Source: Syncephalis fuscata S228
Taxonomy: Eukaryota > Fungi > Zoopagomycota
Direction of reading: 5' to 3'
NCBI GenBank assembly: GCA_025786725.1
Contig: JAHLTZ010000005.1
Location: forward strand, 248,001 to 312,000
DNA length: 64,000 nucleotides
The notes beneath the pieces are model-generated. The model ran no database searches, was not told the origin of the DNA, and saw nothing but the letters and a program-made list of their open reading frames with translations. This document shows, one piece after another, positions 1 through 64,000 of the stretch. Position numbers and translations under genes: made by a program. Position 1 is the stretch's first letter. Every line of letters starts with the position of its first letter.

Positions 1-1
1 A

Positions 2-1402
2 CAAGAAGAGCAAGAGCAGTCACAAAAGAAGAATGGAAATGAAGCGGAGGATACACTCACTCCTGTAACTCCGCCAAAATCACCACCTACTGCATCTCGA
101 CCTGGCTTAAACCGACGACATACAGTAATGCCAAGTGCATCCTGGTCCCATGCTTCTTGGTCCCAATCGGCCTTCAGACAATGGAGTTCATTCTGGCAGG
201 ATCTAAAGGATGAGTTAAAAGATGCTGCTCATATAGGAGGTGCAGGTGCAGATGGATTTAAAAATATACGTCGTAAACATCATTCTGGTGATATGAAAAA
301 GAAGTCTGACAAGGATTATAGTCCTGGTGGTATGGATACCAATAGGAGAAAGCCACCTACCCGTCGTTTATCAATTAATGTGCCTGTGGATAATAGTCGA
401 GTATTAACACAGCAAACACTATTGCAAGGTAATGGCTTGAGTATGATAAGAGGATCGGCAAATGATGTGAATGACGCTGAAGATGACATAATGTCCAATC
501 TATTGTCACCTCGTACTACATTGGCAGTGTTTGGTGATATGCCACATAGTTCGCATATAGATAGCTCGCCTTCAGTTTCACGAGCACGTACACCTTTACC
601 AAGACCAGATACAGCAATGCAGCAACCCCGTGAGCCATATGTATCACAGTCATCGTTTTCTTTTGGTTCAGCGAGTGACGCTATAAGTAGCTCGAGTAGT
701 AGCAGCAGCAGTAGCAGCAGTAGTTCAGGTAGCTCTTCCAATGAGAACTCATCTGAACGTCGACGTCTTCATCCACTTACTTCACTCTTCCGTGAAAGAA
801 GCCGATCTCGGCAACCAAGTCAAGAGGATGAAGACAAAGAAGATGAAGAAGTTGAGTATGATCCAACTAGAAACGAACTTGAAGTGCCTTACGCTACTAA
901 TACGGGTAAAGCTTCAAATCGTGCTTCTAAACAACGATTGCGTAATATGGCACGCAAAGTGGGTCATGTATTCCGTCGTGGTAAAAGCGGACAACGCCAT
1001 GCTGCGCGCGATGAAGATGGTAGTCAAGGTGGCAGCGATGATAGTATTGAAGATGGTGGCAATGGCCAAGCAAGCGATCAAAGTGAAGGCCTACCAAATA
1101 GAGGCGACATAGGCGCTGAATTCACCGCTGCTATGGATGGTCTACAAATATCGAACATACCCGTATGTCGAGTAGATGGACCGAATGGCGAGCCAGTACT
1201 ATCTTCGTCACCGGTAGCTGAAACACATAAGAAGAACTGGCTATATCAGCGTAGTGGTAGTAGCGGACTAATTGACCATCTACATACGCGCAGTACCGAC
1301 TACAAGACAAATTCAAAGCATCGACGGGACCTGTCTTGCGATCAACCGCCTACACAAGCCTCTTCAGTAAGCGGTGATCAGCTATGGGGTGTTAAAGTTT
1401 AG
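2..1402 (+). CDS. 3' part of a low-complexity Ser/Asp/Glu-rich protein; frame open from the window start
   Basis: The frame of ORF 128..1402 is open back to position 2 (QEEQEQSQKK...); poly-Ser tract; no recognisable domain. Confidence 0.7.
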   Translation, partial: QEEQEQSQKKNGNEAEDTLTPVTPPKSPPTASRPGLNRRHTVMPSASWSHASWSQSAFRQWSSFWQDLKDELKDAAHIGGAGADGFKNIRRKHHSGDMKKKSDKDYSPGGMDTNRRKPPTRRLSINVPVDNSRVLTQQTLLQGNGLSMIRGSANDVNDAEDDIMSNLLSPRTTLAVFGDMPHSSHIDSSPSVSRARTPLPRPDTAMQQPREPYVSQSSFSFGSASDAISSSSSSSSSSSSSSGSSSNENSSERRRLHPLTSLFRERSRSRQPSQEDEDKEDEEVEYDPTRNELEVPYATNTGKASNRASKQRLRNMARKVGHVFRRGKSGQRHAARDEDGSQGGSDDSIEDGGNGQASDQSEGLPNRGDIGAEFTAAMDGLQISNIPVCRVDGPNGEPVLSSSPVAETHKKNWLYQRSGSSGLIDHLHTRSTDYKTNSKHRRDLSCDQPPTQASSVSGDQLWGVKV

Positions 1403-1825
1403 CATGTTTATCATTCGTATTATTATTATTATTATGACCATTATATTTTATCATTTATCATTTGTTTCTATTATTTCAGCACATATCAGTTTCCTAAAGT
1501 TTTGTAAAGAGTTATTACTCATCCACAAATAAAAGGAATTATGATAATCTTCCTTTTTTTAAATAAAATATAGAAAATATATGTCAATGGCTGGTTGATG
1601 TTTACTTTGATCCTCCTTGGGGCAGTAAATCTTTTTACGCAATCGATTGCAATGATTTAAATAGTTGACGAATTGATTGAATTAATTTGTGTTTAAATTA
1701 TCATTCACAATAAACACTGTTGCTTATATACTGAATATAATGTTTAAAGTTTAACTGTCAATTGTAATATCATGTTTTATGATAATGACATTTGCTTATG
1801 CGTTGATATCCATCCCTCTTATTTT

Positions 1826-2640
1826 ATTGTTGACATTATTCTATTAGTATACTTGTTTTTATGCAATTGATTTTCATTCTTTGTTTTATTCTACTATTTA
1901 AACAACTCTTCCATTTGTATTTCAATTTGTTCATAGTCTTTTTATGTACAGCGTTATTCAATTTATGATTGTACATATTACATTATTTATTAATTAAATA
2001 AAGATAATATTTTTATATTAAACAATTTATTAGGCATTTAATGTGATTTGTGTCAAATGATTATTTTTAATAACATTCGCGCAACTGAACTACACATTCG
2101 TTCTATTGAACATGGGACAAGTAGTGAGTTTTATTTAATCGTCACATTATCACACTTATTGCTTTTTGGGAGACAAATGACTAAAATCCAATAATAGCCA
2201 ATCTATTGAACATGATAATGGGTGGTGAGCGACATCAAGCATCAAATACTCATCATTGTAGATTCATTATCCAGTATGCATATATCCTCTATTCACCTAT
2301 GTCATTCCCATTCTATCTCATGATACTATATATTATTCTACGATATACTAAATACATTCTATTGTTTATGTGTTTCAATATACTCCACTCATTGTACCCA
2401 TTGCGCTATACACACTATACCTTCGACATCGTTTTATATACTTTCTTACCGTACATTTGTCATTCTATATACTATTCTATATTCATTAAGTCATTTTGTA
2501 TCAAAAACTACATTTATTTTTGTTCTAGCTTTATTATTTATAAATGTCAACTAATTCCGCTCATTGCTCATGCATATATGCTCAATAACTTGAACATTGC
2601 TAATCTCGTTCAATATTGTATAATCATTATAATGTTTATC
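1826..2640 (+). repeat. Dispersed AT-rich repeat family A, copy 1
   Basis: Near-identical inverted copy at ~32440-33205 (shared spurious ORF MNMIMGGERH...); diverged relatives at ~25060-25560, 31700-31870 and 32100-32285. Confidence 0.85.
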
Positions 2641-2779
2641 ATTCCTTATATATTGGCTATACGTTGTCTATAACCGTTGTCGGTATAGTTTTAACTCTTT
2701 TATTAATAAAAATTGACATATCATACTTATTTTGTTCATCAAGTTATTTTGTTATAACAAATATGAATATGAACAGTTG

Positions 2780-3361
2780 TTTTTATTAAAATATTGTTAA
2801 TAAATTGATTTAAATAAAGAATATAACATACTATTTGATTTCTTTGAAACACTTGAAGCCGATTATCGTTATTGTTGTTGTTGGCCATATGTAAAAAGAT
2901 TGATCGAATATTAATAGAAGCCATATGATTGCAATTCCATATCGTTCTGTATTTGTTGTTGTTGCATCTATGTACAGCATGGATTATTGCATCTAAATGA
3001 TCTATTCTATTTTCTAATATTCTACTATTGCATTTTGGGCATATTTGTGATGTAAGACCAAGATTAATATAATTATTATAAATGTCGCTTATTAAACAGC
3101 CACTTCCTCTATAGCCAATCTGACTAAATAAATGGCATTTGAACAATTAATATCATAATGACAATGTATATATATTAAGCAATAATAAAAATAACTAATT
3201 GATTACATTATTATACTGACAATTACACATGAATGAACTAATGTTGGATCCAATATTATACATGTTATAGTAATGAATAGTGTTTAATTGTAATTAAAAG
3301 TATTAAGAAAAAGGGAGTGAAATAAGTAAATAGAAATGTTAAAGTCAAAGTAAAATAGCTC
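2780..3361 (-). mobile_element. Repeat family B, copy 1: non-autonomous element with a decayed Fanzor/TnpB-like C-terminus, 3'-truncated
   Basis: Translates LTSQICPKC...HAVHRC...TIWNCNHMASINIRSIF, matching the Fanzor TSQxCxxC zinc-ribbon and WNRDxxAxxNI RuvC-III pattern; near-identical copies at 15378-16023 and 34913-35529. Confidence 0.7.
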
Positions 3362-3906
3362 CGTTTATTTGATCAATATAGTGCATTTGCCATTCAAATC
3401 AGTAAGTAATACAAATTGCTAATACATATTTGATTTAACATACTAAAATGCTATCTATTAATTAAAATATTCTATTTTAATGCTTATTAACATACATTAT
3501 ATCATAGTATTCTATGTTCTATTTGTTTTTAATAGCTTTATTGATTATAAATTGCTCTTTTTTCATAAACATCATTTTGTCAATCAGTACACATATTGTA
3601 TACTTTATTCTATTAGCACTTTGAAATAGCTACTTTATACTAGATTGTCCGCATACCATGTTAATGATAGATAAATCTGCTTAATTGTTATTAAAACTTC
3701 ATTTTTATATTGTTTGTCATATATCCATATGTTTTTTAAATGCATTGCTTTTGTTTGTACATGTCTATAATTACGATGTAATTGTGTGTCAATCAATTCT
3801 ATGGTTGCTACACAATTTCTAATGTAGTTTATAAAAACTCCTATAGTTATTCCATTTTAAACTTATTTTATTTTAGCACGTTCTACAGTTAAGCGTATTG
3901 TTAATT

Positions 3907-5041
3907 TTAGCTTAAGCCACAAATACTTAATTCACGCATCTCTTGTATTATCTGAGAAAGTTCACTGTCGTTCTGTCTTAACTCAGTATTACCAGAGGCG
4001 GTTGGCATTTGTAGCGTTTGCAACCGCTCATATGATTCGCTTGAAAAACGGTGCTGTAACTTGACAAGTGCCTCGAAAGAAGGGTCGAGATAAGGAACGC
4101 GCAAGTCTACCAGCTTTGGAAGTTCCGCGCTTAGTTGTGTATTTAATGCATCATATACTTCTTGCGATTGGCGCATATGCATCTCCGCCTATATAGTTTT
4201 GGGATTAAATCAAACGATTGATAGACTAAACACTAATACTTACACGAGGGAGTTTTGACGGATCATCGCTGGGTTTCTCTGTTAGTTTACGAACTTTAGC
4301 ACGAGCTGAATCATAGTCTAACAGCTTATTATGACGCTTGCGCACTGCTTCATTGACTTCAGGAAATAAGGCGCAATATCTTCCAATGGGATCAAGTACC
4401 GTTTCCCGACATTGCTCATCCTATTTAGTGCAGTTTAGTTATTTGTCACGTATTGGATAGTATTCAAACTACGCACCACATCGACACGAAGTGACTGGTC
4501 CAGCTCATTCATTACGGCCTTATAGCGAGCGGCCGATCCGCCTAATTCGGTGTCTTGGCTGCTTTCCAGAAACTGTGCCACTGTATTTGCTATGTGCATC
4601 TGTGAATTACTCAGTGCTGTGCACGTTAGATACAATGCTTTTGGCATACTCTTTAAATAAATCTACTTACAACGCAAAGAATCAAGGTAGCCTTTGGCAT
4701 CCTTATGCAGTTTATCCATCTTGTTTTCCATTCTATATGAATGATACCAGCAATAGAATAATGAGCTTCAGTAGTTATCATAACGCTTATCTTACGCTCG
4801 ATAACGGTCTTCAATATCGGAAAACTCCCGGTCAATCGTCTTATCTACATGACCGGTACGTTGCATAAGCTATAAGTTAAACTAATTGTTAGCAATGTTG
4901 GTTGGCTACCTATATCCTAATTACCGAAGTACCCGCTCGATTCACTGATTTGACAAAGCCTGCCCTGTAGTAGCAGTCGCGTTATTATTTCTGTTATTAG
5001 TATAGACATGTTGCAAGTGTTGTAGAAGCTTACCAACTCAT
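3907..5041 (-). CDS. RVS161: BAR-domain amphiphysin Rvs161/Hob3, multi-exon, one apparent 1-nt deletion near 4691
   Basis: Spliced translation MSWAGFVKSVNRAGTS..., KRHNKLLDYDSARAKVRKLTEKPSDDPSKLPR, LPKLVDLRVPYLDPSFEALVKLQ, ending ELSICGLS. Confidence 0.92.
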
Positions 5042-6893
5042 GATGACTGTGATTTTATGAATGAAATATTAAAATGTTTGAATTGCAGGCAAGAAAGTGT
5101 TGTAGTTGGTGAACAGGCAAAAGAGAGAATGCATCACAAGACTTGAAACTATGGCATGTTTCAGGTCAAACATGTGTTACAATCATGTCGGTTTTACGCA
5201 TTCGCTACCTAGAACATGCACAGGAACAACTAAAACAACACCCGAGTAATACAATAGATTTTACAATGTTGGTTCAAAAATATTGCTTGCATAAACTATA
5301 TTATTTAGTATTTGGCTAAATGATTGTTTGATAGATACTATAGCTATAATAAATATCAGATCAATATCAGATAAACTGTCAGAGACAGGTGCCTGACGGG
5401 AATAAATATAGATGAAGCTAAAATATTGAGTTAATTATGTGTTTGTAAATCATTATTCTAATATCTTAACAGCGATGTAATAGAATTACATTAATCCTTG
5501 AAACGACTCAGTCTCCTATAAATCGCTTTTTACATTGCATTTTTCTATTTGATAAAATTTGTAACAATGATATTGCCATTTATGAATTCTATTCAGTCCA
5601 AGAGCTATTGTCAATTGACATAAGTAACAAAGTTGTATGGTGATACTTTAACTGATTAAATAAAAAGTCATCATTTTTAATCTAAACAATGTCGCGTATG
5701 ACACACGACACTGTTTTGTTATGCATTTGCAATCTTAGTGCCTACTATAATTACCAGGTTCATCAATAAAAGTATTATCGTTTTTTAAAATAGCCATGCA
5801 AACTACATTAATAGACGATTTAACAGATGCAATAAGCATCATTGGAATGCAGCTGCTGCTGTCAATGGATTATCCGGTTCATCTGCGTTTGTAAACAGGT
5901 TCTATGATCTTTAGGACACAGCTTTGCTAAAATGGCCCAGCTGTGCTACAATGCGTGTAATGCTTGCATATAATATTCCATTTAGTCGAGCCATAATAGC
6001 CTAGTAGCAAATGGGGATAGCATTGCTATTATTAGTAGTAAACATCAAATAATGTATTAAGAAGTAACAGTGGCCGCATAGGCTGCTAGGTAACAAAAAC
6101 AGATCCGTCAAAATAGCTCAGCTACACAACAAAGGTTTCTATCGTATAGCAGTTGCTATACAAGCCATTGCAAACACCGATCATGGAGCTGGTCACGTTC
6201 CATTTCGGCAGTTTGACCTAGGTCGAATCGGCATCTTTTAGTGATAGTATTATCAGCTGATCATTTCTCTCTTTATTAATCTCGTCATAGCTACTTTAAC
6301 TCCGCAAAAACGCCATGTTGTGTTACTTCCATTACTACTCGGCACACACTGCACATAATGTAAGAGCTGCGTCGACAATAACAGTAGATATGTTTCTTAT
6401 GGTAGACTTAAAAAGCTGAAACGCAGCTGATTGGCACAGACTATTACAAGGACCAAATGGTTTCCATTAACGCAACAGCTGTTATACAAACACCCCAGTG
6501 CACGAAACAAAAGTCGTTTCGAGGATCATAGAATACGGCAACCGCAGGGGCGTTCCATCAAATGCAAAGAGCTGAATGTGAGTTGTATTTGTGTGCATAA
6601 GCTGAAACAAGTGCCAATGGACAGGGAGAAGGCAACGACATGCAGCAGTCATGTGTTACGTTGGAAGCACATGTTGTCGTACTTTTCACTATCAGTCACA
6701 ATATTCAAATAGTCGCGCTTGTAAATCCATCTGGTTTTTTCCTAGTTTTTCTTTTTGCCTATTTTCGTGTTTGTGCGTACTTATATGTACATGTCTGAGC
6801 AGTTTCTCATTATCCATATCTAGCAACCGTGAACGCACTTTGCTTTTATTTTCTGTTTTTCTTTATCATATATCGTATTGTTTGCGTTTGAAC

Positions 6894-8108
6894 ATGTTGC
6901 TGGCGTCTCGGAAGCCACGGCAGCGTCTTAACAAATCAACCACCGCACCAAATCCTTGCGGTGCATTTCCATTATTTAAAAACCGCACAACCGGCCATCG
7001 GCGCGCAGAAAGCGAGTCTACTTTTCGCAAAATAACACATCGTCTATCATGCATATTTCCTTCTCATCGAGCTAATCGTTCGCTGGATAGCACGCAAGAC
7101 CGTCTTGACGGCCGTACTTGTGTAAAAAGCTCGGGTGGTCAACATGCTGACGAGGCTGCATCCACGCCACAAGACCTGCAATCTGCATCATGTGAATATG
7201 ACATTTCATGCTTGTCGACACCCAAAGAATTGTCATGCAAAGCCGCCATTTCCAATGGACCTTCCATGGCTTTCATGTCCACACCAAATATCATTCAGCG
7301 CAACTGTAGAAATGACAGTGCCACAGGTCATCCTGTGCCAATGCCAACTCAGCTGTCGGGTGAACTGACACTTGGACTTGACTGTCTGAAAAAAGTTGTA
7401 AAATTGCCAGCTGGTGAAAAGCAGTGCGAATGGATTGCTGTTCATGGTGAGTACTATTGATTATTAATCAAATGTCAAAACATTTACACATTCTTTTGTA
7501 TAGTCGTCGATTTCTTCAATCAGGTTAATTTACTTTATGGCACTATCACCGAGTTTTGCACACCTAGAGATTGCCCGGTCATGTCGGCCGGCGATCGTTA
7601 TCAGTATCGTTGGCTTGAGAATAAACAGTCAAGCAGACATAGTACTTGCCTATCAAGCAAGAGCGTCACTACTATTACATCGGCATCTACTTACACGAAC
7701 AGCGACTGTGGTAGCGGATATTACAGTGGCAGTCTAGCTAACCGTAGAGAAGGCGCATCGCGTGCTATTTTGTTGCCAGCACCAGACTATATAGATAATA
7801 TAATGCGCTGGGGCTTGCGGATGATTGAAAATCTTCAAACGCTTCAGGATCAAAAAAGCGCTTCCTTCACACAAATGTCTTCTAGTGTTGTACGGACATT
7901 GTTCAAACGGATATTTCGTATATATGCACACATATATCACGCACATTCTGGTGCCATCTCGGTGCTAAGACAGGAAGCACTTTTAAACACATCTTTTATT
8001 CACTTCGTTTTATTTGCACGCGAATTCAATCTCATCGACGAACGAGAAGAACATCCTATGGCGGAGGTGATTGCACTGCTTACCAATCCTCGCATGCAAC
8101 AAAGATAA
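6894..8108 (+). CDS. Mob1/phocein-family kinase activator (MOB1-like) with long N-terminal extension; intron 7447-7503
   Basis: [76 protein letters not shown]. Confidence 0.88.
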
Positions 8109-9544
8109 TCATATAGATTCTATTGCCGTTACAATGGCTATCATTGTATTTTTTGCTGTTTTCCTTGAGTTGTTTAGTTTATTTTTTATTTACATTAGTA
8201 ATTTTGTTTAAAGCCTTTATTTAATAGAAAATTAAGCATTTGCAGTTATTTCAATTATATTATGTTTACATTATCTGTGTATCAAATTAATAGTATCATT
8301 AATAGTTAATTAACAAAATATAATGTTTCTAATTAATAAATTTAACAATAAATGCATAAATATAAATTTTAAATAAACAATGATTGTTATATAATAGAAT
8401 GAGTATACGATGGTAGTGATATGAATGAATCGGATTTATATGCATACTAGATATATGCGTACTAAATAAAGAATATACTATTACAGCATTAGTAGTATGA
8501 TTAGGTAACTTTGATTAAACAACCAAATAAAAAGAAAAAGAAAATAAATAGCTTATTCAGATTTTTCAATATTAATATTAAATGAATTTAACGTTTAACT
8601 ATGACTCAAATCAGTAGATTTGTAATAAAAGTTGCAAACTGTATATATCCTGACAATAAGCTAAAGAAAATTAGAGCGAGCGAAAATTATATTTATTATT
8701 ATGTAGGCGAAAACATTAGGTATTTGTAATACTGTCGAAGTTCTAATAAAAGCACGTAGCATAGAACTGTGGTGAAAAAATTAAGTACATTAAATGCAAC
8801 AAAGCTTAAATTAAAACTTTGATTACTGATGTCATTCACCACCCAGCTCCATGTTTAATAAAACGAATGCTATTAAATGTAGTTATTTAACACAAAAATA
8901 TATTAAATAATCAAATAATAAACTATTTATAAAATCAATGCATGATAGTGCAAAATGTTACACTATACAATAACAGGCCCTCTAACTTGTTATACAAAAT
9001 AATGTTTATAGCAACAGCTACTAATTAAGTCCAATGATCTTATAGCAAATGGTCTTTAGTAACATATAAATAGTTTTATTGCTATTTCACCAATAGTATT
9101 AATAAATAGACAGTATAATTATGCTAATTATACAATTAGTCTATTGGCTTTATTACCAATTGCTTTATTATTTGGCATTGTATTTCCATTACTTATGTTC
9201 AACACTGTCGTTTTTAGTAAAAAATGACATTAATTACTAGATATTGGCTGCAATAATAGATGTTGTTTATTGTGTGCATAATAGTGTGTGCATAATATTT
9301 CAATGTGTTGCAAAATAGAAATATTATGTTCAAAAGTAGTACAATGGTTGCACACGACAATGGGATGCTGCCAGTCTTGCATGACGTCTGCAGTGTCCTG
9401 AGCGCAATGTTCTTTGTCTCAACGCATGTTACGTTTTAAACTGTTGTGCTTTCTGCCTTCGTTTTCTTACTTTGTTTTTCGCTTTCGTTTGTGCTTTCGT
9501 TTTGTGTTTTGTTCTCAATATCCCTCTTGTCAATAACTTTACAA

Positions 9545-12500
9545 ATGGTCACCAAATCAATTAAGCCACCCTGTAAGTCAGCGTGTATCAACTATAGCAT
9601 GATTTGTACAAATAGTTATTGATACCATTTAACTATTCGTATAGCCACTATCTCAGGCAAAACATGTTTGATTTGCTATGATTCCATTAAAATCTGTAAT
9701 TTTAATGGAACAATTATAAAGAAAAAAAATGAAGCACCGACTGGCACAGTATTAGACTGCGGCCATGGATATTGTTTTGGCTGCTTTGTCAAACACTTAC
9801 AATCACTTATTACAGCTGCTGTCTGTAAATTCCCAGTTAAATGTCCCTATCCTGATTGTGTACAGGTGATATCCGACGATATGGCAAAGCAGCTTCTTTC
9901 GCCCGCGGAATATCGTCGCTGGCACCAAAGAAAAGTCGAGAGCGATCCAAAGTGCATTGTAAGTGCATCGACCTTAATTCTGGCAACTAATAGTTAATTT
10001 GCCGTAAAGATGTTTTGCCCAAACAAACGATGCAGCCACACTATATGGACTGTAATTGACGGCAATCCGCAGCCTTCTCCAGCTAAATGTCCAGAGTGCA
10101 AGCTGATACTATGTCTGCGCTGCAAAACAGAGCATCACAAAGGTATGTCAATCTGCCACACTAAACAACTGTTTTAATAGTACAGTTGATAGGTATGAGC
10201 TGCGGTGAATATGCCAATCTTCCAAAAGCAGAAAAATATAAAGAAGACTGGGACACGTTAAAGCTTGCCGGCCCAAATCGATGGCGACACTGTCCGATAT
10301 GTAACGCCTTAGTTGAGCGGAATACTGGCTGTAAGAAGATGACCTGCACTTGTACTGCTCAATTGTAAGAAGCTTGAAATACATTAAATTTAACTATTTC
10401 TAACATCAACCAATAGCTGCTTTGGTTGTGGCACAGTATGGACTAAGAAAAAAAACTCCAAAAGCTGCTGTGCACTTCAAAATCATGATTTAGACCGTGG
10501 CATAATGGTTCAAGCATCCAATACTTCTAATGCTCAGACCAGCAGTGATAAACGTAAATTCAGTATTGCTGTTCTCGCGAGCGGTAGATTTCTTCAAGCA
10601 GTAAGAACACTTGGTTCCGCACCATGGCACTTCAAAAACGATGTGGCTATTGTGATCAAAAATTTAAATCTTTGGATGCGTTGCATGCCCATTTGGAAGA
10701 AACTCGGAAACATACCACGTATATTTGTTGCGAGCAACTATTTTCAAGTTCAAGCACGTACAATGCACACGTAAAGACACATGGAAAAGCCAAACCACCC
10801 ACATCAACTGTAAATACTGCTCCTGCTTCAATTTCTGTAAATAGCACAGATCCAAAGGTGCCACTTCCTGCTACAAAGTCTACAGCAAGCACCAGCAAAG
10901 AAGTAAAAACTTTAGCGTCATCTAAAAGTCCATCAGCTAAGAAACCAGCATTGGTCAATCGTAAAGAGGTAGCCAGCGTTGATATTAAAGTGCTGTTGAA
11001 TGATAAGGAGAGGAATTTTAAAGATTCAGCTTGGCTGGCACTATCCGAAAAAGGGAAGTGCTGCCCATATTGCCAACGCAAATTCAAGAATCCAGCAGCT
11101 CTGCATGAACATTTGATAAAATTTACCAAACATGAAGTATATATTTGCTGTAAATCGCTTTTTCCTAATGCTTCAGCATTGAAATTACATAAGGAATCTC
11201 ATACATTAGCATCCAATCTACCGTCAAATAAACCTTCAACTCAACAAAAGACGTCATCAAACTCAGTTTGCACTCCTACATCATCATCTATTTCAAAATC
11301 AGATATTGCTAAACCGAATTTGCCTAAACCAACATTGTCTACTTCAAACAATACTTCTACTAAGCAGCAAGTACCCACCGATTCCAAGCCAGCTGCAATT
11401 GAAACTCATGTCTGTTGTGGGCGCATTTTTAGCACATCAGCAGCAAAAAATGAACATATACAAAACTCGCGTCGTCATCAAGCAACATTAAAACAGGACT
11501 TACACATTCGCTCTGAACCGCACAAAGCATCGTCATCTGCTTCAGCCAATACTTCTGTTAAGCAGCAAGTAGCTATTAGTTTTCATCCACATGTATCTGA
11601 AGTTTATTATTGTTGTGGACGCACTTTTAGCACATTGGAAGCAAAACGTGAACATATAAAAACATCATGTTATTATCAAACACCATTAGAAAAAAAACCA
11701 TGCCCTTATGAGCCAGGAACTATTGAATATGAATATTATAAACCAACATCATTTACTTCAAACGATACTTCTACTAAGCAGCAAGTACCCACCGATTCCA
11801 AGCCAGCTGCAATTGAAACTCATGTCTGTTGTGGACGCATTTTTAGCACATCAGCAGCAAAAAATGAACATATACAAAACTCGCGTCGTCATCAATCAAC
11901 ATTAAAACAGGACTTACACATTCGCTCTGAGCCGCACAAAGCATCGTCATCTGCCTCAGCCAATACTTCTGTTAAGCAGCAAGTAGCTATTAGTTTTCAC
12001 CCACATGTATCTGAAGTTTATTATTGTTGTGGACGCACTTTTAGCACATTGGAAGCAAAACGTGAACATATAAAAACATCATGTTATTATCAAACACCAT
12101 TAGAAAAAAAACCATGCCCTTATGAGCCAGGAACTATTGAATATGAATATTATAAACCAACATCATTTACTTCAAACGATACTTCTACTAAGCAGCAAGT
12201 ACCCACCAATTCCAAGCCAGCTGCAATTGAAACTCATGTCTGTTGTGGGCGCATTTTTAACACATCAGCAGCAAAAAATGAACATATACAAAACTCGCGT
12301 CGTCATCAATCAACATTAAAACAGGACTTACACATTCGCTCTGAGCCGCACAAAGCATCGTCATCTGCTTTAGCGGATACTTCTGCTAAACAGTCAATGT
12401 CTATTAATTTACAGGCATTAGCATTTAAACCCTATTATTGTTGTGGACGTACCTTCAATACATTGGTAGCAAAGCGCGAACATATACTAACTTCATGTTA

Positions 12501-12708
12501 TTATGATACCATAATGATTCAAAAATTACCTGCTTGTGAACAACAAATTTTAAAAGATTTACTAAAGTCTGATGATATAGTAAACTCAATAACATCGCCA
12601 CTGGCATTTTCAGCACCAAAAGCAACTAAATCTGGTTGGTCGGATGGAATGCGGTTTGTTTTTTTTAGTATTTTTTTGGCTTCTATTTTTATTTGGATTA
12701 AAAAATAG
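9545..12708 (+). CDS. RBR (RING1-IBR-RING2) E3 ubiquitin ligase with zinc-finger repeat array and C-terminal TM helix; introns 9573-9644, 9959-10009, 10143-10192, 10365-10416; 1-nt frameshift near 10588
   Basis: RING1 CLICYD..CGHGYCFGC..CPYPDC; IBR CPNKRC..CPEC..CLRC..HH; RING2 CPIC..VERNTGCKKMTCTC..FCFGC; then CxxC/CC-type C2H2-like fingers and hydrophobic tail FVFFSIFLASIFIW. Confidence 0.8.
11341..12505 (+). repeat. Coding tandem repeat, 414 bp (138 aa) period, about 2.8 copies
   Basis: ACTTCAAAC(A/G)ATACTTCTACTAAGCAGCAAGTACCC recurs at 11341, 11755 and 12169 with near-identical units. Confidence 0.95.
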
Positions 12709-13770
12709 CTATTATTGTTATAGTCTTAGTTTAAGGCATTCTTTTTTATCATATATAACACTTTAGTAAAGCTATAGTTAAATTTGTATGATAAATACAA
12801 CACTATTTTATAAGTATGCACAGAGCTGTACTTTATTGATGCAAATAACTGTCTATATAGTATTTGCTGATATCAATGGTTTAAATTAATTTGTTGTATG
12901 ATTGCTGTCGAATGCTTAATAGAATTCAATATTGTGTAATATAACCAATTATAGGCTATTTGGAAATCAGGTGCTTTATAATTATACTATCATCTCCATT
13001 GCACTGATAATATATAATCAGTATATAATATTTTTAACAATCGTAAAATAACGTTTTATTTAATAAATTGTGTAACATGTTGCTACGAACACTAAATATA
13101 ATAATTTGATTACATGATTGAATTATATACATATTACCATATTTGGTAATTGTCATTAATTTGACATATAGTCACGTGACTTAGTCAGGTACAACGCTTG
13201 TGTAGCTTTTACTTAGCACGTGGCTAGTATCCCAATTAACAGAATAAGTAAATAAGTCAGGACCTTTACAGGGGGCCTGCCAGCTTTATTTAATATCTAA
13301 TACAGAACATGGGTACTAATTTACTTTAAGCAACTTAATACCCATATACAACACCGAAAGGAAGAAACGAACAAGTTCTTCCTTCACAAATATCTCTTAA
13401 CTTTAGCTTATTTTAGTATAAAAAAGCACATAATTTTAGCATTTTAAATAAACATTATCAGTTACTTCAGCTCATTTTTCTTAAGTTTTATTACAAATAT
13501 TATTTAGCTTACTATTTTCTAAGCTAATATAATCGCTAATTACTCAAGAAATTTAGTAGCTTATAAACCATCGCAGGTCTAGTAAGCAACAAGGTAACAA
13601 TGTATAAAACAGCTAACTAATTAATACAATAGAATAAAGTGAAGGGCAATAATTTATTATAAAATGGGCAAATTATGTATGTGTATACATAGAGAACGTG
13701 TGCCAACAGATATTTGAGTATATATACCGAGTAATATTCAAATATTCTTATTTCTAGACTCACAACAACG

Positions 13771-14535
13771 TAAAACAAAGCAAATTGCTTGATATTCTGC
13801 ACAAGTATACATACAACATATAGGTAGCCATTGGTAAAGTATACCGCAATTGTATTATAAGCTGATATCATGGTTGCAATAATACACTAACAAATGTACA
13901 AAAATAGCAGTTTTTTACAAATCATGGCTTACATAACTAAAATACAGCAAAATGGTTGCTGGATTCGAGTTCTCCGTGCTTAGTTATACAGACTGGGTTG
14001 ATTTACATAACAATGATTTTTGCAACAAAAGTTAGTCAAAAATGCAATTTACGTAAATATCATTGAGAAGCAATTAAAGTTTGATGGTTTTAAAGATTTA
14101 ATATTAAAAGTGAAAATTGGTATAAAGTAAATTTAAAGCACGCTACAGCATAAAAACAAGCATAATAGCAAATTAGTATACAAAAATATCAATGCACAGT
14201 AGCAATCTATGCTATTGATATACATATAACAGATTTTGGTTAACTAATTTACACGTAAATTGCATTTTGACTAACTTTTGTTGCAAAAATCATTGTTCTG
14301 TAAACCATACCAGTCTGTATAACTAAGCACGGAGAACTCGAATCCAGCAACATTTTTGCTGTATTTTAGTTATGTAAGCCATGATTTGTAAAAAACTGCT
14401 ATTTTTGTACATTTGTTAGTGTATTATTGCAACCATGATATCAGCTTATAATACAATTGCGGTATACTTTACCAATGGCTACCTGTATGTTGTATGTATA
14501 CTTGTGCAGAATATCAAGCAATTTGCTTTATTTTA
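13771..14535. mobile_element. Foldback/MITE-like structure: ~285 bp inverted arms with ~195 bp spacer
   Basis: 13771-~14055 is the reverse complement of ~14253-14535 with few mismatches (e.g. GGATTCGAGTTCTCCGTGCTTAG vs CTAAGCACGGAGAACTCGAATCC). Confidence 0.8.
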
Positions 14536-15314
14536 TGTAAAATCATAATAATTACTATTGGTTTTTAATTTGAACTCACTGAATTACATCACTAAATTAC
14601 ATAAGTTATATTTTTACATTGACACGATGGTTTCCCATTTTATATTTGTAAGCTAGCGCTCTATTTACATTTAAAACGTTACAACTATACTAGCCTATTT
14701 TTCAGCGGTCATAACTATTAGAAGTAAAAATATACTATTTTACAACAGCCATATTGCTACTATCTTGCTACTATGCCCATACTGCTATGAGAATGTGTCT
14801 AATAAACACAGCATGTGCCTAAACAGTTTGTTAAGATTACATGTAGATATTCATAATAATAATAAATACATTAATTAGCAGCACTAATTACTAACAATAA
14901 ACAACTATTAAATAGTATAGCAAGTAAATATTTGTTCGTTGTAAACATACGAACAGTTGCATAAAGTGATATGCTGTGTTGATGATGAAATAATACAACC
15001 ATTCAGGCTTTATTATTGGTTATGTTTAATATAAAATGCTAACTTTATTTAATATCAGCAAAATATATTCATTCTAGTTCCATTTATTTTCTTTAATCCT
15101 ATACAAATTGTTCAATCTATTATGGCTAAGCCGTAGTAATTAATGGCCAATAATAAATGTTTATTATCGAATTAATATCGACTAGCCAACACATTGTATT
15201 CTAAATGTTAAGGTGAGCGCTAACAAGCATCATACAATAACATTATAGGATGTCGTCTGGATAATCCGTTTCTTAATCATCTACATTGTAACTTTCAATT
15301 AAAGTTGTAACAAT
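14506..15314 (+). repeat. Dispersed repeat family C, copy 1 (non-coding)
   Basis: Near-identical inverted copy at ~30143-30949. Confidence 0.9.
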
Positions 15315-15377
15315 GTGTAGTAGCTATTTATCATTGTTGTCTATTTTTATTAATTCTAGCTCTAGCTGAATTGTACT

Positions 15378-16023
15378 TTGACTCCCAAAGCAAATTTTAT
15401 TCCAATTGAAGTCATGTTGTTATGCACAACACAGCTATATTACTTTTATTAGAATATTGTTAATAAATTGATTTAAATAAAAAATATAACATACTATTTG
15501 ATTTCTTTGAAACACTTGAAGCCGATTATCGTTATTGTTGTTGTTGGCCATATGTAAAAAGATTGATTGAATATTAATAGAAGCCATATGATTGCAATTC
15601 CATATCGTTCTGTATTTGTTGTTGTTGCATCTATGTACAGCATGGATTATTGCATCTAAATGATCTATTCTATTTTCTAATATTCTACTGTTGCATTTTG
15701 GGCATATTTGTGATGTAAGATCAAGATTAATATAATTATTATAAATGTCGTTTATTAAACAGCCACTTCCTCTATAGCCAATCTGACTAAATAAATGGCA
15801 TTTGAACAATTAATATCATAATGACAATGTATATATATTAAGCAATAATAAAAATAACTAATTGATTACATTATTATACTGACAATTACACATGAATGAA
15901 CTAATGTTGGATGTAATATTATACATGTTATAGTAATGAATAGTGTTTAATTGTAACTAAAAGTATTAAGAAAATGAAGTGAAATGAGTAAATAGAAATG
16001 TTCAAGTCAAAGTAAAATAGCTC
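15378..16023 (-). mobile_element. Repeat family B, copy 2: Fanzor-relic element including the conserved 3' hairpin tail
   Basis: ORF 15435..15809 nearly identical to 2739..3146; downstream tail shared with copy 3 up to ...GAGTCAAA. Confidence 0.72.
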
Positions 16024-16114
16024 TCTAGTTCTAATCAATTTATTTATTGTTGTGGTTGTGATATATAAAATAATAAGTCATAATGAAAGGATACAAAAAA
16101 ATTTAAAGCTTCAA

Positions 16115-19100
16115 TTAATTTCGCAATGCATAGTCATAGCGGCCCACAAGTTTTACTAGCTCTTTCCCTGTAAATACCATGGATCGTGAAGCTTGTTCAT
16201 CTGTTACGGGCAGCAATAATCGTGCCAGATGTGTAGCCAGTGAACGATCCCGCGTTGGTCTACCTGGTCGGTCGGCCTCGCCCACCGGCGCATTGGCCGG
16301 TAGAGTACGATCTCTTTGCTCACGAATAGCTCGAGCTCGTTCTTCAATCATCGTACACCACGCCAATTGTCGGTCTCGTGATTCAACGCTAAATGAAAGT
16401 TTAACGGCTCTTCCTTGTCCCACGGCAACATCTCGCCAATGGCCAAGATCAAGGCGTGGTGCAGTTGCCGCTAATGGCAAATCGTCATCTTCATCGCCAC
16501 TATTCGCTTCCTGATGTGTACGTGATTGTGGCTGAAGTGATTTGCTGCCGTTTAATCCATTAGCTGGTGTTGGCAGTATCGCTTTTGATCCAGCTTGCTT
16601 CTTTAAGTCATAGCCATCTTGATTCGATGTCTGGGGTTGACGAAATATCGCAATTGGTAAATCTTCAAGTGAAAAAAAGGTTGATTCACATCGAATTCGG
16701 AATGCCCAACGCATAAACGACCTTTCAACTGATAGTGTACGCGGCGGAATAGGTGAGTAGCGTGAAGCATTCGGTCCCATCAATTCAAAGGCAATTACAC
16801 AACGGCCTACCGAAACACCTGTCAATGTGATACGTGCTTCACGATCTGCGGTAAATTCAACAATATCACTTGATGACCGTAGGCCATTTTCAGCCACCAC
16901 ACACAATTGCAAGTGTGGATCAGGATACGGCAACTGGATAACAATCTCTGGACTGGGTACCCGTACTGTAACACGTAATGGAAATGTGCCAACTGAAATC
17001 CATAATCGACCACTAGGATCAGTATCCTCTTCTTTGTCTAACGGTGCGGGTGTAGATGTTAAAACATTGGGTGCTAATGACTCAGTGCCATCATCTAATC
17101 GTATTGGACGGATCCATGTTGCTTCAAATGTATGGCGTAATAATAAATCAGGAATAAATAATGAATGCCCGTCATCTTCACGATGATTTGCAAATGTGCA
17201 TTTAAATAGCTGGCAGAAATCATCCAGTCGTGTAGTTGCTGTAGTTGTATCGGTAGTTGATACTGTCGCTATTTTTTGACTAGCCATTAATACAGTGTGT
17301 AGAAGAGCTATAGCAGCTCGACGACCTAGTCTATAATCTGGATTGGCTGTACGCCATCGATCGGCAATCATAACAATACAACGAGTACGGGCCTCTGGAT
17401 CTTCATTTACTGCTTCGGCCGGTCTATGTAGCTCCCATGTTCCATTGGATTCGCCTATATTGTCCGTATTATTAGCATCAAGACGTAAGGTAGAGCCAGA
17501 TGCTGTCGGTAATAACATATGACCGGCAACTAGACGTAGTAAATCAGGTAGCGGAATACCACGAGCTGGCAAACGTTCCATAAAAGCCGCAAATGCCGGT
17601 GTATTTTCTGGCCTAGATATTAATAGACCCACTTTGCGTCTATCCAATCCACGTGTACGCAGTAGAAATCCAGCTACACTAGCAGCATCTCGTCGGAGCA
17701 AATTCTTTTTTATAAGTTGATGTATAGCTCGGTATGGATGTGCAGTAAATTGTTGTACGGCTTTACAAACTTCTGGGTCTAGTAGTTTTGATAGATCAGG
17801 TGGTGACATTGCTTCTTCCCGCATTAATGCCATGCTTACATCGCCTAATGGAATAATGGCTCGACATTGAAAACGGCAATCTAGATTACACGCGTCTAAT
17901 TGCTGGCCTTCAGGAAGAATTGGTTTAACTATTATTAATAAATCAGGGAATAAGAAAAGCATTCTATCTTTAACAGTACGCGATGTAATAACTTGTAAAA
18001 CTGGACCAAAGCGTAATAAACGCCGTTTATGTGTATCGCTCATTTCTTCGCCAGCTGGTCGATGTTGCGGCGATAGCGGACTTTTTAATGGTTCGTGTAA
18101 GCCATCTGGATCTTCAAGATCTATATAATTTGCTGTTGATACGGGCTTTGTCTTTGATACAGATGACGAAACACCTCGTACACTATCCTCGCTACCACGA
18201 CGAACATTATTTATTTTGCCAAATTGTGTATTATTGGTCGGTGCCAATCGTTCAAGTGATCTAGAGACACGTTTACGTGCTATCGCAGCTGGTTTTAAAT
18301 GCTTCCTAGTAGGTGAACGACCACGTGAATCAGCTTGTTTGCCGCTTCGATTCGCTTTTGATCGCATTTCTTGTTGCGTATTCAATGCGGTTCCAACTGA
18401 CAGGCCTAATTGTTGCAATTTTATTAATATTAATATTAAATATACCTATTCTATTTATATACTTACCTTCCTTTTTACTATTGCCATTATTATTAATGCT
18501 AACATTACTTGCATTATTTATAGTATTATTAGCATTATTTTGCAATTTAGATAGTGGCGGTGTAGGAGTCGATGATGCTTTGACCACCTTTTCAGCACTA
18601 TTAGCACGTGCATTAGTAGGCTGACGAGCTAATGGCCGTTGAGAGGTACGTTCATCAGGCGTTTTTGATCGCGACACCATAGGTGTTATATTTTGATGCT
18701 GTACAGTGGATAGATTTGGTGCTGATGGATTTCGGCTATGATTTAGCCCAGTAGTTGGTACACTAAGCATTGGATTTGCTCGAGTGTTGGCTGCCTGGGC
18801 ATATGTTTTTGAACTTTTAGATAGATTACTAAACGATTGGCTGCCATTAACAGAAGTACTGGATGATAAAGCAAATGGTAATCCACGCTGTGATAAATAC
18901 AACTCCTCCTCTGGACTAGCAGAGAAATTGGTTGCAGCAAGTGGCTGTTTTTTAGCTAAAGAATTGCCATCTTGAAGTGGCTGTAGAAATGATGAAAAAG
19001 ATGTACTAGTTAAATCAAGAGGTGGAATATACGCAGGATCTGTGTATGATCGATCAGGTACAGTATTTGATGCTGCCAAGTGACAGATTGGCACTAGTCC

Positions 19101-20303
19101 AGGTGGGTCCTGTGGCTGTGATGCGGGTAATGGCGGCATTGACTTCTCCTTTGTTCCATCAATGTGATAAGTGGGTACTGGTGATGTAGATGCCATGCGA
19201 GGTGGTGTCCTAGTGATGTATGTATCGCCTTTGCTGCGTGTTTCATGCTGTCTATGAACACCATGCTGCATAATAGAGGCTAATTCTTTGCGTGCACCTC
19301 CTAGTGATCCATTTGACAAATTGGCATATCTATCCGTCAAGACTGGCTGATTAATATCTTGCAACTCTGGCATGGATGGTGATTTAGCCATTGTATCTTG
19401 TAGCTCATCTTCATTTTTGATATAAACTGCATCAATGGCCGTACGCGGAACTCGACGGCTTTGTTCACGCGTACGACTAGAAGGAGCAGTTGGTGATCGA
19501 GTAATATCATTAATAACTCCTGTATCTTTTGGCGGTACGCCTCCAGCCATCGCAGGACTTGTAACTGATCGACGAACTGTAGCACCGGCCTGTGTGCGTT
19601 TATACATTGAAGTAGACGGCATTTGTGATTGTGCTATAGATAGCTCGGGCGCAACTTTGGTCAATATGCTGGCCCATTTTTCAGGAGAACCGCTTAATAG
19701 ACCGGCTTGGCAGTCCTCTTCTTCATCTGTGTCCAATTCAAAGCTTTCAACTGCCTCGCCAAATCCCCAGCCAGTAAAAGAGCCTAAAGCTGATGGACCC
19801 GTTCCTATTGTGCCGGCAATACGAGTACTCCACATAGCCAATGGACTGGCCGTTGATCGCATTACCTCTATTCCTCCACGTGCCGTAATATAGTCCACAG
19901 CACTAAGTGGTTGTTCAAATGGCGTACGCGGACTAGTTTCACACGGCAATGCCTCGTGATTCGGTATAGGTATAGAGCCGGCCCCGCCGTCAGTGTTCAT
20001 ATGTAATCGTAGCGGCTTTCTGTCATGAGTGTCTGTCAAAAGTCCTCCATTTTGGGGTGATAAGCCCGCCTTATCTTTAACTGCTTCTTTTGGCTTAAAT
20101 TGGGTAGAACCACCAGTAAGACGCGGTTGTGAATGTGGTGGCCTTGGGCTTAGTGTTGTTTTAGAGTCGATATTTAGTCTAGAAGATGTGGCTTCAGACC
20201 CGCGAACGCCATTAGCTGTAGACGGTGCGTCGGTCAACGTTGCGGATGCATTGGCGATAACTGCTGTATTTGCCGTGTGCGCTCGAGGCCGCGGCGTCGT
20301 CAT
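16115..20303 (-). CDS. Large protein: disordered N-terminus, then a PH domain split by a degenerate Sec7-like domain; intron 18406-18466
   Basis: A GTAAGT..TTAG intron joins ORFs 18330..20348 and 16115..18418 in frame (KKEG-LSVG); PH N-half RRLLRFG..RMLFLFPDLLIIVKP; Sec7-like FTAHPYRAIHQL..VAGFLLRTRGLDRRKVG; PH C-half FSVESRDRQLAW. Confidence 0.75.
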
Positions 20304-23300
20304 CTCACCGTTAAAAGCTTTAGTAAATACTGGGCACTTGGTACACACAACGGTGCGCTATGCCAATGTTTCAAGAATTTAAAAAGAAATTCCAGCGAAA
20401 TACGATAGGCCAAAACCAGCAATACTATCGTAAATAGATAAGCTGGCTATTCCTTGAATTCCCCGTATATGTGTGTATGTATGAATGTATTTATACTAAC
20501 CTAGTTTGATAGCTATTCATAAAGCGAGACGATCAGCTCCGGACGGAATAGATAGCCCGTACAAAGCATAGGCCGAGAAAACACTAACAACGCTATTCTT
20601 ATACAAGTCCGCAGGAATTCAGTCAAAAAAAACCTCAACAAACAACAGAACGCAAATTAAAATGCTTGAATGCTATTATCCCAAAACACCGCGCGACGTA
20701 TGCGTACGCAGGTGTGCTTAATGATGGCTGATGAAAAAGCAGCTGCGAAATAGTCGGCAATCAAAGATGAAGGTGCAGTGAGAAAGGAAAGAGGGGCAAA
20801 AAAATACAAGAAAGTCAGGGGAAACGCACTTGTACACACACACGCGCGCACCTGCTGTAGATACCATCAAAATGTTGGTGTTAAACATAAAGCAAGATGG
20901 CTCATAAAAACAAAGAATAAGGCAAGGATATTCTTAGTTGGTCTGGGCCTGCTGCAGATCACTGAATTCTGCCGCTGCTGCAACTATTTCTGTTGATGCC
21001 TTTTATTTATACGTGCTGTCGGTGAAACGCAGTCAAGACCCAGTAAAGTGTAAATATAGCAAAGCTATTAATAAAAAGTACTATTTAAGCTATTGGTCAG
21101 GAATTGCATCTGATAAAGCAGAAATTATTTATAAATTCCCTTAACGGTATTGATAAATAATAAAAGGAATTTAATAAATGGAAGATAATTGAAATTATGA
21201 TTATAGTAACAAGCACGATAATTGTTTCATTCATTTAATTGTTCATCCATTAAAATGCATTGTTACAGTTCCTTAGACAAAGTTGTAACAAAAACAATTA
21301 AACAACAAGCTAGCCTTGTAGTAGTCTATATTACTGGTTACTTTTAATATGTCGATAGGTAATTAAGCCAATAATTTATTTAACAATTGAAATATTAAAG
21401 TTAGTTTAATAGGTTTTTTATCTAATTACAGTTATCATTATTAAGGTAATACAGTACACTCTAGGGCAATTCTGACAATTAAACTAAAATATAATGAAGA
21501 TAAAAAAGTCAACTACCTACTTAAAATACCGTAAACGGCTGTTTTATATCATGTATTATTTATTTTAGTTACTAACAATTACTATAATAAAGAATAAAAG
21601 ATAAAAATTGTATATGTGATTAAAGTCATACATGCTGTTGTTGAATTATGTAACATTTAATGTTTAAATAGTGAGCCGATAAATACGTTTTAATTAAGCA
21701 ACATTTCAGCTAACGCTTAAAAATAAAGTTATAATTAATTGGATAAAATAGCAAATATAACAACATTTTACCATATTATCCATACAATACCTTTATTGAA
21801 TGAGCCTTACTTTTATTTATCTAAAGTCAATCATTAAACATTATGTTTATTTACTCAAATAATAAAGTTGATCTGATAATAAGCAAGACCCGTGCTGATT
21901 TTGGTTATTCAAGTTACAGAATCCCAGCAATAGTGAACAAAACAATGTTTATTATTTTATATTTGCTTTAGTTAGATTTTAGATTATTTTTGTATTAAAG
22001 CCGTCGTCTTATAGTCTATTTACTGTTAAACAGATATAGTGTTTTTTTGACTAGCGTTACTTTTATATTTTTATCTGCCAATTGCATTGTGTAATTATAA
22101 ACTGTATTGCGGTGGCAGAGTTTTTCATCGCCACCTCGTATAATGGTTACTGTTGGATTAATATGATATACTATTATACTCGCTTCTTTTCTCATTTTCT
22201 AATAACAGTTTTATTTGCATTGTAATTAATGCAAACATTAACTAATAATATAGATAATTTTAAGATAACAAAAATGCAAAATAAAATGATTTGTATTCAT
22301 AGTTATCATTAGTATTTCATATTACATTTATTGGTATGGATCATGTGTTTTGCTGGCACATCTCTCAAGTTATATAGTCACATGATATAATCATGTGATG
22401 GCAATTGCAGTATCACAGATATGCATGTTTGAGTATATTGCAGTTACAATAATTGGATAGCTTATCAGTCTATACGATTATAAAGAGTCTTTGTAACCTG
22501 TTATAGACTTTGGGCAATAAAGGCATTAACAAATGGCTGTAGAACCCGGTAGTTTTATAACTATGCAAGTACGTATAGCTATTACAAACAGTGCACTCCC
22601 AGTGTATTCACCTAAATATTTGTTTATGCCAATAGTTTGCAAGGAGCCATAGGCAAAGCAAGAGTCGGATCAAAACAATGCCATGTCTTGGTTACATTAA
22701 AATGATGTGATTAGATGGATATGACTCGATTGTAGTACAGACCCGTGTTAGCCAGCAGGTATGGTATTACCTTCATTTACAAAACACACAGTCGTACCCG
22801 TATCAAGAGCACGCACTCGGTTTTAATTAGCCATTACCATTTTTTTCAAAAAATACGGTAAGCCATATGCAATAACTATCATTTGTGTAATATTACAATC
22901 ATATGACTTTATTAATTGCATCCTAAAATTGCTGGTGCCGTGTCATTTTTTCATTATGCGTTCCAAGCATTTGCTTAAACAATAGAATGTGTAACAGAAG
23001 ACTCGTGACATTGTGAAATAGAAAATGACATGGCTAAGGCCAATACTGTGTGGATTGGGGATGTCGTTCTACCATTGTGATGATGATGAGACGGCTGATA
23101 ATGGAATGGCGTGCCCACTACAGGACAGTACGTGGTCTTGAAACTACAATAAATGTGATTTCGTGGTGCGCAGTTTCAATGATGAAATATGAGAAAAGTA
23201 AACAAGCTCGTGCATGTAGGAAGGTAGTCGTGTCACCATGCTGAGCAATAGATCGTCAGCGCTTAACACTCCAGCAACTACAAAAGAGCGCGTTTTGTCG

Positions 23301-23621
23301 CTCCAACATCAGTTTGACAATTAAATCATTTACGCTATCTCTTCGAACAATCCACTCTTAACAAACATCACGTTACTTTCATCGCGCTTTATTTTTGTTT
23401 GCTTTCGATTTCACGCTTAACGTTAACTATCCACGCCAATCGTAGCAACACCCCGATACGCCTAACAACAACAACAACAACAACACATCTATCCTAGTCA
23501 CCAACACAACAACAGCGTTTATTGCTTCATTCACACAAGCCTGTTTATTTTATTTGCAACTTTCCGTTTGATTTTGTCACTGTCACTTTTGGTGTTATTC
23601 TATCTTTCCACTTTTATCATC

Positions 23622-24842
23622 ATGTATTCCGGATACGCCATCCTTGCTGCCTGCGCCTTAATGGCCGCCGTTGGAGTACACGCCGCTCCCGCCGATCCAG
23701 CTGCTGCCAAGCAATTTGCTGCATTGCCATTTGCACCAAGTAAATTCTCTCCTGAAGGTTTCCCACTCAATGAAAAGGGTGACGAGTTTCATTTGATTCA
23801 AAAAGATGCCAACCAGGCTCCAGTCTGGATGCCAGAGTCGCAAGTATGGGATCTTAAGAAAAAGGATAGTGAATTCATGGATGTTACCTTTCAGCCTAAT
23901 TTGGCTGACAAGGCAGAAGAAACACGTCGTTCCCAGGTTCGCAAAGGCTCCAACCTGGTTGCAGAGCCAGCAGGCACACTAACACACACGAAGGAAGCTA
24001 AACCCATCGTCGACAGTTGTAATACTACCTTAATGAAATCAGCTTTAGGCAAGCTAGTAACATTCAAAAATCGCTACTATCGCTCTCCCACCGGTACAGA
24101 ATCGGCCAACTGGTTGTTCGGCACTGTCCAAGGTTTGGCAAAAAACGCCAAGGACGGCGTTAAGATTAACGTAACCCAATTCAAGCATCGGTTTAACCAA
24201 CCTTCCGTCATTGCACGAATTGAAGGCGAGGCTGGCCAGGTTGAAACCGTCATTGTTGGCGCGCATCAAGACTCAATTAATGGAGACAATCCACTTAACG
24301 GGGTTGCGCCCGGTGCTGATGACGATGGCTCCGGCACTGTGTCGATTCTTGAGGCATTCCGCGCCATAGTTGACTCTGGATTCAAGCCAAAGCGCCCAAT
24401 TGAATTCCATTGGTATGCTGGTGAGGAGGCAGGTCTACTTGGATCACAAGACGTTGCCGCCAGCTATCAAAGAGCCGGTCGTAAGGTAGCCGGCATGTTG
24501 CAAATGGACATGACCGGCACTCCAGCCAATGGTCGTCCCAACGAAATTGGTATGATTTCCGATAACGTCAATTCGGACCTTACGCAAACGGTCGAGAAAC
24601 TTGTCGGTCAGTTTGTACCAGATGTTACAAGCAAGCGATTCCGTTGTGGCTATGGCTGCTCTGACCACGCCTCATGGACCAAGGCTGGCTACAAGAGCGC
24701 ATTTCCATTCGAATCGGCCGGCTTGCATGACAACGACAACATCCACACAACAGAAGACACCATCGAAAAGGTCAGCTTTGATCATGCCGTTCGATTCAGC
24801 AAGATTGCTGTTGGCTTTGCTGTCGAATTATCGCTTCAATAA
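23622..24842 (+). CDS. Secreted M28 leucyl aminopeptidase (LAP1-like), intronless
   Basis: Signal peptide; GAHQDSIN, PGADDDGSG, FHWYAGEEAGLLGS, QMDMTG, CGYGCSDHASW, IHT metal-binding motifs. Confidence 0.95.
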   Translation: MYSGYAILAACALMAAVGVHAAPADPAAAKQFAALPFAPSKFSPEGFPLNEKGDEFHLIQKDANQAPVWMPESQVWDLKKKDSEFMDVTFQPNLADKAEETRRSQVRKGSNLVAEPAGTLTHTKEAKPIVDSCNTTLMKSALGKLVTFKNRYYRSPTGTESANWLFGTVQGLAKNAKDGVKINVTQFKHRFNQPSVIARIEGEAGQVETVIVGAHQDSINGDNPLNGVAPGADDDGSGTVSILEAFRAIVDSGFKPKRPIEFHWYAGEEAGLLGSQDVAASYQRAGRKVAGMLQMDMTGTPANGRPNEIGMISDNVNSDLTQTVEKLVGQFVPDVTSKRFRCGYGCSDHASWTKAGYKSAFPFESAGLHDNDNIHTTEDTIEKVSFDHAVRFSKIAVGFAVELSLQ

Positions 24843-25059
24843 TCATATTATTGGCAATCTGCTAATCTAATTATTAATAATGATGTTACGAATAGTATTG
24901 ATGAATAAATATAATCAATTTAAATGACAATCAACTACTTATCACCACCATTATTAGCAATTATCTATTTACTATTACTCAATTTCATAATTGTATACAA
25001 TGCGTGTCGGTTAACATCATTATAAACAATTTATTAGCAATTCATTATCAATGTAATTA

Positions 25060-25560
25060 TAATTTGGGGTGTCAATTGACTAAACTTGATAATAATTGCG
25101 CAATTGAACTAGACTTTTGTTCTATTGAAGATGAAGCCAGACGGTAAGTTTTATTTATGATCAAAATACTTATCATCGTAGATTCATTATCCGGTACACA
25201 TATATCCTCTATCCATATGTATCATTCCTATTTCATTCCACACTACTATATATCATTCTATGACATACTAGACACATTCTATTGTTTATATGCTCCAATA
25301 TACTTCATTCGCTCCACTCATTACGTTATACACACTGTAACTTTAGCATTATTTTATATACTTTCCCACCGTACATTTGTCATTCTATATACTATTCTAT
25401 AATCGTATAGCCTTCCTGCATCCAAAGCTGGTCTTATTTTTGTTCTAGCTTTATTATTTATAAGTGTCGGCTAATTCCGCTCATTGATCATGCATATATG
25501 CTCAATAACTTTAACATGGCTAATCGTCGTTCAATATTGTATATTCATTCTACTATTTAT
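25060..25560 (+). repeat. Diverged member of repeat family A
   Basis: Shares blocks such as TTGTTCTAGCTTTATTATTTATAA and CTAATTCCGCTCATTG.TCATGCATATATGCTCAATAACT with 2500-2600. Confidence 0.75.
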
Positions 25561-26340
25561 CGTTTTTTATACAACCGTGCACTTTCTATCTAGCTAAGCC
25601 AGCGTTAGTGCCATTATAACAATGCTATTTGAACTCATCTCTACATAGCACAGACTATATGCACCACGCTTATTTGTTTTCCTTTCCTTTCCGTTACTTT
25701 ACCATCACACTCTTTCTTTCTATTTCTTATTTACACTTGCAATCTGTATTCTTTATTCATCTTACAATCATAATCGTAAGTAGACCTCACTATATGCAAG
25801 TCACACTTGAGTATATCTTCCCTTTCTTCGTATCATCATGCTTGCTTTGTTGTTATTGTCCCAATGAACATTATTTCATTGGTTGAATACACATTCTGTA
25901 TGTATGCTAGTCATCTACACTATATGTCTTTCCAATGCTGCCCACACATATCGTTTAATGCACTGCGTTGCTCTACCATTTGCTACAGCTATCGGCTAGT
26001 ATTTATATTCTATAACTATAGATAGATTGCACTACACTACTTTTTATTGTTTTTGTTGTTGTGTAACTACTGACTCCTTGCTATGAATATTTATTGCATT
26101 GTGTTGATAACAATAGTAGCTATAGTAGTAGTAACTATACTAGTAGATTACATGCATATACTGTGATCATTATCATATACCTATTTTTTATACGTATAGT
26201 ATCCATAGTGATTGTTATTTTTGTGCGCAGTGTCTTATTTTACATTTGATGCAATATCGGGATGACCATATAGCAATATCTGCAATATATTTACGTAAAT
26301 CGAAAATTTTGAATCCGACTTAAAAAACTGCCTTCACTCC

Positions 26341-26459
26341 AACTACGTTCATTGCGCCTAGAAAGCACCGGATCCCGTCTGATCTCCGAAGTTAAGTTAG
26401 GCCGCGCTTCTGTAGTACTGCGGTGGGGGACCACGCGGGAATGAGAAGTAATGTAGTTT
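26341..26459 (+). rRNA. 5S ribosomal RNA gene (dispersed copy)
   Basis: ~119 nt; 5' AACTACG pairs with 3' TGTAGTT (helix I); hallmark GCACCGGATCCCGTCTGATCTCCGAAGTTAAG and AGTACTGCGGTGGGGGACCACGCGGGAA blocks. Confidence 0.95.
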
Positions 26460-26465
26460 CAGTAT

Positions 26466-26536
26466 GCGTAGTTGGTTTAGTGGTATAATTACCGCCTGCC
26501 ACGCGGTAGACCGGGGTTCGATTCCCCGACTACGCA
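26466..26536 (+). tRNA. tRNA-Gly (anticodon GCC, 26498-26500), no intron
   Basis: Acceptor GCGTAGT/ACTACGC, anticodon stem ACCGC/GCGGT with loop CTGCCAC, T-arm CGGGG-TTCGATT-CCCCG, A box TGGTTTAGTGG. Confidence 0.97.
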
Positions 26537-26540
26537 ATCC

Positions 26541-26550
26541 TTTTGCTTTT
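26541..26550 (+). terminator. Pol III terminator T-tracts (TTTT-GC-TTTT)
   Basis: First runs of at least 4 T downstream of both the 5S and the tRNA gene. Confidence 0.6.
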
Positions 26551-27342
26551 GCTGCGACTGATAGGTCACGTGATCTAAATACTGAATAACAAGCGTAAAA
26601 TATAGAAAGTGAGGCTATATACTAAAGGTAATTGCTAATGCAAGATATAGAGCAGCCGCGTGTAAAAAAGCGTAGATATCTGTTTTAAAGTGACAAGGGA
26701 ACTATCCAGCGTGTATATATTTAGAAATAGAAGTAAAAAGACACATGTTTATTTAATATACAATGCACTTTAAGTAGTTGTATGCTATTAAAATAGCGAA
26801 AAGAAATACTAATTGTCTGGGTAATTATATGGCCATTTTAGATAGCCATGTGGCCACAATCAATTGGACTGTAAATGCTTGTTTATTGTCTACCATCTCC
26901 GATTGTATATGAGTTCTAATTGCAGCACTAATTGTAAGTACTATATATAGTCTTTGTTGTAAAATCGTTTATTCATCAACATGACAAACGTTGTGAATGG
27001 AGTCTAGATCGGTTGTTATAATGACAATCATCGGTCTAAAAATATATTTACAAGCAAATTCAATGGAACTGCCAACCAATTAGCACTATTATGCTAATAG
27101 TCATAGTTTATGATTGTAAATTATGCTAAATCAACAATAAAAATTATAATTAGGACAATATGCTATAAGCCGTGCGACAATGCAATACATGTTTAGCACT
27201 GTTACAATAATTAGTGATATAGAACTAGTCTTGTTTATTATATATAGAGCATTGTAAATATGTAAATCTGGAGGTTCACACATTAAGCATTCTTCTTCTA
27301 ATTGAACCTATCAACACCTTTATCAGCACAATTATTATCAAT

Positions 27343-27494
27343 ATGAAGCTTTTTACTACTACCATTTGCACATTTGCTTTGGCTTTGTTGCTGGCGCAAC
27401 TATGATTGCTGCCAGACCATTCTCAATGCATCATGGGCCTAATGAATCAAAAGCAACTGTGACCATAAAACAGACTAATAGACCTTGTCATTAA
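27343..27494 (+). CDS. Putative ~50 aa secreted peptide precursor; needs one base restored near 27385
   Basis: MKLFTTTICTFALA(F)VAGATMIAA-RPFSMHHGPNESKATVTIKQTNRPCH*; signal-peptide pattern, locally higher GC, TA-rich TATA-like run ~100 nt upstream. Confidence 0.5.
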
Positions 27495-28708
27495 TTTTAA
27501 ACGCATTTTACATCCAAATTGAAAGATCAGCAGTAATCAAGCGTCCAGCTTGAGTATACCAAGTATTAGTGCGATATTCAATTTATCCATTGTATTGTCA
27601 ATAATATTTTAATTGATTTTATACAACAAATAAACTGGATTTACAATAAACAGATTACATTTACTATATCTATCATCTATACTAGTTAAAGAAAAAATAA
27701 AACGTTATTAGTTATTTTTGTTGTATTTATTGCCGTTTGAATAGTATTTTGTTATAAATATTTGGTTTTAAAATATGACAAAAATGTTGCAATTTTCATA
27801 GCGTGCTTATTGCTTGAAATTAAACTGCAACATATCAATTTGCAAATTAATGAATAGCAATGAGTAAACTGAATTGTTTATAATAATTATAGAATTAGCC
27901 GAAAATAGCAGAGCTGATAGCATCACCATTTTCGAGTTAAAATATATACACTAAATGAGATATAGCCTAAATTATTTGTTTAAACCACGCAAGCAAAAAT
28001 GTAATGCAGCGACAAATCAAGCGCGTAATACAGTTTGAGCAATAGGCCAAAACTAGCATCCTATTTGTATGTACAATTTATTAAATTACAAATCAAGCAT
28101 CGTTAAAGCTACTACTTGATTCGCATTGAAATTAAGGTGTTCTCAAGTTACAGTTCTTTATAGTTACTACAAACTTATAGCAAAAAATTATGATTAAATA
28201 TCTTTACCTTGTGTTAGCAGTTTTAAATAACATAGCTGTAAAGTTAGATATTCAGAATGTTTAAATTGCTGCAAATTGCTCTATATCTTTTTTATTTTTT
28301 TTCACAAAATTTTATATACTTTGCCACATGGCTATTTGCTAAAAAAATCGCATTACAATATGGCAATGACAACGTGTTAGTGAAACAACGCTGTATTTCA
28401 AATTCAGAATCTAAGTTTTTCCGTAATGTTTGTATACCATTTCAGGCCCACTGCCATTTAATTGTATCTCCGATCTATACTAGATCTAACAAATGACTGT
28501 CACGCCCGGCGCATAGCTATGAGCATACTGATTTTTGCGATAACCAGCTTGTTATAAAACGCAGTGCAAATTTAAGCAATTTCTCGCGTTTTTTACTTTT
28601 GAATCTTATCTCCAATAACGTTATCGTCAAAACTACATCATTTTAAGCCTCTTACGAATATCATTTTAAAGCAATTCCTTATTTTCTAGACAAGTTAAAA
28701 TCGTTGCA

Positions 28709-29808
28709 ATGATATTTCACAACACATTTACAACTGCTACGGTTGCTATCGTATTTTTGCTTGTATCAAAAATCCAGAATAATCCTGATGCACAGCCAAT
28801 TATAACTCAGAAACAAATATCAACTGAATCGATTGGTATGGAAGGAAGTAAGCTGTGCTGTGTTGTTTAAAATAACATATTAGCTAAATTAAATCAATAG
28901 ATGGTGGCTACTTTTTTGGATATTATATGCGTATAGGCGGAATATTTGGAGATAAGAATCTAAGAGCTACGGGGCCTGTTTACAAATCAAATCGAAATGT
29001 TAACCACTATCAAGCAATGGGTGAAATATTTGGTTTAGCCAAAGAAGATAACAAAAAAGTTAAAATCATATGTGGCCCTAAAGCCCAAACTATCGATTCG
29101 ATTAAAGACGACGGAGAATGGTACATTTCTGACAAAGAGTTTTTGTTTTATCAGGTATTGTCTAATCATGAGTTTAACATAGTAGTTAACATAATTTATG
29201 ATAGAAATGCTCAGAGGAAGGCTCTAAACGGCCAGGAAACAAGCCACTATTACGAAATCTTGGATGTAATATTATTAAAACCTACGACACCAACAAAAAT
29301 CATATTTGCTATTTAGCTGAATTTATTGAACCTAGTGGTTATACGCTTAGTTCACCATTGCTCAACCAACTCATTACAATGAAACATGGCGCTTTCAATA
29401 CTGTGTATAAGCAATTTTCACAAAGTATGTGTTCCATAAATTATTGTAACATACTTATAAGTTTGTGAAATAGGTATCAGGCTTGCAAAAAAGCTAGGAT
29501 TTCTTTATACAATAGATAAAGAATGTAAGTTTGTAATTATATCACTATATTAGTAGCTTAAAAATTTATTAGGCGTGAGGATACACAATAATTTCGATGT
29601 TGCAATGGATTGCTTTAACGATTTAGATCTCGTTAAGCTTTTATCTAAAACAGAGCACGATGAAAGAATTATGTTTTACAATGCTGGTATTTATGATTTT
29701 TTCCGGGGAGTTACTCTCACTACTAAGCTTAGTAAAGAAGATCAAGATAGAATGCACAAAAATTATATTGAACCTTTATTGGTGCCTGGAGTGGAGTTTT
29801 TAAATTAA
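28709..29808 (+). CDS. Secreted kinase-fold (pseudokinase-like) protein, ~300 aa; introns 28848-28900, 29155-29204, 29425-29473, 29525-29572
   Basis: Four GT-AG introns give one open frame; hydrophobic N-terminus; NIIKTYD..HICYLAEFI and LAKKLGFLYTIDKECVRIHNNFDVAMDCFNDL follow kinase subdomain IV-V and VIb-VII spacing. Confidence 0.65.
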
Positions 29809-30142
29809 CAAAAAAGCTTTATTTAAGGCATGTTAAAAAATGGTAACAATAAAGCTCAGCTGATCAGATGCGTCTGAATTCGTTGGGCAAATGGCTATGC
29901 AGTTTATACGTTTTATAAACGGATTAGAGACAGTTTTTACAAATTAAATAAATAAAGCCTTGCTTTACATTTGTTATTAACACAAAACAGTTTAAAATTA
30001 AACATGATCGACATGTAATAGTATTCATATTCCATTATTATGCATTTAATAGTTAGTATAAAATGAATCAAAAAATATAATTTAAATAGCAGATCCACAA
30101 AAACCAAAATTCAAATAATAAAGCAGTCTTGATTATTTAAAT

Positions 30143-30949
30143 ATTGTTACATTTTTAATTGAAAGTTACAATGTAGATGATTAAAAACGGATTATCCAGA
30201 CGTCACCCTATAATGTTATTGTATGATGCTTGTTAGCGCTCACCTTAACATTTAGAATACAATGTGTTGGCTAGTCGATATTAATTTGATAATAAACATT
30301 TATTATTGGCCATTAATTACTACGGCTTAGCCATAATAGATTGAACAATTTGTATAGAATTAAAAAAATAAATGGAACTAGAATGAATATATTTGCTGAT
30401 ATTAAATAAAGTTAGCATTTTATATTAAACGTAGCCAATAATAAAGCCTGAATGGTTGTATTATTTATCATCAACACAGCATATCACTTTATGCAACTGT
30501 TCGTATGTTTACAACGAACAAATACTTACCGGCTATACTATTTAATAGTTGTTTATTGTTAGTAATTAGTGCTGCTAATTAATGTATTTATTATTATTAT
30601 GAATATCTACATGTAATCTTAACAAACTGTTTAGGCACATGCTGTGTTTATTAGACACATTCTCATAGCAGTATGGGCATAGTAGCAAGATAGTAGCAAT
30701 ATGGCTGTTGTAAAATAGTATATTTTTACTTCTAATAGTTATGACCGCTGAAAAATAGGCTAGTATAGTTGTAACGTTTTGAATGTAAATAGAGCGCTAG
30801 TTTACAAATATAAAATGGGAAACTATCGTGTCAATGTTTAAAAATATAACTTATGTAATTTAGTGGTGTAATTCAGTGAGTCCAAATTAAAAACCAATAG
30901 TAATTATTATGATTTTACATAAAACAAAGCAAATTGCTTGATATTCTGC
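30143..30949 (-). repeat. Dispersed repeat family C, copy 2
   Basis: Reverse complement of 14506-15314. Confidence 0.9.
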
Positions 30950-32439
30950 TAATAGTTATCTATATGTCATATGCATACTTGTACGAAATATCATACAGTT
31001 TGGTTCATTATACGTAAAGTTATACGTATTAGTATCAATGCTCTATTATTTAAATTATTACTATTAATTATGCTATTGCCTTTTGCCATTTAATTACACT
31101 AAAGTCACTTTTTAACACTACTAAATACTGTTATAGCATTAATGCAACATGCTTATGCTTAGATTTGTAAAATAACGCACCATCAGCATTTTAAAATGTT
31201 ATAAATAATAAAAAACATTTTTGCTGTAACCATAGCTATTAAAATAAAATGCTACATTTCTACGATGGTTATATTATTATAAATAACAAATAATGTCGTT
31301 TTTCAATATTCGCTGATATTGTACGTCAATAGTAAGGTTTTATGTATTATAAACTTAATACTGTTAATGATACATTTTCCACTTTATATTTATTTTATTC
31401 CATATCATTTATTTTGTAGTAGTAACATACTATTCATAATTGTTGTCCGTTTGTCCCTAGTTCAATTGCCAATACACTTTGACTAACTTTGTTTATTGAG
31501 CCATACGGATGAGTAAAACAAATAAAACAAATCTACGTAAAATTATTGTCTTATTAAATTATGTATTAGATTGGTTATTTATAACCAATAATTGCCGGAC
31601 TAGTTAACGCCAAATAGGCCATATAAAATAGGGAAAAGTTAAATAATAAATGAATGCAAATACCAATATTGCAATGTTGCGAAAATGTAACGATATGATA
31701 ATATTTACAATATATATATTTATACAGAATAATCACAATAGTGAATCTATAATAATAATAAATATTTTGATAACTGATATAACTTACCATCCATCTCCAT
31801 ATTCAATAAAATGAATGTATAATTTAATTGCGCAAATATTACCAGGTTTAGTTATTCGATTCCCCTCAAATAACACTAAACTATTAACACACTAACAGCG
31901 GTAGTCAAGCTTAACGCTAATACTAGTGCTGTTATAATAATGCGTAGGTGCAGCAATCAATGCTTATTGTTTTGTTTTATAGCGCTAAAGCTATACCTTA
32001 CCATAATTAATATTATATATTAACAATTGCTTATTGTTTAGTGTGATTTGAATGCCAAATAACTACATTTAATAAATATTTATACATTTGACTAGATATT
32101 TGCTCTATTGAACATAATGATGGGTGATGAGTAACATCAAAGTTTAAAATACCCATTATCATAGATTTATTATCCAGTACGCATATATTTTCTATTCATC
32201 TATATCGTTAGTAATATATGCCTATACTATTATATATTACTTTATGCTATACTGAATACATTATATTGTTATAGGTTTCAATTACATATAGTTTGCTAAA
32301 TGAATGAAATGAATAAGTTAAAATTTATTAATAACAAAGCTAAAGCAAAAAGGACAACTGCAATAGCTAGCACATAGTTACTAGACAATAAAATACTATA
32401 CAACATAGTGAATACACGGTGCGAAGTGACGATTAGTTA

Positions 32440-33205
32440 TGTTCAAGTTATTGAGCATATATACATGATCAATGGTCAACATTAGTCGACATTTATTAAC
32501 AATAAAGCTAGAACAAAAATAAATGTAGTTTTGATACAAAATGACTTAGTGAATATAGAATAGTATATAAAATGGCAAATGTACGGTAAGAAAGTATATA
32601 AAACGATGTCGAAGGTATAGTGTGTATAGCGCAATGGGTACAATGAGTGGAGTATATTGAAACACATAAACAATAGAATGTATTTAGTATATCGTAGAAT
32701 AATATATAGTATCATGAGATAGAATAGGAATGACATAGGTGAATAGAGGATATATGCATACTGGATAATGAATCTACAATGATGAGTATTTGATGCTTGA
32801 TGTCGCTCACCACCCATTATCATGTTCAATAGATTGGCTATTATTGATTTTAGTCATTTGACTCCCAAAAAGCAATAAGTGTGATAATGTGACGATTAAA
32901 TAAAACTCACCACTTGTCCCATGTTCAATAGAAGAATGTGTAGTTCAGTTGCGCGAATGTTATTAAAAATAATCATTTGACACAAATCACATTAAATGCC
33001 TAATAAATTGTTTAATATAAAAATATTATCTTTATTTAATTAATAAATAATGTAATATATACAATCATAAATTGAATAACGCTGTACATAAAAAGACTAT
33101 GAACAAATTGAAATACAAATGGAAGAGTTGTTTAAATAGTAGAATAAAACAAAGAATGAAAATCAATTGCATAAAAACAAGTATACTAATAGAATAATGT
33201 CAACA
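32440..33205 (-). repeat. Dispersed repeat family A, copy 2
   Basis: Reverse complement of ~1826-2600. Confidence 0.88.
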
Positions 33206-33415
33206 GCAATGCAATAGTTGTAATAAGAATAGTAGATAACAGACAAGTATAGTTATAGAACAATTTTAGTATTAATTAGATAATAGTGCACAATATTGTG
33301 CCAGTAATACTATTTTAATACTATGATTAAAAGCTTGCTACAATATAATCATACACAATTGTTAGTAATTCATCTAAAAAGTATTATAAAATACTCTTTA
33401 TTGTTAATAAAAGCT

Positions 33416-34643
33416 TTAGTTGGATTTAGTTGATAGTTCAACGGCAAATCCTACAGAAACTTTAGCATAACGAAGTGCATGATTAAAATCAATATCCTTT
33501 ACTGTGTCACGAGTTGTGTGAATGTGACCGTTAGCCTCCAAATCATCGGCTAATTATTATTGTTATTATACATTATTATTAGCATTAAATTATTACATTT
33601 AGTTAATTACTTACTTTCAAAATGGAATGCTGATCGGAAGCCATACTTGTTCCATGATGCATGGTCGGAGCAAGCATAGCCGCATCTCATCTCGCTCCAT
33701 TTAACGCCTGAATAAGTTTCAATAAGCTGTTTAAGGAATCCAGTTAATTCACCGTCGACAAAATCGGTTACTACACCAATAACTTCAGGTTCGGGACGGT
33801 AGCCGGTCATATCATTCTGTAGCGCTGCTACTACTTTACGACCTTCTCGAGTGTAGGCAGCTGCCACGTCTTGCGATCCAAGTAAACCACCTTCTTCAGC
33901 AGAATACCAATGGAATTCAACTGACCGTTCTGGTTGGAATTTACCGGCAACTAATGCACGGAATGATTCTAAAATAGTTACAGTGCCAGAACCATCGTCG
34001 TCAGCACCGGGAGATCTACCAAATGATGGCATCCATTGATTGACCGAGTCTTGATGTGCACTAACAATAACAGTCTCTTCTGGATATTTACTGCCTTCAA
34101 ATCGAGCAATAATGAGCTTTGTGGCCAACGATGTTCAAACACTCGCACAGTAACCTTGGCCTTGTCATCGTCATCATCATGGCCTGTAGATTTAATGACC
34201 TTCTTAATCTGCTTGAAGAGGTATTCTTGCGATTCTTTACCCGATTTGCTTTTATAATAGCGTGTATAGAATGAAGTAAATTTGTCAAGTGTTTCACGCA
34301 TCAAGCTTGTGTTCATGGTCTTCAAGTACTGCTGAACCTTACTATGGTGTTTTGGCGCAGCAGGAAGTGAGGTACGGAATGGTGGTGCAAAGGACATGCC
34401 ATCTTGGTAATTTTCAGTTATATCCATAAAACGAATGCGATGACGCCTCAGCAAGTCCACTTGTCGTTCTGACATCCATTCTGGCGGTGAAGTTTCTGAT
34501 GTTTGGATAAGACGATGGGAACTGGCGTCAGATGATGAGGCACGTAAGGTTAGCTGGTCAAAACCAGTCACCGAAGTGGTCAAAGTAGTGGCAGCAAGGC
34601 ATAGTGCTGCTACTAATGCCGTAGTTGAAGTAACAAAGTGCAT
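33416..34643 (-). CDS. Second secreted M28 leucyl aminopeptidase; intron 33550-33614; 1-nt frameshift near 34112
   Basis: Signal peptide MHFVTSTTALVAALCL; SAHQDSVN, PGADDDGSG, FHWYSAEEGGLLGS, QNDMTG, CGYACSDHASW; last exon HIHTTRD..GFAVELS. Confidence 0.93.
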
Positions 34644-34912
34644 TATAGACACTAATACTCTTATAATATTCAATTGAACAAAATGTTGTTATATATAAAC
34701 AACAGTGACAAAGAATACGTTTAAATACGTACAAGATGAATAGGTAAATAGAATGAGTAGATGATAAACAGGTAGCAAAAGATAGTAATAGTAGTAGAAA
34801 GGGGTAGATTGAGCTGGAGAATATAACAAGTCTCAAGTAAAGACGAAATGATGAGTAATAAATACCAATACTAGTCACGTGGATATATACGTGTGAATGG
34901 CTAAATTGTATT

Positions 34913-35529
34913 TTAACATTTCTATTTACTTATTTCACTCCCTTTTTCTTAATACTTTTATTACAATTAAACACTATTCATTACTATAATATGTATAATA
35001 TTGCATCCAACATTAATTAATTCATGTGTAATTGTCAGTATAATAATGTAATCAATCAGTTATTTTTATTATTGCTTAATATATATACATTGTCATTATG
35101 ATATTAACTGTTCAAATGCCATTTATTTAGTCAGATTGGCTATAGAGGAAGTGGCTGTTTAATAAACGACATTTATAATAATTATATTAATCTTGATTTA
35201 CATCACAAATATGCCCAAAATGCAATAGTAGAATATTAAAAAATAGAAGATACATTTAGATGTAATCCATGCTGTACATAGATGCAACAACAACAAATAC
35301 AGAACGATATGGAATTGCAATCATATGGCTTCTATTAATATTCGATCAATCTTTTTACATATGGCAAACAACAACAACAATAATCGGCTTCAAGTGTTTA
35401 AAGAAATCAAATAGTATGTTATATTCTTTATTTAAATAATTTATTAACAATATTTTAATAAAAGTAATATAGCTGTGTTGTGCATAACAACATGACTTCA
35501 ATTGGAATAAATTTGCTTTGGAAGTCAAA
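34913..35529 (+). mobile_element. Repeat family B, copy 3: Fanzor-relic element with 3' hairpin tail, inverted relative to copies 1 and 2
   Basis: Reverse complement of 15378-16000 with small indels; contains ACATCACAAATATGCCCAAAATGC (TSQICPKC). Confidence 0.72.
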
Positions 35530-35650
35530 ATGTGGAATTCAAAGTATAATAACTCCCGTATAAGTAAATACAATAAGTGTAATACATTTATTGGTACTTG
35601 GATAATGTTACTACTACTATTACTACTATTACTACTACTATATTACTATA

Positions 35651-38600
35651 CTAGGCAGAGAGACAGCGACAATGACAGTCCGATACTGGACACCGCTCAT
35701 GATCTTCAAACCATTCTAGTAAATGAGCAGCATGTCCACCATGACGACACGACTGGCACCAGGTAAACCAAAGGTCAAAGCCAGCTGGACGACCTAGATA
35801 ATAGATAAGTATGGAGTGGTCAAACTATACGTAGCTAGCTATTTACCTTGACCGGCTGAACGGTGGAGTGCTGTGGCCTGGCGAATCTCATCAACAGGTG
35901 TGCCTAATCGCATAAGGCATAACGAACACCTTGGTAACATATTACGGCAATTGGGACAACAATACGTCTATAACAACAACAGTATTGTTATTAATTAATA
36001 AATAAATAGATAGATAGTGTAATTAAATACTTACCCGCAATCGTGATGTATGTGATTCTTGGCCTACCATACCCGGTGCAGCCGCAACACGACGGCCATC
36101 TTTGTCGGGCATAAGTAACTATGAGCTACACTTTGATTCAGAAGCCACAGCGTACATAGACTTGGGGTGCGGGAATACCCGATGTATCACCTTGAATGCG
36201 TTGACGTCGACCACGATCAATATCAAATCGTGCTCTAACATGGTAACATTGCCAACGATCAAGTAAAAATCGATAGCTAATTAAAGTGTTATCAATAAAA
36301 GTAAAGTGTTATAACAATAAATGTCCCCACCTACTGACCCAGTCTTCAACACGAGCATCTTTAAATTTACGTAATGGCACTTGACTAACAATTAAACTGG
36401 CGGTTTGCACATCACCTGTACGATCAACAAATCGTGATAACAATCCTACACCCACACTGGTAAGACCAGTCAGTATAAGACCGTCAATATCACCACGAGC
36501 TGTGGCACGTGTGGCGTATTCTTCAATATAAACTAGTAACTATAAATGATAGGTTATTTAATTGTCGTTATCGCTATTGATATATAATAATAAGCGTAGT
36601 TACTTACTTCATCGTCACTAAGGAATCTTAATGCTACACCAAGTCGATCACGGAATGGCAAATCGGTAATGGCCAATACGGATGACCATTCACCAGATGC
36701 AATATAAGCAAATATTGCTCTTAAATAAGGTCCCTTTAGATCAACACTAAGTGATTTACATAGTTCACGCCATGTATTGTAGCAGTTGTATCTCGGTGAT
36801 AGCCGGCCAATACAGTAGAAATAAGTCGATGTTTTTCATCTAATAAATTTGTTACTATTATAAATATACTAGTATAAATGTATTTACCTTTACTTGAGCT
36901 AAGTGCGGCTACTGCACGGGCTACTTTGCCATGAAATAAGGCCCAGGCAGCCGCTCTTTCATAATCTCCAGATGCTTGTAAGCTAATAATGATTGATTTG
37001 TATCTATTATATATTAATGCTGCTGTAAACAACTTACGTTTCCATTGTTGCTTCAATTCGACCACTAAAGCCAAGTGCTAAGAGAGCAATGGTTCTTAGT
37101 TCTGGTTTTAATGTTGGTGCCATTGGTGTTTCTTCTCCTTTCGGTTCAGGTGTTGTGCAGTAGTGGCATTGTCGGGTGTCTCTGTACGAGTTATCAGCAT
37201 AGGCGAACTTGCTTGTGGTGTTGATGTGGCACGTTTAGGTGCTATTGATTAATAGTATTTTATTAATAATGTTTTATTATTAATATAATAACTTACCACG
37301 TACACCTTGCACAATATGCATCACACCTTGATAGCTAAAATCAACACCTTGTGATACTAGACGGCCCATTGTTGATAATTGTTCCTCAGCTATATACTAA
37401 ATTAATATAAATTATATAATTATGTAACGACTTACAAGCAAGCCAGGCCCATACTTGTGCAACTTTCGATCATCGCGAATAAATGTTCTATTTTTCTCTG
37501 GCTATCGAGTAGTATTATTGGTATTACAGTGTTAGTGCCATTTTAATAAATAAACTATAGTATTTAAGCTTACATTCATTGAATAGCCATGAATGGCTCT
37601 TTCTCGCATAACAACAGAAATATCAGTTCGTAATTCTTCTATTGCCTTTGCTTTAATGGTTTGTCGATTAGCGCGTACTTCTGCACTGGCCGGCTTTTGT
37701 GGTGCTGCACCCATAGTATCGGTGGACATATGAATACGCATCAATTCAGCATCACGTGAATTGCGTCGAGAACTTTGTACACTTTGTTGAGCACTTAAAA
37801 TACCTAAACCACTCGATATTTGAGCAGGTAATGGTGTGATGCGTCGTGGTTCATCAATATGTGGTGCATTTGGTACGGCTGATACAGCCGTAGTTTGTGT
37901 ACTTCGTAAATGAATTTGGTGTGGAGGTGCGGGCAGACTTGATGTTGGAAATACAAATATGTCTTGATCACCTGCTACTAGTAATCCACCACATGGATCC
38001 CATGCAATACGTCTGGCTTCTTGTAGCTCGACACACTCAATAACACCATCCCTATTAACTGACATAAGGCTCGACGTAGCACGGCCAGGTGTGGTGGGGA
38101 TCCAGGCAAATGATGCTAATGGACGTAGTGCCGGCTTTGCTATTAATTCATCAAATTCATAGTAAGTAATTAGCTACCTGATTTAATTCATATTATTACT
38201 TTGTCTTGATCGCCATAGTACAGGTACATCAATTGGATCACTTGATGGTAGACTGGGAGAAGAGACACGCTCAGAGCTACCAGATGTGACGCCAAAGAAG
38301 CCGGCTAAACTACTTGTGGCCCCTGTTACATTAACACCACCAGTGCGCGTATCATGGCTAGTGGTCTGTGTTGTAGGTCCAAATCCAAATACACGCTGTG
38401 GGCCATTTTGAACCGCTGTTCCTGTACTATTGGTGTTATTGCCTATTGTAGAGCCACCATGTTGATTTGTTGATTCGGATTGTGGTAGAATTGTGGTACT
38501 GGTATAGTTGCGCGTTGTACCTTCCTGTAGATCCCATAGTCGGATGTAAGGCGAATCTTTGCCATGAGTGGCCAACAGTCCCGAACGACGTGGCGAGTAA

Positions 38601-39946
38601 ATAATCGTTTCTAAACTGGCAGAACGTGTGGCTGCTTGAATACTCAATACAGCATCGTTAGGCTTACGAACATCCCAGATGCGTACCACGCCATCTTCGG
38701 TAAATGATGCCATTCGCTGGTTGTGGAATGGATCTACTTGTACGCCATATACTGCCTTGGTAGAAATAGCTATACTGGCCGGTTCATTTGAACTCGCTAT
38801 TATGGCGTAAATATCAGGTATTTAGTTATTAGTATCACTTACTTCTTGTATCGTAAACACGAAGCCATTTATGGGCCATGCCTGCGACCAATTGTGTTGG
38901 TACTTTAGGAAACCACGAGCAAGAAAGTACAGCTTCGGACATGCCATATTGTTGAATAGGCTTTGGTGCGATGATGATTGAGTAGCTGTAGCTTGGCTAG
39001 TCATAGTTAATACTAAACATGTATTAACTATTAATAAATAACGCTCTACTTACCTTGTAGTAGCGTATCTGAATATTGATGATGCATCTATTATAGTTGA
39101 TGGTAAGTAATTATGTATTTTGTGATTGTGTATATTTACCCGGTATAACACTGCCAGTACTGCCGGTTCTTAATAAATGACTAGCCTCAGCTACTACATC
39201 CAATTTATTTGATCCAGTTGACGGCGGTGCTCCTGATGATGTAGATGGCACATTGACTTCAGCCATGTCACGAGCCTGTTCCACATCCCATATGGCCAGA
39301 CAATGATCGTTGCGTACCTTATCAAGACCGGTGGCCAGTAAGCGTGGTTCAGCATCCGAAAATGCTACCACATTACAAGGACGTGAATAGCGAACATCAA
39401 AGGTTGGATAGGCTGATGTTTGTAAGGAACTAGGTGCAGCCGACAATAAATGGCCTTGTTGGCCGCTAATATAACTCGATCGTACTGAATAGCCACCGCT
39501 GCCACTATTGCCACCACCCATACCTCCTGGATGTAGGTTGCCGGCAATTGGATGCAGTCGCACGAGCAGTGTACGTCCATTGGTTAGACCGACAGCTACC
39601 AAGTCACGACAAGTGCTATCCGGCGACCAAGCAAAGCACTTTTGTCGTATTAGTACATGAATAGCAACACAACTATACCATAAACTTTGTATTACCTTCA
39701 TAAGTTGGACGTCAGAATTGACAGCTACCATAGCGATAGACGAGTGCATATTCTTTTTCTAAATAGTAGTATTGCTATTGTTGTAGCGTAAATTGGCTAT
39801 ACGTAAATAGAACCTACTTCAGGTATCCACTCATAGAGTCGCAGGTCATTACTGCCCACCAAAAACTGTTGGTCATCACGGTGAGGCGACCAAACAATAC
39901 GCGGTACACGCGTACCACTGCCACCACCGCCACCACCACCGCTCAT
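35651..39946 (-). CDS. MIOS: GATOR2/SEACAT subunit Mio/Sea4 (WD40 plus C-terminal zinc/RING), multi-exon, apparent 1-nt deletions near 36778 and 37158
   Basis: N-term [17 protein letters not shown]; AVGLTNGR; [18 protein letters not shown]; [11 protein letters not shown]; C-term [36 protein letters not shown]. Confidence 0.92.
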
Positions 39947-40192
39947 AATTACTACTAGTCAATATTAGACGATAGCACCGATATAAAGGCGGCGTGCACA
40001 CAAAGTCTACTACTTGAAAGAGTGGAAGAGTGTAAAATCTTATGGCGTAAAATAACAAGATTCGCTTTGGTGGTCATAATTATGTAAAATACGCACTATT
40101 CTCCCCTTTCTCTCTTTTCTCTATCAAAATACTAAACGGTTACTACAACAATCCACGTTTGTTTGCACTTTATTCGATCGATTCAGTACAAT

Positions 40193-40470
40193 ATGGGAGG
40201 ACATGGAGCGTATACTTCGGGTCCCTATGGGTCTTTTCGCGTCCCACACGCTAGTCGTGCTCACCACTGGACCAGTAAGCTGCTGGGCGCTAGTATGTGG
40301 TTTTTCATGATGTATCGTGCTAAACAAGACGGTCCTACTCTACTCGTAAGTGAATCATCGTGGTCTTTCTATGAATATGCTTTAATTAGAACGATTAGGG
40401 ATGGGAACACCCTTGGGAGCACGGTCACCACCACGATGAAGATGCCGACAAGGATAAACAAAAGCATTAA
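40193..40470 (+). CDS. NDUFB2: Complex I accessory subunit NDUFB2 (AGGG/NIGM); intron 40346-40398
   Basis: KLLGASMWFFMMYRAKQDGPTLL-GWEHPWEH matches the family motif. Confidence 0.88.
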
Positions 40471-40623
40471 CTATGGTTAATTTACAGTATTGATTGTCAA
40501 CAAGATAACACATTTGCAATGAAGCAATTATTATTATTAAATTGTTTACAGTGATTAATTGTAGATACTAATAATTGGATAATATGGATAGATTATATTG
40601 TGTGCTGCAATATAGCATTCGCG

Positions 40624-40836
40624 TTAATTTGTTTTTTTGCTATTGTCTTGGTTAGGATCAGTAGCTTGTTGTCGAGTAACGGAGCCATTGTTAGATGGTT
40701 GCTGTTCCTCCCTCATTTCGTCATAAGCGCGATCAAATGCTTTTAAATAACGCGTAAACCATATGTATACCACTAGAATAATTGCCGCTACAAGTATATC
40801 ATTGGTAGAGGTAGAAATTGATATAATATTGCCCAT
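40624..40836 (-). CDS. Putative 70 aa single-TM microprotein
   Basis: MGNIIS start, TM ILVAAIILVVYIWF, polar tail; GC higher than the flanks. Confidence 0.5.
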   Translation of the reverse strand: MGNIISISTSTNDILVAAIILVVYIWFTRYLKAFDRAYDEMREEQQPSNNGSVTRQQATDPNQDNSKKTN

Positions 40837-41506
40837 ATTAAATATTAAAGCAATGAATTGGTCCAGCTAGTTTTGTACTAATAGAGAGAAAAGTTATAAA
40901 TGAAATAAGACGTCTTTTTGTTACTACAAATCGTGCAGCTATTTACTCGTCAAAATATAATATTGCTGTTTAATGTTTTCACATATATAAAATAGCAATT
41001 AAATGGACTATTTGATGTCATCAGATATTTAGTAAACAAATTAAGGTAGTAACAACAATGGTGCAATAATAATTGCGAAATAGCAACAACAATAAAGAGT
41101 ATTATCATAATAAATTGATCTTGTAACCACGTCACTTTCGTCCCATGGCGACCTGGCAACAAACACATACTTATAGATGTTGACTAGCCGGGAGGTAGTT
41201 TATACTATTTACTTAGACCAAATCCCGGTATCCATGCCTACATAGGGTCAAATAGTGCATTAGCGCAAGTGTTGGCTACTAAGAAACCATTCGTTTGAAC
41301 TCATATGTTTATACTAAGTAACCAATTTATTTAATCTAAAAGATTAGCAGATCCAACGTATAACAGCGTGTGGGGGCAGCTATAACACTTTTCGAGATAT
41401 GTCCTGCTCGACAGCATCTTGCTATTCATCGTATTGCTTTACTCTTTTTTTGTTGTCGTTACAGACTTTATCGTGACCAATAATCTATACAAACGTTAAA
41501 ATTATC

Positions 41507-43036
41507 ATGGTATATCCTACTCTTTCGGCCGGTTTTAACGGTCTAATTGCCTGTCTATTCCTGGCCAGTGTTGTGTCGGCCGATATTGTTAGGTAGTACA
41601 AATTGTGTTAGTTAATTAAAGGTGATTGGTGCCAATAATGTTGTATAATAGAATATCTTTACAGCGTACCACGCTTGACCCCTCGCATAATGCCACTCAA
41701 CTGAATCCAGGCCGGCCAGGCCGTATGATTCGGCAATCGGTGGCGAGAGAGCAACTTGAAGCCTATATGAAAGATATTGCGGTAAATAGTAATTCACTAA
41801 TTACTATTAATATTGATCATCATCATAATAAACATTTGTAGTATTTTGGTACGGTGCAAGTAGGCAATCCACCGCGTAGTTTCCGAGTTGATTTCGATAC
41901 AGGTAGCGCAAACACATGGATATCATCGACACTTTGTAACTCCATTGCTTGTATGAACCATCGCCGCTTTGATCCCAACGAGTCCAATAGCTACCAAAAG
42001 GATGGTCGACGCTTCTTGGTTCAGTACGGCGACGGCTCTTCGGTTAATGGCCAGATCGGCCATGACGATATGAATATTGGCGGTGTTACACTACGCAACC
42101 AACCATTTGGTTTGGCGCAATTTGAAAGTGACGATATGGACGATAGCACCATTGATGGCATCATGGGACTGGCTTTTCCGGCTTTAAGTGCCGTCCCTGG
42201 TGTACCAACCGTACTCGATACCATGGTGAGCCAGAAGCTACTCGATGCGCCCGTCTTTTCGTTCCATTTATCGCGTGGTGGCGATGACGGCCAAAGCACT
42301 GGCGAAATCATTTTTGGCGGTATTGATTCATCCCGTTTCCATAAACCAATGCGGTTCGCCTCCGTAACTCGGCCACTTTACTGGCAATTCCACGTAGATA
42401 ATGTGCATGTTGGCGAGAATGCATTGCGACTAAGCGCAGATGCAGTCGTCGATACAGGTACTTCGCTTGTTGTAGTGCCAAATAACATTGCTCGTCAAAT
42501 ACATAGCCAGATACCTGGATCAATTTTCTCACGTACCAGTGGCTGGCTTATGCCGTGCGCGCTATCTGGCACGGGACCAGATCTAGCCTTTGAAATGGCT
42601 GGTGGTCGATCTATTGTACCAAGTATCGACTATGTCGGTCCAGCACTAACACTTACGCCAGACATGTGCTTTAGCAATATTATGAATAGTGATATTGAGG
42701 TAAGTTAGCGTAATGGTGAATAATCGCGATGCTAATATATATATATTTTAATAGCATTGGATATTGGGTGATACATTTTTGAAAAACAATTATGTAATGT
42801 TTGATTATGGCAATCGCCGAATTGGTTTTGCCCACCGTACAGATACTGTGCGTGTTCAACGTGCAAAAACATCTGTTACCGGCAAAAACCGAGTGCGCGG
42901 ACAACAGCAAAAAGCAGCACTCAATGGTGAGTCTGAGCCAGCCGTACAAAAGCCTAGCTTGGATACCAATAATGGCGCTGAATTAGAGACGCAGGTAGCA
43001 GAAGATAGCGCAGCAGTCGAACAAGAAAGCTCGTAG
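41507..43036 (+). CDS. Secreted pepsin-like (A1) aspartic protease with acidic C-terminal extension; 3 introns
   Basis: Signal peptide MVYPTLSAGFNGLIACLFLASVVSA; catalytic FDTGS and VDTGT; YGDGS flap; WILGDTFLKNNYVMFDYGNRRIGFA. Confidence 0.95.
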
Positions 43037-44245
43037 ACGTACAAACACATTTGTTTACAAATTAGAATAGAAATTTAGAATTAAAACACTTTTTTAACTG
43101 CTGTTTAACTAGCTAGATTCGATTGTTTTCAATTATCAATAATAAAATCATTTTATAGCTTAAATCAATATACGACAATTAAACAATAAACCATTTTATT
43201 AATTTGTTTTTTACTAAAAATACTAAGTAAAATAAATGCATGAAGCTTAAATTAAAACTTTGATTATTGATATGAATAAATGAATAATTGCTATTTTCAC
43301 GCTTAAAATTGGTAGGATACTCGTCACATTTGACTTGTACATGGATTATAATGTATAATTTTGATATTTATTACATCGTGATTTCATATTGTGCTATAAG
43401 TTGTAATTTGAGTATGGCATGTAGCTTACGCTCTGATTTGATAGTTATTAAATTGTCCAATAGTTGAATTTGCAATTGTTATAAACTAGTCAATACAGAT
43501 ATGTTTAATAGAAGCATTAAAACTATTGGTTATTCGTTTGATGATTTCAGTGATTCTTTCGTAGAAGCAAATGGTTTTCTTTAATAGAAGCGGTAAACTC
43601 ACCATTACCAAAGATGAAGGCTGTTTTTTGTGAGGTATGGCAAGACAAATCGAGAAGAATGGATATATATATATTCGTTTTAAAATGCTATTATATTAAT
43701 AATAAGTCGATGGTAACGACTCTGCTATCAAACGCCTTTATCATCATCATCATCATCATCATCTAACTTTATTATTGTATTCACTATTTCTATAATAATA
43801 CACTTTATATTTTCACTTTTCTCTGCTACTATAGTTGTACGAGTGTAGAAAACGTGGAAAGGCGAAACAATCTTAGTATGCGCCATATCATTAAACATTA
43901 CTTCATGTAGCACAAGCGTTGCATAAATCGCATGCTTTATTTTGGTTGGTTGCAAGTCTTTGTTCTTATGTGTTGTTTTAAAGTGCATGTGATTAAGCAG
44001 TAGTTTAAACGCATGAACGTATTGTGTGCCATGCTCAGCAGAATAGTCCTTGAACACCGTATGAAAATAAATGGTATTAATATACGACTATATGGCGTAT
44101 GGTGTTCAAGCATTATTCCTATCACTCTCTATCTGCGTTAACTATTCATATTATTTTACCTCTATTTATTGGAACTGATAAGTTTGCTCTATTCTGCTAT
44201 TACAGAGCCATTTTATTGATTGTTCAAATCTACTATTCCTTCAAT

Positions 44246-45771
44246 ATGCGGTTCTTAAATGCTTTACACAAACCTAATTTGCTTCTATTATCGCGATTTT
44301 TATTCATAATAGTATGCTTTGTTATTTTTAGCTTGCTTATTGCCAAAGAGTTGGACGGCATATCCAATTCGAAGAATATTTATCAAACAAAGTACCATAC
44401 TGAATTGCTTGAAGTACCAATCATATTATTTCGAACAATATTAGATTCTAATGTATATATTACTCCAAGTTCGGCAAGTTTTGATAAATCCTCTTTACCA
44501 GCTGGATTTGACGCACCAAAGCATAATATCCCACTCAAATGGGGCAAAGATATTGTAGATTCCAGTAAGGAAGATTCCATTTGGTCATCATATCGTAAAT
44601 TAGAATTAGCATTGTCTAAAAACAACACCTATCTTTATACAAGTGCTATAAACCCAAATGCAAATGCAACTTTTTTGCCAAAAGTCTTAAATGAAACCTT
44701 AAGAAACAACTTAGGCAAAATATTTGTTACTGAATTCAATATATATATGGCAAAGGGAGAGGAAGCCGACTCAGAGACCTCTAGGAAAATAGATAGCCAC
44801 TATAAACTTGATTTATTTGTTATTGGAAATCCCAAATTACTTATCGATGCAATGAATTCTAAAAAGCCATTTGATTTAGCTGAGATCGACTCTGGATCTC
44901 GTATTATCATTAGCAGCGAAACAGATGTTAGGATCGAGTTTATTAAAAGTTATAAGGAAATTAATAGCGAAAATAAACCCATATACGATTTCTGGTTTTT
45001 TAAACAACCTATTAGTGAATCAAAAGGCAACGCCATTACGATTGTTCCCCGCAACAAACCATCATCTGATATGAATGGTTACATAGTGAAGAAAGAAGAC
45101 CTATATCGTCATTCTAATTTGATTCATGTTGTTAGTGTTATTGGTGGGATCTTGACTTTTATTCTCATCATATATACTTTGCTTTTCGGTCAACGTCGTC
45201 TTCGACCTTGGGGAATTATCCAGCGGTATTTTGTACGCAACAAAATACTTAGTACTATGCCGCAGTTCATGGGTGGCATGCAATCTACCAGTCAGCCTAA
45301 GTTTAAGTATGATGCAGCTATAGATATGGAAATTGCGTACGTGTCAAATCCACAGAAACAAAACACTTTAGCGCAGTCACCGAGATTTACGAGACCATCA
45401 AGTCGACAAGCATCATTAAATGGCAGTATAACGCCATATGTGCCGCCGATGATAGTTAACAGAGAGCGACAACAATCATTTGCCATAATTCCTTCTGACG
45501 ATAAGATCAGTGAACTTAAAACAATATTGACTACGCAACCATAAAAATACAAGACCAGAGGGCACAACTGGAAGCACAAGTAAAACAGCTTGAACTAGTA
45601 TCAAGACAACTTGCAGCACTTGGGGGTGAATCATGTTTGAATAATATTAATGTTATGTTAAATGAATTACCAAATGATAATAATGGTAACAATTTATTAA
45701 ATTACTCGATGGTGCAAAATGATAGCCCATTTTCATTATCAAATAATTTGCATCTTTCGAAACTCGTATAG
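44246..45771 (+). CDS. Two-TM membrane protein with large loop and C-terminal coiled coil; 1-nt frameshift near 45520
   Basis: TM1 FLFIIVCFVIFSLLIA, ~250 aa loop, TM2 VVSVIGGILTFILIIYTLLFG then RLRPWGIIQ; restoring one A extends the frame to TAG 45769-45771. Confidence 0.7.
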
Positions 45772-46160
45772 CCGATTTGGAAGCCTTTCAACATCGATTG
45801 GGAACATTTTATCTGGATTTTGATTTGTTTAGAAATGATTAATTTACATATTCATAATCACTATAAATGCAGCAAAGCTTAGATTAACACCGCTTGTTTA
45901 TGTATTTTAATAACTTGTATTGTTACAATGGATAATAAAAACTAATTGGTAATTTTACAAACCATAGTAATTTGATAACAAAAGTATTTCCAAATAATAA
46001 AATATAGTCGTGTAAATAAACTGCTATTGCAAATATATTACTTAATATCGTTTTATTTGACTAATCAATTAAATATATCTATGAAAGAATAGCAATAGCG
46101 ACAAAAAGCAACTATGTTCGACTATTCTTTTATTAATTCGATTGCTTATTAACGCTGCCA

Positions 46161-46603
46161 TTATTTGGGCTTTTCATTTTTCAATCGTCTGCGTATTTGT
46201 ATAAAGTAGTCGTCAAAGTGCATCTTGCCAGTGCCGTGAAGATTCTTGCCCTTTGCATCTATAAGTTTGTCTACATCCATATTACGTTCTTTCATTTTGT
46301 GAAGGGTGGCTAGAAGCTTCTCTGACATAACTGAGCCAACTAGCTCATTGTTGGTACATCTCTCGACAACCGTTTTCATTTGAGTTTCAAATTGAGCCAT
46401 AATGACATCTGATGCTTTATCATTGGCACGCTGTGAAAGAGAGTCATTTTTTGAGATGAATTAGTGTTGTAATTATTGATAGCGGAGTTCGGTGGATTGG
46501 CTGGTTTGTCAATATTATTAGAATTATTACTATATGGCGGTAGAGCTGCCCCGGATATTAACACTCCAAAGAACGATATTAATATAATCAAAATAGAGCG
46601 CAT
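46161..46603 (-). CDS. Small secreted orphan protein (~147 aa); 1-nt frameshift in an A-run near 46447
   Basis: Signal peptide MRSILIILISFFGVLISGAA; ORFs 46376..46603 and 46161..46400 join as SQKNDSLSQRANDKASDVIMAQFETQ... Confidence 0.65.
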
Positions 46604-47101
46604 ACTAATAGGTATAAAACAGATGATAATAGCAAATAATAGAAAGAAATATACTGTTTTTTAATTGATATGGAAATGCTTTAAATACATTGATTATTGG
46701 GTAGCATCCACGTTGCTCTATGATGACGGCTGTCACCAATGAAATACAAGCAAAGCTAGCATGCATTAGTGCAATTCATCCTATGCTAAAGACATCACAT
46801 GGCTTGATGACGATTGGTCTACAATTGACTGCATCCATGCCATCATTGATAACATCATTCTATAAATGTTTATTATATGATAAATATTAAAAATAATTGT
46901 ACAATTGATTAGATTTATGTTACTATTGGATACACTTGTAAGTATTTATTATACGGTTAAATAATAACAATAATAATAACAATACTACTACTAATGATAC
47001 TAATACTAATATTAAAAATAATAACATGTATCAAATAATGCAGGAGAAATCACGCTTTAATGGTAATTGCACATAGATAATGATAAGATAAACTAATATC
47101 G

Positions 47102-48364
47102 TCATTGTTTTTGATGAATACGTTCATTTTTAACATGTTTGGCCTTGAACTCTACACGCTCGCTGCTTTCTTTAGTTTCGTGAATTGACGATAATATCAA
47201 TCCGGTAGCTGATAAGAAATTTCTCATATCTGGCTGGTATGAACCCGTCATTCTATGTCTATCAAGTGCACGGATAAAGTATTGATAGCCACGCTTGGAT
47301 TGTTTAAGTCGGGCACAACATAACATTAGTAAATCCATATTGGCCGGTGTAGGTGCCAAATGAACCTCTGGTGCGTGTAAAAGATCCTGGCTATCCGTGT
47401 TAGATGATGGCACTTGTTCTCCAAGTCCAAGATAATGATCAGCAATAAAAAAGGCTCGATGTTGTGAGTCTTTAGCAGTAACTCTACTGCAGGCCATTAG
47501 AATAGCACCCACAAGCACACTATCTACTTTTAAATTGCCTAATCGTACATCATTCTTCCATATATCCCAGGCACGGTCAAAGTCGTTCATTCGCGCAAAT
47601 GTTGTGATCAGTGTGGTGGCTGCAATGGCATCTATTCGCTGCCGTGTTCGTAGTGCACGAACTATTTGATCTAGCCGCTCAACGTCTGCTGCAGCGGCAT
47701 ATACTTTAATTGCTACATTAAGATGCGTTTGGCTAAGTCGACCACATAGATCCTCAATACTATCCGTTTCTGAGGGTGCGTCTGCTATTTTCCTTAACAC
47801 TTTATCGGCCAATGCAACATTAACAATGGGTGATCGGGCAAGTGCATTTAGAAGATTTGTATAAGTCTGTCCTGTAGGTGTAAGACCGCGCTTTTTCATC
47901 TATATGCTGCGTGTAAGTTATATGATCGTTTATTCCATAACTATATAACCTACCTGATTATATGCCTGCCATGCTTTCTTTCCTTGCTGTGCGCGAGCAT
48001 ATGCCTGAATCAGTTCATTCCAAACAACTGGTGATTGAGCGCGTTTTGGTGCTTCCTTTACCAATTCAAATGCTTCTTCAAGCCGGTTCGTTCTAACGAG
48101 TCTATTTAGCTTCTCAGTAAGCAGGTAAGGATCTTCAAAGTAGTTTGGCCGTTCTGTCTTTGATCTGCTTGTTTGCATCGAATCTTTTCCACGTTTGTAG
48201 TCTTTATTTTTTGCATAGCGATTTGTTCCTTTTCCTTGCGTGGCCGTGGCCGTCGGTGTTGTTGTTAGTAACCGACTATGTGGCCATGCGCTTATACGCA
48301 GTGTGCTACCAAGTGAGATCCGAGAATTATATGGAAAGCGTAGACATAATCGATGAGAATTCAT
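47102..48364 (-). CDS. Mitochondrial pentatricopeptide repeat (PPR) protein; intron ~47900-47953
   Basis: Arg/Ser-rich presequence; VVWNELIQAYARAQQGKKAWQAYNQ-MKKRGLTPTGQTYTNLLNALA PPR motifs. Confidence 0.85.
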
Positions 48365-48484
48365 AACTAAAAAATAAAGAAAAGTCTGTATTCGTAGTTG
48401 TATTCTTCGCCGTCATTTCTACTTCTATTCACGGAGGTTTACCACTTTATTTACACTACTTGCTGATACTACTTCAGACCAACT

Positions 48485-50097
48485 ATGGTTACTCGGCAGC
48501 AACAGCAACAGCAGCAGCAACAGCAGATGCATGGTCGTCACAGCCATCATCACGGACATGCTCAGTCTGCTGCACCTCCCAATCCCGTTGAAGTTCTGCT
48601 TGCTTCAGCTGGTTACGATCATACTATTCGCTTTTGGGAGGCGTTAAGCGGCGCCTGCTACCGAACAATTCAGCACCCCGACTCGGTATGCGTCATTAAT
48701 AGTGATATAGATTAAGCTTTATTAATAATAATAGTCTAGCAAGTGAATCGATTGATGATATCACCTGATCGACGCTATTTGGCCGCAGCAGGTACATGAT
48801 TTACTATAATTGATAATATACGCATTATTGACGAGCTTTGCTACACTAGGCAATTCAAAAGTTCGACTATATGACATCAATAGTGCCAACTCCAATCCAG
48901 TAAGTACATATAGATGGCATAAAAGCCATGGACTGAACAATCACCGCCAAGATTGTTACATTAGATGGCCATACGGCCAATGTAACAGGTTTAGCATTTA
49001 GTGCAAGCAGTACTTGGGTAGCAACTAGTAGTGAAGATGGTACTATTAAAGTATGGGATGTTCGGTAAGTAAATACTAGAACGTAATGACAAGTATTAAT
49101 GTATATATATATATATGTGTGTGTATATATATGTATGTATATATGAATTAGTACGGGTACAGTACAGCGTGACTATGACCATCGAGCACCAGTCAACGAT
49201 GTTTGTGCCCATCCCAATCAAGCAGAAATTATTAGTTGTAATCAAGCAGGTAGCATGAGGATATGGGATTTAACAGAAAACTCTTGTACACATGAACTGG
49301 TAAGTTAATACGAGTGTAAATATAGATTGGAACATATTTTACAAAGTATATTAAATAACAACATGAAATTTATAAAGGTACCCGAAGAAGATGTGCCTAT
49401 TCATTCGGTAGCCATATCGAGTGACTGCACAACGCTAGTTGCTGGTAATAATCGAGTAGGTTAATTATAAACGGATACGGTTGTTATCAACTTGTTATTT
49501 ATTGTGTATTATCAGGGCAATGTTTATGTTTGGCGTATGCCACGTAAAGATGATTTTAGCGATCTACGCCCAGTTCATAAATTTCAAGCGCATAACAAGT
49601 ATATCACACGCTGTTCATTGAGTTTTGATCAACCTGCACAAGCAATGTAAGTAATTATTAATATATTATATATTTATATTATATATTATATATTATATAT
49701 TATATATTATTGTTAAATGCTAATTATATGATTTTAATAACTACAACACAGTATTTTGGCCACTTGTTCTGCAGACGCAACTGTAAAAATATGGAATTTA
49801 TCTGATGCAGAATTCTCACTTCGTCGTACGTTGGTTGGTCATCAACGATGGGTCTGGGATTGTGCATTCTCGGCTGATTCGGCCTATATGGTAACTGGTA
49901 GGTAGAGAATGGTCTAGGATAGCGTTATGAGTGTAGTGAATAGACAGTTAATATATACTATTTTGTTTCTATCTATAGCTTCGTCAGATAACAGCGCACG
50001 GCTATGGGATTTAAATAGTGGCGAGACTATTCGACAGTATAGCGGCCACAATAAGGCGGCAGTTTGTGTGGCACTCAATGATGCTACTTCCTTGTAA
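48485..50097 (+). CDS. LST8: TOR complex subunit LST8 (WD40), multi-exon, poly-Q/His N-terminal extension
   Basis: [20 protein letters not shown]; HPDSQVNRL; CTHELVPEEDVP; [13 protein letters not shown]; [17 protein letters not shown]; [13 protein letters not shown]. Confidence 0.95.
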
Positions 50098-51529
50098 CAT
50101 CCCTTCCTGGATGTCACAGTAGTTGCCCCATATGGTATAATGTATGTCTAGCTTACAGCTACATCTTTAGTATAAATAAGCAAATAAAACGAAATAGTAT
50201 TGAATTGAGTACGTAATATACACATTGAATCATAATAGAATACAATGACAAGAACAATAATATATATATAGTATTTAACAAAAACTTTTACTTTTATTAA
50301 CCTGTAATTTGACTCTATAGCCGATAACTATCTGGCCTGCACACACTCTCTATACGGTAGATCTATTATTATGGATGGTTATCGACCATATCTGGATGTC
50401 AGGCTGCACGTTATACAATGTGGGTACGTCGTGTACGTGTATGTGTAGTGCCTGTATGTTCAACCGTGTGATTCTCCTTTATAGTATATCGATATTGATT
50501 GGCTGTTAAGACACATGGGCCAAGTCCATTAAAGCTTTATGTGCAGCATTCACACACACTCGTTTATCATTGTGGTGTGGTGTGTGCCATCAGCTTATCT
50601 TTCCTTCACTTCACTTTTCCTTACTATTCCCATCTTATTCTACTATTACCACCACCACCACTACTACTACTACTACTTTCATCGTCGATACTTACCGGCA
50701 TCTAACCTTTGTTTGAATTAGTGTGCTGGTTCTACTCAGCCTTACCGTTGCTGCGTATATACAGTCTTTTTAAACATACACACGCTCACATACACACTTG
50801 GCCTACTATATTCATCTATTTTGGTGCGTTTTTCATCTTTTTATTTGTTAATCTATGTGCGGTATTGAGATGGTTGGGACTATGAAATAGTAAAACAGAG
50901 CAGCGATTGCTTATGATCATAGTGACAATGCGGTTAGCGCGTTTGATGAGAAAACCTGTAGGGAGAGCAGGTATTATTGGGCTATATGCGGCCATCTATT
51001 AGATGCACGATTTAGCACAGCTTACGTGATGCGTAGTAGATGAGCACATATTTGCCATAAAGCTAGTTGTACTAGCGTTGTAGAGTGCATGCTTACTTGG
51101 TGCGGACAAATACAATGATGTTAATAGTAATACTTATTCGTTACTTACCTTTCTTTGCTTACACTTTTGTTTCTTTTGCATGCTCGACCATTTACACGTT
51201 CATCTGTTCATTTGCCGTCCATCGAACTTTCTGCCGGCTTTTCACCAACGACTAATCGCCTATTCTAATATCCATGCCATGTTCATGATCGACCATTCTC
51301 TATCAACTCTTACACTTCTACTATTGCTGCCGTTACTACTACTACCACTACTACCACTACTACACCGCTACTGACGCTATTGTAACAATACGTGGACGTT
51401 TGCTATCATAACCATGCCTTTGATATTTGTCTATCTATCCATTAATGCCTTGCATCTGTTAGTCTTGAAACATCTGGACAGTACTTCACACCTTTGCTCC
51501 TCCACTACTCTTGTTTGCTGTAAATCGCC

Positions 51530-52865
51530 ATGACTGAAACCAACGATTTTGACAGTAAGAAGCGCTCGCGCTCCCCAGACTTTAATGACAACGATGATGA
51601 ATTTGATTTGTTGGCCCCTTCGACCACGGACGATGCTGCTGCTCCCGAGTCTAAAGCAGCATCCAGTGACTCTCAAGAGAAAACAAAACGTTCTCGTGTA
51701 GATGAAGGCCGTCCCATCACATCTACCTATGATGACGGTGAGAACATGGATACTGAAGAGTCGACACGTAATGGCAATCGTAGCAATAGCAATAACAGCA
51801 ACAACAGCAACGATTCGGCCAAGTCGGTTATGATGCGATCGCTACTTACCAAGAAAGAAGCTGGTGTGATCATTGGACGCAATGGTGCTAATGTGCATAC
51901 TATTCGTTCCAAGACAAACGCACGTATCAATCTCACTGACAATTTCCCTGGCTGTACTGAACGTGTAGCCACAATTGTTGGTCCAATTGAAACAGTCGCT
52001 AGTGTAAGTATCTATCATTAGTCTGCATTTATGCTCTTTTACTTATTATACCCAATTCTAGGCATTTGAATTAATGGCATTAATGCTTGCCGGCGTTGAA
52101 GGCAATAACATTACACAAACTGAACCATCTTCAGTAACAATGCGCCTTTTGATTCCCAATAGCCAAATGGGTTCAATCATTGGCAAGGGTGGATCTAAAA
52201 TCAAGGAGATCCAGAACGCATCTGGTATTCGCTTGAATGCTCAAGAACATCCACTGCCTGGATCGACAGAACGTCAAGTAAATGCTGTTGGTTTGCCTGA
52301 CGGCATAAAGATTGCTGTGACTGAAGTCTGCGGTATTATTATGAACTACTCTGACCGTAACCAAGGCACCATGTTCTATCGACCATCGCCTGGTATTTCG
52401 GCAACATTGGGCTCTATTGGCGCGGCAACCGGTGCTCAAGCGGCAGCTGTGCTGGCTAATCCTGCTGCTGCCTCTTCTCTTAATCCATATGGCTACAATC
52501 CGGCTGCCATGATGGCTGCCAACCCAGCTGCACAGCTTGGTCGGCCCGGAGGCCTTGCTGCAGTCAATCCACTTGCAGCCACTGCCACCCAAGCGCAACA
52601 AATCTTTATTCCTAACGATTTGGTTGGCGCCATCATTGGCAAAGGCGGATCAAAAATCAACGAAATCCGTCAGCTAAGCGGTGCCTCTATCAAGATCAGT
52701 GAGCCGGATGGCAATGTGCGTGAACGACTTGTCACAGTCACAGGTACCCCTGAAGCCAATCAGATGGCCCTCTACTTGCTATACAATCGTTTGGAGGTAG
52801 AGAAGCAGCGTATCTACGGTGCCAACACCAGTGTTCAACCTCAAGTGGCTGCCGGTCGTTTTTAA
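51530..52865 (+). CDS. Triple KH-domain RNA-binding protein (Pbp2/Rnc1/PCBP-like); intron 52005-52061
   Basis: Three GxxG KH loops: IIGRNGANV, IIGKGGSKIKEI, IIGKGGSKINEIRQLSG. Confidence 0.92.
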
Positions 52866-54219
52866 ATTGTTTTGCGGGGGCTGTTTGCCAAAAAGATTCA
52901 AATATCTGAAGTTGCGTTCTTTGTTTTACATATATTATCTCCTTCACTATGAATAGTGGCTATTCGGTTCTTAATCATCACTTTTTCATATCATACACAT
53001 ACAAACATACATTACATGTCTATCATTATTTACACTGTCTTCTTTGAACTACACGCACGCATACGTTGATTGTCTAAATCCACATGATTCAATCGAAAAT
53101 TCTAGATGTTTTATTCCTATATAGATTGTTAATAGTCAGGGCTAAACTAGTATGTTTGCATTGCTAACAATAGTTATTTAATCAAAAATAGTAGCAATAC
53201 GTTATCGTATATCCTATTTAGTTTATTAATTAAATATAATAGATTCTCATTTACAGATATTAACATTGTTACATTTAATACAGCTACATTGACTCTGTTC
53301 ATTTTAACAATAATATCAGTGATTCATTTGTTTATTTGCAAAAGAAAAGTTGTATTTATTGAATTAATAAATAAGATAATATATACAGGTCATAAATCGA
53401 ATAGCACCAGCAATAAAACACCGAGTATTATAGGAAGAATAGATAACAAATCCCGACCAAAGTATCCATTAATCAAATGTACATAAATTCTAAAGTAATA
53501 GCATAATGACTATAATCCAACACAATCAAATTTATCAAATAGCCTGTGTTTTAAATCTGCTCGTGTAAGCTCTAATATGCAAAGTCGACGATGCACCCAT
53601 GACCAATTGACAAAGACGCGCCATGTTTTTCATGCATGGGCAAAAGCGCTTATGGGCGCAGTGTTACCTGCTTTGCCTTGCCTTGAAAACAAATCATATG
53701 CATAATTAAAGCATGGGTTGTACAACGACGGAATGCAACTTGTTTCTGAAGCTCGTGGCAATAGAACAATGAAATACAGATCGATATTGCACGACTCGGC
53801 TTTAGGGAATAAAGCCAGCCTTAGCTACTTGTTACTTTTTACCAAATATTCAAATTAGTAAAGCAAAACCTACCAATTGACTATAGTAATTTTATTGCCA
53901 AAAATCTATTAATTAAATAAATGTGTTTTGACTTTTATTATTAGCATAAGTAAAAATATACCATACAACATCAATGTTTCTAGCTATAAATATAGCACTA
54001 GGTATCTGCAGTCGTCAAATGGCTTTGGTACCCGTGCTCAGGCGCCATGCATATCCGAGCTACTCGCGGTCGGTTATATTATAGTAGATAAGCCAGTGTC
54101 TGTGCATTGTATGGTTTTATTATTAAGTCGATTATCGTAACTACCTGCCGTTTAAACCGTCGAATACTATCGTTATTGTTAACTTGAATATATTCGTTTA
54201 ATTTAGTTTTGTTTTTATT

Positions 54220-55499
54220 ATGGAAACAGACGATCCATATGCAGTTTTCCCCAACAATATCACAGTTGCTCAGCTATTTAATCTTTCGGCTAGCAAATCG
54301 ATTTTACGACAACGATTTGTGGGACATAATGCCCAAATGGCCGTCTGTGTATTGTGTACTTGTGTGTTTGCTAGTAGCATTATGCATACTTCAATGTACA
54401 TTTTACGCCGACCCACCATCGTTGGCTGGCTTGCCTTACTACAAGCAGTTAGTGGGGTTGTCTTTACCGTATTCTCTGTTGGTTATCACACGCTAGAAAG
54501 CGGACCATCCTGCGCTTATGCAGTTATTGGAGGCGCTATTCTTTTACACGTGTCCAACTGTTGTCTCTATACTATATTGTGATTAAAGCGTACATTGCTC
54601 GTAATCGTCGTAAATCCTTTCTTATATTTGGCGTTTTATTTATTTCTATTGGAGAGCCATTATCGCTTATTCTTTTACTTATTTTTTCACCGGTTACTCT
54701 ATTCAACAATGGCGTTTGTACTCTCGTCTGGCCTGTGTGGTATCCGTTGTTTAAATTTACCATCGAGTTAACAATTAATGCCGTATTTTCGTTGGCATTT
54801 CTCGCTGCTATCTTTCGCCAGTGGCAACAACATGACACCGAAATATGGGAAATATTGGCCAAGGATGGTATGCAGTACATTTTATCTGCATCGTTGTCAA
54901 ATATTGTTTGTGTTATTTTAGTTGTATGCAATGTGGGCGATAGCTTGAGTGTAATCTTTTATATTGTCGAATGTAAGTAAAAATCGCTGCTATCTTGCCC
55001 GCTCTTCAGTACGTATAACTAACTAATTTTATTTATTATAGGGGCGTGCTCGTCGTTATTAGTTGTAAAGCAGCTAAGAAATCAAAGTGCCGGACAGTTA
55101 CGCAAATTACAATGCGGAAGCGCTGAGCCTTGTACAAAGAAGCCATTAAAGGATAGACGTGCAGCTTTTTCCAATACGGTGAATTGTGCTGCTGAATCAA
55201 CAACACACAACATCCAAAGTTCAATGGTTTGTCAATTTGCTTGTAGTTGCTTTACTAGAAGCACGTCTATTAGCCAACGATTGGTTCGATGGATTTTAAG
55301 CATTGTATCGGAAAAAAACGATTTAAATCATTGTCCTCAATTTGATAATAGCATTAATAATATTGTTAATGATGATGTTATTAATAGTAATGATATTAGT
55401 AATGATAATTTATATTTTAATAGCTACGCTCAAGCACCTATCGGACTAAGAAGAGATAATACACTATCATTTGACATTACTTCAATGTCAACACTTTAA
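54220..55499 (+). CDS. Multi-pass (GPCR-like) membrane protein; frameshift near 54578; intron 54973-55041
   Basis: Six to seven hydrophobic segments, Cys before TM3 (PSC) and in the putative ECL2 (GVC), LAKDGMQY motif, cytosolic tail. Confidence 0.65.
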
Positions 55500-55705
55500 A
55501 ACATTTTTAAAAAACACAAAATGTTTATGTTAAATTTAAAACACCAAATGTTACCAACCATTGTAATCATAAACAGAATTATTTAATAAATGACCAACTA
55601 ATAGGTTTAATATAGTGTAACATTTAATATAAGTACATCATGTCTATATGATTTAACATTAAGTCATACTTTAATAAATTGTGCCAAGTAAATGTGAAAA
55701 GAATT

Positions 55706-56670
55706 TTAATTGTACTTATCACACGCTGCTTTAATGGTTTTAATAGCAGTATTCATACGCTTTTTTTCGTCTTCATTCAATTTAAGATCAATGACATAAC
55801 TAATACCGTGAATACCAAGAATGGCCGGTCGACTAATATAACACTGGTGCTCTTCACTCCAACAGCTAACGGGACGAACATCATGCCGATCATTCAATAT
55901 TGATCCACATAAAGATGCGACACATGCACCGATGCCAAAGCTAGTAGCGCCTTTACGTTCAATAATTTCGTAAGCTTTGCGCATCACTTTTTTTTCTATG
56001 TCAGCCAAATCAACATCTTTCATTGCTGGATGCTCAAGAAGAGGTATACAGCCAATGGACGCACTCGACCAATTAACAAATTGCAAGTCACCATGCTCAC
56101 CCATCACGTAACAATGAATTGCATTTTCATTGACATTTAGCTTGCTGGACAGTATGCCACGAAGCGCATGCTATCAAGAAAAGTGCCCGATCCAAGTACT
56201 TGGCTACGCGGTAGTCCAGAGAGCTTCTGCGCGATAGAGGCCAGTACATCAACCGGATTGCTTACTAGCATCATAATAGCATCTTTTCGAATTGGTTGCA
56301 TTTCTTCAATGATGCTCTTGAGAATCTTATAGTTACGTTCAACTAACTATTAAATACGCTTTAGTATAATTTGATCTATACCACTGCTATGGCAAACTTA
56401 CTGCCGATCGAGGCTCGTCTGGCTGTTGCTTGGCACCGGCAGTAATGATGATAATATCACACTGTCCAGCCTCTTTATTAGTGGCTGCGGAGACAGGTAC
56501 CGGCGTAAGAAAGTTGGCATCAGATAGATCCAGCACCTGGCCTTCGAGTACATGGCAGCGACATCTACCATGATCACTTCTGCCGGCAATCTGCGGAGCA
56601 TGCAAGCATAGGCACAGCACGCACCAACTGCACCTGCACCAACGATAGCAATTTTTGGCTTAGATGGCAT
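55706..56670 (-). CDS. LDH: L-lactate dehydrogenase; one intron; 1-nt deletions near 56553 and 56163
   Basis: [10 protein letters not shown] Rossmann motif; EGQVLDLSD; IITAGAKQ; VSNPVDVL; GSGTFLDS; MGEHGD; [13 protein letters not shown]. Confidence 0.92.
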
Positions 56671-57391
56671 AATTGCAGTGATAGTAAGTAGAATAGCAGC
56701 AATGGACTATAGTGAAAAACAAAAGCTAACAACCAAAAGATAAACTAAAACCTCTTATCAATATTTTATTTAAGCGAAACAAAATGGTACATCTAATGAC
56801 GTGGTCATCTGAATCATTGGCTACCGTTTCGGCCATACTCGGCATGAACTTTCTTTTATCGGGTGATTTCGTCATTATTGATATTTTATGATGTGCGTGT
56901 AACCATTTGAATTTGCTATAATCATTATTGCCAAAGTTGCAGCATTTGCGTATATCAAACTAATTTAATACTAAAATGTATGATAAAAGTAAATAAAATA
57001 TTAACAGCTTAAATGTAAAAGGTATATATACATTTGCTTAATTAACTATATGAAATTAAGCACCAATAAAATATTGATATTAGTAATTATGTTAATACTA
57101 ATGATAATTGTAATAATGACTTATTCTATTATAATTTAAATGGTAACTTTTACCATATAGTTAATTTTAATTGCTATTGTAATTAAATCTAACGTGTATT
57201 TATTAATTAACGGCTAGTATGTACAATCATCACCATAATCATCTAAAAATGAAAGTCCAATAATAATAGAATTGAAATTTCAATTTGTTTTTTGTCGTTG
57301 TACACACACACACTTTGTTGCTTTATTATTTTTCTTTCTTTAAATTCCACGACGGTTACTTTGTCGGTATCGTTGAATTGCTTACAGAGCA

Positions 57392-58213
57392 ATGGGCGAT
57401 TCTAATTCAAACGACATCTTGGCACATATGCTGCCAGCAGTAAACGAACTGGAGGGAGATGCAGCTGTAGATTCGATTACTTCCACGGCCACGCTATCCG
57501 ACACGCTATCGGCAAGTTTTGACGAGATTCAAACGCAGTTAAAGCAAGTACTAGACCGTGTTGAACAGGGAGCTGTACTTAAAGCATTCGAACTGCTCTC
57601 GGGTATCACCGATGCTGTAGTAACGAATTGTGAAGCACTGGGACTTACTTCCGATGATCCACCCTACACCATGATAGATCGTGATGGATTCTGGCAAGGA
57701 TTAAACCAATGTTGGCTATTTGCTCTATCACACTGTAGTCTGGCCAAGTCAGAGGAGGAGCGATTAACTGATCAGCATATGTATCATCTACGAGATTCGG
57801 TCGTTTCTTGGTGTGATGTACTCGAACACTATGGCCTAGTTGATTATGAAATGGGATTCTGGGAACAAGATATTCTTGAAGCTATTGAGGCAGGCATTTC
57901 TGCACTACGTCTTATCGATGCTGCTGTATCTGGTGAAGAGGATAGTATAACTACAGCGGCTATGTTAACCACTGCAACAGTTACTGATGCCATTTTTACT
58001 TATCATACTGAACATATCACTGATCCACACCACCAACACCATGCACCAATTACACCGTTAACTGTTACAGCCACACCATCTCCATTGGATTTTGGAGATC
58101 TATCAGCGGACCATACACCACCCAACTCTACAATCCATTTAGGCAGTCTATCTAATATTAACACTGAAGAATCAACGATGACTATTACTGCTAAAGAAAG
58201 AGATAAGCGATGA
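57392..58213 (+). CDS. Hypothetical protein with a helical core domain
   Basis: Intact 273 aa ORF; core FWQGLNQCWL...WCDVLEHYGLVDYEMGFWEQDIL looks like a conserved fungal domain (from recollection, not searched). Confidence 0.8.
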   Translation: MGDSNSNDILAHMLPAVNELEGDAAVDSITSTATLSDTLSASFDEIQTQLKQVLDRVEQGAVLKAFELLSGITDAVVTNCEALGLTSDDPPYTMIDRDGFWQGLNQCWLFALSHCSLAKSEEERLTDQHMYHLRDSVVSWCDVLEHYGLVDYEMGFWEQDILEAIEAGISALRLIDAAVSGEEDSITTAAMLTTATVTDAIFTYHTEHITDPHHQHHAPITPLTVTATPSPLDFGDLSADHTPPNSTIHLGSLSNINTEESTMTITAKERDKR

Positions 58214-58344
58214 TTACTCCTCGTAGCATCTTATTATTTAATATGTATATTAACGTGCAATTTATTGCTTTGTTCGACACATGAAATAAAAACTATTACT
58301 ACTACTACTACTACCATTACTGTCAAGTGTTACAATAGTACCCA

Positions 58345-59366
58345 TCAACAACATCTACCACTCGATCTACCAAATGATGAAGATCGATGTCGTCGTTGAC
58401 GAGTAGTAGTTGTATTGGCATCACCATGAGCCAGTCTAAATGTCCAAGCATCTTCGTAAACACCATCATCTTCTGCTTCACTCATCATGTCCATAGGCCA
58501 ACTACTTCTACTATCCCGTTGTTGATCAACACCATTTGTCATGTCAAGTTCCAGTTGTGGCATACGAACCACTCGAATGATCTCATTGAATATCTGGTCT
58601 ACATTGGCACCATCTTTTGCACTTGCTTCAATACACGGCACCGGAAAACGTTCAGCATCTGAAGTACATCGTGCGGCAAAATCCCTGGCCTGTCGTCTTG
58701 AAACAACCCGTTCCTCTAAATCAATCTTGTTGCCCACCACAATAAATGGAAATGCTTCTGGATCAGGTGGATCGGCCTTTTGAAGAAAAGTTTCCCTCCA
58801 TCTCTCAAGATGTTCAAATGTCAAATAATTGCTCACATCATATACAGAATACACACATCTGCACCTCGATAATAAGCAGCACTTATGGTGCAAATCGTTC
58901 CTGTCCTTTAATAAGCTTAATATTAGTATTAATGTATCATTAATTGTATTAATCATATTACTATTTACCTGCTGTATCCCATACTTGCAATGTTGTGCTT
59001 TGTCCCTCAGATTGTACAATTCCTTTGTAAGAAAGTCAGCTCCAATAGTAGCTTTATAAGAACTGAGAAATATTTTATGAATAAACTAGTATCAATGTGT
59101 TAATTATATTCATTACTATATATATATGTTATGTATGTACGCCTGTTAACTTACTTGATGTCGCAAACTTGTCTAATCCATTCAATTATTCAATTATTCA
59201 TTTGTTTATCAGTTAATTAATTAGTTGATTAATTCAATATCATTTATAGTGGCGTGTTAGTAATAATCTTGATAAAAGTACAATGTTTATATCTACTTAT
59301 TAAAGCTTACTTTTCCTACTCCTCCATCACCATAACCACCACTTTTAGAGTTTCTTTACGTAGCAT
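58345..59366 (-). CDS. Rab7/Ypt7-like small GTPase, multi-exon, 4 apparent 1-nt deletions
   Basis: GDGGVGKTSL, YKATIGADFLTK, LQVWDTAGQERF, YYRGADVC, FPFIVVGNKID, EASAK, C-terminal CC prenylation motif. Confidence 0.88.
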
Positions 59367-59975
59367 TGTAAAATCATTAGTATTGCTTTGATGGAATTGC
59401 GGTAATTCCACAGTTAATCATCAACTAAACTACCCAGACAATTCAAGCAGTCGTACTCAAATACAGCAGCAATGATAATGTTTACTTTGACAGTATTACT
59501 AATATTGATAATAATGCTATAGTAGTAGTAGTAACAACAACAACAACTATAGCAACAACAACTATAGCAACTATAGCAATAACCACCAAACAAAGGCTTA
59601 TGCAATAACAATAGAAGTGGAGTGAAAAAGGAGTCTGTCGGTAAGTGTAAAACAAGAAAAGTCCGTATCAATGGCCAAGCCTCCACCATAAACATCAACT
59701 TCTTACCTTTAAAGCGCAGGTATACTGCACGTGACTTATTCGTAAAGATGACGAAATAGACAATAGAATATAAAGTAAAACTCAATTATTATGTTATATA
59801 GATTAGTAAATAATTAATAGTTTATAATAATATGGTAAATGTTTATAGACTGGCAATTAAATAAAGCTACAAAAGTAAAATTGTTTTTATAGTCTACCGA
59901 AATGCGTTGCATGTCAATCTTGTTCTTTCTTTTGCCTTTTATTTTATCCTCTACAGCTATTTTTATTGTTACATT

Positions 59976-60854
59976 ATGGTGAGTTAGATTCATTATGATC
60001 GGTATAAGTAGGATCTGTTTACTCATGCTTGTTTGTGTGCTAGTCGTACTTTTTACCGCATTTGACGAATGGTAAGTCAATTGATGACAGATTAGCACTG
60101 AGTACTGATGAATCCATAACTATTGATAAATATAATATATATATATATATATATTATGTGTATATATAGGCTGGCAGGTTGATCAGGCTATTCTGTCGGA
60201 AGAAGATCGCGTTGTTGTATTGCGATTTGGACATGACTGGGTAAGTATAGTTATGATTGTATAGAACAGAAGAATAGATAGTCTATAGTATTTAACAGAT
60301 ATACATAGGATCCAACGTGTATGCGTATGGATGAAACACTATACACTGTTGCTGAAAGAGTAAAGAATTTTGCAGTAGTCTATTTAGTAGATATTACTGA
60401 AGTGCCTGATTTTAATAAGGTAATATTATTAATAATAGAATACTATATCAATATATCATATATATATCAATATATCAATATATTAATATATATATTAATA
60501 TGAATAGATGTATGAATGTACGATCCATGTACAGTTATGTTCTTTTATCGTAATAAACATATTATGGTTGATTTGGGCACGGGTAACAATAATAAAATCA
60601 ATTGGCCTTTGGAGGATAAACAGGAATTGATAGATATCATTGAAACGGTATTCCGTGGAGCAAGGAAAGGTAGGTCATTTAGTAATTTATATAGATATAT
60701 ATAGATAGATGAAACGACGATGGATAAGGATAGCTATATATAGACTATTACCATAGATTATGTGTCATATACCATAGTTCATACTAATCAATATTTATTA
60801 GGTCGTGGTTTAGTTGTATCGCCCAAAGATTATTCTACCAAGTACAAGTATTAA
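59976..60854 (+). CDS. DIB1: U5 snRNP protein Dib1/Dim1 (TXNL4A); first coding exon is only ATG; 1-nt deletion near 60516
   Basis: M-SYFLPHLTNG-WQVDQAILSEEDRVVVLRFGHDW-DPTCMRMDE...NKHIMVDLGTGNNNKINW...GRGLVVSPKDYSTKYKY. Confidence 0.95.
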
Positions 60855-60964
60855 TAAATGGATATACACGTGTAGATAGTCCATTGTAGCTGATTGTGTC
60901 ATACAAATAGCTCTTGTGGTTCAATGTTATCTATAAAAAATATGGGACTGCTACTTATCCATCA

Positions 60965-61295
60965 TGGATGACTTGTTTGCTATATTCATATTAATATACA
61001 TTTATTACATTGTTTCTAATGAGTGTACCTTATGGTATATAAACTAACTACAAGGTGGTATGTATAAGTAGATTATAAAAATATATCAAAATTTTAGCCC
61101 TTAGCGTGCTTTTTTAACAATATTTTACTTATTTTTTTACAATTTTATTATTGTGGATGACTTGTTTGCCATATTCATATTATATGCACCCATTACATTG
61201 TTTCTAATTAGTGTACCTCATGGTATATAAACCACATGTGGCATGTATAAATAAATTGTGAAAATATGACAAAACTTTAACCCTTAGCGTGCTTT
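60965..61295. repeat. Diverged intergenic tandem duplication, ~189 bp period
   Basis: TGGATGACTTGTTTGC.ATATTCATATT...CCCTTAGCGTGCTTTTT occurs at ~60965 and ~61154. Confidence 0.85.
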
Positions 61296-61876
61296 TTCTT
61301 TTAAACGACAACGTTTTATTCTTTTACGAATTTTACTACTTCAGTTGCTATTATTACAGCCATCGCTACTATTTGACTTTTGATGTCAATTGAATTCTAG
61401 GCATATCTAGTGAATTAAGACCGCCCTTCATTAGCTTAGTTACGAGTACACACACACACACACACATCTATCATTTTCTCGACATCATATTAATTGCAAT
61501 TTTTTATTGCATAACGTTGTACTGCCCTTCTACGTGTTACACATTCCTGTTTGAGCTCAGCCTACGATAGCGGCAAATTGCATCGACCATATTGTGTGCA
61601 AACATAGGCACATACCCACACGTACAGACAGGCAAACGCATAAAAGATAGGCAGTTAGCAGGAAACCGTGCTACGCTGTATGGTCCTTCACCGTTTTTCT
61701 TTAGTTTTTGTTTCTTTTGACTTTGATTACAGTCGGTGGACTATATAACGTCTCCGTTATTCGTTAATGCCTAGTCTCTAGTCATTGAGTATCGGGAGGA
61801 TTAGTGATTTCAACATACGTCAAGATCAATAACACCATTGCAGTGTTTATGCATACGTATATGCTTCTAGAACAAT

Positions 61877-64000
61877 ATGGACGCACACCATGAGCATAAC
61901 ACCTCCAATGCAGCTGCAAGAGCACATGACAACACTGCAGCCACTACTTCTACAGCGTTAACTAACGATCAGACGCAAACAACTCGTCGTCATTTCAATA
62001 ATGGTCGAGATTTACTAGCAGTTGAAAGAACAAGTAGTCGGTCCTCGTCTAACCACTCACGTTCTTCTTCATTTGATGGTTATACAACAACTACATCGTT
62101 AGTTAATATCCATGAGAACTCTACTGCAGGAATAACTAATCCTACTACGACTAACAGTAATAACATTAACATTAACAACAACAATGGTAATACTGCACGT
62201 GCTCGGGCTGTCACCTTAGCATCAGGTTTATCAGGTCGCACCGGTCATTCGTCATTCTCGGCGAACAATGAATCAAATTCATACTTTCCTCTACGTTCCA
62301 GTATGCCACTATCATTTGCTCCCGAATTCCATAATGATCCATTTCGTAGTCAGCAACGACAAGAGGAACAGCGTAGCTTGTTAACACCATTATCAACGTC
62401 GGTATCATCATCGTCAGCCTCTTCACCTATCCCCTATTCTGAACAAACGAATCGTGATCATAGCAGTAAACATCTTATTAACCAAACAGACGATATTGAA
62501 CGACGTGGATCACCAGATTCTACCAGTAATTCTGAAACAGAAACTGATACTCTACGTCGACCACTTATTCCCGGTACTGAATCAGCTAAATCTCGTGGTG
62601 ATTTCAATATGAATAATAGCAATAATAATAGGCTATCAACAGCTACGGTTAGCACAACGTCTAGAGTTATGATAGGACAGAAGACAGACCAACAACAACA
62701 CAGCAACAACGTGATTCATTTGAAGCCATTGTAGTTGATTTCCATCAAAATGATGTACAAGAACCTGATGCCCATGATAAGAATAATGGCCGTACAGTTA
62801 CTACTACTCGGACTGTAGATGTTTTACGTCAACAACATGTACTGCTATTAGAGGATGATCTTGATGTAATTAATAGAAAGTGTAACAGTAATAGATAGAT
62901 AGCTAATAGGCGATTGATGACCTCTCTAGTTACTTATATCGGCCTATCGATATAATCGTCGTTGGCTATTCTTTTATCGTTGGCCTGTTGCTTCACAGGC
63001 GGTATCTTCTATCTAATTGTACGTTGGATACCTCGATTATGGATCTATTTGGTGGGACAGCCTTGTTTATTAGGTGACGCTGAATGGGCTGTTGTTGAGG
63101 TAGGTCATATGAAGGGTATATTACATGTTACATGAGTTGTTAACCACGTTAATTAATAGAACAATGGAAACAACTAACGGTTGAATCTATTCATCGAGTA
63201 AATTATGGTGGGAAAATGTCTAATGTATTTTCTAACCAAAAGAGTGGTGACAAGGTAAATAGGATTACATTAATACATTATATTAGAAATGTTACTAATA
63301 ATGTTATTATAGATGGGTAATGAAATATTGCATACTATTAATTACTTTGATCATCGGTATATGAGATTTATATATAACCCAAAGTGTCAATTATTTATTC
63401 AAACCAAGTAAGTAATTAGTACATATTAGTAATGTATCATAGCTAATCCTATTATAGCGCATGGACCGATGAGCATTGGACGGATATGAGTATTTGTCGA
63501 CGAGGCATTTCACGGGCAGTTTATCAAGAACGTAAAACTGTATTTGGTTCCAACCTAGTGAATATTGAACAGAAATCAATTATACAATTACTTGTTGATG
63601 AAGTAAGTAACGACTAGATGGCTTTGTAGTATAGCATTGATATTAATGTTGCTATTAGGTGCTACATCCATTTTATATATTCCAAATATTCAGTGTTGTT
63701 CTATGGGGATTTGACGAGTATTACTACTATGCCGCGTGTATTGTTATCATTTCAGCCTTCTCTATTGGTCAAACATTGATAGAGACCCGTCGTAATGTCA
63801 ATCGTATGCGAGATATGGCCCGTTTTGCCTGTGAATTACGTGTATTCCGTGATGGACAATGGTTACAACTCAGTTCAGAAGAGTTAGTGCCGGGTGATTT
63901 AATTGATATCAATGATGTACAAACATACCCGGCTGATTTAATTCTATTAACGGGCGACTGTATTGTTAATGAGAGCATGCTTACCGGTGAAAGTGTACCT
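61877..64000 (+). CDS. YPK9: P5B-type ATPase Ypk9/ATP13A, 5' part (continues past the window); frameshift near 62730
   Basis: [33 protein letters not shown]; LVPGD; [24 protein letters not shown]. Confidence 0.9.

What the first reader, a model, noticed from the sequence alone, without database searches (positions are those of the whole stretch)
15378..16023. Multi-copy mini-element carrying a decayed Fanzor (eukaryotic TnpB) C-terminus
Seen: three near-identical ~0.6 kb copies within 33 kb (2780-3361 minus, 15378-16023 minus, 34913-35529 plus), encoding L(G/D)LTSQICPKC-x17-AVHRC-x6-TIWNCNHMASINIRSIF...RLQVFQR. Known: Fanzor/TnpB proteins end with E-xx-TS-xx-CxxC (RuvC-II and zinc ribbon) followed by WNRDxxA(S/A)xNI (RuvC-III). 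Inference: an internally deleted non-autonomous transposon that amplified after losing nuclease activity, since WNRD is WNCN in all copies. This implies an autonomous Fanzor-bearing parent element exists or existed in this genome.
Basis: partly seen in the sequence, partly recalled or inferred. Interest (0 to 1): 0.78.

Follow-up and report, generated by a model that had tools for sequence, protein, structure and literature searches.

The report
Dead Fanzor remnant in fungal mini-transposon
Three near-identical 0.6-kb repeats in the genome of a fungus that parasitises other fungi each carry only the broken tail end of a gene for Fanzor1, an RNA-guided DNA cutter, and are likely a gutted jumping element copied by another element's enzyme, a known and fairly ordinary kind of transposon relic.

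Summary
Three copies are 96.7-98.0% alike over 551 columns. Two keep an open frame; the third is frameshifted. The 72-codon piece from LTSQ to FQR is a Fanzor1 C-terminus: 18 of 19 phmmer hits are its relatives, and full-length ones carry the D-E-D triad. It is dead mainly by truncation: RuvC-I and the RuvC-II Glu are missing, RuvC-III reads CN, and the first Met lies after the zinc finger. Imperfect inverted ends and a 9-of-10 flanking repeat at one copy suggest a MuDR-type non-autonomous element, as described for Mucorales Fanzors (PMC3627910) and akin to partial and ghost Spu-1 loci (PMC10432273). The host is a Syncephalis mycoparasite, yet every named close relative is from Mucoromycota. 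Host-to-parasite transfer is possible, but the tree test is inconclusive. Related contigs with the RuvC-II Glu occur in a public run; an intact parent and a transposase are not shown. The scan found Fanzor ghost elements before on other DNA, not this sequence. New member of a known kind; interest 0.3.

The parts
15364..16023 (-). Copy B, 660 bp, the most complete copy of the mini-element
15504..15719 (-). Copy B Fanzor1 remnant (LTSQ to FQR, 72 codons): zinc ribbon with the fourth Cys read as Tyr, RuvC-III read as WNCN
   Evidence: profile match starts exactly at LTSQ
15720..16023 (-). Left part of the element, 304 bp, AT-rich, no detectable Fanzor coding similarity
   Evidence: scores within shuffled controls
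15996..16023 (-). Left terminal inverted repeat of B, begins GAG; matches the right end of C in 22 of 28 bases
   Evidence: 0 of 2000 shuffles reach the score
15364..15383 (-). Right end of B, shorter imperfect inverted match to the left end
   Evidence: p 0.01; a piece ending at 15387 is also joined to diverged X5 contigs (table 5)
16024..16033 (-). Left copy of a candidate 9-10 bp target-site duplication of B
   Evidence: 9 of 10 bases match; p 0.014 for random site pairs, 0.003 with the left flank fixed
15355..15364 (-). Right copy of the candidate target-site duplication of B
15364..15450 (-). Right-end module of B and C, candidate omegaRNA scaffold (by position and predicted fold only)
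   Evidence: z -3.25 for 15360-15450 (1 of 200 shuffles); the matching stretch of C gives z -1.10; three other stretches z -1.4 to -1.7
2781..3361 (-). Copy A, intact left end, near-identity stops at 2781
2841..3056 (-). Copy A Fanzor1 remnant inside the 135-codon frame 2739-3146
3334..3362 (-). Left terminal inverted repeat of A; matches the right end of C in 24 of 29 bases
   Evidence: 0 of 2000 shuffles reach the score
34912..35556 (+). Copy C, left end shortened, 11 deleted bases
35197..35408 (+). Copy C Fanzor1 remnant, split over two frames
35528..35556 (+). Right terminal inverted repeat of C

Best explanation
The three repeats carry a truncated, catalytically dead Fanzor1 tail and are likely copies of a non-autonomous, probably MuDR-type DNA transposon that was cut down from a longer Fanzor1 element and is moved in trans by a transposase encoded elsewhere. 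Shown: the three copies, the Fanzor1 origin of the 72-codon piece, the missing catalytic residues, the inverted similarity between ends. Inferred: a deletion joined the element's left end to the last 72 codons and the right end; the kept ends let a MuDR-type transposase recognise it; the protein remnant is a passenger that sits next to the right end and does nothing; later C-to-T and G-to-A decay turned Arg to Cys, Asp to Asn and the fourth zinc Cys to Tyr.
For: Homology: 19 hits at E <= 0.001, best 4e-13; 17 of 19 pass the PF07282 cut-off or nearly all of it (16 pass, 2 more match below it, 1 is unrelated); hhalign to the relatives' alignment 99.6%, E 4e-24; that alignment's best solved structures are SpuFz1 (2e-8) and GtFz1 (1e-5); members of the same subfamily are labelled FZ1 in Saito's table. 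Dead state: match starts at LTSQ in all copies and no other Fanzor piece lies in the window; first Met at residue 75 of 135. Ends: left ends of A and B match the right end of C inverted, 0 of 2000 shuffles; B has a 9-of-10 flanking repeat; Mucorales MuDR-type Fanzor families have 31-42 bp imperfect TIRs and 9 bp TSDs, two with an end starting GAG. High copy: 413, 348, 82 and 585 contigs of four runs were laid on 14000-17000, with depth piling on 15414-16019. Decay: in X5 the fourth Cys is read in 15 contigs (4144 of 4203 depth) and the Arg in 5 contigs (1682 of 5638).
Against: No copy has both matching ends: B's right end is a shorter variant, C's left end is cut, A's right side is diverged. 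Only 1 of 3 copies has a candidate TSD (C scored p 0.92; A could not be tested) and the boundaries were chosen by eye. Of six end-to-end comparisons two were not significant (p 0.12, 0.54) and two were modest (0.04, 0.01). In three DNA runs depth falls off near 15414-15440, inside B, so most copies may end before B's right end. No transposase and no full parent were seen. Among the three window copies there is no C-to-T bias (8 of 21 changes C>T or G>A, 7 of 21 the reverse).
Confidence: 0.7

Rival explanations
1. Ghost guide-RNA donor: the element is kept or useful because its right end still makes an omegaRNA whose guide comes from each new flank, loaded in trans onto an intact Fanzor1 elsewhere.
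For: The right-end module lies where omegaRNAs lie in Spu-1, between the stop and the right repeat (PMC10432273 passages). B's last 91 nt fold better than 199 of 200 shuffles. One of the two internal differences between B and C there keeps a predicted pair (U-G against U-A). A piece of B's end is shared with diverged X5 contigs.
Against: C's matching stretch does not fold unusually (z -1.10) and the strong fold of B partly reflects its own inverted end; 1 of 5 folds stands out. Two copies give no covariation. A's module is diverged, and most copies in three DNA runs seem to lack it. No intact Fanzor was shown in this organism.
Confidence: 0.12
2. Not a mobile unit of its own: the copies are pieces of an old, fragmented Fanzor family spread by segmental duplication, gene conversion or carriage inside other repeats.
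For: The three copies have different ends; A and B each lie within 60 bases of another repeat family, and those families also recur in the window with ragged ends. A switches from 98% to weak similarity at 2781.
Against: Flanks of the three copies are unrelated; A and B start at the same base; the inverted match between ends and the candidate TSD at B fit transposition; depth rises and falls sharply at the element in four runs.
Confidence: 0.13
3. A short nuclease-dead Fanzor-derived protein that is made and used, in the manner of the bacterial TnpB-derived repressors.
For: A and B keep frames of 135 and 124 codons; two long X5 contigs (2730 and 1925 nt) run through the same junction.
Against: No Met before the zinc ribbon, no RNA- or DNA-binding lobes, fourth Cys lost, C frameshifted; A and B differ by 2 amino-acid-changing and 1 silent base around the remnant.
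Confidence: 0.03

Closest known systems
MuDR-type Fanzor1 elements of Mucorales: ROr-4, PBl-3, MCi-4, and the derivative MuDr-N1_ROr (Bao and Jurka 2013, PMC3627910; main text parts 1-4 of 7 and supplementary files S1 and S12 read)
   Same: Fanzor1 sequence in an element with short imperfect TIRs, a 9 bp-class TSD and no transposase of its own; two of those families have an end starting GAG.
   Different: Those are 4.5-5.2 kb with 1165-1245 aa Fanzors; this is 0.66 kb with a 72-codon dead remnant, its TIR sequence is different by eye, and the host is in Zoopagomycota. The HMAS motif of this subfamily was not found in that paper's supplements (line breaks could hide it).
Partial and ghost Spu-1 loci of Spizellomyces punctatus Fanzor1 (Saito et al. 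2023, PMC10432273; passages and rows of supplementary table 1 seen)
   Same: Short multi-copy TIR elements of about 0.6 kb derived from a Fanzor1 element; 42 loci with full or partial genes and 134 ghosts are reported there.
   Different: Spu-1 ghosts lack the ORF altogether, Spu-1 has TA duplications, and ghost omegaRNAs were tested. Here a coding remnant is kept, the TSD candidate is 9-10 bp, and no RNA is shown.
Mucoromycota Fanzor1 subfamily with DEYLTSQICP...WNRDHMAS (e.g. P0040 Mucor circinelloides 912 aa, P0043 Parasitella, P0044 Helicostylum, P0039 Umbelopsis; KAG2228467.1 and OAD67303.1 labelled FZ1 in PMC10432273)
   Same: Up to 59% identity over the core of the remnant; same C-terminal signature.
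   Different: Most keep RuvC-I DPG, RuvC-II E and RuvC-III RD (P0040 has all three); the window's copies keep none.

Membership tests
Fanzor1 (origin of the remnant) | C-terminal TS-xx-C4 zinc finger-RD region homologous to TnpB/Fanzor | tested here: met
   direct Pfam match is below cut-off
Fanzor1 (origin of the remnant) | Relatives fall with Fanzor1, not Fanzor2 or bacterial TnpB | tested here: met
   Best solved structures SpuFz1 and GtFz1, TnpB only at E 0.007; subfamily members labelled FZ1; all named relatives are fungal
Active Fanzor1 nuclease | RuvC-I Asp (DPG), RuvC-II Glu, RuvC-III Asp | tested here: not met
   First two absent, third read as Asn in all three copies
Active Fanzor1 nuclease | Full-length ORF with a start codon and four zinc-ligand Cys | tested here: not met
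   72 codons, first Met at 75 of 135, fourth Cys is Tyr
MuDR/Mutator non-autonomous element | Terminal inverted repeats | tested here: met
   28-29 bp imperfect match between left ends of A and B and right end of C, 0 of 2000 shuffles; within a single copy only the weaker match in B, p 0.01
MuDR/Mutator non-autonomous element | 9-11 bp target-site duplication | tested here: inconclusive
   B 9 of 10, p 0.003-0.014; C none; A untestable
MuDR/Mutator non-autonomous element | A MuDR transposase element with matching ends in the genome | not testable with these tools
   No genome held; none among the 30 window frames scanned with Pfam
Ghost omegaRNA locus | Conserved structured RNA at the right end, homologous to that of an intact Fanzor locus | tested here: inconclusive
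   (B z -3.25, C z -1.10); no parent DNA to compare; no Rfam match at threshold
Ghost omegaRNA locus | Expression of a discrete small RNA | not testable with these tools
   Only contigs were available
Mariner-type Fanzor element | TA target-site duplication at both ends | tested here: not met
   At the ends as defined, B is flanked by GA and AG, and C's right end by CG

The most novel reading that the evidence does not exclude
A Fanzor1 transposon jumped from Mucorales hosts into their Zoopagomycota mycoparasite Syncephalis, lost its nuclease, and spread as a high-copy mini-element that may still supply guide RNAs: a host-to-parasite transfer of an RNA-guided nuclease element across fungal phyla. 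All named relatives are Mucoromycota, the Zoopagomycota Fanzor fragment listed by Saito et al. (Coemansia) has a different C-terminal signature by eye, and X5 contigs with the catalytic Glu lie at 80% DNA identity or more to the remnant. The tree does not show nesting.
Probability: 0.25. Interest if true: 0.55.

Novelty: new member of a known kind. Interest (0 to 1): 0.3.

Why it matters
As it stands it is a marker: it extends Fanzor1 to a Zoopagales mycoparasite, for which my searches found no report (Fanzor + Syncephalis, 0 papers; no Syncephalis row in the searched supplements of two surveys), and it points to a large Fanzor1 subfamily of Mucoromycota with 827-944 aa members, at least one with all three catalytic motifs, and no close solved structure. 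If the transfer from host to parasite were shown, it would give a concrete route for the spread of Fanzors among eukaryotes, which Saito et al. proposed in general terms. The element itself most likely does nothing.

Tried and rejected
No whole genome is held, so copy number, a parent and a transposase could not be searched. The search for homologous proteins with the 135-codon frame against longer proteins found nothing among 126 candidates; this is a miss of the word index, since full-length relatives were found by other routes. The one metagenome scan gave 3 loci, none close; L001 is a bacterial TnpB and L002-L003 were not examined. Two viral scans found nothing. Single-sequence PDB searches found nothing; the alignment did. 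Rfam: 1 match at E 0.28, below threshold. No RNA holder is on record for the stretch; X5 is only guessed to be RNA. The idea that the 304 upstream bases are decayed Fanzor coding sequence was tested two ways, with and without allowing for deamination, and not supported (18 and 8 of 40 shuffles; 49-96 of 100 shuffles; positive control 0 of 100). A Helitron reading of B's end (CTAG after a hairpin) was considered and dropped because C ends differently and the ends match as inverted repeats. The chance figure is circular, as the pattern came from these copies, and is not used. Horizontal transfer test: 28 rows, 77 columns; P0013, P0017, P0019 and several near-duplicate cluster members were left out; the window rows sit in an 18-row group at 88/78 (not starred), sister to the 16 HMAS rows (71/92), and placing them with the unnamed long-branch row P0010 is not rejected (p-AU 0.098). 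No Zoopagomycota or chytrid Fanzor was available as a row. The within-group identity means used a loose filter that let in two non-HMAS rows and are not relied on.

Full report
Observation. The window is an intron-rich, AT-rich eukaryotic sequence. Self-comparison shows the three copies at the stated places; over a 551-column core they agree at 539 of 550, 527 of 540 and 521 of 539 positions, with unrelated flanks. A and B hold the quoted peptide in one frame; C has 11 deleted bases and is split over two frames.

What the peptide is. Pfam PF07282 matches weakly (E 0.006, below cut-off). A phmmer search of 93 residues against 1.84 billion proteins gave 19 hits, best E 4e-13; 18 match PF07282, 16 above its cut-off, and one is unrelated. 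Searching with the C-terminal part of one hit gave 7 proteins of 385-944 aa; P0040, for one, has DPG, DEY and WNRD. A profile of 13 such relatives matches the remnant at 99.6% and finds SpuFz1 and GtFz1 as best solved structures. Two proteins of this subfamily are labelled FZ1 in the supplementary table of Saito et al.. The origin from Fanzor1 is settled.

How dead it is. The match begins at LTSQ and covers 72 codons; a profile search of all six frames found no other Fanzor piece in the window. RuvC-I and the RuvC-II Glu are absent, RuvC-III reads CN, the fourth zinc Cys is Tyr and the first Met is residue 75 of 135. The 304 bases upstream score like shuffles against the relatives. All three copies share this state, so they were copied after it arose.

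Ends. The left ends of A and B match the right end of C as inverted repeats, 24 of 29 and 22 of 28 bases, reached by 0 of 2000 shuffles; B's own right end matches more weakly (p 0.01), and two of six comparisons were not significant. B is flanked by a 10-base direct repeat with one mismatch (p 0.014 for random site pairs, 0.003 with the left flank fixed); C has none and A's right end is unclear. Bao and Jurka list Mucorales Fanzor1 families with 31-42 bp TIRs, 9 bp TSDs and no transposase, assigned to MuDR (PMC3627910). I therefore favour a MuDR-type non-autonomous element, on one TSD and imperfect ends. A third, inward copy of the end motif lies at 15432-15448 and 35459-35475 (3 mismatches in 17), close to where depth falls off in three DNA runs, so the commonest form may be shorter than B.

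Host and public runs. An LDH exon of the window is 100% identical to a Syncephalis fuscata protein, so the host is a Zoopagomycota fungus; that Syncephalis parasitises Mucorales is from my own knowledge. Four runs of organism A were laid on 14000-17000: 413, 348, 82 and 585 contigs, with depth piling on the element; this shows many copies but is no copy number. X5 holds the neighbouring Sec7-like gene almost exactly (3 other letters over 16051-17000), X8 is more distant. In X5, 8 contigs leave the window's sequence just before LTSQ, and their loose-end consensus reads ...VTIDE into Y-LTSQ, the missing RuvC-II Glu; 5 contigs read Arg in RuvC-III and 15 read the fourth Cys. Against an intact parent: the RuvC-III Asp was not among the differences at 20% share or more, other changes look like decay, and RuvC-I could not be seen. 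Two long contigs run through the Glu-less junction, so that form is also common. X5 is only guessed to be RNA and could include the host fungus, so these contigs cannot be assigned.

Origin. Every named Fanzor relative is from Mucoromycota (Thamnidium, Rhizopus, Rhizomucor, Benjaminiella, Backusella, Blakeslea, Parasitella, Mucor, Helicostylum, Umbelopsis), with up to 59% identity over the core; many hits are unnamed. The Coemansia Fz1 fragment in Saito's table has a different C-terminus by eye. This invites a host-to-parasite transfer, but the 77-column tree puts the window rows beside, not inside, the closest group and does not reject an outside position (p-AU 0.098). Repeat masking and thin sampling of Zoopagomycota could give the same pattern.

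Guide RNA. The right-end module sits where Spu-1 omegaRNAs sit. It folds well in B (z -3.25) but not in C (z -1.10). This stays a possibility.

Literature seen. PMC3627910: main text parts 1-4 of 7, supplements S1 and S12, term search of 14 files. PMC10432273: passages and table rows; one scanned file was not searched and cells over 400 characters are cut, so C-terminal motifs of long proteins may be hidden. PMC10530073: passages and a term search of 2 supplements. bioRxiv 2023.08.09.552727: passages only, supplements not seen. Others: search listings only. Fanzor with Syncephalis gave 0 papers and Fanzor with Zoopagomycota 1, not read. Earlier notes of this scan describe Fanzor ghost elements in other genomes (12 findings, 8 shown) and none like this sequence.

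Verdict. A real multi-copy relic of a Fanzor1 transposon, most likely a MuDR-type non-autonomous element moved in trans; a new member of a known kind.

Noticed in passing
window 14000-17000, run X8: Differences in X8 are strongly one-way: C>T 153 and G>A 67 against A>G 16 and T>C 4, mostly on repeats. This resembles repeat-induced point mutation or methylation-driven decay, which I do not recall being described in Zoopagomycota; one four-term paper search found nothing. The element's CpG ratio is 0.38-0.56 against 0.96 for the window.
   Followed up: partly
window 13768-14054 and 14253-14538: A 287 bp inverted repeat pair, 96.5% alike, around a 198 bp spacer; foldback or MITE-like, no clear target duplication.
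   Followed up: partly
window 14506-15314 and 30143-30949: A second non-coding repeat family, 97% alike over 811 bp, beginning 50 bases from copy B's right end and sharing 33 bases with the inverted repeat.
   Followed up: partly
window 1828-2721, 32313-33205, 25164-25571: A third repeat family (92.5% and about 80% alike); the copy next to A is flanked by an 8-base direct repeat, significance not tested.
   Followed up: partly
window 55706-56170 (-): The LDH exon's 64 hits are three Syncephalis, one Basidiobolus and two unnamed proteins at 56-100%, then about 40% matches whose only named members are Bacilli; no Mucorales or Dikarya names appear, so a bacterial origin of this LDH is possible.
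   Followed up: no
window 10588-12708 (+): A 706-codon C2H2 zinc-finger frame with about three tandem 414 bp repeats.
   Followed up: no
window 16023-16115: Copy B begins 92 bases after the stop of the Sec7-like gene on the same strand; a 4337 nt X5 contig follows that gene and stops at 16051, just short of the element.
   Followed up: no
window 23466-24842 (+), 33607-34688 (-), 41842-42708 (+): Two M28 peptidase genes, 72% alike over 253 bp, and an aspartyl protease; the second M28 gene is split over two frames.
   Followed up: no

Follow-up and report, generated by a model that had tools for sequence, protein, structure and literature searches.

A 5S rRNA gene of Syncephalis fuscata S228, a zoopagalean fungus parasitic on other moulds, is followed within a few nucleotides and on the same strand by a tRNA-Gly(GCC) gene, which raises the question of whether the two genes are made as a single RNA polymerase III (Pol III) transcript that begins at the 5S gene. 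To our knowledge, eukaryotic Pol III genes are single-gene units in the textbook view, and the few natural dicistronic cases are all led by a tRNA. The locus lies in a 64,000-nt stretch of forward-strand DNA, referred to here as the window (assembly GCA_025786725.1, contig JAHLTZ010000005.1, positions 248,001-312,000). Considering the gene arrangement in this genome and its relatives, we put at roughly three in four the probability that the 5S genes of S. fuscata and of at least two sister species are obligate dicistronic Pol III units in which the 5S gene comes first.

The 5S-tRNA unit of the window

The 5S and tRNA-Gly genes were the sole Rfam matches in the 64-kb window (Table 1). The conserved 5S RNA corresponds to positions 1-118 of the gene, with position 1 pairing with position 118 (base 26458) to close helix I, and the window copy differs from the commonest genomic copy by C40T. 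ARAGORN placed the tRNA-Gly(GCC) gene at 26465-26537, and both its A box and its B box are intact as judged by a match to the consensus pattern. The longest run of Ts at the junction comprises three residues (26457-26459), while the first T4 runs (26541-26544 and 26547-26550) both lie 3' of the tRNA. The boundaries proposed in the initial annotation, namely a 5S end at 26458, a 7-nt spacer and a tRNA start at 26466, were exact according to Rfam, ARAGORN and the sequence, and its reading of only three Ts after the 5S, with T4 runs after the tRNA, was likewise borne out. It had also raised the concern that homopolymer under-calling in the assembly might hide a longer T-run. An independent read-derived contig of a public run (a contig of DNA type), spanning 26431-26871, carries the junction without insertion or deletion; the short T-run is therefore not an under-called homopolymer.

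Table 1. Features of the 5S-tRNA unit and its surroundings in the window
Feature	Position	Strand	Basis
Copy of the high-copy dispersed repeat	2244-2650	+	
M28 peptidase gene adjoining the unit	23622-24842		
Copy of the high-copy dispersed repeat	25164..25571	+	genome search, 76-83% identity
Upstream region, homologous only to other S. fuscata 5S units	25572..26288	+	~70% identity, BLAST
Promoter-proximal 5' flank of the 5S gene, A+T-rich	26289..26340	+	TTACGTAA at 26291-26298 and a AAAAAACTGCC block
5S rRNA gene	26341..26459	+	Rfam RF00001, 104.8 bits, full model
Junction (spacer T CAGTAT) without a Pol III terminator; presumed 5S 3' trailer and tRNA 5' leader	26459..26465	+	direct sequence reading
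tRNA-Gly(GCC) gene	26466..26536	+	Rfam RF00005, 65.7 bits; ARAGORN anticodon GCC
Two T4 runs (TTTTGCTTTTGC); presumed Pol III terminator of the entire 5S-tRNA unit	26541..26550	+	direct sequence reading
Copy of the high-copy dispersed repeat	32428-32791	-	

The 5S genes of S. fuscata and their tRNA partners

A search of the 29.4-Mb genome (371 contigs) with Rfam RF00001 revealed 22 5S genes on 19 contigs. BLAST with the 5S sequence returned the identical 22 loci and nothing more, all 22 candidates being scored. Scores of 88.9-106.3 bits, against an RF00001 threshold of 38, and a three-helix-junction structure place these genes in the 5S family. Positions 1-118 are identical in 19 of the 22 copies, C40T is carried by the window copy and one other, and one copy on a small contig (L022) has small deletions. 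Among the loci there are seven pairs with 98-99.6% identity, which extends over the full 3.1 kb in six pairs and begins at the 5S in the remaining one; these are probably allelic contigs, leaving about 15 distinct loci. In the public run, the 5S unitig had a depth of 259 compared with about 14.6 in its flank, equivalent to about 18 copies, which argues against a hidden 5S array or 5S genes linked to the rDNA.

All 22 5S genes are followed by a same-strand tRNA 6-8 nt after position 118. ARAGORN recognized exactly one tRNA per 3.1-kb 5S locus, always on the 5S strand, and none within 1.5 kb upstream of a 5S gene in any of the 22 loci. The linked tRNAs were Gly-GCC (seven units), Asp-GTC (five), Ile-AAT (four), Glu-CTC (three) and Lys-CTT (three); they show the RF00005 cloverleaf and an anticodon, with ARAGORN giving the latter four identities in units other than those of the Gly family. 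The spacer is 6-8 nt long throughout and its sequence is specific to each tRNA family. The initial annotation proposed, as a check, to count the 5S copies that have a tRNA no more than 20 nt downstream; this gives 22 of 22 (Rfam, ARAGORN), and the lone copy that the annotation had considered possible is one of 22 units. Two same-strand genes a few nucleotides apart, the general mark of a dicistronic Pol III gene, were found in every case, and an identical layout in 22 of 22 5S genes is far beyond chance.

The linkage was also followed from the tRNA side, in a census by BLAST (E<=1e-5) together with an Rfam scan in which 63 of 1130 candidates were scored, a census that a very divergent free-standing isodecoder could escape. 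Every copy found of Gly-GCC (7), Asp-GTC (5), Ile-AAT (4) and Glu-CTC (3) lies behind a 5S gene, as do three of the four copies of Lys-CTT; the fourth has an A+T-rich flank and is free-standing. The other tRNA genes examined, more than 40 copies with 22 other anticodons, were all free-standing, and none had the anticodon of a linked tRNA, so that the census was consistent throughout. Four tRNAs therefore exist, among the copies found, only behind 5S genes, consistent with a coupling that holds both ways.

No T4 run occurs at the 5S-tRNA junction in any of the 22 S. fuscata units, with no more than TT in the Asp and Lys families, while a T4-T6 run is present 0-4 nt after every linked tRNA (22 of 22). 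The genes are thus arranged as in a dicistronic unit, with no oligo-T between them and one after the second, and the absence of a terminator between the genes and its presence after the tRNA, as claimed earlier for the window, extends to the whole set. Nearly all tRNA genes in S. fuscata, whether linked or free, are followed by TTTT(T)GC, so that a T4 run apparently suffices for termination in this fungus.

Base composition distinguishes the upstream zones of these genes. The region from -45 to -16 has a mean A+T content of 74.8% before free-standing tRNA genes and 70.6% before 5S genes, compared with 36.8% before linked tRNAs, where it coincides with the 3' half of the 5S gene. By this measure, the zone normally occupied by TFIIIB resembles the upstream region of a Pol III gene in the case of the 5S genes and not in that of the linked tRNAs. 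Since the latter zone is G+C-rich 5S sequence, TFIIIB would need to assemble on 5S coding DNA for a linked tRNA to use its own promoter, as the initial annotation had argued. The A and B boxes are intact by consensus pattern in 19 of 22 linked tRNAs, and the Glu units depart from the consensus only in the manner usual for tRNA-Glu.

The 5S flank (-52 to -1) is about 85-97% identical among units with different tRNAs. Further upstream, all-against-all BLAST showed that such units share 0.7-1.4 kb at about 70% identity, a homology that stops at the 5S 3' end. In the window, the corresponding region is rich in pyrimidines on the 5S sense strand; such tracts upstream of the units contain open frames of 120-140 codons, which were set aside because they look like artefacts of composition. 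Three units (Ile, Asp and Lys) have upstream kilobases that are 94-97% identical despite their different tRNAs, and the two members of one pair share 99.6% identity downstream of the 5S but resemble each other only distantly upstream. As identity switches at the 5S in both directions, the identical 5S genes seem to have served as sites of exchange between loci. The S. fuscata 5S 5' flank showed no conservation in S. plumigaleata, and since the long upstream homology is missing there, common descent, rather than a role in the promoter, may account for the motifs conserved upstream of the S. fuscata units.

Still further upstream lies a dispersed repeat of general occurrence, not specific to the 5S units. 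It was found in at least 70 genomic places at 76-83% identity and on both strands, including two further places in the window (Table 1) and others near some free tRNA genes. A retrotransposon gag frame was observed about 430 nt upstream of one unit. A mobile upstream block, with the 5S landing before tRNA genes, was considered as the origin of the units and rejected as the main reading, given that this far-upstream repeat is general, that the loci are syntenic between species and that the units of S. plumigaleata share only the 5S.

A 5S gene that leads its unit would be expected to depend on TFIIIA, whose presence the initial annotation had proposed to verify. A candidate gene of about 10 tandem C2H2 fingers was found at G000:C317:562300-563650; it is multi-exon, with fingers of the C-x4-C type. 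Its pieces were searched separately against the Protein Data Bank. Fingers 4-5 had as their best match fingers 4-5 of Xenopus TFIIIA, in register (E=3e-19; next match 2e-12), fingers 2-3 aligned in register with TFIIIA fingers 2-3, and for fingers 6-7 yeast TFIIIA was the second-best match. A TFIIIA orthologue, as the 5S-first model requires, is thus probably present in S. fuscata, judging from these alignments. Two other zinc-finger clusters (G000:C332 and C257) were rejected as TFIIIA, being proteins of 3-5 fingers.

Conservation in Syncephalis and comparison with known Pol III fusions

The M28 peptidase gene that adjoins the window unit provided a landmark in related genomes, its best named relatives being those of S. 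plumigaleata (79%), S. pseudoplumigaleata (78%) and Thamnocephalis sphaerospora (65%). In a wider protein search this peptidase appeared only as fungal. Near the orthologue in S. plumigaleata, a 5S gene precedes tRNA-Gly(GCC) by 7 nt, the unit being inverted relative to the peptidase gene, and in S. pseudoplumigaleata 5S and tRNA-Gly are again 7 nt apart, in the orientation of the window. A second S. plumigaleata unit, 5S followed by tRNA-Ile(AAT) after 6 nt, lies beside the orthologue of the EB1 gene that neighbours an Ile unit in S. fuscata. The 5S-tRNA arrangement is thus shown to be conserved at syntenic places in three Syncephalis species.

The unit flanks were not alignable between species, the two S. 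plumigaleata units share nothing outside the 5S, and the Gly spacers vary among species (CAGTAT, TCAACAT, ACAGTCA) while the spacing is kept. The 5S genes themselves differ between species at about 11-13% of positions, and five of their base pairs show compensatory changes across the three species, as expected of working genes. The Gly unit of S. plumigaleata has TTTT at its junction; with T4 seemingly sufficient for termination, partial termination after the 5S is possible there.

In Thamnocephalis and a metagenomic relative, tRNA-Ile(AAT) lies beside EB1 with no 5S ahead of it. The Thamnocephalis gene is likely to be orthologous to the linked tRNA-Ile despite a different local gene order, and if this holds, the 5S was placed before a pre-existing tRNA gene in the Syncephalis lineage. 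A metagenome scan for the 3' half of a 5S gene with tRNA A and B boxes after it gave 37 matches, with no fungal relative amongst them; most were chance bacterial tRNA pairs and three were small-RNA arrays of marine-type eukaryotes. These three contigs (L078, L104 and L105), of marine picoeukaryote type, resemble S. fuscata in having a 5S with a same-strand tRNA within about 14-15 nt. They are non-fungal, however, and their 5S belongs to long arrays, on both strands, in which U1, U6 and SRP RNA genes accompany tRNA genes by the dozen, rather than to two-gene units.

Full-text literature searches, in a collection covering part of the journals, found no natural fungal unit described in 5S-first order, in line with the statement to that effect in the initial annotation, and nothing on the 5S genes of Syncephalis. 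Several known systems share some of the features described here. The tRNA-5S units of Yarrowia have been shown experimentally to be co-transcribed, with the precursor processed into two RNAs (2008, PMC2566860). As in S. fuscata, 5S genes are dispersed outside the rDNA, and only a few nucleotides, holding no terminator, separate a 5S gene from a tRNA gene of the same strand. The partners also overlap strikingly (Gly-GCC, Asp-GTC and Glu-CTC, with Lys-CTT in one Yarrowia tricistronic gene). However, the tRNA leads in Yarrowia, where its A and B boxes drive the 5S and TFIIIA is dispensable, whereas the 5S gene is 5' in all 22 units of S. fuscata and in the three sister-species units, so that in a dicistronic model a 5S-type promoter must drive the tRNA. 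The two fungi also differ in the proportion of fused 5S genes (48 of 108 in Yarrowia, 22 of 22 here) and in the release of the 5S, which involves tRNase Z at the tRNA 3' end in Yarrowia and, as proposed here, would involve RNase P at the tRNA 5' end.

Trichomonascus vanleenenianus has recently been reported to carry all of its 5S genes in tandem with tRNA genes, 1-3 bp apart (BMC Genomics 2026, PMC13130702). It shares with S. fuscata the linkage of every 5S gene to a tRNA, and it still has a TFIIIA gene (PMC13130702), as S. fuscata probably does. That paper leaves the gene order unstated and argues for a Yarrowia-style situation, in which the tRNA promoter makes TFIIIA unnecessary (PMC13130702). 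It concerns a Saccharomycotina yeast of 49% G+C and makes no claim of tRNA species confined to the tandems. Given that S. fuscata belongs to the Zoopagomycota and Yarrowia to the Ascomycota, the origins in these two are independent; the S. fuscata arrangement arose independently of both the Yarrowia and the Trichomonascus fusions, with the same tRNA partners.

The S. fuscata order is found in man-made constructs. Engineered 5S rRNA-tRNA-sgRNA cassettes work in fungi such as Humicola insolens (PMC8542335), and similar cassettes appear in papers on Rhodotorula toruloides. In these, a 5S with its upstream region precedes a tRNA and the cuts are made by RNase P and RNase Z, indicating that fungal cells can express and process a 5S-tRNA fusion. 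They differ from the natural S. fuscata units in carrying a guide RNA as cargo and in leaving the maturation of the 5S 3' end unaddressed.

Other natural fusions include the dimeric tRNA-Ser-tRNA-Met genes of S. pombe and tRNA-Arg-tRNA-Asp genes of budding yeast and the tRNA-Gly(GCC)-snoRNA genes of plants (PMC2566860). Like the S. fuscata units as read here, they give two Pol III products from one transcript, with the downstream gene depending on the upstream promoter, and the plant genes share the tRNA-Gly(GCC) partner, the recurrence of which in Pol III fusions was noted by Acker et al. (PMC2566860). The leader in all of them is a type 2 tRNA gene and never a type 1 (5S) gene. Bacterial rRNA operons, such as those of E. 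coli, have distal tRNA genes after the 5S (PMC5179076), which gives the same succession of 5S and tRNA in one precursor with RNase P acting at the tRNA 5' end. Those operons are transcribed by the bacterial polymerase from a start at the 16S gene, with neither homology to a Pol III promoter nor an evolutionary link.

Transcription of the 5S-tRNA units

The 5S and tRNA of S. fuscata are most likely made as one transcript, to judge from the layout of the genes, which agrees with all that a 5S-first dicistronic unit predicts at the level of sequence. The 22 units are the sole 5S genes and so must be transcribed, and with no terminator from the 5S start to the tRNA end, a precursor of about 205-215 nt would be expected as the primary product. 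Pol III would be recruited via the 5S internal control region by TFIIIA, TFIIIC and TFIIIB, with TFIIIB placed on the A+T-rich 5' flank and initiation at 5S +1. The polymerase would then read through the spacer and the tRNA and stop at the T-run after the tRNA. By cutting at the 5' end of the tRNA, RNase P would release a 5S with a 3' trailer of 6-8 nt, to be trimmed by a Rex1-type 3' exonuclease, and the tRNA 3' end would be matured as usual. The 5S RNA of budding yeast normally carries a short 3' extension when first made, which Rex1 trims. The Rex1 result is cited in the Yarrowia study (PMC2566860). Each half of the scheme has a fungal precedent, one in the demonstrated tRNA-5S precursors of Yarrowia (PMC2566860) and the other in the engineered cassettes cut by RNase P and Z (PMC8542335). 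Some transcripts might in addition be initiated independently from the tRNA A and B boxes.

A tentative elaboration, which we regard as unlikely, is that the promoter is a composite of type 1 and type 2, with the tRNA forming part of the 5S promoter, TFIIIC anchored at the B box and TFIIIB upstream of the 5S. TFIIIC on the tRNA B box, about 100 nt downstream of 5S box C, would in that case reach the 5S A-box and TFIIIA. Such a promoter, if real, would explain why no 5S is without a tRNA and why four abundant tRNAs are found only behind 5S genes. It would tie 5S rRNA and tRNA supply at the level of the single transcript, and the use of the same partners in Yarrowia would point to strong TFIIIC platforms as a general property.

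The two genes of each unit could instead be adjacent and yet independently transcribed, a reading to which we give a low probability. The tRNA would be driven by its own A and B boxes with TFIIIB on the 5S 3' half, the 5S would end by a non-canonical stop at the TT or TTT of the junction, and the linkage would be a by-product of 5S spread, for instance by landing at Pol III start sites. The intact boxes in 19 of 22 units, the deviation in Glu being a usual one, agree with this, as does the Lys-CTT copy that works free-standing, and the free tRNA-Ile beside EB1 in Thamnocephalis and the metagenomic relative suggests that the 5S was added later. Human Pol III can stop at non-canonical sites (PMC3141230). 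However, the Asp and Lys junctions offer only TT whereas every other Pol III gene examined ends in at least T4, and TFIIIB would have to use a stretch of 36.8% A+T in place of the 74.8% found at free tRNA genes. The downstream gene of the S. pombe dimeric tRNA, moreover, needs the upstream promoter (PMC2566860), and the spacing of 6-8 nt has persisted through 22 paralogues and three species despite drift of the spacer sequence.

It is far less probable that the 5S-tRNA cassette is mobile or repeat cargo, TRIM- or SINE-like with a Pol III promoter, and not a set of working genes. The upstream homology of 0.7-1.4 kb among units with different tRNAs, the high-copy repeat beyond it and the gag frame near one unit might be taken as traces of such an element, and 5S-bearing LTR elements are known in other organisms (PMC10886601). 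Yet these units are the sole 5S genes of the genome and the sole genes found for four tRNAs, 19 of the 22 copies agree at every 5S position from 1 to 118, the 5S co-varies between species, and the units are syntenic in three species, with two S. plumigaleata units sharing only the 5S. Nor is the high-copy repeat confined to the neighbourhood of Pol III genes, and no repeat bounding the 5S-tRNA cassette, of the kind expected of a small-RNA mobile element, was seen in S. fuscata. An artefact of assembly or annotation, by a collapsed homopolymer or a chimeric join, is hardly credible, for although the assembly contains haplotig-like duplicate contigs and the L022 copy with its small deletions, the same junction recurs at 22 loci, in the independent read-derived contig and in the assemblies of two other species.

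With the dicistronic, 5S-first reading preferred, the whole genus appears to use a logic opposite to that of the tRNA-led fusions, as a type 1, TFIIIA-dependent 5S gene leads five abundant tRNAs. The S. fuscata units also represent a natural template for the 5S-tRNA guide-RNA cassettes designed independently by engineers, and the recurrence of tRNA-Gly(GCC) in Pol III fusions, the question posed by Acker et al., becomes testable by comparison. If co-transcription is true, a tRNA driven by a type 1 promoter would be known from nature for the first time, the 3' end of the 5S precursor would be defined by RNase P, and the supply of tRNA would be bound to ribosome synthesis at a constant ratio.

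Sequences flanking the 5S-tRNA units

Most of the 5S units are preceded by a strongly pyrimidine-rich tract (T 0.41, C 0.22, A 0.25 and G 0.12 on the 5S sense strand), seen at -1000 to -250 in 18 of the 22 S. fuscata units (L001-L022) and homologous from one unit to the next. S. plumigaleata lacks this tract. At the L010 unit the usual upstream homology is gone beyond about -20, and an open frame for a retrotransposon gag with a zinc knuckle ends around 430 nt before the 5S gene; this element may have been inserted near a Pol III start site.

A CACGTG core was also seen recurrently just outside several Pol III genes, including the Gly unit of the window and genes at loci L056-L058, L068 and L016. 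The sites lie 3' of Gly units, 5' of tRNA-Arg(TCT) and 3' of tRNA-Thr(CGT), and at the S. plumigaleata 5S locus (L115) the core lies approximately 90 nt upstream of the 5S gene.

The S. fuscata genome contains a dispersed repeat, roughly 400-550 bp long, with at least 70 matching sites on both strands at 76-83% identity and no specificity for Pol III genes. Its copies are frequently found as inverted pairs with 3-6 kb between the members, an arrangement suggestive of terminal inverted repeats or of an element of the foldback type.

Features in the window and at related loci
Feature	Location	Strand	Remark
Dispersed repeat	window 2244-2650	+	
Dispersed repeat	window 25164-25571	+	
Dispersed repeat	window 32428-32791	-	
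Pyrimidine-rich tract	window 25572-26090		upstream of the window unit; base composition on 5S sense strand
CACGTG core, GGTCACGTGATC	window 26564-26575		downstream of the Gly unit
M28 peptidase-like stretch	window 33607-34673	-	
Gag frame	L010:1-1074 (G000:C113)	-	S. fuscata 5S locus
TFIIIA candidate	G000:C317:562300-563650 (L118)		S. fuscata, outside the window
Free-standing tRNA-Ile(AAT)	L121:2028-2101		Thamnocephalis sphaerospora
Free-standing tRNA-Ile(AAT)	L122:299-372		metagenomic relative

Neighbouring genes, relatives and a TFIIIA candidate

A stop codon interrupts the second M28 peptidase-like stretch of the window, which shares 52% identity with an S. fuscata paralogue. The stretch is possibly a paralogue of the gene at 23622-24842 that has decayed. 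The 5S-tRNA-Ile unit of Syncephalis lies just downstream of the EB1 gene; both Thamnocephalis sphaerospora and a metagenomic relative carry a free-standing tRNA-Ile(AAT) roughly 1.3-1.5 kb upstream of EB1. Three eukaryotic metagenome contigs (L078, L104 and L105), probably from marine picoeukaryotes, consist almost entirely of small-RNA genes, with dozens of tRNAs on both strands together with 5S, U1, U6 and SRP RNA; on these a 5S gene is followed by a tRNA some 14-15 nt later.

The L118 locus holds a multi-exon gene with about ten C2H2 fingers. Given its in-register match to TFIIIA for fingers 4-5 and 2-3, the gene probably encodes a TFIIIA orthologue that has a tenth finger, a feature likewise reported for Yarrowia.

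Copy number and possible exchange between 5S loci

Seven pairs of 5S loci were found to be 98-99.6% identical (L003/L004, L006/L008, L007/L010, L009/L021, L011/L020, L016/L022 and L017/L018), and in six of these one member lies on a contig shorter than 30 kb. Allelic contigs are probably present in the 29.4-Mb assembly, and copy numbers would thus be inflated. The L007/L010 pair is alike (99.6%) only from the 5S gene onward, with no more than a distant likeness upstream. The upstream kilobases of L005 (Ile), L015 (Asp) and L019 (Lys) are 94-97% identical despite three different tRNAs. These two patterns suggest that the identical 5S genes are points of break or exchange between loci.
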